This document shows, piece by piece, positions 1 through 64,000 of a DNA stretch of 64,000 nucleotides. The notes below the pieces were generated by a model, which worked only from the letters and a program-made list of their open reading frames with translations, was not told where the DNA came from and did no database searches. The stretch's first letter is position 1. Each line of letters starts with the position of its first letter. The DNA is from an uncultured Gemmatimonadaceae bacterium (GTDB lineage: Bacteria > Gemmatimonadota > Gemmatimonadetes > Gemmatimonadales > Gemmatimonadaceae), in assembly GCA_963790305.1 (NCBI GenBank), contig CAWBOC010000005.1, positions 640,001 through 704,000 on the forward strand, written 5' to 3'. The position numbers and the translations under genes are program-made.

Positions 1-666
1 ACCGGGATGCGGTGTCACGGATTCAAGGGCGGGATCGGCACCGCATCACGCCGCGTCGATGCGCGCGCGGGTGGATGGACGGTCGGTGTTCTGGTGCAGT
101 GCAACTACGGCGCTCGGCGCGAGCTCCGCGTGGCCGGCGTGCCGGTTGGGGAGGAGATTACCGATCTCATGTCGTGCATCGCGTCGGCGGACCAAAGCGT
201 TCGGCCGGCGGTGCCGCGCTGCGAGGCGCGCACGACCGCACCACGCGAGGAGGATGACGGCGCCGGCTCGATCATCATCGTCATCGCCACCGATGCACCA
301 CTGCTGCCGCACCAGCTCAAGCGGATCGTCACTCGAGCATCGCTGGCGGTGGGACGGATGGGTGGCAAGGGTGAGAACAGCTCGGGCGACATCTTCATCG
401 CCTTTTCAACCGCCAACCCGCGCACCGCGGCCGATACCGGAATCGTTCCGACCGCGATGCTGCCTAACGCGCGCATCAACCCGCTCTTCTACGCGACCGT
501 GCAGGCGACGGAGGAGGCCATCCTGAATGCGATGCTGGCCGCCGAGACCATGACGGGAGCAGATGATCTCCGCGTGCATGCCCTGCCGCACGACCGCCTG
601 CTCGCCGCAATGCGGAAGTATGGCAGGGCGCCACGGCGGCGCTCGGGAACTACCGGCTCACCTTGA
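1..666 (+). CDS. P1/S58 family peptidase (DmpA-like aminopeptidase), 5' end outside window
   Basis: Motifs [24 protein letters not shown] (autoprocessing G|S), [20 protein letters not shown]. Confidence 0.9.
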
Positions 667-817
667 TCGGGATTTCCGCCGTCCACTGTGGAAAGGGCTC
701 ATACTCCAGCCCTCCGCTACCAGCGGAGCCAAAGCGCGGAGCCGTGAACCAGCCCCACAGAGTGGTGAACCGAGCGCTGATCGCGCGCTTTACCGTGTTC
801 TTTCGTTGGGATTTCAT
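650..817 (-). CDS. Small hypothetical protein, 55 aa ([55 protein letters not shown])
   Basis: Manually translated; GGAGG 4 nt before ATG; fills the intergenic gap; below ORF-track length cutoff. Confidence 0.55.
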
Positions 818-873
818 AGTGCCTCCGAGTCGTCCTGTTAGCTAAACGACCGGGAGGCCCCGGGTGTTCCGCG

Positions 874-2673
874 TCACCGCATGGGAACAGGGGCACTCGG
901 TCTCGAGACGCCGCTCTCGTCGAACGACTCGATGGCGACCCAATAGTCCTGGTCGACGGTGAGGGCACGCAGCTCGAGCGTCGTCGGGCGGTCGGCGAAA
1001 ACCTGGTACGTCTGGTAGAGCTTGTTGGGCCGGAGACCCCACAGGATGTTGTAGCCGGTCGCGCCTGGCACTCGTGCCCAACCGATGAACGCGTTACGAC
1101 GATCGGTATCGCGGCGAGCCGTTAGGCCGCGAGGCGTAGCGGGGCCGCGTCCGTCGCCGTTGCCGAAGACGCGGATGTCGCCGATGGCGAGGTTCGCCCC
1201 ACCGACGTAACCATGCTCGTATCGGATGTAGCGTGCGCGCACGGGCGTTGGGAGCTCAATGTACGCGTTCGGCCGGTCGCGCGTCTCCGCGCTCAGGTCG
1301 GCGATCGTCTCCCACGCTCGCCCATCACGCGACGCGCGCATGCGGAATCGCGTGTACACCGTCGAGTCGTTGGCGAAGAGGCCGGCCTGATAGTCGATGT
1401 AGTTCACCTGCACCGCCTTCACCGTGTACTCGCGCTGGAGATCGATCTGGAGCCACTCGCTTGGCGCGGTCGACCGGGCGACCCAGAAGCTCTGGCGGTT
1501 CTCGTCCGTGATGTTCGAGGCAGGGAAGGTGTCGCGCACCGACGAGGCCGTGACCGGCTTGCGATACGACAGCAGCATCCACCCCGTGAACAGCTCGTCC
1601 TTGTTCGTCCACCTTCGCGTTGGCACATAATGAGGAAAGTCGCCGAAGCGCGTGTTGGCGAACATCTGCCCGTCAGCATCGAAGCCGGTGGGGAACATCG
1701 AGACGCGACGCTCGAACGTCCAGTTCACCGCCAGCCATGGCGTGCCTGTATTCCAGAAGTTGCCGTAGTTGTCCTGGAACGTGCTGCCGTGGCCAGCGCC
1801 GGTCATGAAGCCGCCCGGCTTGTACGCGACCGGATTGTAGGGCGCGTACGTGAACGGACCTAACGGGTCGTCGCCGACGTAGGTGCCGTTCGCGTAGACG
1901 TTGTACTCGGTGCCGGGTGCTCCGTACTGGAGGTAGTACTTCCCACCGTACTTCGTCATCCAGGCGCCTTCGAGGTACGGTCGAATGGTGTCGCGGTGAT
2001 CCTGCCCGAACCGTTCCCACCCATGCCGTGCCGGGTCGAGGGTGAAGAGCGGTTTGGGATCGCCGATGAAGGTGAGCCGCCTGCTCTTATCGAGCTCGAT
2101 GGCGTACAGGGGATACACGTTCGACGATCCCCAGTACAGGTACCACTTCTCGGAGTCTGGATCGTGAAAAATCGCGGGGTCCCACGGTCCGGGCGGCACC
2201 GAGCCGGGAGGTCCAGGCGGCGGCTCCCAGCTGGGCATCATCTTCGGAAGCCGAGGGAGCATCCGGTTGTAGAACTCGAGCCGGCCGGTCGCGGGCGCGG
2301 TCGAGAACAGGATGGGTCGCGGCTCGAACATCGACTGCATGAGGTACAGCGTGTCGCGGACCGACAACGCCGCTGGCGCCACCACGTTCTCGAATGGCCA
2401 GCGGCTCGGCGTCACGAAGCGCCAGTGCAGCAGATCCTTCGAGTGCCAGTACCCGTCCGAGACGGTCATGAACAGGAAATACTCCCCGCCATGGTTCACG
2501 ATCACGGGGTCAGCGCCCTGCCGGAAGGAGATGCCCTGATTGTGCTGCTCGAAGTTGTACCGGTAGTCGACGTCGATCGGGTTCGCGTACGTGCGAATGC
2601 CCGCCGTTTGGGCGCGCAGCGGAATCGCCGCGAAAAACAGGCAGACGACTGCAATCTTGTGTCGGAGGCGCAT
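874..2673 (-). CDS. Secreted GH43 glycoside hydrolase with F5/8 type C (discoidin) and FN3-like domains
   Basis: Signal peptide MRLRHKIAVVCLFFAAIPLRA-Q; YANP, GADP, WDPAIF, EGAW, GAGHGS; EWLQIDL discoidin motif. Confidence 0.88.
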   Translation of the reverse strand: MRLRHKIAVVCLFFAAIPLRAQTAGIRTYANPIDVDYRYNFEQHNQGISFRQGADPVIVNHGGEYFLFMTVSDGYWHSKDLLHWRFVTPSRWPFENVVAPAALSVRDTLYLMQSMFEPRPILFSTAPATGRLEFYNRMLPRLPKMMPSWEPPPGPPGSVPPGPWDPAIFHDPDSEKWYLYWGSSNVYPLYAIELDKSRRLTFIGDPKPLFTLDPARHGWERFGQDHRDTIRPYLEGAWMTKYGGKYYLQYGAPGTEYNVYANGTYVGDDPLGPFTYAPYNPVAYKPGGFMTGAGHGSTFQDNYGNFWNTGTPWLAVNWTFERRVSMFPTGFDADGQMFANTRFGDFPHYVPTRRWTNKDELFTGWMLLSYRKPVTASSVRDTFPASNITDENRQSFWVARSTAPSEWLQIDLQREYTVKAVQVNYIDYQAGLFANDSTVYTRFRMRASRDGRAWETIADLSAETRDRPNAYIELPTPVRARYIRYEHGYVGGANLAIGDIRVFGNGDGRGPATPRGLTARRDTDRRNAFIGWARVPGATGYNILWGLRPNKLYQTYQVFADRPTTLELRALTVDQDYWVAIESFDESGVSRPSAPVPMR

Positions 2674-2810
2674 GTCTTCTGCAAGCAACACGTGGACTAT
2701 TCGCAGACGCGGGTGGACCCTTAGACCCGCCTTAAGACAACGTCCGGGCGGGTGAGGTTGGCAAGATGTCAAGCTGCGCGTTTACAACACGAGGGACGCT
2801 CGGGGGGAGA

Positions 2811-3774
2811 ATGACGCTGATTGGATACCACGCCTCGCACGAGCAGTATCCGCCGAGCGAGCTGCTAGCGTACGTGCGCGCTGCCGACGCCGCGGGCTTC
2901 CAGGGTGTCATGTGCGCCGACCACTTTCATCCATGGTTGGAGGAGAACGGCCACAGCGGGTTCGCGTGGTCGTGGCTCGGCGCTGCGCTCCAGGCGACGT
3001 CGTTCCCGTTCGGCGTGGTGAACGCGCCGGGCGACCGCTATCACCCCGCGATCATCGCGCAGGCCGCCGCAACGCTCGCCGAGATGTTCCCGGGGCGCTT
3101 CTGGATGGCTGCCGGGAGTGGGGAGGCGCTCAACGAGCACATCACCGGCAACCGCTGGCCGCCGAAGCCCGAACGGAATGAGCGCCTCCGGGAGTGCGTC
3201 GACATCATGCGCGCGCTCTGGCGCGGCGAGACAGTCACGCACTACGGGCGTGTCACCGTCGAAGAATGCCTTCCTCTACTCTCGCCCCCAGGAGCCGCCT
3301 CGTCTCGTCGGCGCAGCCATCTCGGAGCCGACCGCGGAATGGCTCGGCGGGTGGGCGGATGGCCTCATCACGACGGGCCGACCGAGGGAGGGGATGGACC
3401 GGATGATCGAAGCGTTCCACCGCGGCGGGGGTGAGGGGAAGCCGATCATCGTGCAGCATGGTTTGTCGTGGGCACCGCGCGAAGCGGACGCGCTCCGGCA
3501 CGCGCACGAGCAGTGGCGCTTCAGCACGCTGGCGGGCGACGTGCTCTGGACGCTTCGGATGCCGGACGAGTTCCGCTCCGCCTCGCAGTTCGTGACGCCC
3601 GACGATGTGGCTCGCACCATTCGCGTTTCCTCGGATGTGGAGCGCCACGTGGCGTGGATCAATGAATACGTTGAAGCCGGTGTAAACGAAGTGTATTGCT
3701 TCAATGTCGGGAAGAATCAGCGGGAGTTCATCGACCTGTTCGGGGGTCGCGCGCTACCGGCGCTGCGACACTGA
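2811..3774 (+). CDS. LLM-class flavin-dependent oxidoreductase (frameshift ~3265)
   Basis: IGYHASHEQ, ADHFHPW, YHPAIIAQAAATL, GSGEALNE; ORFs 2766..3434 and 3118..3774 join at VEE/AFLYSRP. Confidence 0.88.
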
Positions 3775-3858
3775 TCAGGCGCCGAGCAACCATTCACTGC
3801 TTGCTGACATCTAAGAGAGGGCCCGTTGGAAACAACGCGATGCGCCATGACGTAGCGA

Positions 3859-6800
3859 GTGAAGATCGCTGATCCGGCCGAGGTCCCTGTGAGCCGCACC
3901 TGGTCATTCGAGTCAGACCGTCAGAAGAAGGGTGCGCGCCTCACACTGCTTCTCGTCATCGCGCTCGCTGCGCTCGCCGTGTGGAAGCCGACGTGGCAGT
4001 GGTTTCCCATCGGCCTCGTCTTCCTCCTCCTCCTTGCCCTGTGCGTCGCCATCGCTCCGGTCCGACGGCGCTTCTTTCCCGGTCATCCCGTTGTGCCGTG
4101 GAGCCTGCTCGTCGCGACGTCGTGGGTGTTCGTCATCCACAGCTACTACGTCGAGCTGCGCCGGCAGCGCAGTGAGCGCCTCGAGCTGCTTGGTGTTCAG
4201 CTGCCAGGATCGCAAACCCGCGCGCTCACGGTCGGCGTCGACGATTCGCTCGACGTACGCCTCGAGCGCGCGACAGATCCGACGATCCGCTGGCGCCTGG
4301 CGCTTGCGCTCACCCCCGACGGCAAGATCGGCGTCAAGGAAATGCGCGGCATCGACGCGTTGCAGCAGCAGGAGCGGCTGACCTCGCCCGCATCGCGCTT
4401 CTTCGACTGGTTAGGCATCCGGCGGCGCGAATGGCCCCACGTGTGGGGCGCCGAGCTGAGTGAGCGCGCGCCGCAGGTTCGACTCTCGCCGGAGCATCGC
4501 TTCGCGTTCCAGCGGATCGATGGCCGGCCGGTTCTCGTCTGGAATCGCGTGCGACTCCCGCTGCTCCAGGAAGAGAACGGCGATCCGGCGATCGAGGTGC
4601 GAAATCGCCGCATGCTCGCAAGGCTCCGCGGCGGCGTGCGTATCGCGGAGCTTCCATGGCCGATCCTGCCCGATCCGCTCCTGGCACCGCAGCTCGCGGT
4701 CACGCTCGTCTCGCAGCCGCGGGAAAAGCTGGGGTGGACAGACCCGTTCGGGCTCCTTCCTCAATGGGAATTCCGCCTCACGTCCACCCGTAGCGCGCTC
4801 CCAGTGCTCGAGCGCGGCGATTCGCTCCGGGTGCGAGCGGGAGGAGCGCACTGGGTGCTGGCGGTCGACGCCCGCCGTCGCACCGCCTACGGCGCGAGCG
4901 ACATCACCGTCGGGTTCGGTCGCGGACCGAGCCCTCGGCTCGGCTGGCTTCCGGCGAATGAGGTGTGCAGACCGATCGACCGGTGCACGCTCATCAGCAG
5001 CCGGTCGCTTCCGCCGACGATTCCTCACTTCGACATTGCCGGCTTCGGTCTCGATACGTCGCGGTTCTCCTTCCTCGCCCGCGTGTCGGCCGTCGGCGAC
5101 CGATACGTCGTCATCACGCCGGAACGCGAATACGCGGCCGCCACCGGCGAGGAGCTGCTCGTGCCGGCGCGCGCGTCAGGCCGTGATCAGGGGTGGTACC
5201 GCTTCCGCGTCTTCAAGATGGAGAGCGGGGAGCTCGCCTCACTTCTGCTCACCCTCGCTGGTCTGGCGCTCATGATGGCCGGCGCGGGGGTGCTCATCGC
5301 CCGCTCCGGCCGCGTACGAGATCTGCTCGAGCGGGACACGGTAGCGGTGAACGCGGCGTGGGCGATTGCCAGTCTCGCCGTCGTGTTGCTCGGGGTTCGG
5401 CTCGCGCTGGGCTACCGGGTGAGCTATGCCGCCCCGTATCACGCGCGGGGAGCGGATACCGCCGTCGGGCTCTGGGTGGTTCTGATCGTGACGACGACAG
5501 CGCTCCTGCGCTGGGATGCGTGGGGCTCTCGGGTGCTCGACGGCCTCTACCGGCTCGAGCGCAGTATGCGGATCCGCACGCGCGTCACCGCGCTCGCCGT
5601 GGTTCCCCGCGTGCGATGGGCCAGTGTCCTGCCGCGCTCGTCAGGCTCGTGGAAGGGGTGGCTCCCCCTCCTCGCCGGCGTGACACTCGTTATGTACCAG
5701 CGCCCGGGTACCTTTGCTGGAGCTGGTGGCGTCATCTCGCTGACGTTGCTGGCGTGGGTCCTGGTCGAGTATCTCACGGCCCAGCGGAAGACACGCCGGA
5801 CCATCGACACGGCAGGTACGGTGTTGTCGTCCGAGGACCTGGAGTATGACCGGGCCCGGTGGGCGGCGCTCGCGTTGATCACCTTCGGCATTCCGCTCAG
5901 CGTCCTGGTGCGCGATGTCGCGCTCGTCATGACGATCGCGATCACCGCGGTGCTGTTGATCGCGATCGTGGTCACGCAGGTCATCACCCGGCTCGACTCA
6001 CGCGCCCAGGCCGTCTCGTTAGAGGGCGGAGAGGGGACACCGTCCCGGTGGGGCGCGGTCACGATGGTGCTGCTGTTGCTGACGGCGCTCAACCTCGCGA
6101 TGCTCTGGGTCGAGGGCCCGACGCTCCTCTTCGTCGGCGTATTCTTTCTCTTTCTGCTCGCGGTGCGCCTCGGCCATCACCTTGGCGCCTCGCTCACTCG
6201 GCTTCACATCGCGCGCGCGCTCACCGTCGCCAGCGTGCTCCTGGCGGCGATGTTTCTCGTCGTGTCGATCGACTTCGGCCTCGTTCTCGTGGTCGGGCTG
6301 CCGCTGCTCGTAACGCTCCTGCTGTCGGTGGGGATCGATCGCGTCCCGACTCGACTCGCCGTGGTCGCCGGCGGGCTGGCTGTGGTCGGGGGCATTCTCG
6401 CGTGGCCGGCGCTGTCCCCTGACACGGATCGGCTGTCGGCCGAGCAGACGCCTCACGAGACCGACGCGGCGTTCGCATCGCTGGGCGGCCCGCTCCGTCA
6501 CGTGCCGGGCTTCGCCGATCCGGTGAGGCGATCGGTCGTTCGCGGCCTCGCCGCGTTCCATCCCGACCTGCTCGAACGCGTCCTCGCGCGCGCAGGACCA
6601 AGCCCGGCCCGAGAGGAGATCGTGCCAGCGCTGGAACAGGTCTGGGGAGGACGCGCGTATTCGGCCAGCGGCCTCGCCGGACACGGATTGGCCGGGCCAA
6701 CCGTGATCGGTCGTGGCGTGCCGGCCGCCGTGTCGGACGCGGAGAACGCCTTCTCCGTCTACCTCATTGCCGAGCACGGATTCCTGGGAGGTCTGGCGGT

Positions 6801-7116
6801 GCTCGCGGCGTACATCGTCATGGCGATCGTGCCGCTGGTGGTGCTGTGGTCGATCTATCGCGGGTCGCCTGACGTGAACCGCCCCGACGACACCGCGATC
6901 GCCGTGCTCGTCGGCGGCATTCTCCTGATCACGGTTCCCGCGGTCTACGTCGCCGCGTCCAACCTGGCGATGGTGCCGCTCACCGGGCAGAACATGCCCT
7001 TCCTCGGGCTGAATGCATGGAGTGACGTCACGTTCGTGGGCGGAATCATTACCGCCATTCTCGCGGTGCTGCTCGACACGTCGCTCGTCACGGACAATCG
7101 GGAGCGAGTCGCATGA
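3859..7116 (+). CDS. Very large membrane protein with C-terminal SEDS (FtsW/RodA/SpoVE)-like domain
   Basis: Many TM segments; DFG, SDAENAFSVYLIAEHGFLG, SNLAMVPLTGQNMPFLG resemble SEDS DLG, HTDF..EExG and PxTGxxLPFxS motifs. Confidence 0.72.
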   Translation: MKIADPAEVPVSRTWSFESDRQKKGARLTLLLVIALAALAVWKPTWQWFPIGLVFLLLLALCVAIAPVRRRFFPGHPVVPWSLLVATSWVFVIHSYYVELRRQRSERLELLGVQLPGSQTRALTVGVDDSLDVRLERATDPTIRWRLALALTPDGKIGVKEMRGIDALQQQERLTSPASRFFDWLGIRRREWPHVWGAELSERAPQVRLSPEHRFAFQRIDGRPVLVWNRVRLPLLQEENGDPAIEVRNRRMLARLRGGVRIAELPWPILPDPLLAPQLAVTLVSQPREKLGWTDPFGLLPQWEFRLTSTRSALPVLERGDSLRVRAGGAHWVLAVDARRRTAYGASDITVGFGRGPSPRLGWLPANEVCRPIDRCTLISSRSLPPTIPHFDIAGFGLDTSRFSFLARVSAVGDRYVVITPEREYAAATGEELLVPARASGRDQGWYRFRVFKMESGELASLLLTLAGLALMMAGAGVLIARSGRVRDLLERDTVAVNAAWAIASLAVVLLGVRLALGYRVSYAAPYHARGADTAVGLWVVLIVTTTALLRWDAWGSRVLDGLYRLERSMRIRTRVTALAVVPRVRWASVLPRSSGSWKGWLPLLAGVTLVMYQRPGTFAGAGGVISLTLLAWVLVEYLTAQRKTRRTIDTAGTVLSSEDLEYDRARWAALALITFGIPLSVLVRDVALVMTIAITAVLLIAIVVTQVITRLDSRAQAVSLEGGEGTPSRWGAVTMVLLLLTALNLAMLWVEGPTLLFVGVFFLFLLAVRLGHHLGASLTRLHIARALTVASVLLAAMFLVVSIDFGLVLVVGLPLLVTLLLSVGIDRVPTRLAVVAGGLAVVGGILAWPALSPDTDRLSAEQTPHETDAAFASLGGPLRHVPGFADPVRRSVVRGLAAFHPDLLERVLARAGPSPAREEIVPALEQVWGGRAYSASGLAGHGLAGPTVIGRGVPAAVSDAENAFSVYLIAEHGFLGGLAVLAAYIVMAIVPLVVLWSIYRGSPDVNRPDDTAIAVLVGGILLITVPAVYVAASNLAMVPLTGQNMPFLGLNAWSDVTFVGGIITAILAVLLDTSLVTDNRERVA

Positions 7117-9560
7117 CGCGCCGACTCCGCATCATCTCCCTGCTGATTCCCGCGCTCGTGCTGTGCGGTGTGCTCGCGGCCTTCGGCTTCGTCGTCGTCC
7201 GACTGTACCAGTCGGCGTATGACCAGCGCGCCCGCGGACCACTGCTGTATCGCGCCCTCGAGGAGGAGCTCGCCGCCGGGCTCGAGCCGAGCGATAGCTC
7301 GCTCCGGCGCGCCATCATCGTGAACGAAGACTCCGCGCTGCTTCGGCGGCGCGGGGCGCTCCTGACGATACGCTTCGATACGCTCGCGATCGTGGACACC
7401 GGCCAATCGCCGTCCCTTCGCGAGGGCGGTTTCGTCGCCGATCACGTGCACCGCTACAACACGATCCAGCGCAGGCGCGTGCGCGACGTGCAGGATCGCT
7501 TCACGCGTCGCGCCGCGAGTCTCGGTCCACTGGTGGATCTTCGCGAGAAGGAAAACCCGTCGGTCTTCCGGACGCGCATTCGTTTCATCGACGACTCGTC
7601 AGGCGAGCGCTACCGGAGCACGCTGAGCTCTCGCGCTGCGACGACCGGAATGCGCGTCGCCTCCCCGTTCGAGTCGAGACGAGAGGTGATGATCACTGCT
7701 CGTCGAGCCACTGAGCGCTTTGCGTTTGTCGGGCTGGACACGACGGTCACGCTCACCGGCAAAGGCACGACGCCGGGCGGCCGCCGTGGCTGCACCTTTC
7801 TCGTCCGTGAGGACTCGGCCGGGATTCAGTGTCGGAAGCCGGGGGCCGCGCGCCCGGAAATCCTGATCGCGCTCGATAGTCAGGGGCATCCCGGCTCATT
7901 GCGGATGTTCCGCCGCGACAGCGTCTTTTATGATGGCAAGCTCGTGCCTCACGGACCACGGCTGCCGATTCGCCGCGGTGGACTCTTTCGCTTGCCGTCG
8001 CGCATTCTCGGCCAGCCTGGCGAGCCGATGGCGCTCGAGCAGACCGTGTCCGGCATTCTCGCCGGCACGCAGTGGGTGAACGGGCGCGTCGTGTGGCGAC
8101 AGAATGCGGATTGGGACACGCCGATCGCGCGGCAGCTGGTGTCGGCGAGCGGATTCGGGCTCATGTCGGCGCTCTCGACTCCGCGCATCGTCCCGCTGAG
8201 CCTGGACGAGCAGCTGTCGCGCGAGCTGCAGGCGGAGCTTGAAGCGTTCATCAAGGCGCAGCCGCAGGCACGAGACCTCTCGTTTGCCGTCGGGGTCATC
8301 GCGAATCTGGCGAGTGGCGAGATCCTCGCGGCGCCCGAAGTGAATCATCGCTACGCCGACGCACCCAGCAGCGTGCTCCGCAGCGTCAACGTCGGGTCGG
8401 CGATCAAGCCGCTGCTTGCTGCAGCGACGCTCGTGTCGTTTCCGGAGCTCGCATCGCTTCAGATCCGCAACCCCGGGGGCAGAGTCAGCGAGCTGTGGGG
8501 GTATCCTCTCTCGAGCGACTTCGAGACAGGCAGCCGCTGCGCGGCTGGATGGATCGACCTGCGCCGTTTCCTCGAGTGCTCGAGTAATGTGTACGCGGCG
8601 AGCCTGGTCAGCGCCGGGCTGCAGCCACGGACCAATGGCCACGTGGTGCTCGAGAATCGCTCCGGTGCCGTGTATCGGCTGGGGGCACGAGAGGAATCCG
8701 ATCGCCAACCGCGTCTCCCGCTCGAGCCCGACCTGGCAATTCATCCGGAATCGCTTTTCGCGAGCGTTCTCTCGCACGGGCTCCATGAGCTCTTCGGAAT
8801 CACCACATCGCTCGAGGAAGCCAGCGTCGACCCGGGTGACTCGTCGGTATGGGAAGGATTGAGTGACGCTGCTGGGCATCCGGTACGTGTGCCGAGCGGT
8901 CTCTGGCCTGACCGCGGGCGTGTGGGACTGGCGTATCAGGGACGGCGGTCCACGCTGCGGCGGTTGGCGGCGGTGGCGATCGGCGCCGGGGAAGCGCGAT
9001 TGACGCCGATCGACCTCACGCAGGCGTTTGGACGACTCGTGAGTGATCGCACGCTCGTGCTGCGATTCGTGCCGGCGGACGCCGACACGACGCCGGCGCC
9101 TAACCACGGCCTCAGAGCTCAGCGGTGGTACCCGACGTTCATGGCTGGCTTGCGCGGCGTCGGCGAGACCGGGACCGCCGCGGGAACGGGCACTATCGTG
9201 AGGCGCGTGTTGGGACCGAACGTCGTGTTCTATGGGAAGACGGGCACGCTCAACGCGCCTGCGTCCGCATTGCGGAGATCGCCGGATACGGTCGTAATGG
9301 TCGATCCGGTGGTCGCGACGACGCTCGTGTTCGCGGTTGGCAATGCGCCGAGGAATGGAGGGTCAGCGCTCAGCTGCGGATTCGTGGGCACCGTCTACTT
9401 CCGACTCAATCGCGAAGTCGATCGCGTGGAGCCGCTCGCGACCGCGTTCGCGAACCAGCGGCTGTGGCCCGTGCTGCGAAAGCACTGGAGCCGGCTCGTG
9501 GTGTGTCCCGCCCCCAGACAAAGCCGCTCGTCCAACGCCCGCTTTACCGCCTCGCGGTGA
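7113..9560 (+). CDS. Penicillin-binding transpeptidase-domain protein (atypical class B-like PBP)
   Basis: N-terminal TM anchor; SxxK (GSAIKP), SxN (CSSN), KTG (GKTGT); ATGA overlap with upstream gene. Confidence 0.8.
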   Translation: MTRRLRIISLLIPALVLCGVLAAFGFVVVRLYQSAYDQRARGPLLYRALEEELAAGLEPSDSSLRRAIIVNEDSALLRRRGALLTIRFDTLAIVDTGQSPSLREGGFVADHVHRYNTIQRRRVRDVQDRFTRRAASLGPLVDLREKENPSVFRTRIRFIDDSSGERYRSTLSSRAATTGMRVASPFESRREVMITARRATERFAFVGLDTTVTLTGKGTTPGGRRGCTFLVREDSAGIQCRKPGAARPEILIALDSQGHPGSLRMFRRDSVFYDGKLVPHGPRLPIRRGGLFRLPSRILGQPGEPMALEQTVSGILAGTQWVNGRVVWRQNADWDTPIARQLVSASGFGLMSALSTPRIVPLSLDEQLSRELQAELEAFIKAQPQARDLSFAVGVIANLASGEILAAPEVNHRYADAPSSVLRSVNVGSAIKPLLAAATLVSFPELASLQIRNPGGRVSELWGYPLSSDFETGSRCAAGWIDLRRFLECSSNVYAASLVSAGLQPRTNGHVVLENRSGAVYRLGAREESDRQPRLPLEPDLAIHPESLFASVLSHGLHELFGITTSLEEASVDPGDSSVWEGLSDAAGHPVRVPSGLWPDRGRVGLAYQGRRSTLRRLAAVAIGAGEARLTPIDLTQAFGRLVSDRTLVLRFVPADADTTPAPNHGLRAQRWYPTFMAGLRGVGETGTAAGTGTIVRRVLGPNVVFYGKTGTLNAPASALRRSPDTVVMVDPVVATTLVFAVGNAPRNGGSALSCGFVGTVYFRLNREVDRVEPLATAFANQRLWPVLRKHWSRLVVCPAPRQSRSSNARFTASR

Positions 9561-9568
9561 ACCAACGG

Positions 9569-10012
9569 CTAGATCCCGAACTGCCTGAAGTGGTGGTCGG
9601 TGTGCCGGTACCCTAACAGTCCCCACGCCCACCCGGGTAGGCGTCCGAAGAACGGATGCTCCGGCCAGCGAAGATTGCGAGCGCGGTCGCCGAACGTTTC
9701 GATGTTGTCGTGGAGGCGCGCAAGCTCGACCTCCCACTCGTCGGGCGAGCGCGCAAGCAACTCTCGAGGGGTCGGGGCGTTGCGGGGGAAGGGAAGCAGG
9801 CATGCAACGAGATAGTTGATGGGCGGGACCCCGAGCCACGTCCTCCGCCGTCTCGTTATCAACTCGCCATAGCCAAGCGAAAACCCATCGTTCACGTGCG
9901 CAAGCATCTGCCGCACGCTCATGCGCCCCCACCGCGGACGCGCATCGGGGGCAAGTCGGCTCAGCCGAGAGAGCAGAGCGACGCGTGCTTTGGACTGGAA
10001 CAGAGAGCGCAC
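9569..10012 (-). CDS. DUF1569/DinB-like protein
   Basis: WGRMSVRQMLAH, HPFFG, W..L.YRHTDHHFRQFG. Confidence 0.85.
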   Translation of the reverse strand: MRSLFQSKARVALLSRLSRLAPDARPRWGRMSVRQMLAHVNDGFSLGYGELITRRRRTWLGVPPINYLVACLLPFPRNAPTPRELLARSPDEWEVELARLHDNIETFGDRARNLRWPEHPFFGRLPGWAWGLLGYRHTDHHFRQFGI

Positions 10013-10219
10013 GAGTGTATCAGCGAGACGTGACTCGCAGGTGGGTCAGCAACCAATGCAGCATCTCCTCGCGCGAAGCCACGTGTGCTTTGAAGCTAAC
10101 ACTCAGCCGATCGAGTGCCCCGGCGGCGTTGCAGCAAGTCACGTGATCGGCGCACGCCCCCAACGTGCGGCACCACGAAGTGTTGTCGAGGCGGCGGGTA
10201 ACTGACCGAGCCTCGGCGC

Positions 10220-10721
10220 GTTGTGACCAGGTGAGCATCGTGGTCGAGCTTGAGCCCGGTCGATCTCGGCGGTCTCGTGCGAGACGTTGCCCGATCCACC
10301 GGATCACTGGCGATGGCGAAAGGGCTGGCGATCACCAGCGAGATCCCCGAGGGTCACATGCCCATGGTGACCGACGCGACGACGGTGCGGCAAATCCTCG
10401 TCACCTGCTCGAAACGCGATTCGCTACACCGATCGGGGCCGGGTGATACTCCGGGCACGCGTGGACGCGCACACCGTCATCTTCGAGGTGGAGGACACAG
10501 GCATTGGGATCGCGCCCGAACCCATCGGGCCGATCTTCGAGCGGTTCTGGCAAGTCGATCAAACCAATACGAAGCTGCGCGGCGGTACGGGGCTCGGGCT
10601 GGTGGTCACCCGCGACCTGGCGCGCGCGTTAGGCGGTGACGTCGAAGTGGAGAGTGCCCTCGGGCGGGGAAGCCTCTTCCGGGGGCGGCTCTCGCGCGAC
10701 ACCCCCGTTCCCGGCGCTTAG
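10220..10721 (+). pseudogene. Fragment of histidine kinase ATPase (HATPase_c) domain, frameshifted
   Basis: VDLGGLVRDV..RQILV, VEDTGIGI, IFERFWQ, GGTGLGL split over several frames; no H-box or start codon evident. Confidence 0.7.
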
Positions 10722-10933
10722 CTCGCGACCTTCGCGACGTTTTCCGCCGCCGGTCCCTTCTGACCCTGCACGAGGTCGAACTCGACGCGCTGTCCCTCAG
10801 CGAGGGACTTGAAGCCACCGCCTTGAATGGCCGAGTGATGGACGAAGCAGTCCTTCTGCGCCTCGCCTTCGGGCGTGATGAAGCCGAAGCCCTTGGCATC
10901 GTTGAACCACTTCACGGTTCCGGTAGTACGCAT
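10718..10933 (-). CDS. cspA: Cold-shock protein (CspA family)
   Basis: [15 protein letters not shown] (RNP1), CFVHHSAI (RNP2), [17 protein letters not shown]. Confidence 0.97.
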
Positions 10934-11001
10934 GGAATATCCTCACGGGTGATGTCGGCAGAGCCGTGCCTAACGGCGCCATGGGCACGCCGACCGAGTT
11001 G

Positions 11002-11349
11002 TCAGTCTTCGCGGGGGATCGAGTCGGGAACGACGTCGCGGTCATCGCTCGCTGGCGGAACGCCCCAGAGACGCAGGGGCCCCACTCCACCGGAGCGCTC
11101 GAGGGAGAACGACGTCCAGCCGTTCGTTTCGGCGACGGCGCGATTCGCGGCCAGACGGTCCTGCACTGCTTCGTGTGCGGCCTCACTGCTGCCCGGCGCC
11201 CCGCGGCGCGCGATCGAGTCGAACCGGCTGTACAGCGTTTGAAGCGAAACCATGTGCTGAGACATGAGCGGCCTCATGGGGAGAAGGAATTCCAGCTCCA
11301 TCCGGCGCCAGTGGGCGTCGTCCGTGCGCCACGGCATCGCGCTTTTCAT
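11002..11349 (-). CDS. Hypothetical protein (115 aa)
   Basis: ATGA overlap with the OmpA gene stop; fills the gap to cspA. Confidence 0.55.
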   Translation of the reverse strand: MKSAMPWRTDDAHWRRMELEFLLPMRPLMSQHMVSLQTLYSRFDSIARRGAPGSSEAAHEAVQDRLAANRAVAETNGWTSFSLERSGGVGPLRLWGVPPASDDRDVVPDSIPRED

Positions 11350-12473
11350 TGCATTCGTGGTACGTCGGCGCCCGTGCCAGCGACAATCACGAACTCGGCG
11401 CGACGGTTCTGCCACAGACAGGATTCGTGGCGGTCCTCACAGATGGGATGCCAGGAGCTGAATCCCACGGCGTCAATGCGATCGGAGGCAATGCCCCGGG
11501 CGGTCAACCAGCGCTTCGCCGCCTCGGCGCGTGTCCAGGCAAGCGTGGTGTTGCTCGCGCTGGAACCACGAGCGTCCGCCTGTCCCTCGATTCGGATCCG
11601 CAACGCGGGGACTCCGCGGAGCAGGGCGAGCTTCGAGTCCAGCGCCGCAATGGCGTCGGGGCGAATCTCCGCGCTGCCCACGTCGAAGTGGATGGCCATC
11701 CCCATCCGATCGTGCATCTCGATCGGGCGGAGCCCAGCCATGCGGGCGCCATTAAACGCGGCGTCGCGTGTCACGCGGTCGGTTTCGAGCTGCAGGATCG
11801 CGACGGGATTCGACTCTGTCAGACGCGGCATCGGACGGGGATACGCCGGTGCCAACTCCCCGCGGCGGATCGCGACCCGCTCACTGGGCACGCTCGCCGT
11901 CGGACGCATCCAGCTGAGCCCCAGGCGAAATCCCCAGTTGGAATGCCGCCGGAGCGTGTCGCCACCGTTGATGTACTCCCGCGTGCCATCGACTCGCAGC
12001 GCGGTGGAGCGGCCGAATGGGAGGCGCACGCCGGCCGTCAGGCTCGTCCCCCACGCGTCGTACGAGCCGTAGTCGTTATGCACCGCCCCGCCACCCAACA
12101 GCAGCTGGTTCGACCCGATCGGGAAATTGTAGGTGAGGTCGAGGAGGAGCGGCATGATGTTCCTGGCCTCGGATCCGGCGACGCGATCGACCCGCGTGAA
12201 GCCAACGCCGCCTTCAAGCTCCCAACGCGGATGCACGAAATAGCCTAACCGGAGGCCGCCGCCTATTCCTGATTGGAGGTTGGTGGCTGGCGCGAAGTCG
12301 GTAAACCGGCCAAAGGTGTTGAGCTCGAAGGCCCGCACGCCGAACTGCTGGGAGAGGACGGGAAACGCGAGAATGGCCGTGAGAAGGAGCCCGATGCTCG
12401 CGACCTTCAGCAGCAAGGTGAGGATGGCCCTGGCGCCCAATGTCGGTTGATCGTGAACGACCGCGTGATGCAT
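11346..12473 (-). CDS. OmpA family protein (N-terminal beta-barrel + OmpA-like C-terminal domain)
   Basis: GAGGAG RBS before MHHAVV; beta-barrel pattern; IHFDVGSAEI, IEGQADARGS, RAEAAK, QNRRAEF. Confidence 0.85.
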   Translation of the reverse strand: MHHAVVHDQPTLGARAILTLLLKVASIGLLLTAILAFPVLSQQFGVRAFELNTFGRFTDFAPATNLQSGIGGGLRLGYFVHPRWELEGGVGFTRVDRVAGSEARNIMPLLLDLTYNFPIGSNQLLLGGGAVHNDYGSYDAWGTSLTAGVRLPFGRSTALRVDGTREYINGGDTLRRHSNWGFRLGLSWMRPTASVPSERVAIRRGELAPAYPRPMPRLTESNPVAILQLETDRVTRDAAFNGARMAGLRPIEMHDRMGMAIHFDVGSAEIRPDAIAALDSKLALLRGVPALRIRIEGQADARGSSASNTTLAWTRAEAAKRWLTARGIASDRIDAVGFSSWHPICEDRHESCLWQNRRAEFVIVAGTGADVPRMQ

Positions 12474-12552
12474 GGCTGCTCCTCGGGCGGCAGATGCTGC
12501 GCCGAGGCGACCATTCGGCGGGGACACGTGCGCAGATCCGGGTCGCGTTGTC

Positions 12553-12651
12553 TGTCCAGCAGTTGCCCAATTGAGTATACGGTCTTGTCTGAGAATGTCA
12601 ATGGTATGTTCATGCGAATCGGTTGACATAGGCTGAACAAACACCCATTTT
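12553..12651. promoter_or_regulatory. Divergent sigma-70 promoters overlaid with ~11-bp periodic TnnACA repeats (CarH-type operator)
   Basis: Minus TTGACA(12596-12601)-16-TATACT(12574-12579); plus TTGACA at 12623; TGTnnA-like units at 12553, 12564, 12586, 12596, 12607; TnnACA at 12623, 12634. Confidence 0.7.
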
Positions 12652-12658
12652 GATAACC

Positions 12659-13627
12659 ATGACAGGTCTTGCTGAGGTGCAGGTCGGCAGGCACCCGATT
12701 GGGGTAGTCGCCGAGCGAACGGGGCTGTCGCCGGATCTCCTGCGGGTGTGGGAGCGGCGGTATCGCGCGGTCGAGCCATCGCGCGCGGCCGACGGCCAGC
12801 GCCTGTACTCGGACTCCGATGTCGAGCGGCTCAGGTTGCTTCGGCTCGCGACGTTGGCTGGTCGTGGGATCCGGCAGGTCGCGCAGCTCGGAACTGACGA
12901 GCTCACCCAGCTGGTTCGAGAGGACGAAGCGGCGCGCCAGCGTGCGGTGCGAAGGGACGACCGGGCGATTCCCGTGTCGGTGGGAGAGGACGTCGAGCGG
13001 GCACTCGGGCTCGCGCGCGCGGTCGACGCGGTGGCGCTGGACAGTCTCCTCCGCAGGACCGCGGCGGCGTTAGGCGTTCCGATCTTTCTCGACGGGCTCG
13101 TGGCTCCGCTGCTTCGGCGAATGGGCGAAGAGGGGGAGGCGGGCCGCCTGGCTGTGGCGCAGGAGCACCTCGCGACGGCGATCATTCAGCGGGTGCTCGA
13201 GGGGATCATTCACTTCCTCGTGGCGCCGCACGGCGCGCCGAATCTCCTGCTCGCGACGCTAGCCGGCGATCCGCACAAGATGGGAACGCTGCTCTCGGCG
13301 ACCGCCGCCGCCGCCGAGGGGTGGCGCGTCACGTATCTCGGCCCAGACTTGCCGGCGGAGGAGATCGCGACCGCTGCCGTCGCGGCGGGAGCGCGGGTTG
13401 TGGGCGTGAGCATTGCGCGCCTCGCGGAGCGCGACCGGGTGCTCGCCGGACTTCGTACGCTCCGGGCGCGGCTTCCCGCCTCGGTGCCGCTGCTGGCGAG
13501 TGGCGCGGGCGCAGTGGACCTCGTGCCGGAGCTCGACGGTCTGGGGATCCACGTCGTCGCGGATCTCGCCGCGCTTCGCGCCGGCCTGCGGAAGGGAACG
13601 CCCTGGCCTAACGAGGGGCGACGATAG
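12659..13627 (+). CDS. MerR-family cobalamin-binding transcriptional regulator (CarH/LitR-like)
   Basis: MerR HTH (IGVVAERTGLSPDLLRVWERRY, GQRLYS); helical bundle QEHLAT; B12 motif GDPHKMG; YLGPDLP. Confidence 0.92.
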   Translation: MTGLAEVQVGRHPIGVVAERTGLSPDLLRVWERRYRAVEPSRAADGQRLYSDSDVERLRLLRLATLAGRGIRQVAQLGTDELTQLVREDEAARQRAVRRDDRAIPVSVGEDVERALGLARAVDAVALDSLLRRTAAALGVPIFLDGLVAPLLRRMGEEGEAGRLAVAQEHLATAIIQRVLEGIIHFLVAPHGAPNLLLATLAGDPHKMGTLLSATAAAAEGWRVTYLGPDLPAEEIATAAVAAGARVVGVSIARLAERDRVLAGLRTLRARLPASVPLLASGAGAVDLVPELDGLGIHVVADLAALRAGLRKGTPWPNEGRR

Positions 13628-13656
13628 GCCCTGTCCCGCCGGACGACGATGCACGA

Positions 13657-13686
13657 GACGGCGCGGGGCTTTTGCCCCGCGCCGTC
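13657..13686. terminator. Hairpin between convergent carH-like and hsp20 genes
   Basis: GACGGCGCGGGGC-TTTT-GCCCCGCGCCGTC perfect 13-bp stem. Confidence 0.7.
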
Positions 13687-13729
13687 CATCTATCCGTGCA
13701 TCGTGACGCGGTGGTCATGCCACCAGCGC

Positions 13730-14251
13730 TTACTTCGCCGCGCGGGTCTTCGCGACCGTGGTCGGCGCGTCCTGTCGGCCCTCGCCGCGACCGTTGGTCA
13801 GCTGGCCGCCGTTCTTGCTGTGGGCGACCGCTTTCACCTGGATCGTCTTGGGCTGGGGCATCGCCGACTTCGGGATACGGACCTGGAGCAGGCCGTTGTC
13901 GACATCTGCCTGGATCTTGTCGATCTCGACACCCTCGGGCAGCTGGAAGCGGCGGGTGAACGTACCATAGCCGCGCTCGACGAGATGATATCGTCCCTCG
14001 TCCTTCCACTCCTCGCTCCGCTCGCCGCGGATCGTCAGGACGCCGTTCTCGGTCGTGACGCCGATGTCACTGGCGTCGCTTCCGGCGATCTCGACCGTGA
14101 AATTCAGCTCGCCATCGGTCTCGCGAATGTCGACGAGCGGGGTCCACTCGCTCTGCTCGGCTTTGCCCTGCGTGATTGCGCCTTCGAAGAGTCGGTAGAG
14201 CTCGCGCTGCAGGCCGAGCGTCGGGGTCGTCATGGCTGGCGTATACAACAT
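13730..14251 (-). CDS. Hsp20/alpha-crystallin small heat-shock protein
   Basis: WTPLVDIRET, ENGVLTIRGER, ERGYGTFTRRFQLP, NGLLQVRIPK. Confidence 0.95.
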   Translation of the reverse strand: MLYTPAMTTPTLGLQRELYRLFEGAITQGKAEQSEWTPLVDIRETDGELNFTVEIAGSDASDIGVTTENGVLTIRGERSEEWKDEGRYHLVERGYGTFTRRFQLPEGVEIDKIQADVDNGLLQVRIPKSAMPQPKTIQVKAVAHSKNGGQLTNGRGEGRQDAPTTVAKTRAAK

Positions 14252-14331
14252 GTAGCCTCTTGTATTGCGAGGGCCCTTCCTTCGATTTCGCTGGACAGTC
14301 GGGCCCTGATGGCTCCCAGGTTCGTAATGGG

Positions 14332-14463
14332 AGTATAACAGGCTGTCGGTCGGTTGTCAATGATCTGTCCAAGACAAACAGTTGACAACACAGGCGAACG
14401 TCATAGTCGTCAAGGTGTTGTCCTGGTCAAATGATTGACAGTGGCCCATTTCTGGCATATCCT
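14332..14463. promoter_or_regulatory. Divergent sigma-70 promoters (hsp20 / fasciclin) with 11-bp periodic repeats
   Basis: Minus TTGACA(14355-60)-17-TATACT(14332-37); plus TTGACA(14435-40)-17-TATCCT(14458-63); TGTCnn at 14344, 14355, 14366; nnGACA at 14371, 14382. Confidence 0.75.
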
Positions 14464-14540
14464 CAGTGTTGATACGTGCTGGGCGTCGTTTGGAGCCTGT
14501 CGCCCCGCAGACAGCACACGGCTTCGCAGGAGCGACTCAT

Positions 14541-15068
14541 ATGAATGCCCCATACGCCGAGAAGGTCCTTATCTCTCCCCCGACGACTGGTCCGGCCGAG
14601 TCGCAGTCTCCCCGCGATGCACAAAAACGCGCAGACGCGGCGCGTGCACCGCGCTGGGGACCAAAAGCCAACGTGCTCGAGGCGATCGAGTCGGCAGGCG
14701 ACTTCAAGATCCTCTCGCAGGCCCTTCAGGACGCCCACCTCGACGACATCCTGAGTGGGAAAGGCCCGTTCACTCTCTTCGCGCCCACGGATGACGCGTT
14801 CGGGAAGATGCCAAGTGCCGATTTGAGCACCCTGCTTGCCGACTCGGTGAGGCTGCGCTGCGTTCTCAGCCACCACATCGTGGCGTCGAAGGTGAGAGCC
14901 CCCCGCGAGCGCGTGCCGAACACGGCGATGGCCGTTGACGGGCGCAAGCTGACGATGACCGTTCGGCAGGGCTCCTATAAGGTGAACGAAGTGCAGATCG
15001 TGAAGGCCAATCTTCGCGCGTCCAACGGCGTGATTCACGCTCTCGACTCGCTTTTGCAGCCGTCGTGA
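14541..15068 (+). CDS. Fasciclin (FAS1) domain protein
   Basis: GPFTLFAPTDDAF, VLSHHIV, ASNGVIHALDSLL; CAGGAG RBS. Confidence 0.92.
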   Translation: MNAPYAEKVLISPPTTGPAESQSPRDAQKRADAARAPRWGPKANVLEAIESAGDFKILSQALQDAHLDDILSGKGPFTLFAPTDDAFGKMPSADLSTLLADSVRLRCVLSHHIVASKVRAPRERVPNTAMAVDGRKLTMTVRQGSYKVNEVQIVKANLRASNGVIHALDSLLQPS

Positions 15069-15107
15069 GGCTGCCGCGCGGCGGGTAGACTCCGATACAT
15101 TCAGCGC

Positions 15108-15956
15108 GTGCTCCGCCCCGCTCGCGCTCTCGTCGTCGTCGTTGCCCTGCTGTGCTCCGCCACGAGTTGCGTCTCACGGACGCGATCCGAGGCTGACCTT
15201 CAGCGGGCCGACACGATTCGCGTTCTCGTCTACAACATCCATGCGGGGAAGGACGCGCGCGGCGTCGAGAATCTCCAGGGTGTCGTCGCCTTGATTCGCG
15301 AGACGCGAGCGGATGTCGTGCTTCTCCAGGAAGTCGATCGGGGTACGCGCCGATCGGGAGTCGTCGACCAGCCAGCCGTGCTTGCGGTGGGAAGCGGGTT
15401 TCACGTCGCGTTCGGAAGCGCTCTCGATTACGACGGCGGAAAGTATGGCGTCGCGACGTTGTCGCGCTGGCCGATCACGTTCGACACGCTGTACCGGCTC
15501 CCTGTCGATCCGCCGCAGGAGCGTGCGGGCGGCTCGCGCGAGCCGCGGGGGCTGCTGCGAGTGGACGTCCGCTCGCCCTACGGCACGATGACCGTGTTCA
15601 ACACGCACATCGACGCGTCTCGTGAAGACACGTGGCGTCAGCAGGAGGCGCGCGTGATCGTGGCCACCGTCTCAGCCGCGCGGAGCGCGCGTCCTCTCGT
15701 GCTGCTCGGTGGCGACATGAACTCGACGCCGGAGAGCGCGGTTCAGCAGATTCTTCGCGAGCCCGGTCTGCGCGATGCGTTCACCGAATGTGGGCGAGGC
15801 ACTGGACTGACGTATCCGGCGGATTCCGCGGTCAAGCGGATCGACTACCTCTATCTGAGCGGGGCGATGCGATGCGCTCGCGCCGAGGTGCCGGTGACCG
15901 TGGTGTCGGATCATCGGCCGCTCATCGTCGAGGTGCTGGTTCCGCGCAATCAATGA
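15108..15956 (+). CDS. Endonuclease/exonuclease/phosphatase family protein (probable lipoprotein)
   Basis: YNIH, LQEVD, NTH, GGDMN, RIDY, SDH motifs; signal peptide with Cys. Confidence 0.9.
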   Translation: MLRPARALVVVVALLCSATSCVSRTRSEADLQRADTIRVLVYNIHAGKDARGVENLQGVVALIRETRADVVLLQEVDRGTRRSGVVDQPAVLAVGSGFHVAFGSALDYDGGKYGVATLSRWPITFDTLYRLPVDPPQERAGGSREPRGLLRVDVRSPYGTMTVFNTHIDASREDTWRQQEARVIVATVSAARSARPLVLLGGDMNSTPESAVQQILREPGLRDAFTECGRGTGLTYPADSAVKRIDYLYLSGAMRCARAEVPVTVVSDHRPLIVEVLVPRNQ

Positions 15957-16010
15957 ACGAACGGCAAAGATGACAGAGCTCAGAATACAGAACTCAGAAT
16001 TCAGAAACGA

Positions 16011-16042
16011 CCACGGGGAGCCACGAACTGGCTCCCCGTTGG
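16011..16042. terminator. Hairpin between convergent genes, preceded by short CAGAA(N)n repeats (15974-16006)
   Basis: ACGGGGAGCCA-CGAAC-TGGCTCCCCGT. Confidence 0.65.
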
Positions 16043-16071
16043 TTTGCCGTCCGTCCTAACGGCGACAGCCA

Positions 16072-16332
16072 TCACGATACGGCGGCCAGATTCCGCGGTC
16101 CCCGCGCTCCGGCGAGAATCGCCGCGACCTCACGGAGGAACCCCGCGCGATCCTCGAGCAGCATCACCAATCGCTGCACGATTTGACCGGGGATCGGCTG
16201 TTCGCCGCCATAGTATCGCCACAGCGTCCTCAGGTCGACGCCTAGTGCCTGCGCCAGCTCCTCTGGTGGACAGTGGAGCGCCTGAAGGGCGGCGAAAATC
16301 GGATCATCGGCAAAGTATCTCGAAGCGGACAT
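16072..16332 (-). CDS. Small helix-turn-helix (XRE/Cro-like) protein
   Basis: PEELAQALGVDLRTLWRYYGGEQPIP HTH pattern; GAGG RBS. Confidence 0.7.
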   Translation of the reverse strand: MSASRYFADDPIFAALQALHCPPEELAQALGVDLRTLWRYYGGEQPIPGQIVQRLVMLLEDRAGFLREVAAILAGARGPRNLAAVS

Positions 16333-16392
16333 GGTAACCTCGGCCGTATCAGGGCGAAAACGCGCTGGGCGACGGGCGTATCCCCGCGGGGA

Positions 16393-16986
16393 TCAGAAAG
16401 AGAATGAAAAAGCGGTGAAGACCGTGATATCGTTGCGGATCTCTCGATCGGACATTTCGCCAAGAAGACCCTTGAAGCTCGACATGTAGTCACGCGCTTC
16501 GAGGCGCAGACCGAGCGCGCCCATGTGAAGCTGGCCACCGATGGCGCCATACCCCGCGACGTTCGTCTCGGACTTGGAGCTCCAATCGCGGTAGTCGTAG
16601 GTGCGACCTCCGGCGCCGAGCCCGACGAACGGCGACAGCGTCATTCCTCCCGGACCAACATCGAACGACTTCGTGAGCTCGGCACCGATGTCGTACGAGA
16701 ACAGATCGATATCATCACTGAACGGAATGCGTTTGTCGCTGCTCGGCGTCACGCCCACGGTCGCGACGAGTGAGAGGTGCTCAGTGATCGCGTATCCCCC
16801 CTGTATACCGGCCGTGATGGCGTCTCCGAGCAGATCGCGGTGATCGCCGGTGGGGAGGTATGCACCAAGAAACGGGCGCGCCTCGAATCGAGAGCCCGAG
16901 GTCTCCTGAGCAGCCGCCTGGTTCGAGACGGCCGCCCCAAGCAGAGTGGCCGACAACAACATCGTGACGCTCTTGAAACGAATCAT
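16393..16986 (-). CDS. Outer-membrane beta-barrel protein
   Basis: Signal peptide (..QAAA-Q), amphipathic strands, C-terminal Phe; GGAGA RBS. Confidence 0.8.
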   Translation of the reverse strand: MIRFKSVTMLLSATLLGAAVSNQAAAQETSGSRFEARPFLGAYLPTGDHRDLLGDAITAGIQGGYAITEHLSLVATVGVTPSSDKRIPFSDDIDLFSYDIGAELTKSFDVGPGGMTLSPFVGLGAGGRTYDYRDWSSKSETNVAGYGAIGGQLHMGALGLRLEARDYMSSFKGLLGEMSDREIRNDITVFTAFSFSF

Positions 16987-17064
16987 ATGAGTTCTCCCGC
17001 CCCGAAGGCGTGGTGTCGTAGGACCTAACGGCTCGCCGCCGTGGCGAGTCACGCCGGAGTGAAA

Positions 17065-17080
17065 GGCAACGCGGGGACCA
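17065..17080 (-). promoter_or_regulatory. sigma-54 -24/-12 promoter for the beta-barrel gene
   Basis: TGGTCCCCGCGTTGCC (GG-N10-GC). Confidence 0.7.
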
Positions 17081-17179
17081 TGACGAGACGCTGGTCCGCG
17101 TCGCGCGCAAGCCTGCGTCGCAGAATGAGTTGTGCTCCGTTGACCCGCGGTGATTCGCGAAGGCGGTTCCCGATCACGC

Positions 17180-17347
17180 CGCGCGATTTCGCGAGATTGC
17201 GACATCTCGCACCGTCTGCAGAAGTGGATCTGGGTCGCTCTATATAGAAAGGAGCGAGATCTCTCCCCGAGCTCTCGCCGGATCCGACGCAGACCGCGAA
17301 ATCCCGCACCAATCGCGAACTCTCGCGGCGATTCGCGAAAAATCACG
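17180..17347. promoter_or_regulatory. Cluster of putative enhancer (UAS) sites YGCG-N6-CGCR
   Basis: CGCGCGATTTCGCG 17180, TGCGACATCTCGCA 17198, CGCGAAATCCCGCA 17295, CGCGAACTCTCGCG 17314. Confidence 0.65.
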
Positions 17348-17428
17348 CCCGCACGTTCTCGAGTGCAGCGCGCCGCAACTCCAACAGTACGACGCACTTT
17401 GCCCGTCTCACCACGCGCCGCCGGCGTT

Positions 17429-17444
17429 TGGCCCTCGTGATGCT
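17429..17444 (+). promoter_or_regulatory. sigma-54 promoter for the GNAT-RND operon
   Basis: TGGCCCTCGTGATGCT (GG-N10-GC). Confidence 0.6.
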
Positions 17445-17499
17445 TTTGCATGAGCCCGCGGTGACCGAACGGTCACGCGCCACCATCACGGAGGATCAC

Positions 17500-17880
17500 A
17501 TGAACACGCAAGCGCAGGAAACGACGGCGCACCTCCCGGTGGTGCGCAGCGACATACGGCCGACGCCCTTCAAGCCCCCTCGCTACTCGTACGGCTTCGC
17601 CGACCGCGCAGATGCCGCACAGGTCGCCGCGCTGGCGGGCCATTACCCACTTGAGCTGGTGCGGGACAGCCTGAGGCAGGGCAACGACGAGTGGATCATC
17701 GCCCGGCGCGGCGAGGCGATCGTCGCAGCGATTCACGTGCGAGCCGAGCCAGACTGGCGGGCGCACAAGATCCATGGACTCGTCGTCGCCGAACCACACC
17801 AGCGTTGCGGCCTGGAGCGGTATCTCACGCACCTCGCCGAGCTCTGGATTCAATCGATCAATCTTCCGGCCGCGGCCTAA
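17500..17880 (+). CDS. Short GNAT-fold-like protein
   Basis: GGAGG RBS; WIIARRGEAIVAAI and IHGLVVAEPHQRCGLE resemble GNAT motif A; ends before motif B. Confidence 0.55.
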   Translation: MNTQAQETTAHLPVVRSDIRPTPFKPPRYSYGFADRADAAQVAALAGHYPLELVRDSLRQGNDEWIIARRGEAIVAAIHVRAEPDWRAHKIHGLVVAEPHQRCGLERYLTHLAELWIQSINLPAAA

Positions 17881-17937
17881 CCAGTCGCGATCTACAACTA
17901 CCCGAGCGCTCACATGACATCACGCACGGAGGTTCGC

Positions 17938-19083
17938 ATGCTGCCCCGACTCTTTAGTGGATTGAAGGAAGCCGACGCGCGCGCCCTGGCGCTCGCAGCC
18001 CTGTTCTTCTCGGTAGCCGTCGCCGCCGGATGCTCGTCGCACGCGGAAGCGTCGGATGAGCAGCCGGTGACGGCGACCGCCGTCCGTGTTCGCTCCGCGG
18101 CCGCCGTGGAGCGACCGATGCTCGTCAATGCCAGTGGAACCGTCGACGCGAACACGACTGCCGACGTCGCGTTCCAGGTCAGTGGAAAGATCAGCCGCGT
18201 CGCCGTCGAGGAAGGTCAGCTCGTGCGCGCCGGGCAGCTGCTCGCCGCCGTCGATCCGACCGACTATCAGCTGTCGGCGCAGCAGGCCAACGCCAGCGCC
18301 GCTCAGGCGAAGGGCGAGTTCGAGCGCATGCGGCAGCTACATGAGAAGGGAAGCCTTGCCCCGAACGACTTCGCCAAGTTCCAGGCGGCGGCCGAGGTGG
18401 CGACGTCGAATGCGTCGCTGGCGCAGAAACGCCTTGGCGACACGCAACTCACCTCCCCGATCTCCGGCGTCGTCGCGCGACGCGGGGTCGAGCTCGGTGA
18501 GATGGCGTCACCCGGCATGCCGGCCTTTACGATCGTCGCTGTCGATCCGGTCGAGATCCGCGTCGGCATCCCGGAATCGCAGATCGGTCTGATCCGTCGC
18601 GGCGCGACGGCGACCATCGCCGTTCCGGCGCTGCCGGGTCCGATGTACACCGCCCGCGTCACGATGATTGGCGTCTCGGCTGACGCGGCATCGCGCACGT
18701 ATCCGGTGAAGATCGATGTACCGAACCCCGGCCAGAAGCTGCTGCCGGGCATGATCGCCGAAGCTCACATCAGCGGAAATCGCATTACGCGTGCGTTCAC
18801 CGTGCCCGGTGAGGCCGTCGTGCGCGATGCTGAAGGCGCCACGCTCGTGTTCATCTACTTCCCGGCTGAGAAGCGCGTCTACAGCCGCCGCGTTACCGTC
18901 GGTGCGCCAATCGATCGCGAGATCGAGATCACCGATGGCGTCGTGCCAGGCGAGCTCATCGTCATCGCTGGCCAGGACCGCCTCCGCGACGGCGCTGCCG
19001 TCGACGCGACGGTCGAGGAAGCACAGGCTGATTCCACGAAGACCGTCGTCCAGACCACCACCGCCGCAGGATCCGTCAGATGA
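17938..19083 (+). CDS. RND efflux periplasmic adaptor (MFP) lipoprotein
   Basis: Lipobox AAGC; VAFQVSGKI..VEEGQLV..GQLLA; SPISGVV; LLPGM. Confidence 0.93.
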   Translation: MLPRLFSGLKEADARALALAALFFSVAVAAGCSSHAEASDEQPVTATAVRVRSAAAVERPMLVNASGTVDANTTADVAFQVSGKISRVAVEEGQLVRAGQLLAAVDPTDYQLSAQQANASAAQAKGEFERMRQLHEKGSLAPNDFAKFQAAAEVATSNASLAQKRLGDTQLTSPISGVVARRGVELGEMASPGMPAFTIVAVDPVEIRVGIPESQIGLIRRGATATIAVPALPGPMYTARVTMIGVSADAASRTYPVKIDVPNPGQKLLPGMIAEAHISGNRITRAFTVPGEAVVRDAEGATLVFIYFPAEKRVYSRRVTVGAPIDREIEITDGVVPGELIVIAGQDRLRDGAAVDATVEEAQADSTKTVVQTTTAAGSVR

Positions 19084-22000
19084 AAATCGTCAAGGATTCA
19101 CTCAAATATCCGGCGGTCACGCTGACGCTGATCGCGATGGTCGTCATCGCGGGCGCGCTGTCGCTGCTCAAGATGCCGCGTCGCGAGGACCCGCAGATCA
19201 CGATTCGTGCGGGCCTGGTGATGGCCTTCTATCCGGGCGCCACCGCCGAGCAGGTAGAGGCGCAGGTCACGCGCAAGATCGAGGAGCGGCTCTTCCGCTT
19301 CTCCGAGGTGAAGAAACGGAAGACCTTCTCCACCAGCCGCGATGGCATTGTCATCGTGCAGCTCGAGCTCGAGGACTGGGTCACGGACCCGGACCTGTTC
19401 TGGTCGAAGCTGCGGCACGACATGAACGAGCTGAAGAGTCGTGAGCTGCCGCAGGAAGTACAGGGAGTCACGGTCGATGGTGACTTCGGCGACACGGTTG
19501 CCCAGCTCATCGCCGTCTCCGGCGAGCGCTACGGCTACCGGGAGCTGAAGGACTACGTTGGCCGGATCGAGGACGCGCTGCGCGCCATTCCCGCCACCTC
19601 GAAGATCAAGCGGTATGGGGAGCAGCGAGAGCAGATCGAGGTCGCGACATCGTTGTCGCGGTTGTCACAGTATTCGCGTCACGCCGACGCAGATCATCTC
19701 GGCGCTTCGGCAACAGAACCTCGTTGAGTACGCGGGCAGCTTCGAGACGGAAGCGGGCGACGTGCCGCTCCAGACGTCGGGCCTGTTCCAGACGGAGGAT
19801 CAGCTGCGAGCGCGTGATGGTGGACGTGTCGAAGACGACGGGGCAGCCGGTGTATCTCGGTGACTTCACCGACGTGCGCCGCCGCTACGAGGATCCCTCG
19901 TCGTTCGTGCGCGTCGACGGCAAAGCCGCCGTCATGCTGTCGGTGGAGATGCAGGAAGGGAACAACATCGTGGAGTTCGGCGCGGCGGTGGAGGAAGCGC
20001 TCGCCGAAGTGAAGCGGACCTTCCCGCCGGATCTCAAGGTCACCCTGGTGGCGGATCAGCCGCGCGTCGTCGAGGAGCGGATCAGTCACTTCAATCGCGA
20101 GTTCGCGATCGCGATCGTGGCGGTCGTGCTCGTCACGATGCTGTTGCTGCCCTGGCGCGTGGCGACGATTGCCGCCGTCGCCATCCCGGTCACGATCGCG
20201 TGCACGTTCGCAGCGCTGGACTGGGTTGGCGTGGAGCTGCACCAGGTGTCGATCGCGGCGCTGATCGTCGTGCTCGGCATGGTCGTCGATGACGCCATCG
20301 TCATCGCCGACAACTACGTGGAGCTGCTCGATCATGGGTTGACGCGCGCCGAAGCGGCGTGGCGCAGCTCGAGCGACCTCGCGGCGCCGGTGCTCGCGGC
20401 AACGCTGACGATCATCGCATCGTTCGTCCCGCTCGCGTGGCTCTCCGGAACAACGGGTGAGTTCATTCGCGCACTGCCAATCACGGTTGCCGTGTCGCTC
20501 CTCTGCTCCTTCGTCGTGGCGATGGTGCTGACGCCGATCCTGGCGTACACCTTCATCAAGACGGGGCTACGGGCGCACCAGCCTGAGGGATACACACCGC
20601 ACGTGCAGCAGCCCCCGCGCACCTGGCTCGGGCGCGTTCGCGCCTTCAGGCCGCTCGACGCGATGGAGCGTGCCTACGACTGGGCGATTCGCATCGCCAT
20701 GCCGCGCAAGCGGCTGACGCTGTTGTCCGGCGTCGCGGCGTTTTTCGCCGGTCTCGTCATGTTGAGCTTCGTCGCCGACCAGTTCTTCCCGTTGGCTGAG
20801 CGCGACCAGTTCGTGATCGACGTCTGGATGAAAGAGGGCACGCGCATTGGTGCCACCGATGCCGCCGTTCGCAGCATCGAGGCGGAGCTCGAGCGCACCC
20901 CGAACGTGACCGAGGTTGCGTCGATCATCGGGGCCGGCGCGCCGCGGTTCTACTATGCGATCTCGCCCGAGATCTCGACGCCGTCGTACGCGCAGATCGT
21001 CGTCAACACGACGTCGCCGGAGATCACGCCGGAGATCGTGAAGGAGCTCAGTCACAAGCTGCCGGCTCTCGCGCCCGAAGCGCACATCATGGTGAAGGAG
21101 CTGCAGCAGGGCGCCACGTCGGCGGCACCCGTCGAAATCCGCATCACCAGCGAGGACATGGGAACGCTCAAGAAGGTGGGCGCCCAGATCCAGACGCTAT
21201 TCTACAACACGCCCGGCACGCGGGACATCACGACCGACTTCCGGAACGACACCTACCGCCTGGCGGTGAAGGTCAATCAGGAAGCGGCCAGTCGTGTCGG
21301 CCTGACGAGCGCCGGTATTTCACGGTTGCTCGCGGGTGGCTTCGAGGGGGCTCCCGTCTCGACGTTCTGGGAAGGAAGCCGCGCCGTGGACATCACCCTT
21401 CGCCTGGGCGAGAGCGAGCGGCAGCGCTTCGACGACATCTCCGCGGCGTACATCACGTCCGAGGTCACGGGCGCCCGCGTTCCGCTCAGTCAGGTGGCGA
21501 CGCTGACGCCGGTGTGGGAGCCAAGCCGGATCGTGCACCGCAACGGGTTGCGCACACTCACGGTTCGCACGTTCGCGCAGGAGGGATTCCTCCCGTCGCA
21601 GGTGCTGGCGACGATCCGCGCCACGACCGATACGCTCACGCTGCCCGAAGGCACGTCGATCGAATACGGTGGCGAGTACGAGAACCAGACGGACACGCAG
21701 GGCGAGATGTACATCGCCCTGATGATAAGCCTTGTCATGATCTTCCTGATTCTGCTGCTGCAGTTCCGGAACATTCGTATTCCGCTGGTCGTGATGGTCT
21801 CCATTCCGCTGGCCGTCGTCGGCGCAGCACTCGGCCTGTTGATGACCGGCAATCCGTTCAGCTTCACCGCGTTCCTCGGAGTGATCGGGCTCATGGGGCT
21901 CGTCGTCCGAAACGCGATCATCCTGGTGGACTACATGAATGAGCAGCTCGCGAAGGGGGTCGAAGTGGAGCAGGCGGCGATCGATGCGGGCCGTCGCCGG

Positions 22001-23614
22001 CTGCGGCCGATCTTCCTGACGACGATGGCCGCCGCCGCCGGCGTGCTGCCGATGATTCTGTCGGGCTCGAGCATGTGGTCGCCGCTCGCCAGCGTGCTGG
22101 CAATGGGACTCATTGTGTCGATGATTTTCACGCTGATCGTGGTGCCCGTGTTGTACGTCGTCGTCGAGGGCCGCCGTCACAAGAAGCCCGCGGCGCCGGC
22201 CCCGGTGAAGGCACCGCTATGGGAAGAGGAAGAAGAGGACGAGAACGCGGCGGTATTCACCGGCGCCCATCCGATGGTCAAGGTGACCCCCGTGCTCGCG
22301 ATCGCGTTAGGGATCGCCTTCTCGGTCTCGACTGCCTCGGCGCAGGAAGCGACCGGTCGCCTGACGCTGGAGGATGCCGTCGCGATTGCGCTTCAAAAGA
22401 ACAGCGGTGTGCGCGTGGCGCGCAGCCGCGCCGAGGAAGCCATGTATCGCACGCAGCAGTCGACACGCTCGATGCTGCCGTCGATCAGCGCGACCTTTCA
22501 GACGACGCAAAGCACCGCCAACGAGCGACTGGAGTTCGCGCGGGGCTCGCTGGGAGTGTTCGACGGGCAGCCGATTCCCAACGAGAACATCGCGATCGAG
22601 CAGGGCGGCAGCAGCTCGAGATACGGGACGCTGACGATCGCACAGCCTATCACGTCGCTGCTGAAGATTCGGGCGGCGCGTGACGTGGCCAAGGCGGAGG
22701 AGCGCTCGTTCACCGCTGAGGCTCGGAAGGCTGAGCTCGACGTCGCACTGGCCGTGGAGAAGGTGTACTACGGCCTGCTCGTGGCGCAGCATCGCCGGCA
22801 GGCGGCGGCGCTGCGAGTTGACGTCACCGAGGACGCGCTTCGTCACCGTGTCCGCAGCGTCGCGAACGGCACGCAGCTCCCCGTCGCGGAGCTCGAGGGA
22901 CGCACCGCGGCGCTGGATGCCCGGCAGAGCTTGCAGGCGGCCGAGGACGAGATTGCCGACTACGCGGCCACGCTCTCCGAGCTGTTAGGCGTGCCGGTCG
23001 ATCCCGCCGTGCAGTTGGTGACACCGGCGCGCGCGAACCTGGCCGACTCGGTCACGGTCGACGGCCTGATCGGACGGGCGATGGTAGACAACCCGGACGT
23101 GGCGGCGGCAGGTGAGATGGTGCGGCAGGCGGAAGGAGGGCTGCGAGCGAAGCGCGCGGCGTATATCCCCGACGTCGCGGTATATGGCACCGAGATGTAT
23201 CAGACAGCGGTGCCGTTGCTGGCCAAGAACAATTTCATGTTCGGGATCAAGGCCGAGTGGACGGTATTCGACTTCGGCAAGCGTGAGGCGAGCGTCGCCG
23301 AGTTGCGCGCGACAAAGCGAACGGCCGAGGAAAATCTGCAGCGCGTGCGGCGCGAGATCGCGACGGACATCGAGCAGGGACAGCGAAAGGTCGAGCGGGC
23401 TCGGCGCAGCGCAGTGCTGGCGGGAGAAGTTTTGACCCTTCGGCGCGAAGCGGCGCGGATCAAGATCGACCAGGTGGCGAGTGGGCTGATACTGGCCACC
23501 GAGGGTGCGGAGGCGGAGGCGGCTGTCGCGAGCGCGCAGGCCGATGCGCTCGCCGCGGAAGTTGGATACCGATTGGCGGTGGCTGAGCTCAAGAGAGCGG
23601 CTGGAATGCGGTAA
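19080..23614 (+). CDS. RND permease (AcrB/AcrD/AcrF family) fused to C-terminal TolC domain; frameshifts ~19672 and ~19808
   Basis: YPGATAEQVEAQVT, LGMVVDDAIV, GLVVRNAII, RLRPIFLTT, then in-frame OMF domain starting LTLEDAVAIALQKN. Confidence 0.9.
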
Positions 23615-23640
23615 AACCCAGGGAGGTGATCACAGGCAGC

Positions 23641-23676
23641 GGGTGGGCGGCTTTCGGGCCGCCCACCCTTCATTTT
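23641..23676 (+). terminator. Rho-independent terminator
   Basis: GGGTGGGCGGC-TTTCGG-GCCGCCCACCC followed by TTCATTTT. Confidence 0.8.
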
Positions 23677-23728
23677 CCTCTTGCGCGGCCGGAAACGAAT
23701 GCGAAATTGACGGTTACCCCCTCCTGGC

Positions 23729-25425
23729 GTGGCGATCGTGGACATCGATCGCGAGTTCGAGCAGCTTCCCAATCGCCCTCTCAACACCGAGGCGCGCACC
23801 GACCCGCCCAGCGGGGCCGTGCGTGTCCCTGCGCCCCGGGCGGACGCCGGCCCGGAGGGCGAGCCGCGCCTCGACACGTTACGCGCGGTCACGCGACACA
23901 TGGCCACCGCCGATCATCTCGACACCGTCCTCCAGTCGATCGTGACGGCGCTGGTGGAACGGGCCAATGGTCTGTTCTCGCGGCTCTTTTTGTACCTGTA
24001 CGACCACGAATGCGACATCTGCCGGGCGCGCATCAATGCCGGCCAGCAGGTCGCCTCGGACCAACGGTCGCTGCACCTTCTCGCGACGGCGGGACCGAGC
24101 CGCAATCCCAATGGTCCGCGGCATCGAATGCCGCTCGACGGTCCGCGTCTCGCCTCCGAGGTGATGCGAACGGGCACCCCGCTCCATCTGCCCGACGTCC
24201 GCCTCAATGAACGCGCAATGCAGGACTCGGTCATCAGCGAGCTCGTTCGTGACCGCGGAGCCGTGGGGATGGCCGGCTACCCGCTGACGTACCGCGGCGA
24301 GCGACTGGGTGTGGTGGGGTATGTCAGCCGCAACACGATCAGCGTCGAGGCGTTCGAGATGCTCGGCATCTTCGCCGATCAGGCGGCGATGGCGATCAAG
24401 AACGCGTTTCTATTTCGCGAGCTGGAGCGATACAAGGAACGGCTGCAGATCGAGAACGCGTATCTCGCCGAAGAGATTCGCGCCGACCGGGGATTCGAGG
24501 ACCTCGTCGGCGCGAGCCCCGCGCTGAAATCGGTGATTCGGCAGGTCAAGCAGGTGGCGCCCGTCGACACGACCGTTCTCCTGACGGGGGAGACGGGTAC
24601 GGGAAAGGAGCTGGTCGCGCGCGCGATCCACGGGCTGAGCCCGCGAAGCTCGCGGCCCCTCATCAAGATGAATTGCGGCGCCATCCCGCAGGGCCTGGTG
24701 GAGTCGGAGCTGTTCGGACACGAGCGCGGCGCGTTCACCGGAGCGCTGCAGCGCCGAATCGGGCGCTTCGAGCTGGCGGACAAGGGCACGCTGTTCATGG
24801 ACGAGGTGGGTGAGCTTCCACTCGATACGCAGATCAAGCTCCTTCGCGTGCTCCAGGAGCACGAGCTCGAGCGGGTGGGCGGCACTCGCGCCAATCAACG
24901 TCGACGTGCGTCTGGTCGCGGCCACCAACCGCGATCTCGACGCCGAGGTGACCGCCGGCAGGTTCCGCTCGGATCTCTACTTCCGGCTCAACGTCTTTCC
25001 GATTCACATCCCGCCGCTCCGGGAGCGGCCCGAGGACGTCCCACTGCTCGTCAGGCACTTCCTGGCGTACTTCCAGCGCAAGCTCGGGAAGCCGATCCAC
25101 GGACTGACCCCGGCCAGCCTCCCGGAGCTGAAGCGATATGCCTGGCCGGGAAACATCCGCGAGCTCCAGAACGTCGTCGAACGTGCCTGTGTGCTGGCGC
25201 GGACTCCCATCGTCGACGCGGCCGATGCATTGCGAATGTCCGGCGATGACGCTCGTGAGGTGGAGGAGCCGATCGTGACGCTGGAGGAGGCGGAGCGCGC
25301 GCTCGTCAGGCGGGCGCTGGCGGCGACCAATGGAAAGGTCCACGGCGAAGGGGGCGCGGCGGCACTCCTGGGGCTGAACGGGAACACGCTCCGCTCCCGA
25401 ATGCAAAAGCTCGGAATCGGGAAGC

Positions 25426-25436
<11 letters not shown>
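23729..25436 (+). CDS. sigma-54-dependent activator, GAF-AAA+-HTH (FhlA-like), copy 1; frameshift ~24888
   Basis: [51 protein letters not shown]. Confidence 0.92.
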
Positions 25437-27075
<1,639 letters not shown>

Positions 27076-27077
27076 GG

Positions 27078-27160
27078 ACTGCGAGCTGCGAGCTGCGAGC
27101 TGCAAGGGGCAATCGCTTTCGTGGCTTTCCCTGCGGTCTTCGCAGTTCGCAGTTCGCAGT
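27078..27160. repeat. Inverted heptamer-repeat hairpin
   Basis: (CTGCGAG)x3 ... (TCGCAGT)x3 immediately after a stop codon. Confidence 0.8.
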
Positions 27161-27199
27161 TGCTTCTGTCGCCCATCTCACCGCGTCCCATCGTCAGTC

Positions 27200-27330
27200 C
27201 GCGAAATATCGCAACGACCGCTCTGCCCGCCGAGCACCTCCGCCGCGCGCGCAAGCTCTCAACACGTTGATAGAGCGCGCGTTGCGCGCGCATGCAAAAC
27301 TTCCCGAGAACGGTCTCGGCATTGCCTTCC
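27200..27330 (+). promoter_or_regulatory. UAS plus sigma-54 promoter for the DoxX-NDH-2 gene
   Basis: CGCGAAATATCGCA at 27200; CGGTCTCGGCATTGCCTTCC at 27311. Confidence 0.65.
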
Positions 27331-27374
27331 AGCTTGGCGTTGAACGGCGATGACTTCGTTCCCGGAGAGTTCAG

Positions 27375-29198
27375 ATGGGCTCGTTCCACAACAACTCTGT
27401 CTTCCGCCACGCGACCGCGCTGCTGGCGCTTGGGGTGCGCCTCTATCTCGCGTTCGTCTGGCTTCGCTACGGCATCGGCAAGATCGAGACTGGATGGCTG
27501 ACGTCGAACCCGCTCAAGGGACTCATCGACGTCGTCGCGAAGGGCTACACGAACGCCTGGCTTCCGATCTACGAGCCACTCGCGCGCTGGGCGCTGGCGC
27601 TCGGGCTCGATGGCGCTCTCGCGGTCGCGTTCCCACTGACCGAGCTGGCAATCGGGCTGGCGCTCATCACCGGCGTCGCGCTTCGACCGGCGCTGCTCCT
27701 GGCCACGTTCATCAATCTCAATCTCGTGATGTCCGGACTGGCGCCCTGGGCGTTCGACGGTCGCGTCATCCTCCTGCAGCTCTTCGTGCTCGCGCTGGGC
27801 GCGACCGCGAATCGTTACGGATTGCGCTCAGTCGCGGCGAGGCTGCGTCGCGCTCCGATCGACGACAATTCCGGAGAATCGCGTAAGCACATCGTGATCG
27901 TCGGCGCGGGCTTCGCCGGCATGCAAGCGGCGCGCGTCCTTCGCAACGCGCCCGTCGACGTGACGGTTGTCGACCGGTCGAACCATCACCTGTTTCAGCC
28001 ACTGCTGTACCAGGTCGCAACTGCGATCGTGTCGCCGAGTGACATCGCGGTGCCGATTCGCTCGGCGCTGCGGAAGCAGTGGAATGCGACCACTCTCCTT
28101 GGCCGCGTCACCGACGTTCGGCTCGATGCGCGCACCGTCGTGCTCGAGGGTCGTAAGGAGCTGACGTACGATTTCCTGATCCTCGCCGCGGGCGCTCGTC
28201 ACTCGTACTTTGGGCACGAGGGATGGGAAGCATGCGCGCCCGGACTCAAGAGCCTCGACGATGCGTTGGAGATCCGCCGCCGCCTTCTGCTGGCGTTCGA
28301 GCGCGCGGAAATGACCGACGATGCGGAGACGCGTGCGATGGAGCAGACCATCGTGATCGTCGGCGGCGGTCCCACCGGCGTGGAGCTGGCGGGCGCGATT
28401 CCCGAGATGGTGCAGACGGCGCTCGCGTCCGATTTCCGGCGCGCCGACACCCGTCGCACCAGAATCGTGTTGATCGAGAGGGGACCTCGGCTCCTCCCGA
28501 CGCTGGATCCCAAGCTCTCGGCGCGCGCGCAGAAGGATCTTCAGGCGTTAGGTGTCGAGATTCGGACAGACACGGAGGTCACTCAGATCACGGAAGGCGC
28601 CGTGCACCTGGGCGACGAGCGAATCCCGACGCGGACCGTGATGTGGGCGGCAGGAAACGTGGCGAACCCGTTGGGTCGACTTCTCGATACTCCGGTCGAT
28701 CGCTCCGGTCGCGTCCGCGTCACGCCGTATCTGGCCCTTCCCAACTATCCCGAGGTCTTCGTCGCGGGTGACATGGCGGCCATCGCCAGCGGAGGGGTGT
28801 CGGTGCCGGCGGTCGCGACCGCGGCGAACCAGATGGGACGGACCGCGGCGCGAAACATCCTTGCGACCATCGCGCGCCGTCCGCGCAGACGCTTCGTGTA
28901 CCGAGACAAGGGGAGCCTGGCAATCATCAACCGCCGTGCGGCGGTTGCGCAGATCGGCCGTCTCCGGATTCGCGGCTCACTGGCCTCGGCGCTCTGGGGA
29001 CTCGTGCACCTCGCGCATCTCGTCAGCCATCGCAGTCGTATGCGTGTGTTCGCGGAGTGGGTGTATGCCCACGTGACTCACGATCGCGGCTACCGGCTGA
29101 TCACGGGCACGACTGGCTACCCGCTTCGCGAAGGCGGCCGGCCAATCCACAGCATCGACCACGACGGCGAGCGCGCCGCTGCGCGTCGTGGCGCATGA
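27375..29198 (+). CDS. DoxX/DoxD-like membrane domain fused to type II NADH dehydrogenase-like flavoprotein
   Basis: N-term RLYLAFVWLRYGIGK..ELAIGLALITG..INLN; C-term IVGAGFAG, HLFQPLLYQVAT, VGGGPTGVELAG, VFVAGD. Confidence 0.85.
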   Translation: MGSFHNNSVFRHATALLALGVRLYLAFVWLRYGIGKIETGWLTSNPLKGLIDVVAKGYTNAWLPIYEPLARWALALGLDGALAVAFPLTELAIGLALITGVALRPALLLATFINLNLVMSGLAPWAFDGRVILLQLFVLALGATANRYGLRSVAARLRRAPIDDNSGESRKHIVIVGAGFAGMQAARVLRNAPVDVTVVDRSNHHLFQPLLYQVATAIVSPSDIAVPIRSALRKQWNATTLLGRVTDVRLDARTVVLEGRKELTYDFLILAAGARHSYFGHEGWEACAPGLKSLDDALEIRRRLLLAFERAEMTDDAETRAMEQTIVIVGGGPTGVELAGAIPEMVQTALASDFRRADTRRTRIVLIERGPRLLPTLDPKLSARAQKDLQALGVEIRTDTEVTQITEGAVHLGDERIPTRTVMWAAGNVANPLGRLLDTPVDRSGRVRVTPYLALPNYPEVFVAGDMAAIASGGVSVPAVATAANQMGRTAARNILATIARRPRRRFVYRDKGSLAIINRRAAVAQIGRLRIRGSLASALWGLVHLAHLVSHRSRMRVFAEWVYAHVTHDRGYRLITGTTGYPLREGGRPIHSIDHDGERAAARRGA

Positions 29199-29242
29199 GA
29201 ATCAGCGGCGCCCAATCACCTGACACACTGAGGACATAGATC

Positions 29243-29737
29243 ATGAAAGCCATATCGCTGCTCGCGCTCGCCGTTGGTGCTACACTGATGGGATGCGCTT
29301 CCACCCAGGTGACCACCGACTGGGACCGCAACACGCAGTTTGCCAGCTATCACACGTATGTCTGGATGGACACGCCGCGCATGCAGGCGATGCAGCAAGC
29401 CACGCTGTTCGATCGCCGGCTCCGCGCCGCGGTCGAGGAGCAGCTCGCGGCGAAGGGAATGCAGAAGTCCGACACCAACGGTGCTGCCGATCTGTTGATC
29501 GTCTATCACGCTGGAGTGCAGGACAAAGTCGATGTGCAGTCGTGGGGCTACTTCGGCCGCCGCGTCGACGTCCGCGAGTACCAACAAGGGATGCTCGTCA
29601 TCGATGTCGTGGATGCCAGGACGAGGTCGCTGGTCTGGCGCGCGACGGCGAAGGACGAGGTCGGGGACGCGGATCCGTCGAGCGAGAAGATTGCGAAGGC
29701 GGTGCAGAAGATGTTCGCGGGCTTTCCGCGGGCGTGA
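29243..29737 (+). CDS. DUF4136 family lipoprotein
   Basis: Lipobox LMGC; D.D...F..YHTY.W; GMLVIDVVDARTRSLVWR; MFAGFP. Confidence 0.85.
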   Translation: MKAISLLALAVGATLMGCASTQVTTDWDRNTQFASYHTYVWMDTPRMQAMQQATLFDRRLRAAVEEQLAAKGMQKSDTNGAADLLIVYHAGVQDKVDVQSWGYFGRRVDVREYQQGMLVIDVVDARTRSLVWRATAKDEVGDADPSSEKIAKAVQKMFAGFPRA

Positions 29738-29763
29738 GCCTGTTCATCGCGTAACGAGCACTG

Positions 29764-29869
29764 ACTGCATAACCACAGAGGCACAGAGGACACAGAGGAA
29801 ACCCGCATTGCAAGAGCCTTTGCAGTGCGGGTTTCCTCTGTGTGCTCTGTGCCTCTGTGGTCATGCAGT
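29764..29869. repeat. Long palindrome (50-bp arms) built of CACAGAGG units
   Basis: Arms 29764-29813 and 29820-29869 are reverse complements with 3 mismatches. Confidence 0.9.
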
Positions 29870-30545
29870 TGGCTCGCGCGCCGCCTCGCGCGGCTCGCGC
29901 ACCGGCCCGATCGCCTCCACCAGACTCTCGATCGTCGCCTGCGCAGCCTGATCGCGGTCATGGCCCGTCACCCCCCCGTAGATCTCCGGCTCCGCGAACC
30001 AGAGCGCATGCGCGGCCACAGTCGCCAGCACTGTTCGGGCTGAAGCGCGCGCATCGTGAGTGCGGAGCTCGCCACGCGCGATGCCGCCCTGAATGATCCG
30101 CTCGAGTGCGCGAAGAGACCGCTCGAGCGTCTCCGTCACCTGGAAGACGGCCAGCTCGGGAAAACGCGGCAGCTCGCCAATCGACAGCCGCAGGACCTGC
30201 GTGAGCGCCGGGCGTCTCCATCATCGCCCAATAGCTGTTCGCGAACTCGCGAATCTGCTCGACAGCGCTGACGGGACCGCCATTCGTGTGCGCCAGCCTT
30301 TCATGAAGCGGCTCCATGCATCCGACCAGCGTGGAGCGCACCACCTCGCGAAAGATCTCATCCTTCGACGCGAAGTGACGCAGCAGCGTCGGCTTGGAGA
30401 TGCCGGCGCGCCGGGCCACCGACTCGAGGCGGGAGCCGGAGTAGCCGTTCTCCGAGAATTCGGCGAGCGCGGCGACGACAATACGCTCGGCGCGATCGTC
30501 GGCTACAGAGGCGCCCGCGGAGGGCGCGAAGTCGGAATCGTTCAC
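29861..30545 (-). CDS. TetR/AcrR family regulator (frameshift ~30210)
   Basis: IVVAALAEFSENGYSGSRLESVARRAGISKPTLLRHFASKDEIF; C-terminal RIIQGGIARGELR in another frame. Confidence 0.85.
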
Positions 30546-30639
30546 AGGAATCTCATTTAGCGTGCGACAACAGAGGTCGCGTGAGCGGCGTGATCGTGAC
30601 GCCATGGCCGCCGGGGACACCGACGACGCGACCATACAA

Positions 30640-30787
30640 AGCAATGCCGTTGCCACACTTGGGTTGAGAGGCGCCCATTCTCGGAACCCGAAGCCGAGTA
30701 GGCACTTACGTGCCTGGTCTCGCATGAGCCCGCGCGACCTGACCTCTTGTGGAATTGCGGCATCTCACGACATTGGGAGATATCGCA
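30640..30787 (-). promoter_or_regulatory. sigma-54 promoter and UAS pair for the TetR gene
   Basis: Minus TGGCAACGGCATTGCT (30640-30655); TGCGGCATCTCACG 30756 and TGGGAGATATCGCA 30774. Confidence 0.65.
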
Positions 30788-30809
30788 CTTCCGGTCGCAC
30801 ACTCGTGCA

Positions 30810-31988
30810 CCCGTCGAGCATGCGGACGCCACCCTCGCGCGCATCTTCCTCCTCCGGGGAGACCAGGATTGCGAGATCTGTCGAGCCCGCATCGAGGCCG
30901 GGCAGCAGACCGCTACGAGTGAGCCTGCGCTGCACCTTGTCGCCGCGGGCGGACTCCATGATGAGATCGGTGGTCTGCTTCATCGCGTGCCGCGCGATTC
31001 CGCGCTCCCCGTCGCCCAGGTCACACGCGAGGGCGTCCCGTACCTGGTCAACGACTGGCGGCAGGACGAGCGCTTCACGCGCGATGCTCGCATCGCCCAA
31101 CTCTGGACGGAGATGGACATTCTCGCCGTCGCCGGGTGTCCGCTGGACTTTCGCGGTGAGCGAATGGGAGCGATCGCATATCTCTGCCGGCGCGAGATCT
31201 CGAAGGAAGAATTCCAGATGCTGGGCATCTTCGCCGATCAGGCCCCGGCTGGCGTCGTGGAATCGGAGCTCTTCGGTCACGAGAAGGGTGCGTTCACCGG
31301 CGCGATTCAGAAGCGCATCGGCCGATTCGAGCTTGCCGACAAGGGCACCCTGTTCATGGATGAGGTGGGAGAGCTCACCCTCGATACGCAGGTGAAGCTG
31401 CTGCGCGTTCTCCAGGAGCAGGAGTTCGAGCGCGTGGGGAGCACGCAGGCGATCAAGGTCGACGTGCGGCTCATCGCGGCGACGAATCGCGATCTCGAGC
31501 GCGAGGTCGCCGAGCAACGCTTCCGGCCCGATCTGTTCTATCGCCTCAACGTCTTTCCGATCCGCGTTCCACCACTCCGCGAGCGGCCGAGTGACATCCC
31601 GGTTCTCGTCCAACACTTCCTCGCGCACTTTCAGCGCAAGCTCGGCAAGCCACTGAAAAGCCTGAAGCCCTCGAGCCTGGAGCAGATGCAGAAGTATCCG
31701 TGGCCGGGGAACATCCGCGAGCTCCAGAACGTGATGGAGCGGGCGTGCGTCCTTGCGCGGACCCCGGAGGTCGAGCTTCCCGACGCGCTGCGCACCTCCG
31801 CGTCGGTGCCGACGCGCTATTTGCGCTTCGCCACGCTCGACGAGAACGAGCGCGCGTGCATTCGCCGCGCGCTGGCGGCGGTCAAAGGCCGCATTCACGG
31901 CTCCCAGGGCGCCGCGGCATTGCTTGGGGTCAATCCCAGCACGCTCCGGTCCCGAATGCAGAAGCTGGGGATCACCAAGGACTCTTAA
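30810..31988 (+). pseudogene. Third GAF-AAA+-HTH activator, N-terminally truncated with an in-frame ~100-aa deletion removing Walker A
   Basis: IFADQA joined directly to [20 protein letters not shown] (junction 31244/31245); paralogues have ~100 aa including GETGTGKE here. Confidence 0.75.
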
Positions 31989-32034
31989 CGCGAACGAGGA
32001 ACGACTCCTCACTGCCGGTTCCTCATTGCTGACT

Positions 32035-32188
32035 TGCGTCATCTCGCGAGGTTGTGACATCTCGCGATGACGGCGTGCCGCCAGGAGGCATCGACGGCAG
32101 GCACGCGCATCTCCCCAACCTGAAGCACACCAACTGTTTGCCCCGGTCGAGGGTCCTGCGTCGACAAGTGGTCCCGGCGTTGCCTTCC
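32035..32188 (+). promoter_or_regulatory. UAS pair plus sigma-54 promoter for the HlyD/ABC operon
   Basis: TGCGTCATCTCGCG 32035, TGTGACATCTCGCG 32053; TGGTCCCGGCGTTGCCTTCC 32169. Confidence 0.72.
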
Positions 32189-32270
32189 TCTCGCTCGGCC
32201 GGCGCGGTCCCGTTCGCCGCGCCGTGCTGATCACGAAGCGATAAACACAGGCATTCAGCCCGGAAACCAT

Positions 32271-33277
32271 ATGTCAAAGAAGCCACGCATCCTCGCCGCC
32301 GCGGTCGTGCTCTCCACGATCGGCGGGTTCTTTCTATACCGGACCATGTCGGCCTCCGAGCCGAACGCGATCATAGCGTCGGGCACCGTCGAGGCCACAC
32401 AGGCCGATCTGGGGTTCCAGGTCGCGGGTCGCCTGGAGCAGATCTCGGTGCGCGAAGGCGACGACGTCACGTCGGGTGTCGAGCTCGCCAGCCTCGACCG
32501 CGCCGAGCTGCTCGCGCAGCGGGACGCGGCGACAGCGCAGGTCGCAGGCGCGGAGGCCGTATTGCGCGAGCTCACGAATGGCGCTCGCCGGGAGGAGCTC
32601 GCACAGGCTCGCGCCTCGCTAGCCGTTGCCGTCGAGCGTCGTGAGGCGGCGCGCCGCGATGTCGACGCGGTTGAGCCCGCTCGCCGAGCAGTCGCTCGTC
32701 AGCCGCCAGGAGTTCGACCGTCAGCGCACCGAGCTCAGCGTCGCCGAAGGCGAAGTCGCGAAGGCCGTGCGAGGAGCTACAGCTTCTCGAGACGGGCCCG
32801 CGCACCGAGCGCATCGCCGCTCAGCGCGCCGCACTCGCGCAGGCGCAGGCAACCGTCGCGCGAATCGACGCCATGCTCGAGCAGGCGACGCTGCGCGCAC
32901 CGTTCAATGGCACGATCGTCGTCAGGCACCGCGAGCCGGGAGAGGCGCTGCAATCAGGGCTACCGGTGCTGACGCTCAGAAACTTCGATGAACGCTGGGT
33001 CCGCATCTACGTGCCGGGTGACGAGGTTGGTCGCCTCGCGGTGGGCCAGACCGCAACGATCACCGCCGATTCATACGAAGATCGCAGCTACACGGGAATC
33101 GTCTCGTACATCGCCAGCGTCGCCGAGTTCACGCCGCGCAACGTGCAGACGACGAAGGATCGCGTGAAGCTCGTCTACGAGGTTCGGGTGCGCATCACCG
33201 GCGACTCGAACATGGATCTCAAGCCCGGACTCCCCGCCGACGTACGATTCCAGGCGGCGGGCGTCTCGGCCGAGTAG
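32271..33277 (+). CDS. HlyD-family adaptor (YbhG-like); frameshifts ~32670, ~32772
   Basis: ASGTVEAT..GFQVAGRL; APFNGTI; AEFTPRNVQT..R..LVY; LKPGLPAD. Confidence 0.88.
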
Positions 33278-33290
33278 CGAGGACCTGACC

Positions 33291-34240
33291 GTGCATCGCG
33301 CCGATCAGAACGGAAAGCTGGCGGTCGACCGTCGACGGCCTGACGAGAACCTTCGGCGCTCTCAAGGCGCTCGACGCGCTCTCGTTCCAGGTTGCCGCAG
33401 GAGAGCTCTTCGGGATCGTTGGCCCCGACGGCTCCGGCAAGACGACCATGCTTCGCATTCTCGCCGGCGTTCTGCGACCCACGGACGGCGACGCGACGGT
33501 GCAGGGCACCAGCGTGGCGCGGGACCCCGAGGGCGTGAAGCACCGCATCGCGTACATGTCGCAGCGCTTCGGACTGTACGGCGATCTCTCGGTCGCCGAG
33601 AACATCGAGTTCTACGCCGACCTCTACGGCGTCCCGCGCGACGCACGTCGCACTCGACTCGAGCGCCTCTACGGTTTCTCGAAGCTCGGGCCATTCAAGG
33701 ACCGGCTCGCGGCCAACCTGTCCGGGGGAATGAAGCAGAAGCTGTCGCTCTGCTGCGCTCTCATTCACGAGCCGGAGGTAATGTTGCTCGACGAGCCGAC
33801 CTTCGGCGTCGACCCGATCTCCCGGCGGGAGCTCTGGATCATCATCCACGAGATGGTGGCGAACGGGATGACCGTCATTGTCTCGACGGCGTACCTCGAC
33901 GAAGCGGAGCGCTGCGATCGCGTCGCGATGATGCACCAGGGCCGAATCACCGCCCTCGACGCTCCCGCGGTTCTCCAGGACCAGCTTCGCGGGCAGGGCG
34001 CTCGCGATCGACTGCGACGCGCCGGCGCGCGCCGCTCATGTAATGAAAGGACAGCCGGGAGTTCGCAGCGCGGCGCTGTTCGGGCAGTCACTCCACCTCA
34101 CGCTCGATCGCGCCGGCCTGGAGAGCGAGCTCAGTGTCATGCTTCGCGACGCGGGCATCACGGTCAACGAGATGACGGCGCTCGAGCCATCGCTCGAGGA
34201 CGTCTTCATCGATCTGTCGAGCAACGCCCATGTCAACTGA
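33291..34240 (+). CDS. ABC transporter ATP-binding protein; frameshifts ~33330, ~33996
   Basis: GPDGSGKTT, YMSQRFGLY, LSGGMKQK, LLDEPT, SLEDVF. Confidence 0.88.
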
Positions 34241-35183
34241 CCACACGCGGACCGCCGTCGAGGTCGATAACCTCACCCGCCGCTATGGCGCATTCACCGC
34301 CGTCGATGCGGTGAGCTTCACGGTCGGCCAGGGAGAAGTCTTCGGCTTCCTTGGCCCTAACGGGGCCGGCAAGACGACCACGATCAAGATGCTCACCGGC
34401 CTCGTGCGGCCGACCTCGGGACGCGGAAGCGTCGTCGGGCTGGACGTCCGCACCGATGGCGAGCGCATCAAGCACGTCATCGGCTACATGTCGCAGCTCT
34501 TCTCGCTCTATCACGACCTCACCGTCGACGAGAACATCGAGTTCGCGGCGGGTCTCCGCGAGGTGACGGGAGCGCGGCTTGCCGCGCGGCGCGATTGGGT
34601 GCTCACCATGGCCGGGCTCACCGACCAACGGTCACGCATCACCGGCGAGCTGCCACTCGGCTGGAAGCAGCGTCTCGCACTCGGCTGCGCCGTGCTTCAC
34701 GAGCCGCCGGTGCTCTTTCTCGACGAGCCGACCTCCGGCGTCGACCCGCTTGCCCGCCGCGCATTCTGGGAAGTGATCCAGGAGCTGGCCCGTGGCGGGA
34801 CGACGGTGTTCGTCAGCACCCACTATATGGAAGAGGCGGAGTACTGTAACCGTCTGGCACTGATGAATCGGGGAAAGCTGGTTGCGTTAGGTACGCCCCG
34901 GGAGCTGCGCGACGGCATGTCGGAGCCGGTCCTCCGCGTCCATGCCAGCGATCCGGCACGCGCGGTGGCGGCGCTCTCCGGCGCCGAGGGTGTGTACGAC
35001 GCGAGCTTGTTCGGCCGCATGCTGCGAGTCGTCGTCGCGGAAGCCTCGCAGGCGACCGCACTCATTCGTGCACGGCTCGAAGCCGCGGGACTCAGCTGCC
35101 GCTCCGTCGAGATCGTGTCCCCATCCCTGGAAGATGTCTTCGTCTCTCGCGTACGACACGCGGGAGGAGCGGTAGTCGGATGA
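34230..35183 (+). CDS. ABC transporter ATP-binding protein (YbhF C-half-like)
   Basis: GPNGAGKTT, LPLGWKQRL, FLDEPTSGVDP, STHYMEEAE. Confidence 0.95.
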   Translation: MSTDHTRTAVEVDNLTRRYGAFTAVDAVSFTVGQGEVFGFLGPNGAGKTTTIKMLTGLVRPTSGRGSVVGLDVRTDGERIKHVIGYMSQLFSLYHDLTVDENIEFAAGLREVTGARLAARRDWVLTMAGLTDQRSRITGELPLGWKQRLALGCAVLHEPPVLFLDEPTSGVDPLARRAFWEVIQELARGGTTVFVSTHYMEEAEYCNRLALMNRGKLVALGTPRELRDGMSEPVLRVHASDPARAVAALSGAEGVYDASLFGRMLRVVVAEASQATALIRARLEAAGLSCRSVEIVSPSLEDVFVSRVRHAGGAVVG

Positions 35184-36314
35184 TCGACACGCGCTGTTCA
35201 GCCTTGCGCGCCTGCGCGCCGTATCGCGAAAGGAGCTGATCCAGCTCAAGAGGGACAAGCGAAGTCTCGCGCTCGCGTTCCTGCTGCCATTCATGCTCCT
35301 GTTGCTGTTCAGCTACGCGCTCACGACGGACGTCGAGAACATCCAGATCGCGGTGCTCGATCGCGATCAATCGCCGGAGAGCCGCGCATTCGTCGCCGCA
35401 TTCGCCCGATCGGGCTACTTCACCGTCCGCAACACGCCAACGAACGAAGGCGAGCTGAGCGAGCTCATTGACCGCGGACTGGTGCGCGTCGCCCTGGTGA
35501 TTCCAGAACGCTTCGCGGCCGATCTGGCGGCGCGGCGCGGCTCGCCGGTCGAGCTGCTGCTCGACGGCAGCGATGCAAAGACCGCCACCGTCGCTCGTGG
35601 CTACGCCGACGGCATTGCCCGCAACTTCTCGGCGCGCGTTCGTGTCGGGTCTGGCGACATGCGACCAGCGCTTCGCGCCGAGTCGCGGGTGTGGTACAAC
35701 GAGACGCTCGACAGCAAGGTGATGATCGTGCCCGGCCTCATCGCCGTGATCATGTCGATCATCGCGGCGATGCTGACTTCGCTCACCGTCGCACGTGAGT
35801 GGGAGCGCGGAACGATGGAGCAGCTCGCCGCGACGCCGGTCAGCCGCGTCGAGGTCATACTCGGCAAGCTGCTTCCCTATCTCGTGATCGGGGTCATCGA
35901 TGTCGCCATCGCCATGACCGTCGGCGATCTTCATCTTCGGCGTGCCGTTCCGCGGCAGCCTGCTCCTGTTCGCGGGTGCGACGACGATCTTTCTGTTCGG
36001 CGTACTCGGCCTCGGCATCATGATCTCGATCGGTGCTCAAGTCCCAGCTGCTCGCCACGCAGGCGGCGATCTTCGCCACCTACATGCCGGCGCTGCTCTT
36101 CTCGGGCTTCATGTTCACGATCAGCAACATGCCGTTCGTGCTCCAGCTCATCTCGCGCGTCATTCCGGCGAGCTACTTCGTCACCCTCTCTCGCGGCGTG
36201 TTCCTCAAGGGTAGCGATGCGGTCGTGCTGTGGCCGGCCATTCTCGGTCTCACGCTCTACGCCATGTTCACCGTCACCATGAGCATCAAGAAATTCCGGA
36301 AGGAGCTCGCCTGA
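35180..36314 (+). CDS. ABC-2 type exporter permease (YbhS-like); frameshifts ~35195, ~35928, ~36030
   Basis: RKELIQLKRD, VWYN, VPGLI, REWERGTMEQL, LFSGFMF. Confidence 0.88.
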
Positions 36315-37461
36315 TGTCCACGCCCATGTCTACTGCGTCGACCGCTCGGCGCTTCTCCTGGATCCGCCTCCGCCAAATGATCAAGAAGGAGGTGAAGCAG
36401 ACCGTCCGCGATCCGAAGGCGCGTCCGCTGATCTTCGCGGCCCCGATCGCACAGATGCTGCTGCTGGGATACGCGGCGACGACCGACGTGAAGGACATCA
36501 AGACGCTCGTCGTCGATCACGATCGCACGGCGGAATCGCGTGCGCTCGTGAGCGCGTATCAGGCGAGCGGCTACTTCAGAATCGTCGGCTACTCCGAGCG
36601 CGCCCAGGAGGTCACGGTGGCGCTCGATCGGGGCACGGCGACCGTGGCGCTCAACATTCCGGCCGGATTCGCGCGCGACCTGCGCAGCGGACAGGGCGCG
36701 GTGGTTCAGACGCTCGATCGACGGCGCGGATGCCAGTCTCGCGCGCGTCGCACAGTCGTATTCGGGACAGGTCGCGGCGGAGTTCGGAGCGCGCTCCACG
36801 GGGGCGATGCACGTGAATGGCGTCGACCTCCGCTCGCGCGCCTGGTTCAATCCGAGCCTCGAGAGCCGCTTCTTCAACGTCCCCGCCATCATGGGGATTC
36901 TGATGATGATGGTGTGCCTCATCCTGACCGCGCTCGGGGTCGTGCGTGAGCGAGAGATCGGAACGCTCGATCAGCTACTCGTAAGCCCCGTAACGCCGAC
37001 GGAGCTGATGCTCGGCAAGACGATCCCGATTTTCGGCATCGGATGCATTCATCTCACGGTCTATCTGGGGCTGAGCATTCTTTCACTTTGGAGTGCCGCT
37101 CCGGGGTTCGGTGCTCGTGATCATCCTGGCGGCTCTTCTGTATCTGGCGGCCGCGCTGTCGCTCGGGCTGCTACTGTCGACCGTCTCACGCACGCAGCAG
37201 GAAGCGTTCATGCTGCTGATCCTCGTGCTCTTTCCGGCGGTGCTGCTCTCGGGATTTCTCTCGCCGGTCGAGAGCATGCCGGCGGTGTTCCAGTGGATCG
37301 CCGGCGTCAATCCGGTGCGCTACTTCATGGACATCCTGCGCGGCGTCTTTCTGAAGGGGATCGGTCTCGACGTGCTGTGGCCGCAGTACCTGACGCTGGC
37401 CGCGATGGCGAGTGCGACACTCTGGCTGGCGACGAGACAGTTCCGGCGGGCGATCGTCTAG
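36314..37461 (+). CDS. ABC-2 type exporter permease (YbhR-like); frameshifts ~36718, ~37082
   Basis: KKEVKQTVRD, WFNPSL, REREIGTLDQLLVSP, LSGFLSPVESMP. Confidence 0.88.
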
Positions 37462-37544
37462 CCCGTCCGCTGGTGAGCACCAGCCCCTCAGCACCGGCAC
37501 CCTCAGTCGTCGTGCTGCGTCGGCGAGCATTCGTCCCGCCGCGG

Positions 37545-37624
37545 GCCACCCAACCGCGTGGCACACTCTGGTTGAGCAGCCAGTAGTACGCGGCGGTCGA
37601 CTCCCAGCTCATTCCGCCGATCAG
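37545..37624 (-). pseudogene. Remnant of an aspartate/glutamate racemase (YgeA/RacX-like) N-terminus
   Basis: LIGGMSWESTAAYYWLLNQSV then (shifted) TRLGG; no start and no rest of gene. Confidence 0.7.
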
Positions 37625-37680
37625 CGAAGCGCCGCATCGCTCGCTCTTCTCGAAGGTCGCGGCTTCCACATGCAGCGATT

Positions 37681-37831
37681 CGCGTCATCTCGCGACTTCG
37701 CGAAATGTGACGACGGAATGGCATTGCGCCACTTCGCGCATTCTCGGCCTGCGTCCTTTCAAGATTTTGCGTGACACGAAGTTAGCACGTTGTCGAACGC
37801 CGAGCGCGACGTGGTCCTCGCATTGCCTTCC
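37681..37831 (+). promoter_or_regulatory. UAS pair plus sigma-54 promoter for the TolC gene
   Basis: CGCGTCATCTCGCG 37681, CGCGAAATGTGACG 37699; TGGTCCTCGCATTGCCTTCC 37812. Confidence 0.72.
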
Positions 37832-37897
37832 CATCAGCGCGAACGGTGCGCGCACGTCGCGCGAGCCCTCGACCTGAATGAGACCAACGAGCCTCAC

Positions 37898-39247
37898 ATG
37901 CATACATATCGACTGATTCTCGCGGTCGCCGCCGTGCTGATCACGGCGACGGATCTGCATGGACAAGATGTAGAGCTCCAGCCGATCACGCTGGGTGGCG
38001 CAGCGCGTCTCGCTGCCGAACGGAGCTCGGCGACTGCGGGCGCACGCGCGCGCAGTGCGCAAGCCGATGCCCGCGTGTCGCAACAGCGTTCAGCGTTTTT
38101 GCCATCGCTGTCGACGACGGCGCACGCCGGCGCGCGCACCTACAACACGTCGTCTCTGGGCCTCGACCTTCCGGCGACCCCAAGCGGCGAGTTTCCTTTC
38201 GATCCACGAGGCGAGGTGCGCGGCCCGGTGCGAAACGTCGATTTTCGCACGCAAGTGACCCAGCGCCTCGTCGACATCCCCGCCGTGCTGCGCTGGCGCG
38301 CGTCCGCCTCGGAAGCGGACGCCGCGCGGTTCGATGCGCTCGCCTCCGGTGAGGCGGCGGCTACGCGCGGTGCGACAGCGTATCTCAGGGTCCTCGACGC
38401 CGAGGCGCGCATCGACGCTCGCGCGGCTGACTCGGCGCTCGCGCTCGAGCTCCTGGACATCGCACGGCAACAGGTTGCCGCGGGTGTTGGCATTGCGCTC
38501 GACGTCACGCGTGCCGAGTCGCAGCTCGCCGATGCGCGGGCTCGCCTGATCGCGACACGCAGTGAGCGGGATCGTGCAATGTTGCAGCTGCGTCGCGAGC
38601 TCGAGATGTCGCACGACGCGCCGATCCAGCTCGCCGACTCGCTTAGGCTTCCCGCAGAGAGCGAGGCGCGGATCACCGATGATGAGGCGATTCGCGACGC
38701 GCTCAATCGTCGCACCGACTATCGGGCGGCGCAGGCGGAAAGTCAGAGTGCCCAGCTGCAGGCGCGTGCTGCGCGGTCGGAGCGGCTTCCGGCGATCTCG
38801 CTCTTCGCCGATCACGGAACGACGGGAGAGAATACGGATCGGTTGCTGGGCACGTACTCGTACGGCATCCAGCTGACGATTCCAGTGTTCGATGGCCTCC
38901 GCCTCCAATCGAGGGCGGCGGAACAGCGGGCACGCCAGGTCGAGGCGCAGCTTCGGGTTCACGATGCGCAACGGCAGATCGAGACTGAGGTGCGCGATGC
39001 GCGCATTGCGCTCAATGCCGCGCGGGAAGAGATCGCCGCCGCCAATGCACGTCTTCGTCTGGGCGAGCAGGAGGTGGCGCAGGCGCGAGAGCGGTTCCGA
39101 AACGGCGTGAGCGGGAATGCTGACGTGATCACCGCGTCGATCGCGCTCAACGGTGCGCGGGATCTGGTGATCAACGCGCTCACCACATACCACCTCGCTC
39201 GCGTTTCGCTGGCGCGGGCACAGGGCACGACGACGACGCTGCCCTGA
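37898..39247 (+). CDS. TolC family outer-membrane efflux protein
   Basis: Signal peptide; RSAFLPSL, RSERLPAISL, LTIPVFDG, ERFRNGV; OEP repeats. Confidence 0.9.
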   Translation: MHTYRLILAVAAVLITATDLHGQDVELQPITLGGAARLAAERSSATAGARARSAQADARVSQQRSAFLPSLSTTAHAGARTYNTSSLGLDLPATPSGEFPFDPRGEVRGPVRNVDFRTQVTQRLVDIPAVLRWRASASEADAARFDALASGEAAATRGATAYLRVLDAEARIDARAADSALALELLDIARQQVAAGVGIALDVTRAESQLADARARLIATRSERDRAMLQLRRELEMSHDAPIQLADSLRLPAESEARITDDEAIRDALNRRTDYRAAQAESQSAQLQARAARSERLPAISLFADHGTTGENTDRLLGTYSYGIQLTIPVFDGLRLQSRAAEQRARQVEAQLRVHDAQRQIETEVRDARIALNAAREEIAAANARLRLGEQEVAQARERFRNGVSGNADVITASIALNGARDLVINALTTYHLARVSLARAQGTTTTLP

Positions 39248-39731
39248 TCATTCAACCTCTTTTGCTGGGAGAAACACCATGACACTGCCACGTACTCTGC
39301 GCCCGACGATTCACCTGCCCACGCGGGATGGCTGGGAGGTGCGGCGTGCCCTGGAGGTCTGGGTCGCCACGGGTGCTGTGCCGTCCGCACACATCGTTGC
39401 CGAGCCCGATCCGTCGGACGAGCAGGACACGCCGGAACATGAAGTCGCGGCATAAGGCCGCAGGGCGCCGGCATGGCGTTCCGCTTCTAGTCGATCGGAG
39501 ACACGCCATGCGAACTAGCTGGAGCAGGACCGAGGAACAAGGACAGAGGAAAACGCGCATCCAGGTGCGCTACGCGTCGCGCGCGGCCCGCGTGCTGGTG
39601 GGGCGGGTGAAAGCACGCCGCGCGCGGAGATCCCTGCACCCCGTGCCCGAGCGAATTGCGTTCGAGGCGCTATGCGCGAGTCTCGGGCGCAGTGCGGCGA
39701 TAAGAAGGTTCGAGGTCCGGGTCTGAACAGC

Positions 39732-39862
39732 AGGAGTTAGGCGTCAGGGGTCAGGGCTCAGGGGTGTCAGGGGGTCGGCTCGAGGAGAGTCGCCGTGCAG
39801 TTCTCTCCTGCAACCCATGCCCTGACACCCCCTGAGCCCTGACCCCTGATCCCTGACTCCTA
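39732..39862. repeat. Palindromic heptamer element family A, copy 1
   Basis: (GGnnTCA)n-GGGGTGTCAGGG ... CCCTGACACCCC-(CTGAnnC)n. Confidence 0.85.
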
Positions 39863-39867
39863 AAACT

Positions 39868-41832
39868 TCACTGCTTCACCACCCGGTACACGCGCCCACT
39901 GCTCGAGAGAATGTAGATCTCGCCACTGGAGTCGAGCCCGAACGACTTGATGTTGTCCACATCGCCGATCGACCACGTGCGGTGGTCGACCGCCTGCCCG
40001 CCAGAGAGACGGAAGCTGCGCAGGATGCCCGCGCAGTAATCCGCGTAGAGGTAGTGTCCGACCAGCTCCGGGATTGCCGTGCCTCGGTAGACGAAGCCGC
40101 CAGTGATCGAACAATTCCCTCCCGAGTGGTTGTACTCGAAAACGGGGATCGTTAGGCCGGCGGGGTTGCACGGCGTGGGGATGTGGCAGTGGTTTCCTTC
40201 CATGATCCGCCAGCCGTAGTTCACTCCTGCGGTGGCCGCCGTCACCGCGTTCACCTCTTCCCAACTATTCTGACCAACATCGGCGATGTAGAGCGTTCCG
40301 GCCGGTGGATCGAACGCATACCGCCACGGATTGCGAAGGCCGTGCGCCCAAATCTCATCGCGCCCCGCCGTGGCTCCGGCATATGGATTTCCCGCCGGAA
40401 TCGTGTACGGCAGATTCGTCACGTCGAGCCGCAGCAGCTTTCCGAGCAGCACGTCGAGGTTCTGCGCGTTATTGGGGGGATCATCCCCGCTACCGCCGTC
40501 GCCGGTGCCGAGGTACAGCATGCCGTCGGGGCCGAACATCGCGAGGCCGCCATTGTGGTTGCCGTTGACGGGATGTGGGATGGTGATCACGCTCGTCCGA
40601 GAGCCCGCATTGGCGACGTCACCTGCCGCGGTGTACCGAGCGACGGCGATGTCGCCGTTCAGGTCGGAGTAGTACACGTAGAATCGACCGTTCGTCGCAT
40701 ACTGCGGATCGAACGCCAAGCTGAGCAGGCCCTGTTCGCCGCCGTACCCCACGATGCTCATGATGTTGAGGAACGGTGTCGCCAGTGGCGCACCATTCTT
40801 GATCACGAAGATCCGCCCTGCCTGATCGACGACGAAGATGCGCGCGTCGTTCGGCGGCGAGGTCAGATACACGACGTCGCCGAGCGCGGAGCCGGCCCAC
40901 TGTTGCTGCGCCCCGAGCACGAGCGGCGATGCGGTGTACGTGACCGTGGCCGTTGCGGTCGCGCCACCCGCCACGGTGACGTTCTGCGTCAGCGGCGCGG
41001 GAGTGTGCGTCGTGAGGTTCGACGCCACCGCTGACGCGGTGATCGTATATGTCCCTGGCGTTAGCGACGTGAGAGTCTGCGTCGCCGTGAGAGGCTGGCT
41101 GTAGCCGGAGGGTCCGGTCACGAGTACGGAGCCGTTCACTCCCGCACCGAGGCCGTTGATGTTGACGGTGAGGCTCCCCGTTCCCACCGAGTAGACGACG
41201 TTCGCCGCGACCTGCGTCGTCGAGGCTGGAAGCTGGATCGTCTGCGTTGTGGGTGCTGGCGTGTACGTGACGCCACCGGACACGACGTTCGCCGCGGTGA
41301 TGGTGTACGCCCCCGGGCGTGAGCAGGTTGATCGCGGTCGAAGACGTCAGGACGTTGTTGTACCCCGGCCCCGCGACGGTGACGCTCGCATTCACGCCGT
41401 TAGGCAGGCCGGTGATGGTGACAGCCAGTCGGGCCGTGGCGATCGCGTACGCTACGGACGCGGACGTCGTCCCTGACCCGGCCGGGATGATGACGGATTG
41501 GTCGGCGGGCGTTGGAGCCCATCGGCCCTCGGTCGCATGCTCGACCGGCGTCGCGGTGATGGTGTAATTCCCCGGGAGCAGATCATCGATCGTCGTCGTC
41601 GTCGTGAGGGCGCGCGAGAAGCCACCCGGCCCCGTGACCGTTACCGCTCCGGCCTGCCCCGTGGGAAGCCCGGAAATCGTGACGGCAAGCGACCCGCGTT
41701 CGGGCGCTACGATGTCATCGTCGCAGGCGAGAAGACCGAGGGCGCTAAAGGCGCTAAAAGCGCTAAAGGCGCGCTGATGGTTCGAAGCGCCTTCAGCGCC
41801 CCTAGCGCCTCTAGCGCCTTTAGCGCCTTCAC
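39868..41832 (-). CDS. Lipoprotein: three repeated beta-sandwich-like modules + PQQ-dependent sugar (glucose/sorbosone) dehydrogenase; frameshifts ~41310 and in signal region
   Basis: Lipobox LLAC; 3x (L.VTI.GL..G...SV.V.GP..Y...LT.T....L.PG.YTITA); GEQGLLSLAFDP, NHNGG, GDGG, GLRNPWR, ADVGQ, SITGG. Confidence 0.85.
41740..41830. repeat. Inverted 9-mer (GGCGCTAAA-like) repeats
   Basis: GGCGCTAAA-like units x3-4 facing TAGCGCC-like units x4-5. Confidence 0.85.
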
Positions 41833-44597
41833 CTAACGCCTCCCAGGAATATCCCGTTGAACAGCAGCTTGAACGTCCCGTGCGGCTGCGCGCGGAACGT
41901 GATCTCCGGCCCAAAGAGGTACAACGTGCCGCGGCCCACCCGCGCCTCGGCCATGGCGGTCGCGTCCTTGAGATACTGCTGGCCCCACGCCCACCCACTC
42001 CTGAGCGGCGCATCGGTGTCGAACCAGGCGATCCGCCGGACTCCCTGCGTGGCGGCGGTACTGCCTAACCGGAATGCCGGGCTGTCGTCGAAGAGAACGT
42101 CGACGCGCGAGGGCATTCCATGCGCAATGGGAAGCGTGGTGTCCACGCGGACCTGGAGCACGGATCCGGGTACGTAGTACTTCTCCCGCGGAAGCGGCTG
42201 CTCACGTCCCTCGCGCTGCTCGACGAGGGCGCTCGTGACCGGGAGCCCGAGGTGCCTGGCGAGGTTGGTCGATCCGCCGATGGTGAGGACCGTCCCGCCT
42301 TCCTCGAGGAAGCGGCGTACTTGCGGCACCGTCTTCGCCACCGTCACCCGGCCCATGCGCGCGCGCCACTCGGCGGGCACCGTTCCGGTATCGAGCGAAC
42401 CGCCGCCAAAGCCGCCCTGCTGGCCACCGTCGCGCTCGGGAATGGCGCCGTCGACAAAGATGATGACGTCGTACTTGGTGCGCAGCGCACCGGTGTCGAG
42501 CTGCGGTGTGAACACGACCTCGTGCGGGAATTCATAGCGCTCGAGAAGCCACCGCACCCAGCCCGACGGCATCGAGCCGCCATAGGTATCCCACAGCGCG
42601 ACCCGGGGCTGCCGAAGCCGCCGGGCATCGCCGGGCGCGCGCGCACGCACACCTTCGAAGCTCACCCCCGTTTGCGTGGCGAGCTGCTGCAGCAGTGCGC
42701 GCGTGTTGGAGCGCGACGCGACGAGAAACCGGCCATCGGGAAGCCACGAGACTTCGTGGCCGGCGTTGAGCAGGCGATTGACGACGAGCGCGGCGTCGTT
42801 CACGCGATGATCGATGACGTACGCCGATGCGTTGGCGACGCCGGTGATGCGTCCCGCGAGTGGTGTCGCCATTCCCTCGATTGCCGTGAACGGACCGTCG
42901 AAGCCCTCGAGGATCCGGTCGAACTTGATCCCCATTTGATAGGCAAGCGTCCACCCCGCGTTGTCGTACGGCGGGATCGGCGGGCCGCCAGGGTACTGGA
43001 AGTCGTTCGGGTGGTCCTGCGGCTCGAACATGTCGAGCACGTGCGGGCGGAACGCCTGCGCGGTCTTCACCACGTACGAGCCGGCGGGATAGCTCTTGCC
43101 GCCAGCGCTGAAGGGCGCTGTCGCCCGGTGCACGGTCACGCCGACCTTGATCAGCGCGTTGACGAATTTCGTCGCGGTGGGGAAATCGGGCTGGTCGGCC
43201 GGGAGGACATACCCGCGCGGATCCCGCTCGTCAGGCGAACGGAGAGTGCGCCAGTACTGCATGGGAAGACCACGGGCTCCAATGCCGCCGCCGCGTTGCG
43301 CATCGGGACGCGTCGCCTGATCGCCCTGTGCTCCGTCGGCGCGCGTCGCGGCGAGGCGTACGCGCTCCAGATCCGACGGCGTGACGGTCCAGTGGTCCCG
43401 ACTTCCGCGCTCGATGGAATTCCTTCCCATCTTGTAGATGTTGTAGAGGAACTGCTCGCGATGCCGCGAGGCAACGTCGAGAACTGCCTTGTTCGCGGTC
43501 ACCGAGTAGTCGACGGACTGGCGGAACTTCCACGGACCTGGCGGCACCGGAGCAACGAGATCGCTGCTGGCCAGCTGCCGCTGCGGAAGGAACGGGATCT
43601 CGATCGGCGTGGGATTCCCGATCGTCTCGGTGAGCAGCCCGATCATGTTGTGGAAGTACACGGTCGTGCGCAGACCACCATTCCACCACGTCGAGTAGTT
43701 CGCGCCGCGCCGCGTCGTCGCACCAGGCTTCTCCTCGAGCACGAAGCGGTTGTGCATCGATGCACCGACGAGATCGATGCCGGTGACGACGAGCGGATCG
43801 TAGAAGTAGTTGAACGGATCGCGGAACGGCGGAGCAAAGAGCACCGTTCCCGAGGGACCGGTCTGATGGTGGTTGTACATGATCTGCGGAAACCACTCGC
43901 GGAACAGCACACGCGCCATGTTCTCGGACTCGGGCTGCGTCACCATGTAGAAATCACGGTTGTTGTCGTGCCCGATGTACTTCTGGTAGAGCCGCGGAAC
44001 TCCCGACGTGGACCGCTGGGTCTTCTCCGGGACGCGCATGTACCAGTCCGAAACCAGCTCCATCCCATCCGGGTTCGCGTGCACCGCGAGGACGATGATG
44101 TCGTCGAGGAATCGCATCGTCTCGGGGTCGGTGCCGCTCGCCAGCTGCCACACGGTCTCGGTGAGCTGCTGCGCGCCGAGCACTTCGGTGGCGTGCAGGC
44201 CGCCGTCGATCCAGACGACCGCTTTGCCCTCCGCCGCGAGGCGCCGCGCTTCCTCATCGGTCAGCCCGTCCGCGAGGGCGAGCCGGCGCGCGATCTCCTT
44301 GTACCGATCGAGTCGCTGATGATTCGCCGGCGACGTGATGATCGCCATGAGCTGCGGGCGCCCCTCGGCCGTCACGCCGATCGTATCGAGGGCCATGCGA
44401 TCGGACTCGCGGGCAAGCGTCTGCCAGTACGCCACGAACTGGGTGTAGTCAGGCAGCACGTAGTCGGCCCCGATCTCATGGCCGAAGTGCGCGTTGGGAC
44501 TCGTGAGCCTCGGAGAGGCCGCTTGCGCATTCAGTGAGGCCGCGAGAACGAGAGCGGCCATGGCTGCACGCAGCGAGCGAGACAGCATCGCGGGCAT
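41829..44597 (-). CDS. Secreted M14-family zinc carboxypeptidase-like protein
   Basis: Signal peptide; GGLHATE (HxxE), ANPDG, DNNRD, NHHQ; C-terminal GATase-like region GWVRWLLE. Confidence 0.88.
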   Translation of the reverse strand: MPAMLSRSLRAAMAALVLAASLNAQAASPRLTSPNAHFGHEIGADYVLPDYTQFVAYWQTLARESDRMALDTIGVTAEGRPQLMAIITSPANHQRLDRYKEIARRLALADGLTDEEARRLAAEGKAVVWIDGGLHATEVLGAQQLTETVWQLASGTDPETMRFLDDIIVLAVHANPDGMELVSDWYMRVPEKTQRSTSGVPRLYQKYIGHDNNRDFYMVTQPESENMARVLFREWFPQIMYNHHQTGPSGTVLFAPPFRDPFNYFYDPLVVTGIDLVGASMHNRFVLEEKPGATTRRGANYSTWWNGGLRTTVYFHNMIGLLTETIGNPTPIEIPFLPQRQLASSDLVAPVPPGPWKFRQSVDYSVTANKAVLDVASRHREQFLYNIYKMGRNSIERGSRDHWTVTPSDLERVRLAATRADGAQGDQATRPDAQRGGGIGARGLPMQYWRTLRSPDERDPRGYVLPADQPDFPTATKFVNALIKVGVTVHRATAPFSAGGKSYPAGSYVVKTAQAFRPHVLDMFEPQDHPNDFQYPGGPPIPPYDNAGWTLAYQMGIKFDRILEGFDGPFTAIEGMATPLAGRITGVANASAYVIDHRVNDAALVVNRLLNAGHEVSWLPDGRFLVASRSNTRALLQQLATQTGVSFEGVRARAPGDARRLRQPRVALWDTYGGSMPSGWVRWLLERYEFPHEVVFTPQLDTGALRTKYDVIIFVDGAIPERDGGQQGGFGGGSLDTGTVPAEWRARMGRVTVAKTVPQVRRFLEEGGTVLTIGGSTNLARHLGLPVTSALVEQREGREQPLPREKYYVPGSVLQVRVDTTLPIAHGMPSRVDVLFDDSPAFRLGSTAATQGVRRIAWFDTDAPLRSGWAWGQQYLKDATAMAEARVGRGTLYLFGPEITFRAQPHGTFKLLFNGIFLGGVR

Positions 44598-44747
44598 TGC
44601 GAGGTTCTCCATGAAGAGCAATGAGAAACGAGAACGAGGACGGAGGAAATCGATGCGTAGAGATACGCGATTGGCGCCGTTTCCGCTGCCCTTTTGCGTG
44701 GAAATGGGACGCAGCGTAGGGTTAGGAGGAACGCGGAACGAGGTCAA

Positions 44748-44966
44748 ATGAAGCAAGACACGATAGAGCTCGAGGGCGTGGTGTCCGACGTGCTTCCCAA
44801 CGCCACGTTTCGAGTCGATCTGGAGAATGGGCATCGGCTGCTGGCGACCACGGCCGGGAAGATTCGCAAGTTCAAGGTCCGTATTCTCGCCGGCGATCGG
44901 GTAACGGTTGAGGTTTCGCCGTACGACCTCACGCGAGGGAGAATCACCTACCGCCACAAGGATTGA
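44748..44966 (+). CDS. infA: Translation initiation factor IF-1
   Basis: [28 protein letters not shown]...[21 protein letters not shown]. Confidence 0.97.
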
Positions 44967-44982
44967 TTGCGGCCCGGTGCGC

Positions 44983-46236
44983 TCAGGCTGTCGGGTTGGT
45001 GATTTCCGACGTCTGAAGGCTCGCGTCTGCAGTCTCCGGCTTTCTGGTTTCTCCGCGCCGGCATGGAATCGAGAACGCGAAGACCGATCCCCCGGTGGCG
45101 GTCGACTCCATCCAGGTGCGGCCTCCGATTCCTTCCACTGTTTCCCGCACGATGCTCAGACCGAGTCCCGTTCCCTCGATGCCGGTGATGGTTTGCTCGT
45201 GCGCCCTGAAGAATCGCTGAAACAGCTTTTCGACAGCCTCGGCGGGCACGCCGAGCCCATTGTCGTGGACCTCGACGATCAGCGTGTCGCCTTGCGTGTC
45301 ATCAGGGCGCTCCACACGTCCACGAATCTCGACCGTACGGGTGAGCTTCTCAGGGTCGGCGTACTTGATGGCGTTGGAGACGTAATTCGTCAGACTCAAC
45401 TCGATTGCCGCCGCGTCCACTTCGACGTCGGGCATATCATCGCCGACCTTCACCAGCACACTGCTGGCGCGGGCCATCTCGCGAAGTTGACGGACCACCT
45501 CGGCCACCGCCTGCGGGAGGCGGACATGGCGATGCTGCCGCACGCGGTTCTCGAGGCGCGAGAGCACGAGGAGATTGCCGAGCATCGCCTCGATGCCCTC
45601 CACGTTCTCGCCGATCATGTGAAGGAACCGCTCGCGCTGGGTCTTCTCGAGCCACGACTCTTCGAGCAGGGCATGCGCTCCCTTGATCGCGCCGACGCGC
45701 GTCTTGAGCTCGTGTGACACCATCCGGTTGAAGCCGCGAAGCCGCTCCTCGCGCTCACGAACCTGCTCGTTCGTTCGGCGAAGGAAGTGCATCGTGGTGA
45801 CTTGCTGAATGACCGTGACCGCGTGAAAAAGCCGGTGCGCGCAGTTCAGCAGCTCGCTTCTGCTGCACGGCTGGTCGATCCCATCGACGATGCGCGCCAG
45901 AAAGCTGAACAGCACGCCGCCGAGGATCTCGTACTCCTTGAAGATCTCGTAGGCATCGAAGCCCTGTTGATGCCGGAGCTCGCCCAGTTCCGTGGCCTTG
46001 CCGATGACCGGGACGTCACCGGCGATGCCGTCAGCGGGATTCTCGATGTACGCCGCGACGCCGTCGATGAGCAGCGGAACGTGGTCCAGGAGGTCGGCGG
46101 TGGGAAACACACGGTTCGCATCGATCGAGACTCTCGCCGCGATTCGATCCAGCCACCGCCGGGTAAGCTCTTCGCGCTCGGCGCGGAGACGGGCGGCGAG
46201 GACGCTGGCGAGGGGGCAATCGGCCGAAGTCGGCAT
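44983..46236 (-). CDS. Soluble sensor histidine kinase with N-terminal helical (RsbRD_N-like) domain
   Basis: LGELRHQQGFD; SHELKT; NAIKY; DNGLG; GTGLGL. Confidence 0.88.
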   Translation of the reverse strand: MPTSADCPLASVLAARLRAEREELTRRWLDRIAARVSIDANRVFPTADLLDHVPLLIDGVAAYIENPADGIAGDVPVIGKATELGELRHQQGFDAYEIFKEYEILGGVLFSFLARIVDGIDQPCSRSELLNCAHRLFHAVTVIQQVTTMHFLRRTNEQVREREERLRGFNRMVSHELKTRVGAIKGAHALLEESWLEKTQRERFLHMIGENVEGIEAMLGNLLVLSRLENRVRQHRHVRLPQAVAEVVRQLREMARASSVLVKVGDDMPDVEVDAAAIELSLTNYVSNAIKYADPEKLTRTVEIRGRVERPDDTQGDTLIVEVHDNGLGVPAEAVEKLFQRFFRAHEQTITGIEGTGLGLSIVRETVEGIGGRTWMESTATGGSVFAFSIPCRRGETRKPETADASLQTSEITNPTA

Positions 46237-46317
46237 ATCGGACGTTGGTGCAGAGAGTGGACCACGCTTTCCAGGTTGGCCGCATCGCGAGCCGAACAAC
46301 CGGTTCAGGGCTCAGTG

Positions 46318-46333
46318 CGGCACCGGCCTTGCG
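46318..46333 (+). promoter_or_regulatory. Candidate sigma-54 promoter
   Basis: CGGCACCGGCCTTGCG ~40 bp before the ATG at 46375. Confidence 0.5.
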
Positions 46334-46374
46334 CCGATATCGGGCGTGGTCCCACCAACACCCGCGGAGCGAAC

Positions 46375-46728
46375 ATGAGTGACGCGATTGATGAGGGTCG
46401 GAGAGACGGACGAAACGAAGCGAACGACCCTGCCCGGCGCAGCGAGCGCGAGCGCATTGGGGTCGACATCGCGGCTCGGCTCAGCGATCGCGGAGTCAGC
46501 CTGACCGGAGAGGAGTCGAGCGAGGAGATCGTAACGCTCCTGGAGGCCCTGGAGCGGTTCGAGCGGGCGGTGCAGGCGAAGGGTGGCGACCTCATGGTCG
46601 ACGAAGGTCCGGCCGACGCGAAGCTTCAACCCGACGACCCGAATTTCGTCCTGCCGAGGCGCGCGGATGATGAGTCGGTGAGGCAGTACGTTCGGCGGAT
46701 CGAGGAAGCGACGGGAGCGATTGACTAG
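46375..46728 (+). CDS. Hypothetical acidic protein (117 aa)
   Basis: GGAG RBS; MSDAIDEG...GGDLMVD..PDDPNFVLPRR. Confidence 0.75.
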   Translation: MSDAIDEGRRDGRNEANDPARRSERERIGVDIAARLSDRGVSLTGEESSEEIVTLLEALERFERAVQAKGGDLMVDEGPADAKLQPDDPNFVLPRRADDESVRQYVRRIEEATGAID

Positions 46729-46858
46729 GAGCTAGGAGTCAGGAGTCAGGGATCAGGGGGTGTCAGGGCGTAGGTTTCAGGAGGCCCGCGATGTCGTTCT
46801 CTCCTGTAACCAACTCCCTGACACCCCCTGATCCCTGACCCCTGACTCCTGACCCCTA
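46726..46858. repeat. Palindromic heptamer element family A, copy 2
   Basis: Same arms as 39732; spans stop-to-stop between convergent genes. Confidence 0.88.
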
Positions 46859-47551
46859 TTGAGCGTATTGCGCCTTCAGTTGACTCCGGTACGCCTCGCT
46901 CGCGAAAATGGCCACCTCGACACGTCGATTCTGCTGCCGGCCGGCGTCCGTTTCGTTCGACGTCAGCGGCTCGGTTTCCCCGCGACCGGCGATCCGAAGA
47001 CGTGAGCGCGCGACGCCCTGGGCCGCGAGGTAATCGGAGGCTGACCTCGCTCGCCGCTCGGAGAGGTTCCAGTTGTACGAATCGGGGCCGTCCGAGTCAG
47101 TGTGCCCAACGATGAGCAGCTCGGTGTTCGGGTATTCGCCGAGGCTCGACGCGAGATTCCGCAGATTCGTCGCTGCCTCCTGACGCACCCGGTCGGAATC
47201 GAAGTCGAACAGCAGTCCGGACGCGAAGGTCACCTGAATTCCCTCGCCGACGCGCTCCACTTTCGCGCCCGGGATGTTCTGCGCGAGCTCGTCGGCCTGC
47301 TTGTCCATCTGCCGCCCGATCACACCGCCCACGACGCCGCCAACCACGGCGCCGATGATCGCGCCGCGAGCGGTCGAGCCGGTTTGGTTGCCGATGACGC
47401 CGCCGATCGCTCCGCCGGCGCCCGCCCCGATGATCGCCCCCTTTTCCGTCCGGCTCAGACTCGAGCAGCCACCGCTCAGGACCGTGGCGAAGAGGGCCGC
47501 ACTCGTAAGGCATGCACGACGTCGAGAAGTTGAGATCATTGTTCGAACCAT
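46856..47551 (-). CDS. OmpA-family lipoprotein with glycine zipper (YiaD-like)
   Basis: Lipobox SGGC; GAIIGAGAGGAIGG; LLFDFDS; VGHTDS; LSERRA; NRRVE. Confidence 0.92.
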   Translation of the reverse strand: MVRTMISTSRRRACLTSAALFATVLSGGCSSLSRTEKGAIIGAGAGGAIGGVIGNQTGSTARGAIIGAVVGGVVGGVIGRQMDKQADELAQNIPGAKVERVGEGIQVTFASGLLFDFDSDRVRQEAATNLRNLASSLGEYPNTELLIVGHTDSDGPDSYNWNLSERRARSASDYLAAQGVARSRLRIAGRGETEPLTSNETDAGRQQNRRVEVAIFASEAYRSQLKAQYAQ

Positions 47552-47589
47552 GGGTTTATGGAAGTGTGCTGAATCCGCGAGGAACGTGC

Positions 47590-47605
47590 GGCAGGGGGCG
47601 TGCCA
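47590..47605 (-). promoter_or_regulatory. Candidate sigma-54 promoter
   Basis: TGGCACGCCCCCTGCC on minus strand. Confidence 0.55.
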
Positions 47606-47660
47606 TGAACGTTCTGTCGCGCTTTTGCGTTTGTGACGCACGTCCCATAGCCTACACGCC

Positions 47661-49445
47661 ATGCGCCTTCTGTTCAGCTATCTCCGCCGCTACTGGGGCA
47701 TCGTCATCCTTGCCCTCGTTCTCGCCGCGATCAATCAGATCTTCTCGTTGCTGGATCCGCTGATCTTCCGGCACATCATCGACGACTACGCGACGAAGTT
47801 CCGCGAGCACACCACGCGCGAGTTCTTCCGAGGCGTCGGCTGGCTCCTCGCGGCCGCGGTGGGCGTCGCCTTCGTGTCCCGCGTCGCGAAGAACTTCCAG
47901 GACTATTTCGTCAACGTCATCACGCAGCGAGTCGGCGTCGATCTCTACTCCGACGGGATTCGCCACTCGCTCGCACTCCCGTTCCAGGTCTTCGAGGACC
48001 AGCGGAGCGGCGAAACGCTCGGCAAGCTCCAGAAAGTACGATCGGACGTCGAGCGGTTCATCGCGGCGTTCGTGAACATCATGTTCACCACGCTCGTCGG
48101 AGTGGTGTTCGTGATGATCTATGCCTTCAACGCCCACTGGTCGATCGCCCCGGCCTACCTCGCGACGATTCCGATCCTCGGCGGACTGAGCTCGGTGCTC
48201 AGTCGCAAGATCAAGGTGCTCCAGAAGCAGATCGTCGCCGAGACGACAGCCCTTGCCGGTGCCACGACCGAGTCGCTGCGCAACATCGAGCTCGTGAAGA
48301 GCCTGGGCCTCGCCGATCAGGAAGTCGCGCGGCTCACGGCGACGACGGAGAAGATCCTCAAGCTCGAGCTGCGAAAGGTGCGCTACATCCGAAGCCTCAG
48401 CTTCGTGCAGGGCACGGCCGTCAACTTCGTGCGCACGATGATCCTGCTGCTGATGCTGTATCTGATCTTCACGCAGGAGATCACTGTCGGGCAGTTCTTC
48501 TCGCTGCTCATCTACTCGTTCTTCATCTTCGGCCCGCTGCAGGAGATGGGGAACGTCATCAACATCTATCGGGAGACGGAGGCGTCGCTCGCCAACTTCG
48601 AGCAGATCCTGAGCACCCCGCCCGATCCCAAGCCCACGTCTCCTGTTCCCGTGGACGACCTGCGCGTTCTCGAGTTCGATCGCGTCACCTTCACCCATCA
48701 GACGGCGTCGACGCCCGCGCTCACCGATGTGAGCTTTCGTGTCCAGCGGGGAGAGACGGTGGCGTTCGTGGGTCCGTCGGGCGCGGGGAAAAGCACGCTC
48801 GTCAAGCTGTTGGTCGGACTCTACTCGCCGAAGGTGGGTCGCATTCTCTACAACGGCGTCGAGAGCACACGTGTGAACCTCGATCGCCTTCGCGAGCGCA
48901 TCGGACTGGTGACGCAGGAGACGCAGCTCTTCTCAGGATCGATTCGAGAGAATTTGCTCTTCGCGCGTCCGGGAGCGAGCGACGCCGAGTGCCTGGCGGT
49001 GCTGCATCAGGCGGCCGCCGATGGGCTGCTACACCGCGCCGACCGCGGTCTCGACACGGTGATCGGCGAAGGAGGCATGAAGATCTCCGGCGGCGAAAAG
49101 CAGCGCCTCGCGATCGCGCGCGCGCTGCTTCGGAAGCCGCATCTCCTCGTATTCGACGAAGCGACGTCATCGCTCGACTCGCTCACCGAGGAGGAGATCA
49201 GCCGCACGATGCGCTCCGTCGCCACCACGTCGAACGTGATCACGGTGCTGATTGCGCACCGGCTTTCGACCGTGATGCACGCCGACCGGATCTACGTGCT
49301 CGAGCGCGGTCGTGTGATCGAGACCGGCCGCCACGAGGAGCTGCTCGAGCTCACCGGGCTGTACTACGCAATGTGGCGGCAGCAGGTCGGCGAGCGACGA
49401 CCTGCGGTCGAGGGCGCCCAGCGAGCGATGGCCGCGGCGCCCTGA
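47661..49445 (+). CDS. ABC exporter, fused permease/ATPase
   Basis: TM domain; GPSGAGKST; ISGGEKQR; FDEATSSLD; IAHRLST. Confidence 0.95.
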   Translation: MRLLFSYLRRYWGIVILALVLAAINQIFSLLDPLIFRHIIDDYATKFREHTTREFFRGVGWLLAAAVGVAFVSRVAKNFQDYFVNVITQRVGVDLYSDGIRHSLALPFQVFEDQRSGETLGKLQKVRSDVERFIAAFVNIMFTTLVGVVFVMIYAFNAHWSIAPAYLATIPILGGLSSVLSRKIKVLQKQIVAETTALAGATTESLRNIELVKSLGLADQEVARLTATTEKILKLELRKVRYIRSLSFVQGTAVNFVRTMILLLMLYLIFTQEITVGQFFSLLIYSFFIFGPLQEMGNVINIYRETEASLANFEQILSTPPDPKPTSPVPVDDLRVLEFDRVTFTHQTASTPALTDVSFRVQRGETVAFVGPSGAGKSTLVKLLVGLYSPKVGRILYNGVESTRVNLDRLRERIGLVTQETQLFSGSIRENLLFARPGASDAECLAVLHQAAADGLLHRADRGLDTVIGEGGMKISGGEKQRLAIARALLRKPHLLVFDEATSSLDSLTEEEISRTMRSVATTSNVITVLIAHRLSTVMHADRIYVLERGRVIETGRHEELLELTGLYYAMWRQQVGERRPAVEGAQRAMAAAP

Positions 49446-49449
49446 CCCG

Positions 49450-50814
49450 TCAGGAGCTCAACGACTGCGCGAAGTTCAGCTCGTATCCGTTGAGGTCGAC
49501 GATCGAGAACTCGCGCTGTCCGTAGAAGGTGTCGTGGATGTCGCCGGTGAAGCGGGCTTCGGGAATCTGGGGAGTCACGCCTGCGAGGACGGCCTTCGCG
49601 CGCTCGAGCTGGCGTCCCTTCAGCGCATCGTAGAGCTCATCAATGCGGTTGGTCCTGAACCAGAAGCTCACCTCGCGCTCCGCGTTCGCGGTCCCTCTCG
49701 GCACGAACATGACGTACGCACCGCCGAGCGACATCCCGGCCCATGCCGCCTCGGTGTCGAGCTCGTGTGCTCCTTCGAGCTCAAACCCGATCGCGCGGTA
49801 CCACTCGACCGTCTGGCGCACGTTAGGAACGCGCATCATTGGATGAACGGCCGTTACACTCGCGGCGAGCCCCGAGATACGCGTCTCGAACTCCGACTCA
49901 CGGTGGCCTTTGGGCTCCTTCGCTCCCGCTGCCTTGAGGCTGCGCATGGCTCGTTCATCTCCGCGAAGCATGGCGACCGCGAGCGGCGTGCGACCCTTGT
50001 CGTCCTCCGCGTCGAGGTCCGCGCCGAGCTCGATCAGCAGATCGAGGATCGCGTAATGCGATCCCGTTCTGAATCCGCCGCCGAGAAGTCCATCGGGGGG
50101 TGCGATGACGTAATGAAGTGCGGTCTGGCGATTCTCGGTGGGCGACAGCCGTCGTGACAGTGCGTCGGGGTTCTCCTCGACCAGCTTCTGGATTGCGTCG
50201 GCATCCTGAGTGGCGATGGCCGAGAAGATGTGATGGCGAGCGCCGCGCTCGAGGAGCAGCGCGAGAACATCCGTCGGGATGGTCGGGCCGAAGCAGGTGG
50301 CCCACCCGATGACCTCGAGCTGATGTGCGTCGCCGACACCGTGCACATCTCCGCCGGCGTCGAGCAGAGCGCGCACGACTGCTACACCGCCCGCGCCGCC
50401 GGCGAAGTGCAGCGGATAGGCGTTGTCGCCGGTGTCGCGCGCGTTGGGATCAGCGCCATGCTCCAGAAGCATGCGAACCGCGTCGACGTGTGTGACCGCG
50501 AGGTGCAATCCAGTGCTCCCCTCGGGAGTGCGCTCGCGCACCAGGCTCGGCTCGCTCGCCACCAGATCGCGAAGCGTCGCGACATCTCCGGCACTACAGG
50601 CGGCGAAGAATGATGCGAGCGTCGGTGCGCGCCGCCGATCGAGCTCGGCTTTGAGGGCGCGCCAGCTCGGGAAACCGTAGTCACGAGCGATGGCGAGCTG
50701 TGCGTCGGCGAGCTTCGCCCGCCGATCGCGCAGGCGCAGCTCGAGCAAACGCTCCTTCGCGCGCTTCTTCAAGTATTCGAGCGACGCGCGGTCCGGCAGT
50801 TGGGCCCTGGACAT
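49450..50814 (-). CDS. Ankyrin-repeat protein with N-terminal helical domain and C-terminal VOC/glyoxalase domain
   Basis: LEYLKKRAK..AQLAIARDYGFPSW; TGLHLA, YPLHFA, TPLAVA; DTFYGQREFSIVDLNGYEL. Confidence 0.85.
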   Translation of the reverse strand: MSRAQLPDRASLEYLKKRAKERLLELRLRDRRAKLADAQLAIARDYGFPSWRALKAELDRRRAPTLASFFAACSAGDVATLRDLVASEPSLVRERTPEGSTGLHLAVTHVDAVRMLLEHGADPNARDTGDNAYPLHFAGGAGGVAVVRALLDAGGDVHGVGDAHQLEVIGWATCFGPTIPTDVLALLLERGARHHIFSAIATQDADAIQKLVEENPDALSRRLSPTENRQTALHYVIAPPDGLLGGGFRTGSHYAILDLLIELGADLDAEDDKGRTPLAVAMLRGDERAMRSLKAAGAKEPKGHRESEFETRISGLAASVTAVHPMMRVPNVRQTVEWYRAIGFELEGAHELDTEAAWAGMSLGGAYVMFVPRGTANAEREVSFWFRTNRIDELYDALKGRQLERAKAVLAGVTPQIPEARFTGDIHDTFYGQREFSIVDLNGYELNFAQSLSS

Positions 50815-50838
50815 AGACACACCCCTTCTTCCATGAAT

Positions 50839-50945
50839 GCCCGGCGTCCGCGGCTCTCGGGCTGGAAGTCAGGGTTTTCTGACTGTCGACAGAATCGGGT
50901 GGGTTGAACCCTTTACGCGGACCGTCGGCCGCCCGGTTCGGCCGA
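50839..50945 (-). promoter_or_regulatory. Putative structured 5' leader RNA
   Basis: Closing stem GTCCGCG/CGCGGAC enclosing GGGT-TCA-ACCC and GTCAG-AAAACC-CTGAC hairpins. Confidence 0.45.
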
Positions 50946-50969
50946 GGGAGAGGATAATGTTTCGGAGAC

Positions 50970-51046
50970 AGCGCTGGAAGAGCGCTGGGGGCCGACGACG
51001 AAGTTCTAGCGCCTTTCCAGCGCCCTCAGCGCTCTTCCAGCGCTAC
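50970..51046. repeat. Inverted AGCGCTGG-type repeats overlapping the symporter 3' end
   Basis: AGCGCTGGAAGAGCGCTG ... CAGCGCTCTTCCAGCGCT. Confidence 0.75.
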
Positions 51047-52276
51047 TCCAGGGCCCGTTCTTCTCGCGACCACCGCCGCCGATGTCATGTGTCCCGTGAC
51101 GTTCAACACTCCCTTGAACAGATCGGGAATCGAGTCGGCCGCGATGAGCAGGCCAATCGCTTCGATAGGAATGCCAAGGCCGGTGAGAAAAGGACCCATG
51201 AGAAAAATGCTCGCACTCGGCAGCCCGGGAACGCTGAAGCTCATGAGGATGCTGGTACCGAGGAGCAAGACGAACTGCTCCGGGGCAATGACGACACCGT
51301 AGAGGCGCGCCAGGAAGGGAATCGAGACGCTCCACATGATGGGCGTCGACAGACGCAGCGTCGTCACCGCGAGTGGGAGCATGAAGCTCGTCACCTGCGC
51401 GGGAAAACCGAGCCGCTCCCGCGCCGATTCGACCATGGCTGGCAGCGCCGCGAGCGATGACCGCGCGCTGAACGCGATCGCTTGCGGCGGAACAAGCGCG
51501 CGCGCGAAGCGGGCCAGCGGCTGACGCCCTGCGACGACCGCGACGACATACAGCAGGAGCGTCACGAGGATGATGACGCCGCTGATCAACGCGATGTAGA
51601 GAGCAAGCGCGCGGACGGCGCTGAGGCCCGTTCGGATCACGAGCGTCATCGCGAGCGCGAATACGCCGAGCGGGGCGACCGCGATCAACCAGCCGACGAT
51701 GACCGTCATCGCTTCGGCAATCGCCCGAAACACGCCCGCGACCGCCTCGCGTCGCTCGACGCCGATGCGCGCGAGCGCGAGGCCAAAGAGAATCGCGAAG
51801 GTGACGAGCGGCAGCATCGCCCCATCGGCCGCGGCCCTAATGGGATTGGCGGGCACGGTGCTGACGATGAGATCGGAGAATTTCGGGAGCTGGCGCGCCG
51901 TCGCGACCACGGAGCTGTCCATCGTCGACCGCATCAGCGCGGTCGTCTCGGGATCGATCGGGATGCGCAAGACGAGCGGCGTCGCGACGAGCGCACTCAC
52001 GAGCGCGGTTCCAACCAGCAGCGCGAGAAAAACAGCGAGTGCCACCGCTCCGAGCCGGCCGGCGGAGCCGGTATCGACCGTGGCGACAATGCCGGTTACG
52101 AGCAGCGACAGCACGAGCGGGATGAGCACCATCTGAAGCGCGCGGACCCAGAGCGTCCCGATGGGCTCGACGACGGCCGCGACGGTGCGGAGTACGGGCG
52201 CGTCGAGCGCAGCGATCGCGGCGCCGGCGAGGAGGCCGGCGACGAGGGCGAGAAGGACGCGGGAGGTGGAGCTCAA
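51026..52276 (-). CDS. Dicarboxylate/amino acid:cation symporter (DAACS)
   Basis: PIGTLWVRALQMVLIPL, VPANP, AFSARSSLAALP, GVLNVTG; TTG start inferred. Confidence 0.92.
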   Translation of the reverse strand: MSSTSRVLLALVAGLLAGAAIAALDAPVLRTVAAVVEPIGTLWVRALQMVLIPLVLSLLVTGIVATVDTGSAGRLGAVALAVFLALLVGTALVSALVATPLVLRIPIDPETTALMRSTMDSSVVATARQLPKFSDLIVSTVPANPIRAAADGAMLPLVTFAILFGLALARIGVERREAVAGVFRAIAEAMTVIVGWLIAVAPLGVFALAMTLVIRTGLSAVRALALYIALISGVIILVTLLLYVVAVVAGRQPLARFARALVPPQAIAFSARSSLAALPAMVESARERLGFPAQVTSFMLPLAVTTLRLSTPIMWSVSIPFLARLYGVVIAPEQFVLLLGTSILMSFSVPGLPSASIFLMGPFLTGLGIPIEAIGLLIAADSIPDLFKGVLNVTGHMTSAAVVARRTGPGVALEER

Positions 52277-52294
52277 GGGTGGCGAGGTTATCCC

Positions 52295-52360
52295 GGTCGT
52301 CGAGGTGATCGACGTGAAGTCACCTCGATGGCCTCGATTACCTCGACTACCTCGACCACC
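52295..52360. repeat. Inverted 9-mer (ACCTCGAnn) repeat hairpin
   Basis: TCGAGGT/ACCTCGA units directly after the kinase stop. Confidence 0.75.
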
Positions 52361-55300
52361 TATTGCTCCTTCACCCTCAACGCCTCCAGCCTCCTGCGGA
52401 CTTCCGCGACGCGCGGCTGCAGATCGGGATCGGCATCCTTCCACAGGGTGATGAACTGCGTGTAGTACTCGGCTGCCTTTCCCGCGTCACCTCGCTCCTC
52501 GTACAGTGCGCCGAGGCGGCGCAGCGTGGACGCGAGCCATGTGCCGTCGAGGTGGCGCGTCAGCCTGCCCCAGGTGGGCGTGTGGATGTAGCGCTCGTAC
52601 GCCGCGATCGCGGAGTCAGGCATCTGGCCCATCTCGAACGCCATGCCTAACAGGGGGTCCAGGCAAATGCTGCAGTCGCTCGCCGGACCGTCAGGGTAGC
52701 TGTCGCCCAGCCGTAGCTCAGTAATCGCATCAGTGGGACGATGCTCGGCCAACGCAATGAGGCCGAGCATCGTACGGCGGCCGGGCTCTCGCATCCGGCG
52801 CATCGCGCTGTCCGTCACCTCGGCGTCGTACCGGGCGAGGGTCGCACGTGCCTCTTGCGGCCGTCCGGCAATGGCATTGAGCGCGGCCACATCGAAGTAC
52901 GGCCGGCGCTCGAGATCGATCGAGGTCAGCGGCGTGCGCGCCAGCGCAGCATCGAGCCGCCGGATGCCAGCCGCTGGCTGCTCGCGCAGCCAGATATCGT
53001 CCGCGGCGACCATCAGCGAATCATAGAGCGGAAGCGGCGGAACGCCGCGTGCCTCGAGGAGCCTCTGCTGCTCCGCCCGCAGCTGCATGCTCTCGCGCAG
53101 GCGCCCCCGCACCGCGGCGAGATCCGACTGGATGCTCACCGCCGCGATGCGGGCTTGAGCGTCGCTCGACGACCGCTCCTCCCTAATGAGAAGGAGGAGG
53201 GAATCGGACTTGCCCTCCTGATACAGCCGGGGGATGACGTTGAGCGAGAGACCTGGAATGGTTGGAAAGCGGCGTCGCATTTCCGTGGCGACGGAGTCCT
53301 GCGCGAGAAGCTTGCCCTGATCGAACAAGGTCGACTGGAGGTTCCCGTAGGCGATGGACGTGGCCTGTTCCGAGGCAATCGCTCGCCGATAGGCGTCTTC
53401 CGCCTTCTCGAACTCCCGCTTGCTGCGATAAATGTTGCCCAGGTTGTTCAACGCCGCGCTGTTCGTCGGGTCGATCTCGAGCAGCTGCTCGTAGGCGGCA
53501 GCGGCGCGCTGACGGTCGATGACGCGACCGGTCCCGTAGTACGAGCCCTCGGTGAGGAGCCGCTCGCGATCGGTGAGGCGGTCTCGAAACCGAAATGCGC
53601 GATTGAGCGCGGTGTCGGCGGAGCCTAACGGACCGATGCCGCTGTTGCGATGGGCCACGCCGAGCTTGCGGTACGCCATCGCGAACGCGGTGTCGAGCTG
53701 CACCGCCTGCTGCAGGAGCGAGATCGCGCGGGGATAGTCGCCCTCGACATCCATCGCGCGCGCGCCGGCCACGTACTTGCGGAGCGCGTCGAGGGACGGG
53801 GTCGTCACCTGCGCCAGCGGCGGCGCAGCGCGTACGGTCTTCAGCGACTCCCCGATCCGGCCGCGCAGCTCGCGTGAGAGCTCATCGAGGGCAGGAATGA
53901 GATCGCGCGGCGATTCGGCCGTCTCGCGAAAGGCCGCCAGCTCATCACCGCTCTCGGCGGCGCTCAGACGGAGCACGATGAGGAAGCCATCCCCCACGGC
54001 GCTGATCTCGCCGTGCAGCACCGCCTCGATTCCTTCGCGGACGGCGACCTCGCGCGCGAGCTGAAGATCCACTCGCGCGTTCGGCGGTCGCTCCATTCGG
54101 CGCAGCGCGGCCGTGACCGCGCTCATCGAAACGACTGACACCGCCTTCGACTGTCCCAGCTCGGTGCGCACGGCCTCCGACGCAATGTGCCCCAGCGAGG
54201 AGTCGGCACCCGTCACGCGAAAGTCGGCGACGAGAATGCGGTCATCATCGCTCAGCTTGCCGGCGGCCAGCAGCGATCCCGCCGGTCCGATCCCCATGGC
54301 GCGTAACGCCATGAACACCCCGACGACGAGCACGAACGCAGCGAGCGTATATGCGCCCCCGAGGGCCGCGCGCCGCCAGGTGAAGTGATGACCCGCCTTC
54401 ACCGCGATGGCCTCGACCCCCTTCGGCGCTGCGAGACCGCCGCTCGTCGTCATCCTCGGCGTCATCGTCGCCAGCCGGCGCGACACGCGATGCATGTACG
54501 CCGTGGCGATGATCACGGGCAGCCCGAGCGCCATGACGATCAACGCGCCAGTGAACACCCAGTCGGGCAATCCGATTCCTGTGACGGCGACTCGCGCGAG
54601 TATCGCGACGATCGCAAACGCGATCACGTACGCGACGAGCGCGCCCTTCCACGCGCCGGGGCGGCCGAGCAGCATCGCGGGCATCGCCGCCAGCGTGTCG
54701 CTCGTCGGCGTCGCATCGAGTGTCCGGCCAACCTCGGCCGCCGACGCCGGGCGGTGACCTGGATCCTTCTCGAGCAGGCGCATGACGAGATCGCTCAGCG
54801 AGGCTGGCGCGTCCAGTCGAAGCTCACCGACCGGACGTGGGGCCTCGGTGAGATGCGCCGCGAGCATTCGCTGCGGCGACCGATCGTGGAAGGGCGTGTG
54901 GCCGGCGAGCAGCTCATAGGCCAGACATCCCAGCGCGTACAGGTCGGCGCGATGATCAATGGTGGGGTCGCCGGCGGCTTGTTCGGGCGCCATGTACGCC
55001 GGTGTCCCCAACGACATCCCGATCTGCGTGAGCGTGCCACCGGGCGCCTCACGAGAGGCCGAGAGGGCCTTCGCGATGCCGAAGTCGGTGACGACCGCGG
55101 TGCCGCCGGAGAGCAGCACGTTGTCGGGTTTGATGTCGCGGTGCACGACGCCGCGCCCGTGCGCGAACTCCAGGGCGCGCGCGACGTCTCTCAGAATGCT
55201 CATGACGTCCGCGAGCGGCAGCGCGCCATCGGCGTCGAGCCGCGCGCGGAGCGATTCCCCTTCCACGAACGGCATGGTGTACCAGGGAATTCCATTCGTG

Positions 55301-55551
55301 TCGCCAGCGGACAACACCGGAACGATGTTCGCCTGCTGCAGAGAAGCGGCGACCTGAATCTCCCGCTCGAACCGCTCGGCGTTGATGCCCGCGGCGAGCT
55401 CGCCGGCCAGCACCTTCACCACGACGCGTCGCCGCAGCCGGTTCTCCATCGCCAGGAACACCCGCGACATCCCCCCACCGCCGAGCTCGCGCTCGATGAG
55501 GTAGGCGGTGCCGAGAGAGGACTGAAGCTGGGTTGCGAAGTCGGAGGGCAC
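52360..55551 (-). CDS. Hanks-type Ser/Thr protein kinase with TM region and TPR repeats
   Basis: LGGGGMSRV, VVVK, HRDIKPDN, DFG, GTPAYMAPE, TPR C-terminus (W.DADP.LQP). Confidence 0.95.
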   Translation of the reverse strand: MPSDFATQLQSSLGTAYLIERELGGGGMSRVFLAMENRLRRRVVVKVLAGELAAGINAERFEREIQVAASLQQANIVPVLSAGDTNGIPWYTMPFVEGESLRARLDADGALPLADVMSILRDVARALEFAHGRGVVHRDIKPDNVLLSGGTAVVTDFGIAKALSASREAPGGTLTQIGMSLGTPAYMAPEQAAGDPTIDHRADLYALGCLAYELLAGHTPFHDRSPQRMLAAHLTEAPRPVGELRLDAPASLSDLVMRLLEKDPGHRPASAAEVGRTLDATPTSDTLAAMPAMLLGRPGAWKGALVAYVIAFAIVAILARVAVTGIGLPDWVFTGALIVMALGLPVIIATAYMHRVSRRLATMTPRMTTSGGLAAPKGVEAIAVKAGHHFTWRRAALGGAYTLAAFVLVVGVFMALRAMGIGPAGSLLAAGKLSDDDRILVADFRVTGADSSLGHIASEAVRTELGQSKAVSVVSMSAVTAALRRMERPPNARVDLQLAREVAVREGIEAVLHGEISAVGDGFLIVLRLSAAESGDELAAFRETAESPRDLIPALDELSRELRGRIGESLKTVRAAPPLAQVTTPSLDALRKYVAGARAMDVEGDYPRAISLLQQAVQLDTAFAMAYRKLGVAHRNSGIGPLGSADTALNRAFRFRDRLTDRERLLTEGSYYGTGRVIDRQRAAAAYEQLLEIDPTNSAALNNLGNIYRSKREFEKAEDAYRRAIASEQATSIAYGNLQSTLFDQGKLLAQDSVATEMRRRFPTIPGLSLNVIPRLYQEGKSDSLLLLIREERSSSDAQARIAAVSIQSDLAAVRGRLRESMQLRAEQQRLLEARGVPPLPLYDSLMVAADDIWLREQPAAGIRRLDAALARTPLTSIDLERRPYFDVAALNAIAGRPQEARATLARYDAEVTDSAMRRMREPGRRTMLGLIALAEHRPTDAITELRLGDSYPDGPASDCSICLDPLLGMAFEMGQMPDSAIAAYERYIHTPTWGRLTRHLDGTWLASTLRRLGALYEERGDAGKAAEYYTQFITLWKDADPDLQPRVAEVRRRLEALRVKEQ

Positions 55552-55626
55552 GGGGAGCCAAATCTAGAAGCGAGAGCGACGTGCAGCCAGCAACGCCGTA
55601 CGGCCACACGCGCTACATTGTGTCCG

Positions 55627-57216
55627 GTGGAAGACTTCGCGGCGCTGCTCGCCCTCATCGGGATCGTCATCGTCGTCTCCTCGCTGGTCTCCGGGGCGGT
55701 GGAGCGCACTGGGCTGCCACAGGTCGCGATCTTCCTCGCCCTTGGTGCCGGGCTCGGCCCATGGGGATTGGGTCTCGTCAATGTCAGCCTCGATTCGCCG
55801 ACATTGCGTGTCATTGCGGTGCTGGCGCTCGTCCTCGTGTTGTTCAGCGACGCGATTTCCGCCGACACGGGCGCGTTGCGAAAACAGCGCGGGCTCGCCC
55901 TCCTCGTGCTCGGCCCCGGTACACTGATCGTCGCGGCGCTCATTGCCGGCGCAGCCCATCTGCTTCTCTCGTTGAGCTGGGCCCACGCGGCAATCCTGGG
56001 TGCCGCGCTCGCATCGACCGATCCGGTGCTGTTGCGCACGGTACTTCGGCATCAGCGACTCCCGGAATCCACGCGGCTCGCGCTACGCATGGAAAGCGGG
56101 ATGAACGACGCAGTGCTGCTGCCCATCGTCGTCATCGCGATGCATTTCGCACCGCTCCCACCGGTCGCGATGGAGAGCAGCCTCGCACGCAGCATGGTGG
56201 GTCTGTTCGTGCTCGGACCGCTCATCGGAGGGTTCGTTGGGTGGCTCGGCATCATCGCGCTCGTTCGCGTCCGCGATCGCATCGGGGTGCGTCGCGACTA
56301 CGAATCGCTGTACGCGCTCGGCATCGCGCTGACCGCGTTCGCGCTCGCTGAGCGCGTTGGAGGCAGCGGCTTTCTGGCGGCGTTCGCGGCGGGGCTGGTG
56401 ATCGCCGTGCAGGACCTCGAGCTGTGCGACTGCTTTCTCGAGTACGGCGAAGCGACCGCGGAGATGTTCCTGCTGTTGACGTTCGTCGCCTTCGGCGCCT
56501 CGCTGTTGTGGACGGGCCTCGACGCGCTGGATGGACGCACCCTCGCATTCGCGGGGTTCGCGTTGATCGTCCGTACGGCGACGCTCTATCCGGTGCTCGC
56601 GCGCGCGGGTCTCGATGCGCGAAATCGCCGCCTCATCGCGTGGCTTGGTCCGCGAGGGCTGAGCTCGCTTCTTCTCGTGCTCCTGCCGGTGTTCGCCGGG
56701 ATGCCGGGTGCGGCCGGCCTCTTCACGATCACCTGTCTGGTCGTCCTGCTGTCGGTGATCGTGCATGGAAGCGGCATCGCGATCTGGCTCAGGCGCGATA
56801 CGAGGGAGAAACGAGGAGGGCGGAATGAGGACGCTCGGGGCAAAGAAGCTCCCGTGCCGGCGGTGTCATCCGGCGTCGCCGACGCTACGCCCATCACCAT
56901 CGATGAGCTTCGCCGGCGGCTCGAGCACGGCGACACCGTGCACATCATCGATGCGCGCGCCGACCGCAACTGGGAGCAGGACGATCGCGTGGCACGCGGG
57001 GCGATCCGGCTCTCACCTAACGATGCGGTGCGAACGGCGAGGGAGCTCGGCCTCGACCGTCACGGGTCGCTGGTGGTGTACTGTGCCTGACCCGACGAAG
57101 CGACGAGCGCCCGTGTGGCGCGCGAGCTGATAGCGGCGGGCTGGGCGGACGTACGCCCCCTGGTTGGGGGGTGGCGCGCGTGGCTCGATGCGGGACTTCC
57201 CACTGATCCCAAGTAA
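55627..57216 (+). CDS. CPA1/NhaP-type cation:proton antiporter fused to rhodanese domain; in-frame TGA (57088-57090) probably selenocysteine
   Basis: LFSDA, ASTDPV, ESGMND, GPRGLSS; IIDAR..ARGAI..LVVYCA*PDEATSARVARELIAAGWADVRPLVGGWRAWLDAGLP. Confidence 0.85.
57104..57124 (+). promoter_or_regulatory. Candidate bacterial SECIS hairpin
   Basis: GCGCC-CGTGT-GGCGC; loop starts 21 nt after UGA with G at 2nd loop position. Confidence 0.6.
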
Positions 57217-57222
57217 TCCCGA

Positions 57223-57286
57223 TTGACATTGTCGGGATTGCTGCCTAGCATCCCGCGTTCGCGCTAGTTGAAATCGATTCTCAACT
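57223..57286 (+). promoter_or_regulatory. sigma-70 promoter and Fur-box-like palindrome
   Basis: TTGACA-17-TAGCAT; AGTTGAAATCGATTCTCAACT (57266-57286). Confidence 0.7.
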
Positions 57287-57293
57287 GTCCACC

Positions 57294-59660
57294 ATGCTCC
57301 GCTCTACCGTCATCGCGTTGGCCTGCGCCTTGGCCGCCTCCCCCGCCGCTGCCCAGCAGGCGCTCACCGCCAGCCTTCCGTCCATCGCGAGCGCCGACAC
57401 CACAAGGGTCTACCGCTTCGACATCCCGGCCCAGCCGCTCGGTGACGCGCTCGCCGACTTCGCACGGCAGACCGGCCTCGAGGTCGAGCTATCGGATCCG
57501 ACCGCCAATTCGGTTCAGGCCACCGCCGTCAGTGGCTCGCTCACCGCGCCCGCGGCGCTTCGCGCGCTGCTCGCCGAAACCGGATTCGACGCGCGGTTCG
57601 AGAACGCCGAATCGGTGCTCGTTATGCGCCGACCGTCGAGCGACGCCGCGCCGCGGGAGCTGGCCCGGGTCGTCGTCACCGCCGATGCGGCCCGCGGTGC
57701 GAGATACACCGCCCGCCGGAGTGCGACGGCCACACGGACCGACGCCGAGATTCGCGACGTGCCGCAGGCGATCACGGTACTCGGTCGCGACCTGATCGAC
57801 GACCAGGCGATGCGAGGCATGGCGGACGTCGTGCGCTATGTTCCCGGAATCACGATGGGGCAGGGGGAGGGACACCGCGATGCGCCGACGATTCGCGGCA
57901 ACAGCACCACCGCGGATTTCTTCGCTGATGGCGTTCGCGACGATGCCCAGTACTTCCGCGACCTCTACAACATCGACCGCGTGGAGGCCTTGAAGGGGCC
58001 GAACGCGATGGTGTTCGGGCGGGGCGGCGGTGGCGGCGTGATCAATCGGGTGACGAAGGAGGCGACGTGGACGCCCACGCGTGCGTTCACTCTTGCCGGC
58101 GGCTCGTTCGAGCACCGCCGCGCCACGCTCGATGTCGGTGATGGGTTTGGCCGAAGCTTCGCCGCGCGGCTCAACGGCATGATCGAGGATTCACGTCAGT
58201 TCCGCAATGCGACGGGACTGGAGCGTCATGGCGTAAATCCAACGGCGACGATGCTCGCCGGGAATACGCTCGTGAAGGTCGGGTACGAGTACTTCGCCGA
58301 TCGCCGCACGGTGAATCGAGGCATCCCGTCATTCCGCGGAGCACCATCCAACGCTCCGATCGAGACGTTCTTCGGCGACCCGAACGCCAGCCGCTCCCGG
58401 CTCGTTATGCATGGGGGCAGCGCGATGGTCGAGCGGACGTGGGGGACCATCACGCTCCGAAATCGCAGTCGCCTCGTACGCTACGACAAGTTCTACCAGA
58501 ACGTCTTTCCCGGCGCGGTGAACGAGGCCGGCACCGACGTCAGTCTCTCCGCCTACAACAACGCGACCGATCGGCGAAGCCTCTTCAATCAAACCGACCT
58601 GGTGTACGCCTTCGGCACTGGGCGCGTGCGACAGACATTCCTCGCCGGCGTCGAGCTCAGCCACCAGCGGTCGGACAACTACCGCACGACCGGGCTCTTC
58701 GACGGAACGGCGACGTCGATGCTGGTGCCGTTCGCATCGCCCACCGTATCTCCGACGATCGAGTACGTGCAGAGGCCGGCGGATGCGAACAATCGCGTCA
58801 ACGCGGACGTCGTGGCCTTCTACGCGCAGAACCAGGTGTCGCTCGGGTCGCATTGGCAGGCGATCATCGGAGCGCGCTACGATCGCTTCGACCTGAGCTT
58901 CCACGACTATCGGGGCGGAGAAGATCTCACGCGTCTCGACGCGATGGTCTCGCCTCGTGTCGGTCTCGTGTTCAAGCCGGTCGAGCCCGTGTCGCTCTAC
59001 GGATCGTACAGCGTGTCGTATCTTCCCGGGTCGGGCGACCAGTTCGCGTCGCTCACTCCCACGACTCATGCGCTCGAGCCGGAGGGCTTTACCAATCGCG
59101 AGGTCGGGCTCAAGTGGGACCTGCGCCCCGTACTCGCGCTGACAGCCGCGTGGTATCGCCTCGATCGCACGAATACCGCGGCGCCCGATCCCAACAGCAC
59201 GACGCGACTGGTCCAGACGGGGCGCCAGCGCGGCACCGGATACGAGCTCGCTCTCGCCGGCGACATCGTCGGAGCATGGCAGATCGCAGCGGGCTACGCG
59301 TCGCAGAAAGCGACGATCCTGAGCAAGACGTCAGCCGCCGAGGCAGGTGCGACGGTCCCGCTCGTTCCGCGTGAGACATTCTCGCTCTGGAACCGATATC
59401 AGGTCGTTCAACGCCTGGGTGTCGGCCTCGGCGTCATCCATCAGTCGCGAATGTTCGCCGCGATCGACAACACGGTCACGTTGCCCGGTTTCACGCGGCT
59501 CGACGCGGCCGCCTTCGTGACGCTCACCCCGTCCATGCGCGCGCAGCTCAACGTCGAGAACGTGCTCAACGAGCGGTATTACCCGACATCGCACGGGAAC
59601 AACAACATCGGTCCCGGTGCGCCGCGGACGCTGCTGTTCTCGTTGGCTCTTACCCCTTAG
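57294..59660 (+). CDS. TonB-dependent siderophore receptor with N-terminal STN signalling domain
   Basis: FDIPAQPLGDALADFARQTG; ATRTD..DVPQ; RVEALKGP; NVENVLNERYY; GAPRT. Confidence 0.93.
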   Translation: MLRSTVIALACALAASPAAAQQALTASLPSIASADTTRVYRFDIPAQPLGDALADFARQTGLEVELSDPTANSVQATAVSGSLTAPAALRALLAETGFDARFENAESVLVMRRPSSDAAPRELARVVVTADAARGARYTARRSATATRTDAEIRDVPQAITVLGRDLIDDQAMRGMADVVRYVPGITMGQGEGHRDAPTIRGNSTTADFFADGVRDDAQYFRDLYNIDRVEALKGPNAMVFGRGGGGGVINRVTKEATWTPTRAFTLAGGSFEHRRATLDVGDGFGRSFAARLNGMIEDSRQFRNATGLERHGVNPTATMLAGNTLVKVGYEYFADRRTVNRGIPSFRGAPSNAPIETFFGDPNASRSRLVMHGGSAMVERTWGTITLRNRSRLVRYDKFYQNVFPGAVNEAGTDVSLSAYNNATDRRSLFNQTDLVYAFGTGRVRQTFLAGVELSHQRSDNYRTTGLFDGTATSMLVPFASPTVSPTIEYVQRPADANNRVNADVVAFYAQNQVSLGSHWQAIIGARYDRFDLSFHDYRGGEDLTRLDAMVSPRVGLVFKPVEPVSLYGSYSVSYLPGSGDQFASLTPTTHALEPEGFTNREVGLKWDLRPVLALTAAWYRLDRTNTAAPDPNSTTRLVQTGRQRGTGYELALAGDIVGAWQIAAGYASQKATILSKTSAAEAGATVPLVPRETFSLWNRYQVVQRLGVGLGVIHQSRMFAAIDNTVTLPGFTRLDAAAFVTLTPSMRAQLNVENVLNERYYPTSHGNNNIGPGAPRTLLFSLALTP

Positions 59661-59664
59661 TTGT

Positions 59665-59864
59665 TTGGAACCGCAGATGGCCGCAGAGGGCCGCAATACC
59701 TGCAACGGCTTTTGACTCCATGCAAGATGAAGTTCCCAAGGTTTCTTGGCTACACCTACGCGGAATCAGATCGGGCGCCAGAGCCATCTGCGTCATTTGC
59801 GTTCATCGGCGCCTGCCTTCGCCGTTGAAGTATTGCGGCCATCTGCGGCCATTTGCGGTTCCAA
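59665..59864. repeat. 200-bp element with ~45-bp terminal inverted repeats of CCGCAGATGG units
   Basis: TTGGAACCGCAGATGGCCGCAGAGGGCCGCAATAC ... GTATTGCGGCCATCTGCGGCCATTTGCGGTTCCAA. Confidence 0.8.
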
Positions 59865-59918
59865 TCGGCTCGTTGCGCAACAAGAGCAGGAATGCGGCTT
59901 GCTGAAGAGGTCCGCACC

Positions 59919-61646
59919 ATGACATCACCAGGCATCACCGACCTCGCGGAGGGGTTCACCTCCCTTGGCCTCCGTCCCGAGGTTGTCGAAACGCTCACGT
60001 CCCTCGGGTACGAAGAGCCGACGCCCATCCAACGCGAGGCGGTGCCGCTACTTCTCGAAGGACGCGACGTCCTCGGACAAGCGGCGACCGGCACCGGGAA
60101 GACCGCGGCGTTCGCGCTGCCCATGCTCGAGCGCATCTTCACCGGAGCGCCGGACGGGGGGCGTACCCGCGCGATTCGCGCACTTGTGCTCGTTCCCACG
60201 CGCGAGCTCGCGATGCAGGTCTCGGAGGCCGTGCATCGGTACGGAAAGTCGTACGGCGCGCGCGTCCTTCCCGTGTACGGTGGGCAGGCCATCGGCATGC
60301 AGCTCAAGGCCCTGCGCGCGGGCGTCGACGTCATAGTCGCCACGCCCGGTCGCATCGTCGACCATCTGCGGCGCGGCTCCATTCGCCTCGACAGCGTGCG
60401 CTTCGTGGTGCTCGACGAAGCGGACGAGATGCTCGACATGGGCTTCGCCGAGGACCTCGAGGCGGTGCTCGAGGCGCTCCCTACGGAACGCCAGACGGCA
60501 CTCTTTTCGGCGACGATGGCGGGACGGGTCGCATCGATCGCCGAGCGTCACCTCCACGAGCCGGTGCGGATCGCGATCGATCGACAGAGCGCTACGTCCG
60601 GGCAGCTGCCGCGCGTGCGACAGGTTGCGTACATCGTGCAGCGTCGCCACAAGGCCGTCGCGCTCGGCCGCGTGCTCGACATGGAGAATCCGACGTCGGC
60701 GATCATCTTCTGCCGCACTCGCACCGAGGTCGACGAGCTCACCGAAACGCTGGCTGGACGCGGATACCGCGCCGAAGCGCTGCACGGCGGACTCTCGCAG
60801 GAGCAGCGCGACCGCGTAATGCGGCGCTTCCGGGAGGGTGCCACGGAGCTGCTCATCGCGACCGACGTCGCCGCGCGAGGCCTCGACATCGAGTCGGTGT
60901 CTCACGTCGTGAACTTCGATGTCCCTTCGGCGCCTGACGGGTATCTCCATCGCATCGGGCGCACCGGGCGTGCCGGCCGTGAAGGTGTCGCGATCACGCT
61001 GGCCGAGCCGCGCGAGCACCGCCTGCTGCGGAACTTCGAGCGCCTGACGAGACAGAAGATTCAGGTCGAGACGGTTCCGACGATCGTCGATCTGCGCGCT
61101 CGTCGTCTCGAGGTGCTGCGCGGCTCATTGCGCGAGACGCTGCTCGGCGGCGACCTCGAGCAGCATCGCGTCGTCGTCGAGTCGCTGGCCGAAGAGTTCG
61201 ATGTGCTGGATGTGGCCGCCGCGGCGGTAAAGCTCGCGCACGAGGCGACCGCCGGCAGCTCGCGCGACGCTGAAGCCGCCGAGGAGCTGCCGATCGCATC
61301 GATACCTGTGGAAGGCCGAGCGCGCGAGACGCGCGATGGTCGCAAAGCTCGACCCAGCCGCGCGGAGGGTCGTCCGCGTCGCGAGCGGCCGTTCGCCGAC
61401 GCCGACGTCACACGCATTTACATCGGATTGGGTCGAAAGGCCGGGATGCGTCCCGCTGACCTCGTCGGGGCGATCGCCAACGAAGCAAAGATCGACGCGC
61501 GCGCGATCGGGGCGGTTGACATCGCCGACCGGTTCTCGCTGGTCGAGGTGCCGGATGAGGCGGTCGACGAGATCATTGGGGCCCTTCGCAACACGACGAT
61601 TCGAGGGAAGAAGGTGGTCGTGCGGAGGGACCGCGGCAGGAACTAG
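59919..61646 (+). CDS. deaD: DEAD-box RNA helicase (DeaD/CsdA-like) with DbpA RNA-binding domain
   Basis: Q motif PTPIQ, ATGTGKT, PTRELA, DEAD, SAT, ARGLD, HRIGRTGRAG; RPADLVGAIANE. Confidence 0.92.
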   Translation: MTSPGITDLAEGFTSLGLRPEVVETLTSLGYEEPTPIQREAVPLLLEGRDVLGQAATGTGKTAAFALPMLERIFTGAPDGGRTRAIRALVLVPTRELAMQVSEAVHRYGKSYGARVLPVYGGQAIGMQLKALRAGVDVIVATPGRIVDHLRRGSIRLDSVRFVVLDEADEMLDMGFAEDLEAVLEALPTERQTALFSATMAGRVASIAERHLHEPVRIAIDRQSATSGQLPRVRQVAYIVQRRHKAVALGRVLDMENPTSAIIFCRTRTEVDELTETLAGRGYRAEALHGGLSQEQRDRVMRRFREGATELLIATDVAARGLDIESVSHVVNFDVPSAPDGYLHRIGRTGRAGREGVAITLAEPREHRLLRNFERLTRQKIQVETVPTIVDLRARRLEVLRGSLRETLLGGDLEQHRVVVESLAEEFDVLDVAAAAVKLAHEATAGSSRDAEAAEELPIASIPVEGRARETRDGRKARPSRAEGRPRRERPFADADVTRIYIGLGRKAGMRPADLVGAIANEAKIDARAIGAVDIADRFSLVEVPDEAVDEIIGALRNTTIRGKKVVVRRDRGRN

Positions 61647-61770
61647 GGATCAGGAGTCAGGGGTCAGGGATCAGGGGGTGTCAGGGTTTAGGTGACAGGA
61701 GCTGACGCGCGCATTCCTGCCCCCTTCACCCTGACACCCCCTGATCCCTGACCCCTGACTCCTAGCTCCT
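61644..61770. repeat. Palindromic heptamer element family A, copy 3
   Basis: Same arms as 39732 and 46726; begins at the deaD stop. Confidence 0.88.
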
Positions 61771-61869
61771 GGTTTCTTGTTGCTCGCGCCGCGGAAAGAC
61801 CATATTTTGGCCAATTACCGCGGGGGGTAGACACGCGTCATCTCCGTACCGCGAGGAGGAGGATCCAGC

Positions 61870-62052
61870 GTGGTCGAAGTGAAGTTGGACGACGTCGATC
61901 GTATCGAGTGGGCGCTCAAGACTTTCAAGAAGAAGGTCCAGCGGGCGGGCGTGCTCCAGGATCTGCGGCGCAAGCGGCACTACGTGAAGCCGAGTGAAGC
62001 GCGTGCGCAGAAAGCGGCGGCGGCGCGCCGGCGCAAGCGCTCCCGCGGTTGA
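61870..62052 (+). CDS. rpsU: 30S ribosomal protein bS21
   Basis: IEWALKTFKKKVQRAGVLQDLRRKRHYVKPS; GAGGAGG RBS. Confidence 0.93.
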   Translation: MVEVKLDDVDRIEWALKTFKKKVQRAGVLQDLRRKRHYVKPSEARAQKAAAARRRKRSRG

Positions 62053-62070
62053 CGCCAACAGCCAGGGTGA

Positions 62071-62100
62071 AACGGCCAGCTTGCGCTGGCCGTTCGCTTT
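62071..62100 (+). terminator. Terminator-like hairpin
   Basis: AACGGCCAGC-TTGC-GCTGGCCGTT then CGCTTT. Confidence 0.6.
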
Positions 62101-62318
62101 GGTAACCGGCACGTCTCACTCTCACGACGACGCTTGCGCTTGCGTGTTCACCTTGGCAACATATGGCACTCCCACCGCGCTCGGTTCCAGCCGAAGGAGC
62201 GCACCAGGGCGACGACGCCGTTGCCCGCCTTCATGCCGGCCCCCCTGCCGGCTCCAAGTGATGCCACCATGTACGCGGCACCACCATCCTCGATGATCTT
62301 CCTGCACCAGCGTCTCGG

Positions 62319-63170
62319 ATGAATCCCGAGCCGCAGGGCGAGCGCGTCGTTCGTGACACGATGACGCCCGTCCCGTTCGTTCCCGCCGATCATCACGTCC
62401 GAGGCGCGGGCGACACGGAGCTGGAGGCCGCGCAGCGCGCGCTGGCCTCCGAACACTCTCGGCTCACCGACGCACTCTCGCGTGCGGAGTCCGCACTGGC
62501 CATGCGCGACGAGGTGCTCGCGATCGTCGCACACGACCTTCGCGCGCCGCTCAACGCAGTGCAGTCGAGCGCCGCGTTCCTCATGGACGTGGAGCTCGCG
62601 GAGCCTGAGCGCAGGCGACTGCTCGATGTGATTCGCCGCGCGGCGTCCAGCATGAACGGACTCATTCAGGATCTCCTCGACGTCTCGCGAATGGAGAGCG
62701 GCGCCTTCACCGTCGAGCTGCAGAGGCTCGACGTGGCGGCGCTGGCCAGGGAGGTCTGCGAGCAGTTTCGCCCGCAAGCGACCGAGAGCGGCCAGAAGCT
62801 CGAGTCCAGGGTCGAGCGTGATATTCCACTCGTGCCGGGCGATCGCGACCGCCTCACCCAGGTGCTCGAGAATCTCATCAGCAACGCGTTGCGGTTCACC
62901 CCCGCGGGTGGGGCGGTCACGGTTCACGTCGCGCGACAGGGAGGGGATGCGGTTGCGTGCTCGGTATCGGACACAGGCGTAGGCATCGCACCCGAAGATC
63001 TCCCGCATCTGTTCGAACGTTTCTGGCAAGCGCGGCGCTATCGGCGCGGTGGCGCGGGGCTGGGACTCGCGATTGCGCGCGGCGTGGTCGAAGCGCACGG
63101 ATCGGCGCTGGCGGTGGAGAGCGAGCCGGGGCGGGGGAGTACGTTCTCCTTCGTGCTCCGAAGCGGCTGA
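62319..63170 (+). CDS. Histidine kinase (HisKA + HATPase), no recognisable sensor domain
   Basis: AHDLRAPL, NLISNALRFT, DTGVG, GAGLGL; start uncertain. Confidence 0.85.
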   Translation: MNPEPQGERVVRDTMTPVPFVPADHHVRGAGDTELEAAQRALASEHSRLTDALSRAESALAMRDEVLAIVAHDLRAPLNAVQSSAAFLMDVELAEPERRRLLDVIRRAASSMNGLIQDLLDVSRMESGAFTVELQRLDVAALAREVCEQFRPQATESGQKLESRVERDIPLVPGDRDRLTQVLENLISNALRFTPAGGAVTVHVARQGGDAVACSVSDTGVGIAPEDLPHLFERFWQARRYRRGGAGLGLAIARGVVEAHGSALAVESEPGRGSTFSFVLRSG

Positions 63171-63297
63171 GCGCGAAGGCGAGTGGCGCGGCGGCGCTTC
63201 CGCTCGCTTCCCACTGCAGTTCCACATTTCTTGCAAAAGCCCCTCCCGTCCGGACCCGAGACCCGAGTCCGGGGGCCAGATCATTCGGAGGGAGAAC

Positions 63298-63879
63298 ATG
63301 CGGATCCAGTACAAGATTCTTGGCAGTGTGATCGCCGTCACAATGCTTGGCATCTCGGCGTGCCGTGATGCTGAGTATGCCGACCAGGACACGGCTGCGG
63401 TCGTGACTGATACGACCGCCGTGGGCGGCAACGTCGAGGCGTACAGCGACGCGAACGCCGTGGCGTTCATTCAGACGGTGAACACCGGTGAGGTCGAAGC
63501 GGCCGGGCTCGCCAAGACGAAGGCGACGGGCGCCGAGATCAAGTCATTCGCGCGTCAGATGGAGACGGACCACGCGGCGATGAAGACCGAAGTCGCGGAG
63601 GCCGCGCAGCGGCTTGGTCTGTCGACGACGGCGACGGATGAGGATGTCCTCGAGGATCATCAGGAGGACATGCGGGAGCTGAACGAGGCGAAGGCGGGAA
63701 ACGAGTTCGACGACAAGTACATCGACGAGCAGGTCGAGGCGCACAAGAACGCGCTCGACAAGATCGATGACGCGATCGAGAAGACGCAGAACGCCGAGTT
63801 CAAGGCGCTATTGCAGAAGGCCCGCGGCGCGGTAGAAGGACACCTGAAGCACGCGGAGCAGCTGGACAAGAAGGTCTAG
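63298..63879 (+). CDS. DUF4142 domain lipoprotein
   Basis: Lipobox ISAC; NTGEV..A, FARQMETDH, FDDKY...QV.AH, HLKHA. Confidence 0.88.
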   Translation: MRIQYKILGSVIAVTMLGISACRDAEYADQDTAAVVTDTTAVGGNVEAYSDANAVAFIQTVNTGEVEAAGLAKTKATGAEIKSFARQMETDHAAMKTEVAEAAQRLGLSTTATDEDVLEDHQEDMRELNEAKAGNEFDDKYIDEQVEAHKNALDKIDDAIEKTQNAEFKALLQKARGAVEGHLKHAEQLDKKV

Positions 63880-64000
63880 GAGCTGGGGGTCAGGAGTCAG
63901 GAGTCAGGGATGGAAAGGGCGGCGCCGCTACGCGGCTGCCGCCTCATCAAATGAGCAAACGGCGGCGCGAAATGCGCCGCCGTTTGCCTTTCCATACCCT
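63877..64000. repeat. Family A-like heptamer palindrome, truncated by window end
   Basis: TAGGAGCT..(GGAGTCA)x2-GGGATGGAAAGG ... CCTTTCCATACCCT. Confidence 0.7.

Follow-up and report, generated by a model that had tools for sequence, protein, structure and literature searches.

A probable membrane selenoprotein joining an NhaP-type antiporter to a C-x-U rhodanese domain in Gemmatimonadota

Rhodanese-like selenoproteins are known, as the first-pass annotation of the locus described here had stated. The CxU type, catalogued as NCBIfam NF041203 (rhodanese_LYCAU), is a predicted selenoprotein in which selenocysteine (Sec) lies two residues past a Cys in the rhodanese active-site loop; its function is given as not known in two reviews (PMC13188914, PMC9312934). 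These reviews never mention an antiporter or exchanger (0 occurrences), and the membrane transport selenoproteins named in the 2026 review comprise mercuric transport, P-type ATPase, YeeE/YedE and Sao proteins and an SO_0444-type efflux protein, with no antiporter. Literature searches on selenocysteine/rhodanese/NhaP antiporter fusions returned nothing on the subject by title. In PMC13188914 and PMC9312934, it is only the fusion to an antiporter that is unlisted.

The membrane part of the protein also has well-described relatives. The NhaP-type CPA1 antiporters PaNhaP (4cz8) and MjNhaP1 (4czb) are the best fold matches to a structural model of our gene product. In KefC, SLC9C1 and SOS1 the transporter core is followed by a cytoplasmic C-terminal domain, the arrangement that we propose for the gene product as well. 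KefC is gated by glutathione and its adducts, SLC9C1 by cyclic nucleotide and voltage, and the tail of SOS1 is auto-inhibitory.

The gene lies in a 64,000-nucleotide stretch of DNA from an uncultured Gemmatimonadaceae bacterium (called the window below); its features are collected in Table 1. Judging from sequence comparisons and the model, this is very probably one gene for a 529-residue membrane selenoprotein consisting of an NhaP-type antiporter, a linker and a rhodanese domain with a C486-A-U488 loop.

Table 1. Features of the antiporter-rhodanese gene, with positions in the window
Feature	Position	Strand	Remarks
Whole coding sequence	55627..57216	+	GTG start, 529 codons including one UGA (probable Sec), TAA stop
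Antiporter membrane domain, NhaP/CPA1-type, residues 17-389	55675..56793	+	Pfam PF00999
Basic disordered linker, residues 390-424, after last membrane helix	56794..56898	+	pLDDT <50 at 399-417
Rhodanese domain, residues 425-521	56899..57189	+	Pfam PF00581; complete only if TGA is read through
Cys486 codon (TGT), first position of C-x-U	57082..57084	+	invariant in 30/30 full-length sequences
UGA, almost certainly read as selenocysteine, U488	57088..57090	+	TGA in 77/77 Sec-form sequences
SECIS-like hairpin	57104..57124	+	lower pairs C-G and N-N, A.G mismatch, 5-bp upper stem, loop
Hairpin upper stem, GCGCC / GGCGC	57107-57111 with 57117-57121	+	77-sequence comparison
Hairpin loop CGUGU	57112-57116	+	starts 21 nt after UGA, G at loop position 2
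True stop codon TAA	57214..57216	+	orthologues end 41-52 codons past TGA (TAA, TAG or TGA)

The frame reported by the ORF caller terminates at the single in-frame TGA, whose codon context (TAC TGT GCC TGA) would read Y485 C486 A487 U488. The first-pass annotation had placed this TGA inside the active-site loop of a rhodanese domain and had proposed that the same frame continues, completes the fold and ends just before the next promoter. Its coordinates hold and the Pfam Rhodanese match spans the TGA; the frame runs on for 41 more codons (PDEATSARVARELIAAGWADVRPLVGGWRAWLDAGLPTDPK) up to the TAA, covering the Pfam profile to position 101 of 102, and a sigma-70-like site (TTGACA, 17 nt, TAGCAT) is found directly past the TAA at 57223-57251. 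At the other end of the protein, the N-terminus VEDFAALLALIG lines up with the M/V/L starts of orthologues. The complete gene is present in one frame in 67 of 80 related loci, where the in-frame stops amount to exactly one, the TGA; the Cys forms (n = 2) have none. Truncation by automated annotation, also foreseen, is general: each of the 43 antiporter homologues, of which 42 are database entries and one is that of the window, terminates at the TGA.

The match of the membrane domain to PF00999 (Na+/H+ exchanger) scores 148.8 bits against a gathering cut-off of 26.2 (E 2.6e-43). With the AlphaFold2 model (mean pLDDT 83.2, pTM 0.79) as query, the best Foldseek matches are PaNhaP (E 3.3e-11; target-based TM-score 0.74) and MjNhaP1, with SLC9C1, SOS1 and KefC next in rank. 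An alignment of 30 sequences shows R316 and R343 to be invariant and T131-D132 and N160-D161 to vary hardly at all; we take these to be the ion-binding and transport residues, and by sequence and model the antiporter looks intact, with the ion-binding residues in place. However, the solved NhaP proteins are only 20-23% identical to the gene product and none of the solved relatives has a rhodanese tail. The PF00999 core is shared with NhaP2/CvrA-like K+/H+ antiporters, but the gene product misses the cut-offs of the corresponding NCBIfam equivalogs (NF003716 and its siblings; 161.9 versus 355, 136 versus 309 and 96.7 versus 471 bits), as well as those of TIGR00831 a_cpa1 (54.5 bits, cut-off 279.6) and KefB NF002973 (15.4 bits, cut-off 804). 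The KTN/RCK (KefC-type) and cyclic-nucleotide-binding domains are absent from it, PF00999 and PF00581 being the only Pfam domains found. The electrophile/thiol logic of KefC is nevertheless the nearest functional analogy, one that concerns possible mechanism and makes no claim of membership. The linker sequence WLRRDTREKRGGRNEDARGK would, by the positive-inside rule, fit the cytoplasmic side. An invariant C267-D-C269 in a membrane helix was considered as a fusion-specific partner of Sec and rejected, since CxC occurs in 4 of the 7 non-fused paralogues examined (CGC, CEC, CPC and CTC).

The rhodanese domain matches PF00581 at 36.6 bits (cut-off 22.2; profile positions 2-101 of 102) only with read-through. 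In this region of the model pLDDT is 85-92, and a beta strand (481-485) leads through the loop (486-491) into a helix (492-503). NF041203 is the best-scoring curated family for the domain, with 93.9 bits across positions 17-126 of its 126-position profile when U is read as C, but its curated cut-off of 115 bits was missed both by the protein and in a six-frame genome search (90.5 bits). The two share an [LV]-Y-C-A-U motif: V-Y-C-A-U at residues 484-488 fits LYCAU as taken from the name of the family only, and most of the 77 sequences have Y-C-[AT]-U there. By sequence, the catalogued CxU selenoprotein type is thus the nearest relative of our domain; the NF041203 model, however, stands for a protein of 126 positions, and our domain forms the tail of a 13-helix antiporter. 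Among database proteins covering the whole rhodanese region, the next-best matches to the C-terminal region are DedA-rhodanese fusions (PF09335 + PF00581; E 2.5e-14 to 1.2e-7, 37-46% identity), which have YC[AS]CPNE active-site loops and share this loop, apart from Cys in place of Sec, and a VRPLVGG motif with the gene product. They too carry the domain on a membrane protein, but the partner is a different one and the 23 examined are Cys forms; the position of U488 is an invariant Cys in these homologues (6/6).

The first-pass annotation had suggested that the Sec-rhodanese part could gate ion transport according to redox or sulfur/selenium status. By analogy with other CPA exchangers, the rhodanese domain would be a cytoplasmic regulatory module. 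The very reactive Sec, with Cys486 two residues off, would take up an oxidant, a persulfide/perselenide or an electrophile, for example by forming an Se-S bond, and this modification would switch K+/Na+ versus H+ exchange on or off. That a cytoplasmic rhodanese module switches ion exchange through Sec/Cys486 chemistry is a proposal that we make tentatively, as plausible rather than probable. The fuller reading, a selenocysteine switch on a secondary transporter in which the C-x-U tail senses one of these agents and so gates the exchange, is possible but more doubtful.

Alternatively, the domain might not be a switch but a membrane-anchored sulfur/selenium transferase, which would convert or hand over a sulfur or selenium species beside the transporter, or a C-x-U soft-metal binder, in either case with ion exchange loosely coupled to it; we regard this as conceivable and on the unlikely side. 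Catalytic positions are where Sec is normally found, and in the best, ungapped alignment (20.0 bits) U488 falls on the C-X5-S loop Cys of a solved rhodanese, PDB 6mxv domain 1. The alignments disagree, however, on the canonical catalytic position, which this one assigns to U488 and weaker, gapped ones (6mxv domain 2, 10.3 bits; YnjE domain 3, 5.1 bits) to C486. The presence of the same CxC/CxU type on a very different membrane protein, DedA, suggests that tethering may matter more than control of one transporter, and the domain weakly resembles the chromate-resistance rhodanese ChrE (24.8 bits, cut-off 120), which would at least agree with a role in handling oxyanions or metals. Against a transferase speaks the acidic P-D-E-A-T loop of the domain, which is without thiosulfate-binding basic residues and differs from the basic loops of thiosulfate sulfurtransferases. 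Moreover, the C-terminal cytoplasmic domains of the best-matching CPA structures SLC9C1, SOS1 and KefC are regulatory. Nor is a partner gene for a sulfur/selenium relay conserved nearby. Of 81 loci, no more than 4, which belong to the same genus, share the Ser/Thr kinase upstream; a downstream ORF of about 420 residues recurs in 21 (one copy, at locus L064, was scanned and gave no Pfam match), a MoxR ATPase in 15 and a glyoxalase-type protein in 6; since no general conserved neighbour exists among the 81 loci, there is no operon clue to function.

Use of Sec depends on its decoding machinery, the presence of which the first-pass annotation wished to see confirmed. A tRNA-Sec (73.1 bits, anticodon TCA), selA, selB and a Sec-type selD, the last with its own in-frame TGA in a CAG-U-AAK site, were all found in the source genome, but selA (contig 9, near 116.9 kb), selB (contig 6, near 49.6 kb) and selD (contig 6, near 122.3 kb) each read in two frames. 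One explanation, which we consider improbable, is that the family is a selenoprotein while the Sec pathway is decaying in the source strain, so that the UGA terminates translation there and the product is an antiporter of 487 residues ending in a crippled remnant of the rhodanese. The three genes have three breaks over about 4.3 kb, more than the roughly 0.6-0.7 expected from a background of ~0.15 per kb (Poisson P about 0.03), and this excess leaves room for real decay in the strain. Furthermore, selA in two adjoining frames was seen only in the source genome; in the same comparison, 31 related genomes had one open frame over nearly the whole profile and three had selA cut or split at contig ends. 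However, frame breaks are abundant in ordinary genes throughout the assembly: within the 64-kb window at least 10 were confirmed as split Pfam families (including luciferase-like, sigma-54 activator, DrrA, two ABC-2 permeases, TetR and AcrB), and a rough heuristic gave 551 candidates genome-wide. They occur in clusters, one of them with four breaks in 2.3 kb, and no homopolymer pattern is obvious in the local sequence. Because of this background the two-frame reading of selA, selB and selD most likely represents assembly frameshifts. It also argues against decay that the antiporter-rhodanese gene, its TGA, the hairpin and the downstream frame are intact and that selD keeps its own Sec codon.

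Outside the source genome, selA and tRNA-Sec occur in all nine TGA-bearing genomes of the order (9/9), a co-occurrence that fits but is weak evidence, since the machinery is common in the order (34-35 of 41 genomes). For TGA-form genomes of other phyla, tRNA-Sec was above cut-off in 3/3 and selA present in 2/3 (it was not found in genome G045). The cultured Thermosporothrix hazakensis ATCC BAA-1881 has the TGA form, tRNA-Sec and selA; its gene (locus L135) would, if read through, give 547 residues from the aligned start, with Y-C-T-U-P-N-E at the Sec site. Neither tRNA-Sec above cut-off nor selA was found in either of the two Cys-form genomes.

From the comparative evidence, the TGA is almost certainly read as Sec. 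The contrary position, that it is a true stop or is read through without Sec insertion and that the 41 downstream codons are conserved for some other reason, is very improbable. It can point to the common end of all 43 antiporter homologues at this codon, but what the frame encodes past the codon looks like protein and makes up the rest of a known fold. TGA and frame are kept in 9 genomes among 41 of the same order (source genome counted), and pN/pS is 0.35 for codons +1 to +36 after the TGA versus 0.51 for the 36 codons before it; the downstream frame is under purifying selection, and its retention in orthologues, on which the first-pass annotation had staked its reading, is thereby confirmed. 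The codon itself alternates with Cys only, one Thr excepted; a Cys/TGA alternation was what the first-pass annotation had advised looking for. In 80 related loci, the best of 287 relatives in a species-level genome collection, TGA stands at the same codon in 76 and Cys in 2 (TGC at L122 and TGT at L138), the remainder being one locus cut at a contig end and one aberrant. Twelve representative proteins that run through the site have Cys (9), Thr (1) or frameshifted junk (2). The codon of Cys486 is kept in all 77 TGA forms (TGT 64, TGC 13). Judging by record titles, the TGA-form loci come from about six phyla: Gemmatimonadota, Eisenbacteria, Binatia, two lines of Acidobacteriota, a 'delta proteobacterium' MAG and T. 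hazakensis. TGA forms are found in genomes with tRNA-Sec, and none above cut-off was found in the two Cys-form genomes. No polarity is claimed for the change between Sec and Cys, as the unrooted tree needs at least about 3 changes and the Cys forms are on long branches.

Insertion of Sec would follow the established bacterial pathway, with SelB and Sec-tRNA(Sec) decoding the UGA; SelB would be recruited by a small hairpin within the coding sequence, beginning 13-16 nt past the UGA. Bacterial SECIS elements reportedly consist of a stem-loop shortly after the UGA with G/U in the apical loop (a geometry ascribed to Zhang and Gladyshev 2005). The hairpin GCGCC-CGUGU-GGCGC, proposed from the window's sequence as having such a geometry, lies at the distance given for it, its upper stem beginning 16 nt after the UGA, and proved to be conserved and covarying in the 77 sequences. 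The loop is CGKGY in 77/77, 87.4% of cells are paired and both sides have changed in 26 cells; the covariation score of 0.130 (shuffled mean 0.063) was reached by none of 500 shuffles. Pair 34-44 is GC in 58 sequences, AU in 15 and GU in 2, with AU resulting from paired Ala-to-Thr and Ala-to-Val changes, and pair 33-45 includes one UA built from two synonymous changes. Covariation extends to the third bases of the Thr+5 and Arg+11 codons (G/C 17, C/G 11, A/A 45, other 4). Codons in the stem are frozen (Ser AGC 76/77, Ala GCC 61/61, Val GTG 72/72, Ala GCG 58/60), with a synonymous entropy of 0-0.2 bits versus 1.2-1.8 bits for the same amino acids nearby. We conclude from these comparisons that the hairpin is constrained as RNA. 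Its folding energy taken alone, which would suit a true stop, is ordinary for a sequence so rich in G+C (z = -0.68; equalled or bettered by 43 of 200 shuffles), so the case for the hairpin rests on conservation. An Rfam scan of 56900-57300 with E up to 10 gave two chance-level matches and no SECIS family. That the hairpin is absent from both Cys-form loci again argues against a true stop.

The first-pass annotation had raised the possibility of a sequencing error, with TGC or TGT in the raw reads. Neither triplet, nor any other letter, is listed at 57088-57090 in contigs of four soil metagenome runs, one contig being identical to the gene over 56971-57104. In a sequencing-run index the best run holds at most 0.19 of the query words (the source sample is unindexed), and no RNA runs holding the gene were found. 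An error in sequencing or assembly, or an isolated nonsense pseudogene, for which the many indel-type errors of the assembly might be cited, is refuted by the same TGA in 76 other loci from independent assemblies and in the soil-run contigs.

The preferred reading, a selenoprotein joining antiporter and rhodanese, would place a secondary ion transporter among the few selenoproteins listed for membrane transport. The fusion family has 287 relatives among species-level genomes, mostly from soil Gemmatimonadota, and since 43 of 43 homologues are cut at the TGA, counts of the soil selenoproteome would be too low. The fusion would tie the homeostasis of pH and cations to the redox or selenium status of the cell, a link that is testable, and T. 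hazakensis ATCC BAA-1881, as a cultured carrier, is a place to test it. If the switch that we propose were true, it would be, in soil Gemmatimonadota, a counterpart of the gating of KefC by glutathione adducts. As the portable CxU/CxC rhodanese module is also found on DedA proteins, it might then serve more generally to control ion fluxes across membranes in a selenium-dependent way.

The ORF caller ends the antiporter frame at TGA 57088-57090, a codon that the first-pass annotation had placed in the middle of a rhodanese fold. All the coordinates given there hold on re-reading of the sequence. With the TGA taken as U, the product has 529 residues and carries U at position 488 (U488) in the context L-V-V-Y-C-A-U-P-D-E. 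The Pfam Rhodanese match includes U488, and the profile positions matched (see the table) imply that the domain is whole only when the TGA is read through. The gene lies on contig 5 of an assembly (4.3 Mb, 66% G+C) designated G000.

Location of features of the antiporter-rhodanese gene and of the selenocysteine (Sec) machinery in G000
Feature	Location	Strand	Remarks
Antiporter-rhodanese coding frame	window 55627-57216	+	GTG start; TAA 57214-57216 as final stop
Na_H_Exchanger domain	residues 17-389	+	Pfam, 148.8 bits
Rhodanese domain	residues 425-521	+	Pfam, 36.6 bits; profile positions 2-101 of 102
Promoter-like site	window 57223-57251		after TAA 57214-57216
tRNA-Sec	contig 6, 123309-123401		after selD
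selA (one frame switch)	contig 9, near 116.9 kb
selB (one frame switch)	contig 6, near 49.6 kb
selD (one frame switch)	contig 6, near 122.3 kb

Among 41 genomes of the order Gemmatimonadales, a single in-frame TGA was found in full or partial orthologues from four genomes of the same genus (80-88% identity), two of the same family and two of another family (about 60% identity); in one more genome, G007, the orthologue ends at a contig edge ahead of the site. The codon position is identical in all nine TGA-bearing genomes, G000 included (context Y-C-A-*-x-[DE]-E-A-T-S, the asterisk being the TGA), and is followed by 41-52 more conserved codons and then by TAA, TAG or TGA. A wider scan with the alignment of these nine sequences as query (one genome per species, best 80 of 287 relatives kept) returned TGA at the U488 codon in 76 of the 80 loci and Cys in two (TGC in a Gammaproteobacteria MAG, TGT in a Manganitrophaceae MAG), which is the TGA/Cys alternation that a selenoprotein family was expected to show; one of the other two loci ends at a contig edge and one is aberrant. 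In 67/80 loci a single frame covers the entire gene, with just the one stop, or none in the Cys forms. Going by record title, most TGA forms among these 80 come from Gemmatimonadota; the cultured Thermosporothrix hazakensis ATCC BAA-1881 and a 'delta proteobacterium' MAG also have one, as do Eisenbacteria, Binatia, Thermoanaerobaculia and Bryobacteraceae. Over the 77 TGA forms that were aligned, codons +1 to +36 give an uncorrected pN/pS of 0.35, as do codons +12 to +36, versus 0.51 for the 36 codons upstream of the TGA; the tail is accordingly retained as protein. A more distant rhodanese match in a related genome (G017 contig 68, 9903-10298; 31% identity to residues 392-526) also has one in-frame TGA; its open frame spans only 148 residues and may encode a CxU rhodanese selenoprotein that stands alone or has a different fusion partner.

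Bacteria decode a UGA as Sec by means of SelB, which together with Sec-tRNA(Sec) binds a hairpin. The hairpin proposed for this role in the first-pass annotation lies at 57107-57121 and is present in both the minimum-energy and the centroid folds. Its folding energy is ordinary for its composition (z -0.68), and no Rfam family was matched in a scan around it. The 77 TGA forms share a consensus stem of 5 bp (GCGCC with GGCGC) that begins 16 nt past the UGA, and beneath this stem are an A.G mismatch and two more pairs; the loop is CGUGU in 40 sequences, CGGGU in 32, CGUGC in 3 and CGGGC in 2. Paired cells amount to 87.4%, and 3 of 7 pairs vary on both sides, in 26 cells altogether. The covariation score of 0.130, versus 0.063 in shuffles, was reached by none of 500 shuffles, and shifting the 3' partner by 1-3 columns leaves pairing at only 16-59%. 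In 15 sequences G-C is replaced by A-U through paired amino-acid changes, Ala-to-Thr and Ala-to-Val, and in one case C-G gives way to U-A by two synonymous substitutions. Covariation extends to the third bases of Thr+5 and Arg+11 (G with C in 17 sequences, C with G in 11, A with A in 45, other combinations in 4). Stem codons are frozen (Ser AGC 76/77, Ala GCC 61/61, Val GTG 72/72, Ala GCG 58/60); nearby, the same amino acids use 3-4 codons each, with an entropy of 1.2-1.8 bits. The two Cys-form loci encode similar peptides and the hairpin is absent. On the established bacterial pathway, SelB and Sec-tRNA(Sec) would bind the 57107-57121 hairpin and decode UGA 57088-57090.

Soil metagenome contigs (four runs, 85% likeness) pile up on the UGA and hairpin far more than on the remaining gene: depth peaks in bin 57083-57138 at 27.8, 24.8, 4.2 and 27, and is at most 19 outside it. 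Differences from the window are listed near the UGA at 57078 and at loop base 57114 alone, and one contig is identical to it across 56971-57104. Their loose ends show other upstream contexts, such as ...TACTGCACT ahead of the TGA, which suggests that the UGA and hairpin cassette is common to other rhodanese genes or organisms.

An exhaustive profile-free search over 1.8 billion cluster representatives yielded Cys-form fusions that cross the U488 site, with loops including FCSCPDD, TCTCPAEE, WCTCPRE, FCACPND and YCTCPYD. Among the 12 representatives fetched, one has Thr at this site (YCATPRE) and two are frameshifted junk. DedA-rhodanese proteins, which rank after the antiporter homologues in a word-index search, have an invariant loop Y-C-x-C-P-x-E, the second Cys of which aligns with the TGA.

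An AlphaFold2 model built from a 30-sequence alignment (mean pLDDT 83.2, pTM 0.79) has a helical core in the membrane, a basic linker that is disordered (residues 399-417) and a rhodanese fold modelled with confidence. Foldseek placed PaNhaP and MjNhaP1 at the top, then SLC9C1, SOS1 and KefC. In the 30 sequences T131-D132 and N160-D161 are near-invariant and R316 and R343 invariant; since these residues serve transport in CPA1 exchangers of the NhaP type, the transporter looks functional. The antiporter missed every NCBIfam equivalog cut-off, and that comparison gave no ion specificity. All 30 of 30 fusion proteins share a C-D-C-F motif within a membrane helix; its C267-D268-C269 (window 56425-56433) was rejected as a fusion-specific feature because 4 of 7 paralogues without the fusion also have CxC (CGC, CEC, CPC, CTC), and the motif therefore belongs to the subfamily.

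In the rhodanese domain, strand 481-485 leads into the active-site loop C486-A-U488-P-D-E and then into helix 492-503. U488 aligns with the Cys of the C-X5-S loop of 6mxv domain 1 in the best PDB sequence alignment (20.0 bits, ungapped); in weaker, gapped alignments it is C486 that does so. Both residues are invariant, making a Se-S couple between them plausible. Sequence comparison shows a conserved UGA, a covarying hairpin, Sec machinery in the genomes and a completed antiporter-rhodanese protein, and the selenium chemistry appears well supported; the tail as a cytoplasmic, regulatory module is what we infer. The basic linker would place it in the cytoplasm, and by analogy with other CPA tails it would be regulatory, informing the transporter of redox, persulfide, selenium or electrophile status. 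The main functional rival is a membrane-tethered catalytic or metal-binding rhodanese, favoured by the occurrence of this domain type on DedA proteins too. Neighbour genes gave no functional clue in 81 loci. Divergent from the antiporter gene is a 1063-residue ORF (52360-55551, minus strand) that by eye seems to have an N-terminal Ser/Thr kinase, a membrane segment and TPR-like repeats; it occurs upstream in 4/81 loci, all of the same genus.

The Sec genes sought in G000 were all found, with selA, selB and selD each lying in two frames: tRNA-Sec (73.1 bits, cut-off 47, anticodon TCA) adjoins selD (359 bits, with its own in-frame TGA in a C-A-G-U-A-A-K site), and selB (261 bits), selA (264 + 233 bits) and selD have one frame switch each. 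Single-base frame breaks are abundant in G000, and gene-level readings of it call for care. A rough codon-score heuristic for abutting same-strand frame switches flags 551 across G000 and 12 within the window, where Pfam-confirmed split families lie at ~3261, 19650-19808, 24884, 30208, 33990, 35925, 36032, 36716 and 37078; complementary Pfam halves in adjacent ORFs include luciferase-like, AcrB, sigma-54 activator, TetR, DrrA and two ABC-2 permeases. A further candidate break is at ~41313. A single 1262-residue frame at 19808-23593, with an AcrB/ACR_tran profile (positions 245-1020) and an outer-membrane efflux protein (OEP) domain, may be a true fusion or have lost a stop through assembly error. 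Since breaks occur window-wide and genome-wide, and selA is in one open frame over near-whole profile in 31 related genomes (cut or split at contig ends in three further, in two adjoining frames in G000 only), the sel breaks are most likely assembly errors. Real decay of the Sec pathway in this strain is improbable given at least ten frame breaks in the 64 kb of the window, in other genes, and keeps a small chance because three sel breaks in about 4.3 kb exceed the 0.6-0.7 expected.

Within the order, each of the nine genomes with the TGA carries both selA and tRNA-Sec. The TGA codon does not appear in any of the six genomes lacking selA at E 1e-30: five have no orthologue, and the sixth, G007 (71% complete), has tRNA-Sec and an orthologue cut ahead of the site. 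These tallies include G015, an unpublished genome that has no orthologue, and the co-occurrence is weak evidence because 34-35 of the 41 genomes carry the machinery. Outside the phylum, tRNA-Sec scored above cut-off in three TGA-form genomes, two of which have selA; the two Cys-form genomes, one a 1.7-Mb partial MAG, have neither.

That rhodanese-like selenoproteins are known was borne out: the best curated match to the rhodanese is NCBIfam NF041203, 'rhodanese_LYCAU, rhodanese-related (seleno)protein' (93.9 bits, under the cut-off of 115), and two reviews list the type as 'form 3, CxU' (PMC13188914, 2026) and 'COG0607 form 2, CxU' (PMC9312934, 2022), both attributing it to Zhang and Gladyshev 2005 and describing most predicted selenoproteins as without known function. 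The words 'antiporter' and 'exchanger' are absent from both reviews, and a literature search found no paper on an antiporter-rhodanese selenoprotein fusion; we therefore class the predicted fusion as a new architecture of an already known selenoprotein type. As anticipated, automated annotation cuts the gene: public calls end at the TGA in all 43 antiporter homologues (42 from databases plus the one in the window), none of which covers more than 68% of the C-terminal region; those with names are labelled NhaP-type, sodium/hydrogen or cation:proton antiporter. On this comparative evidence 55627-57216 is very probably a genuine selenoprotein gene, belonging to a predicted family that is widespread and systematically truncated in annotation.
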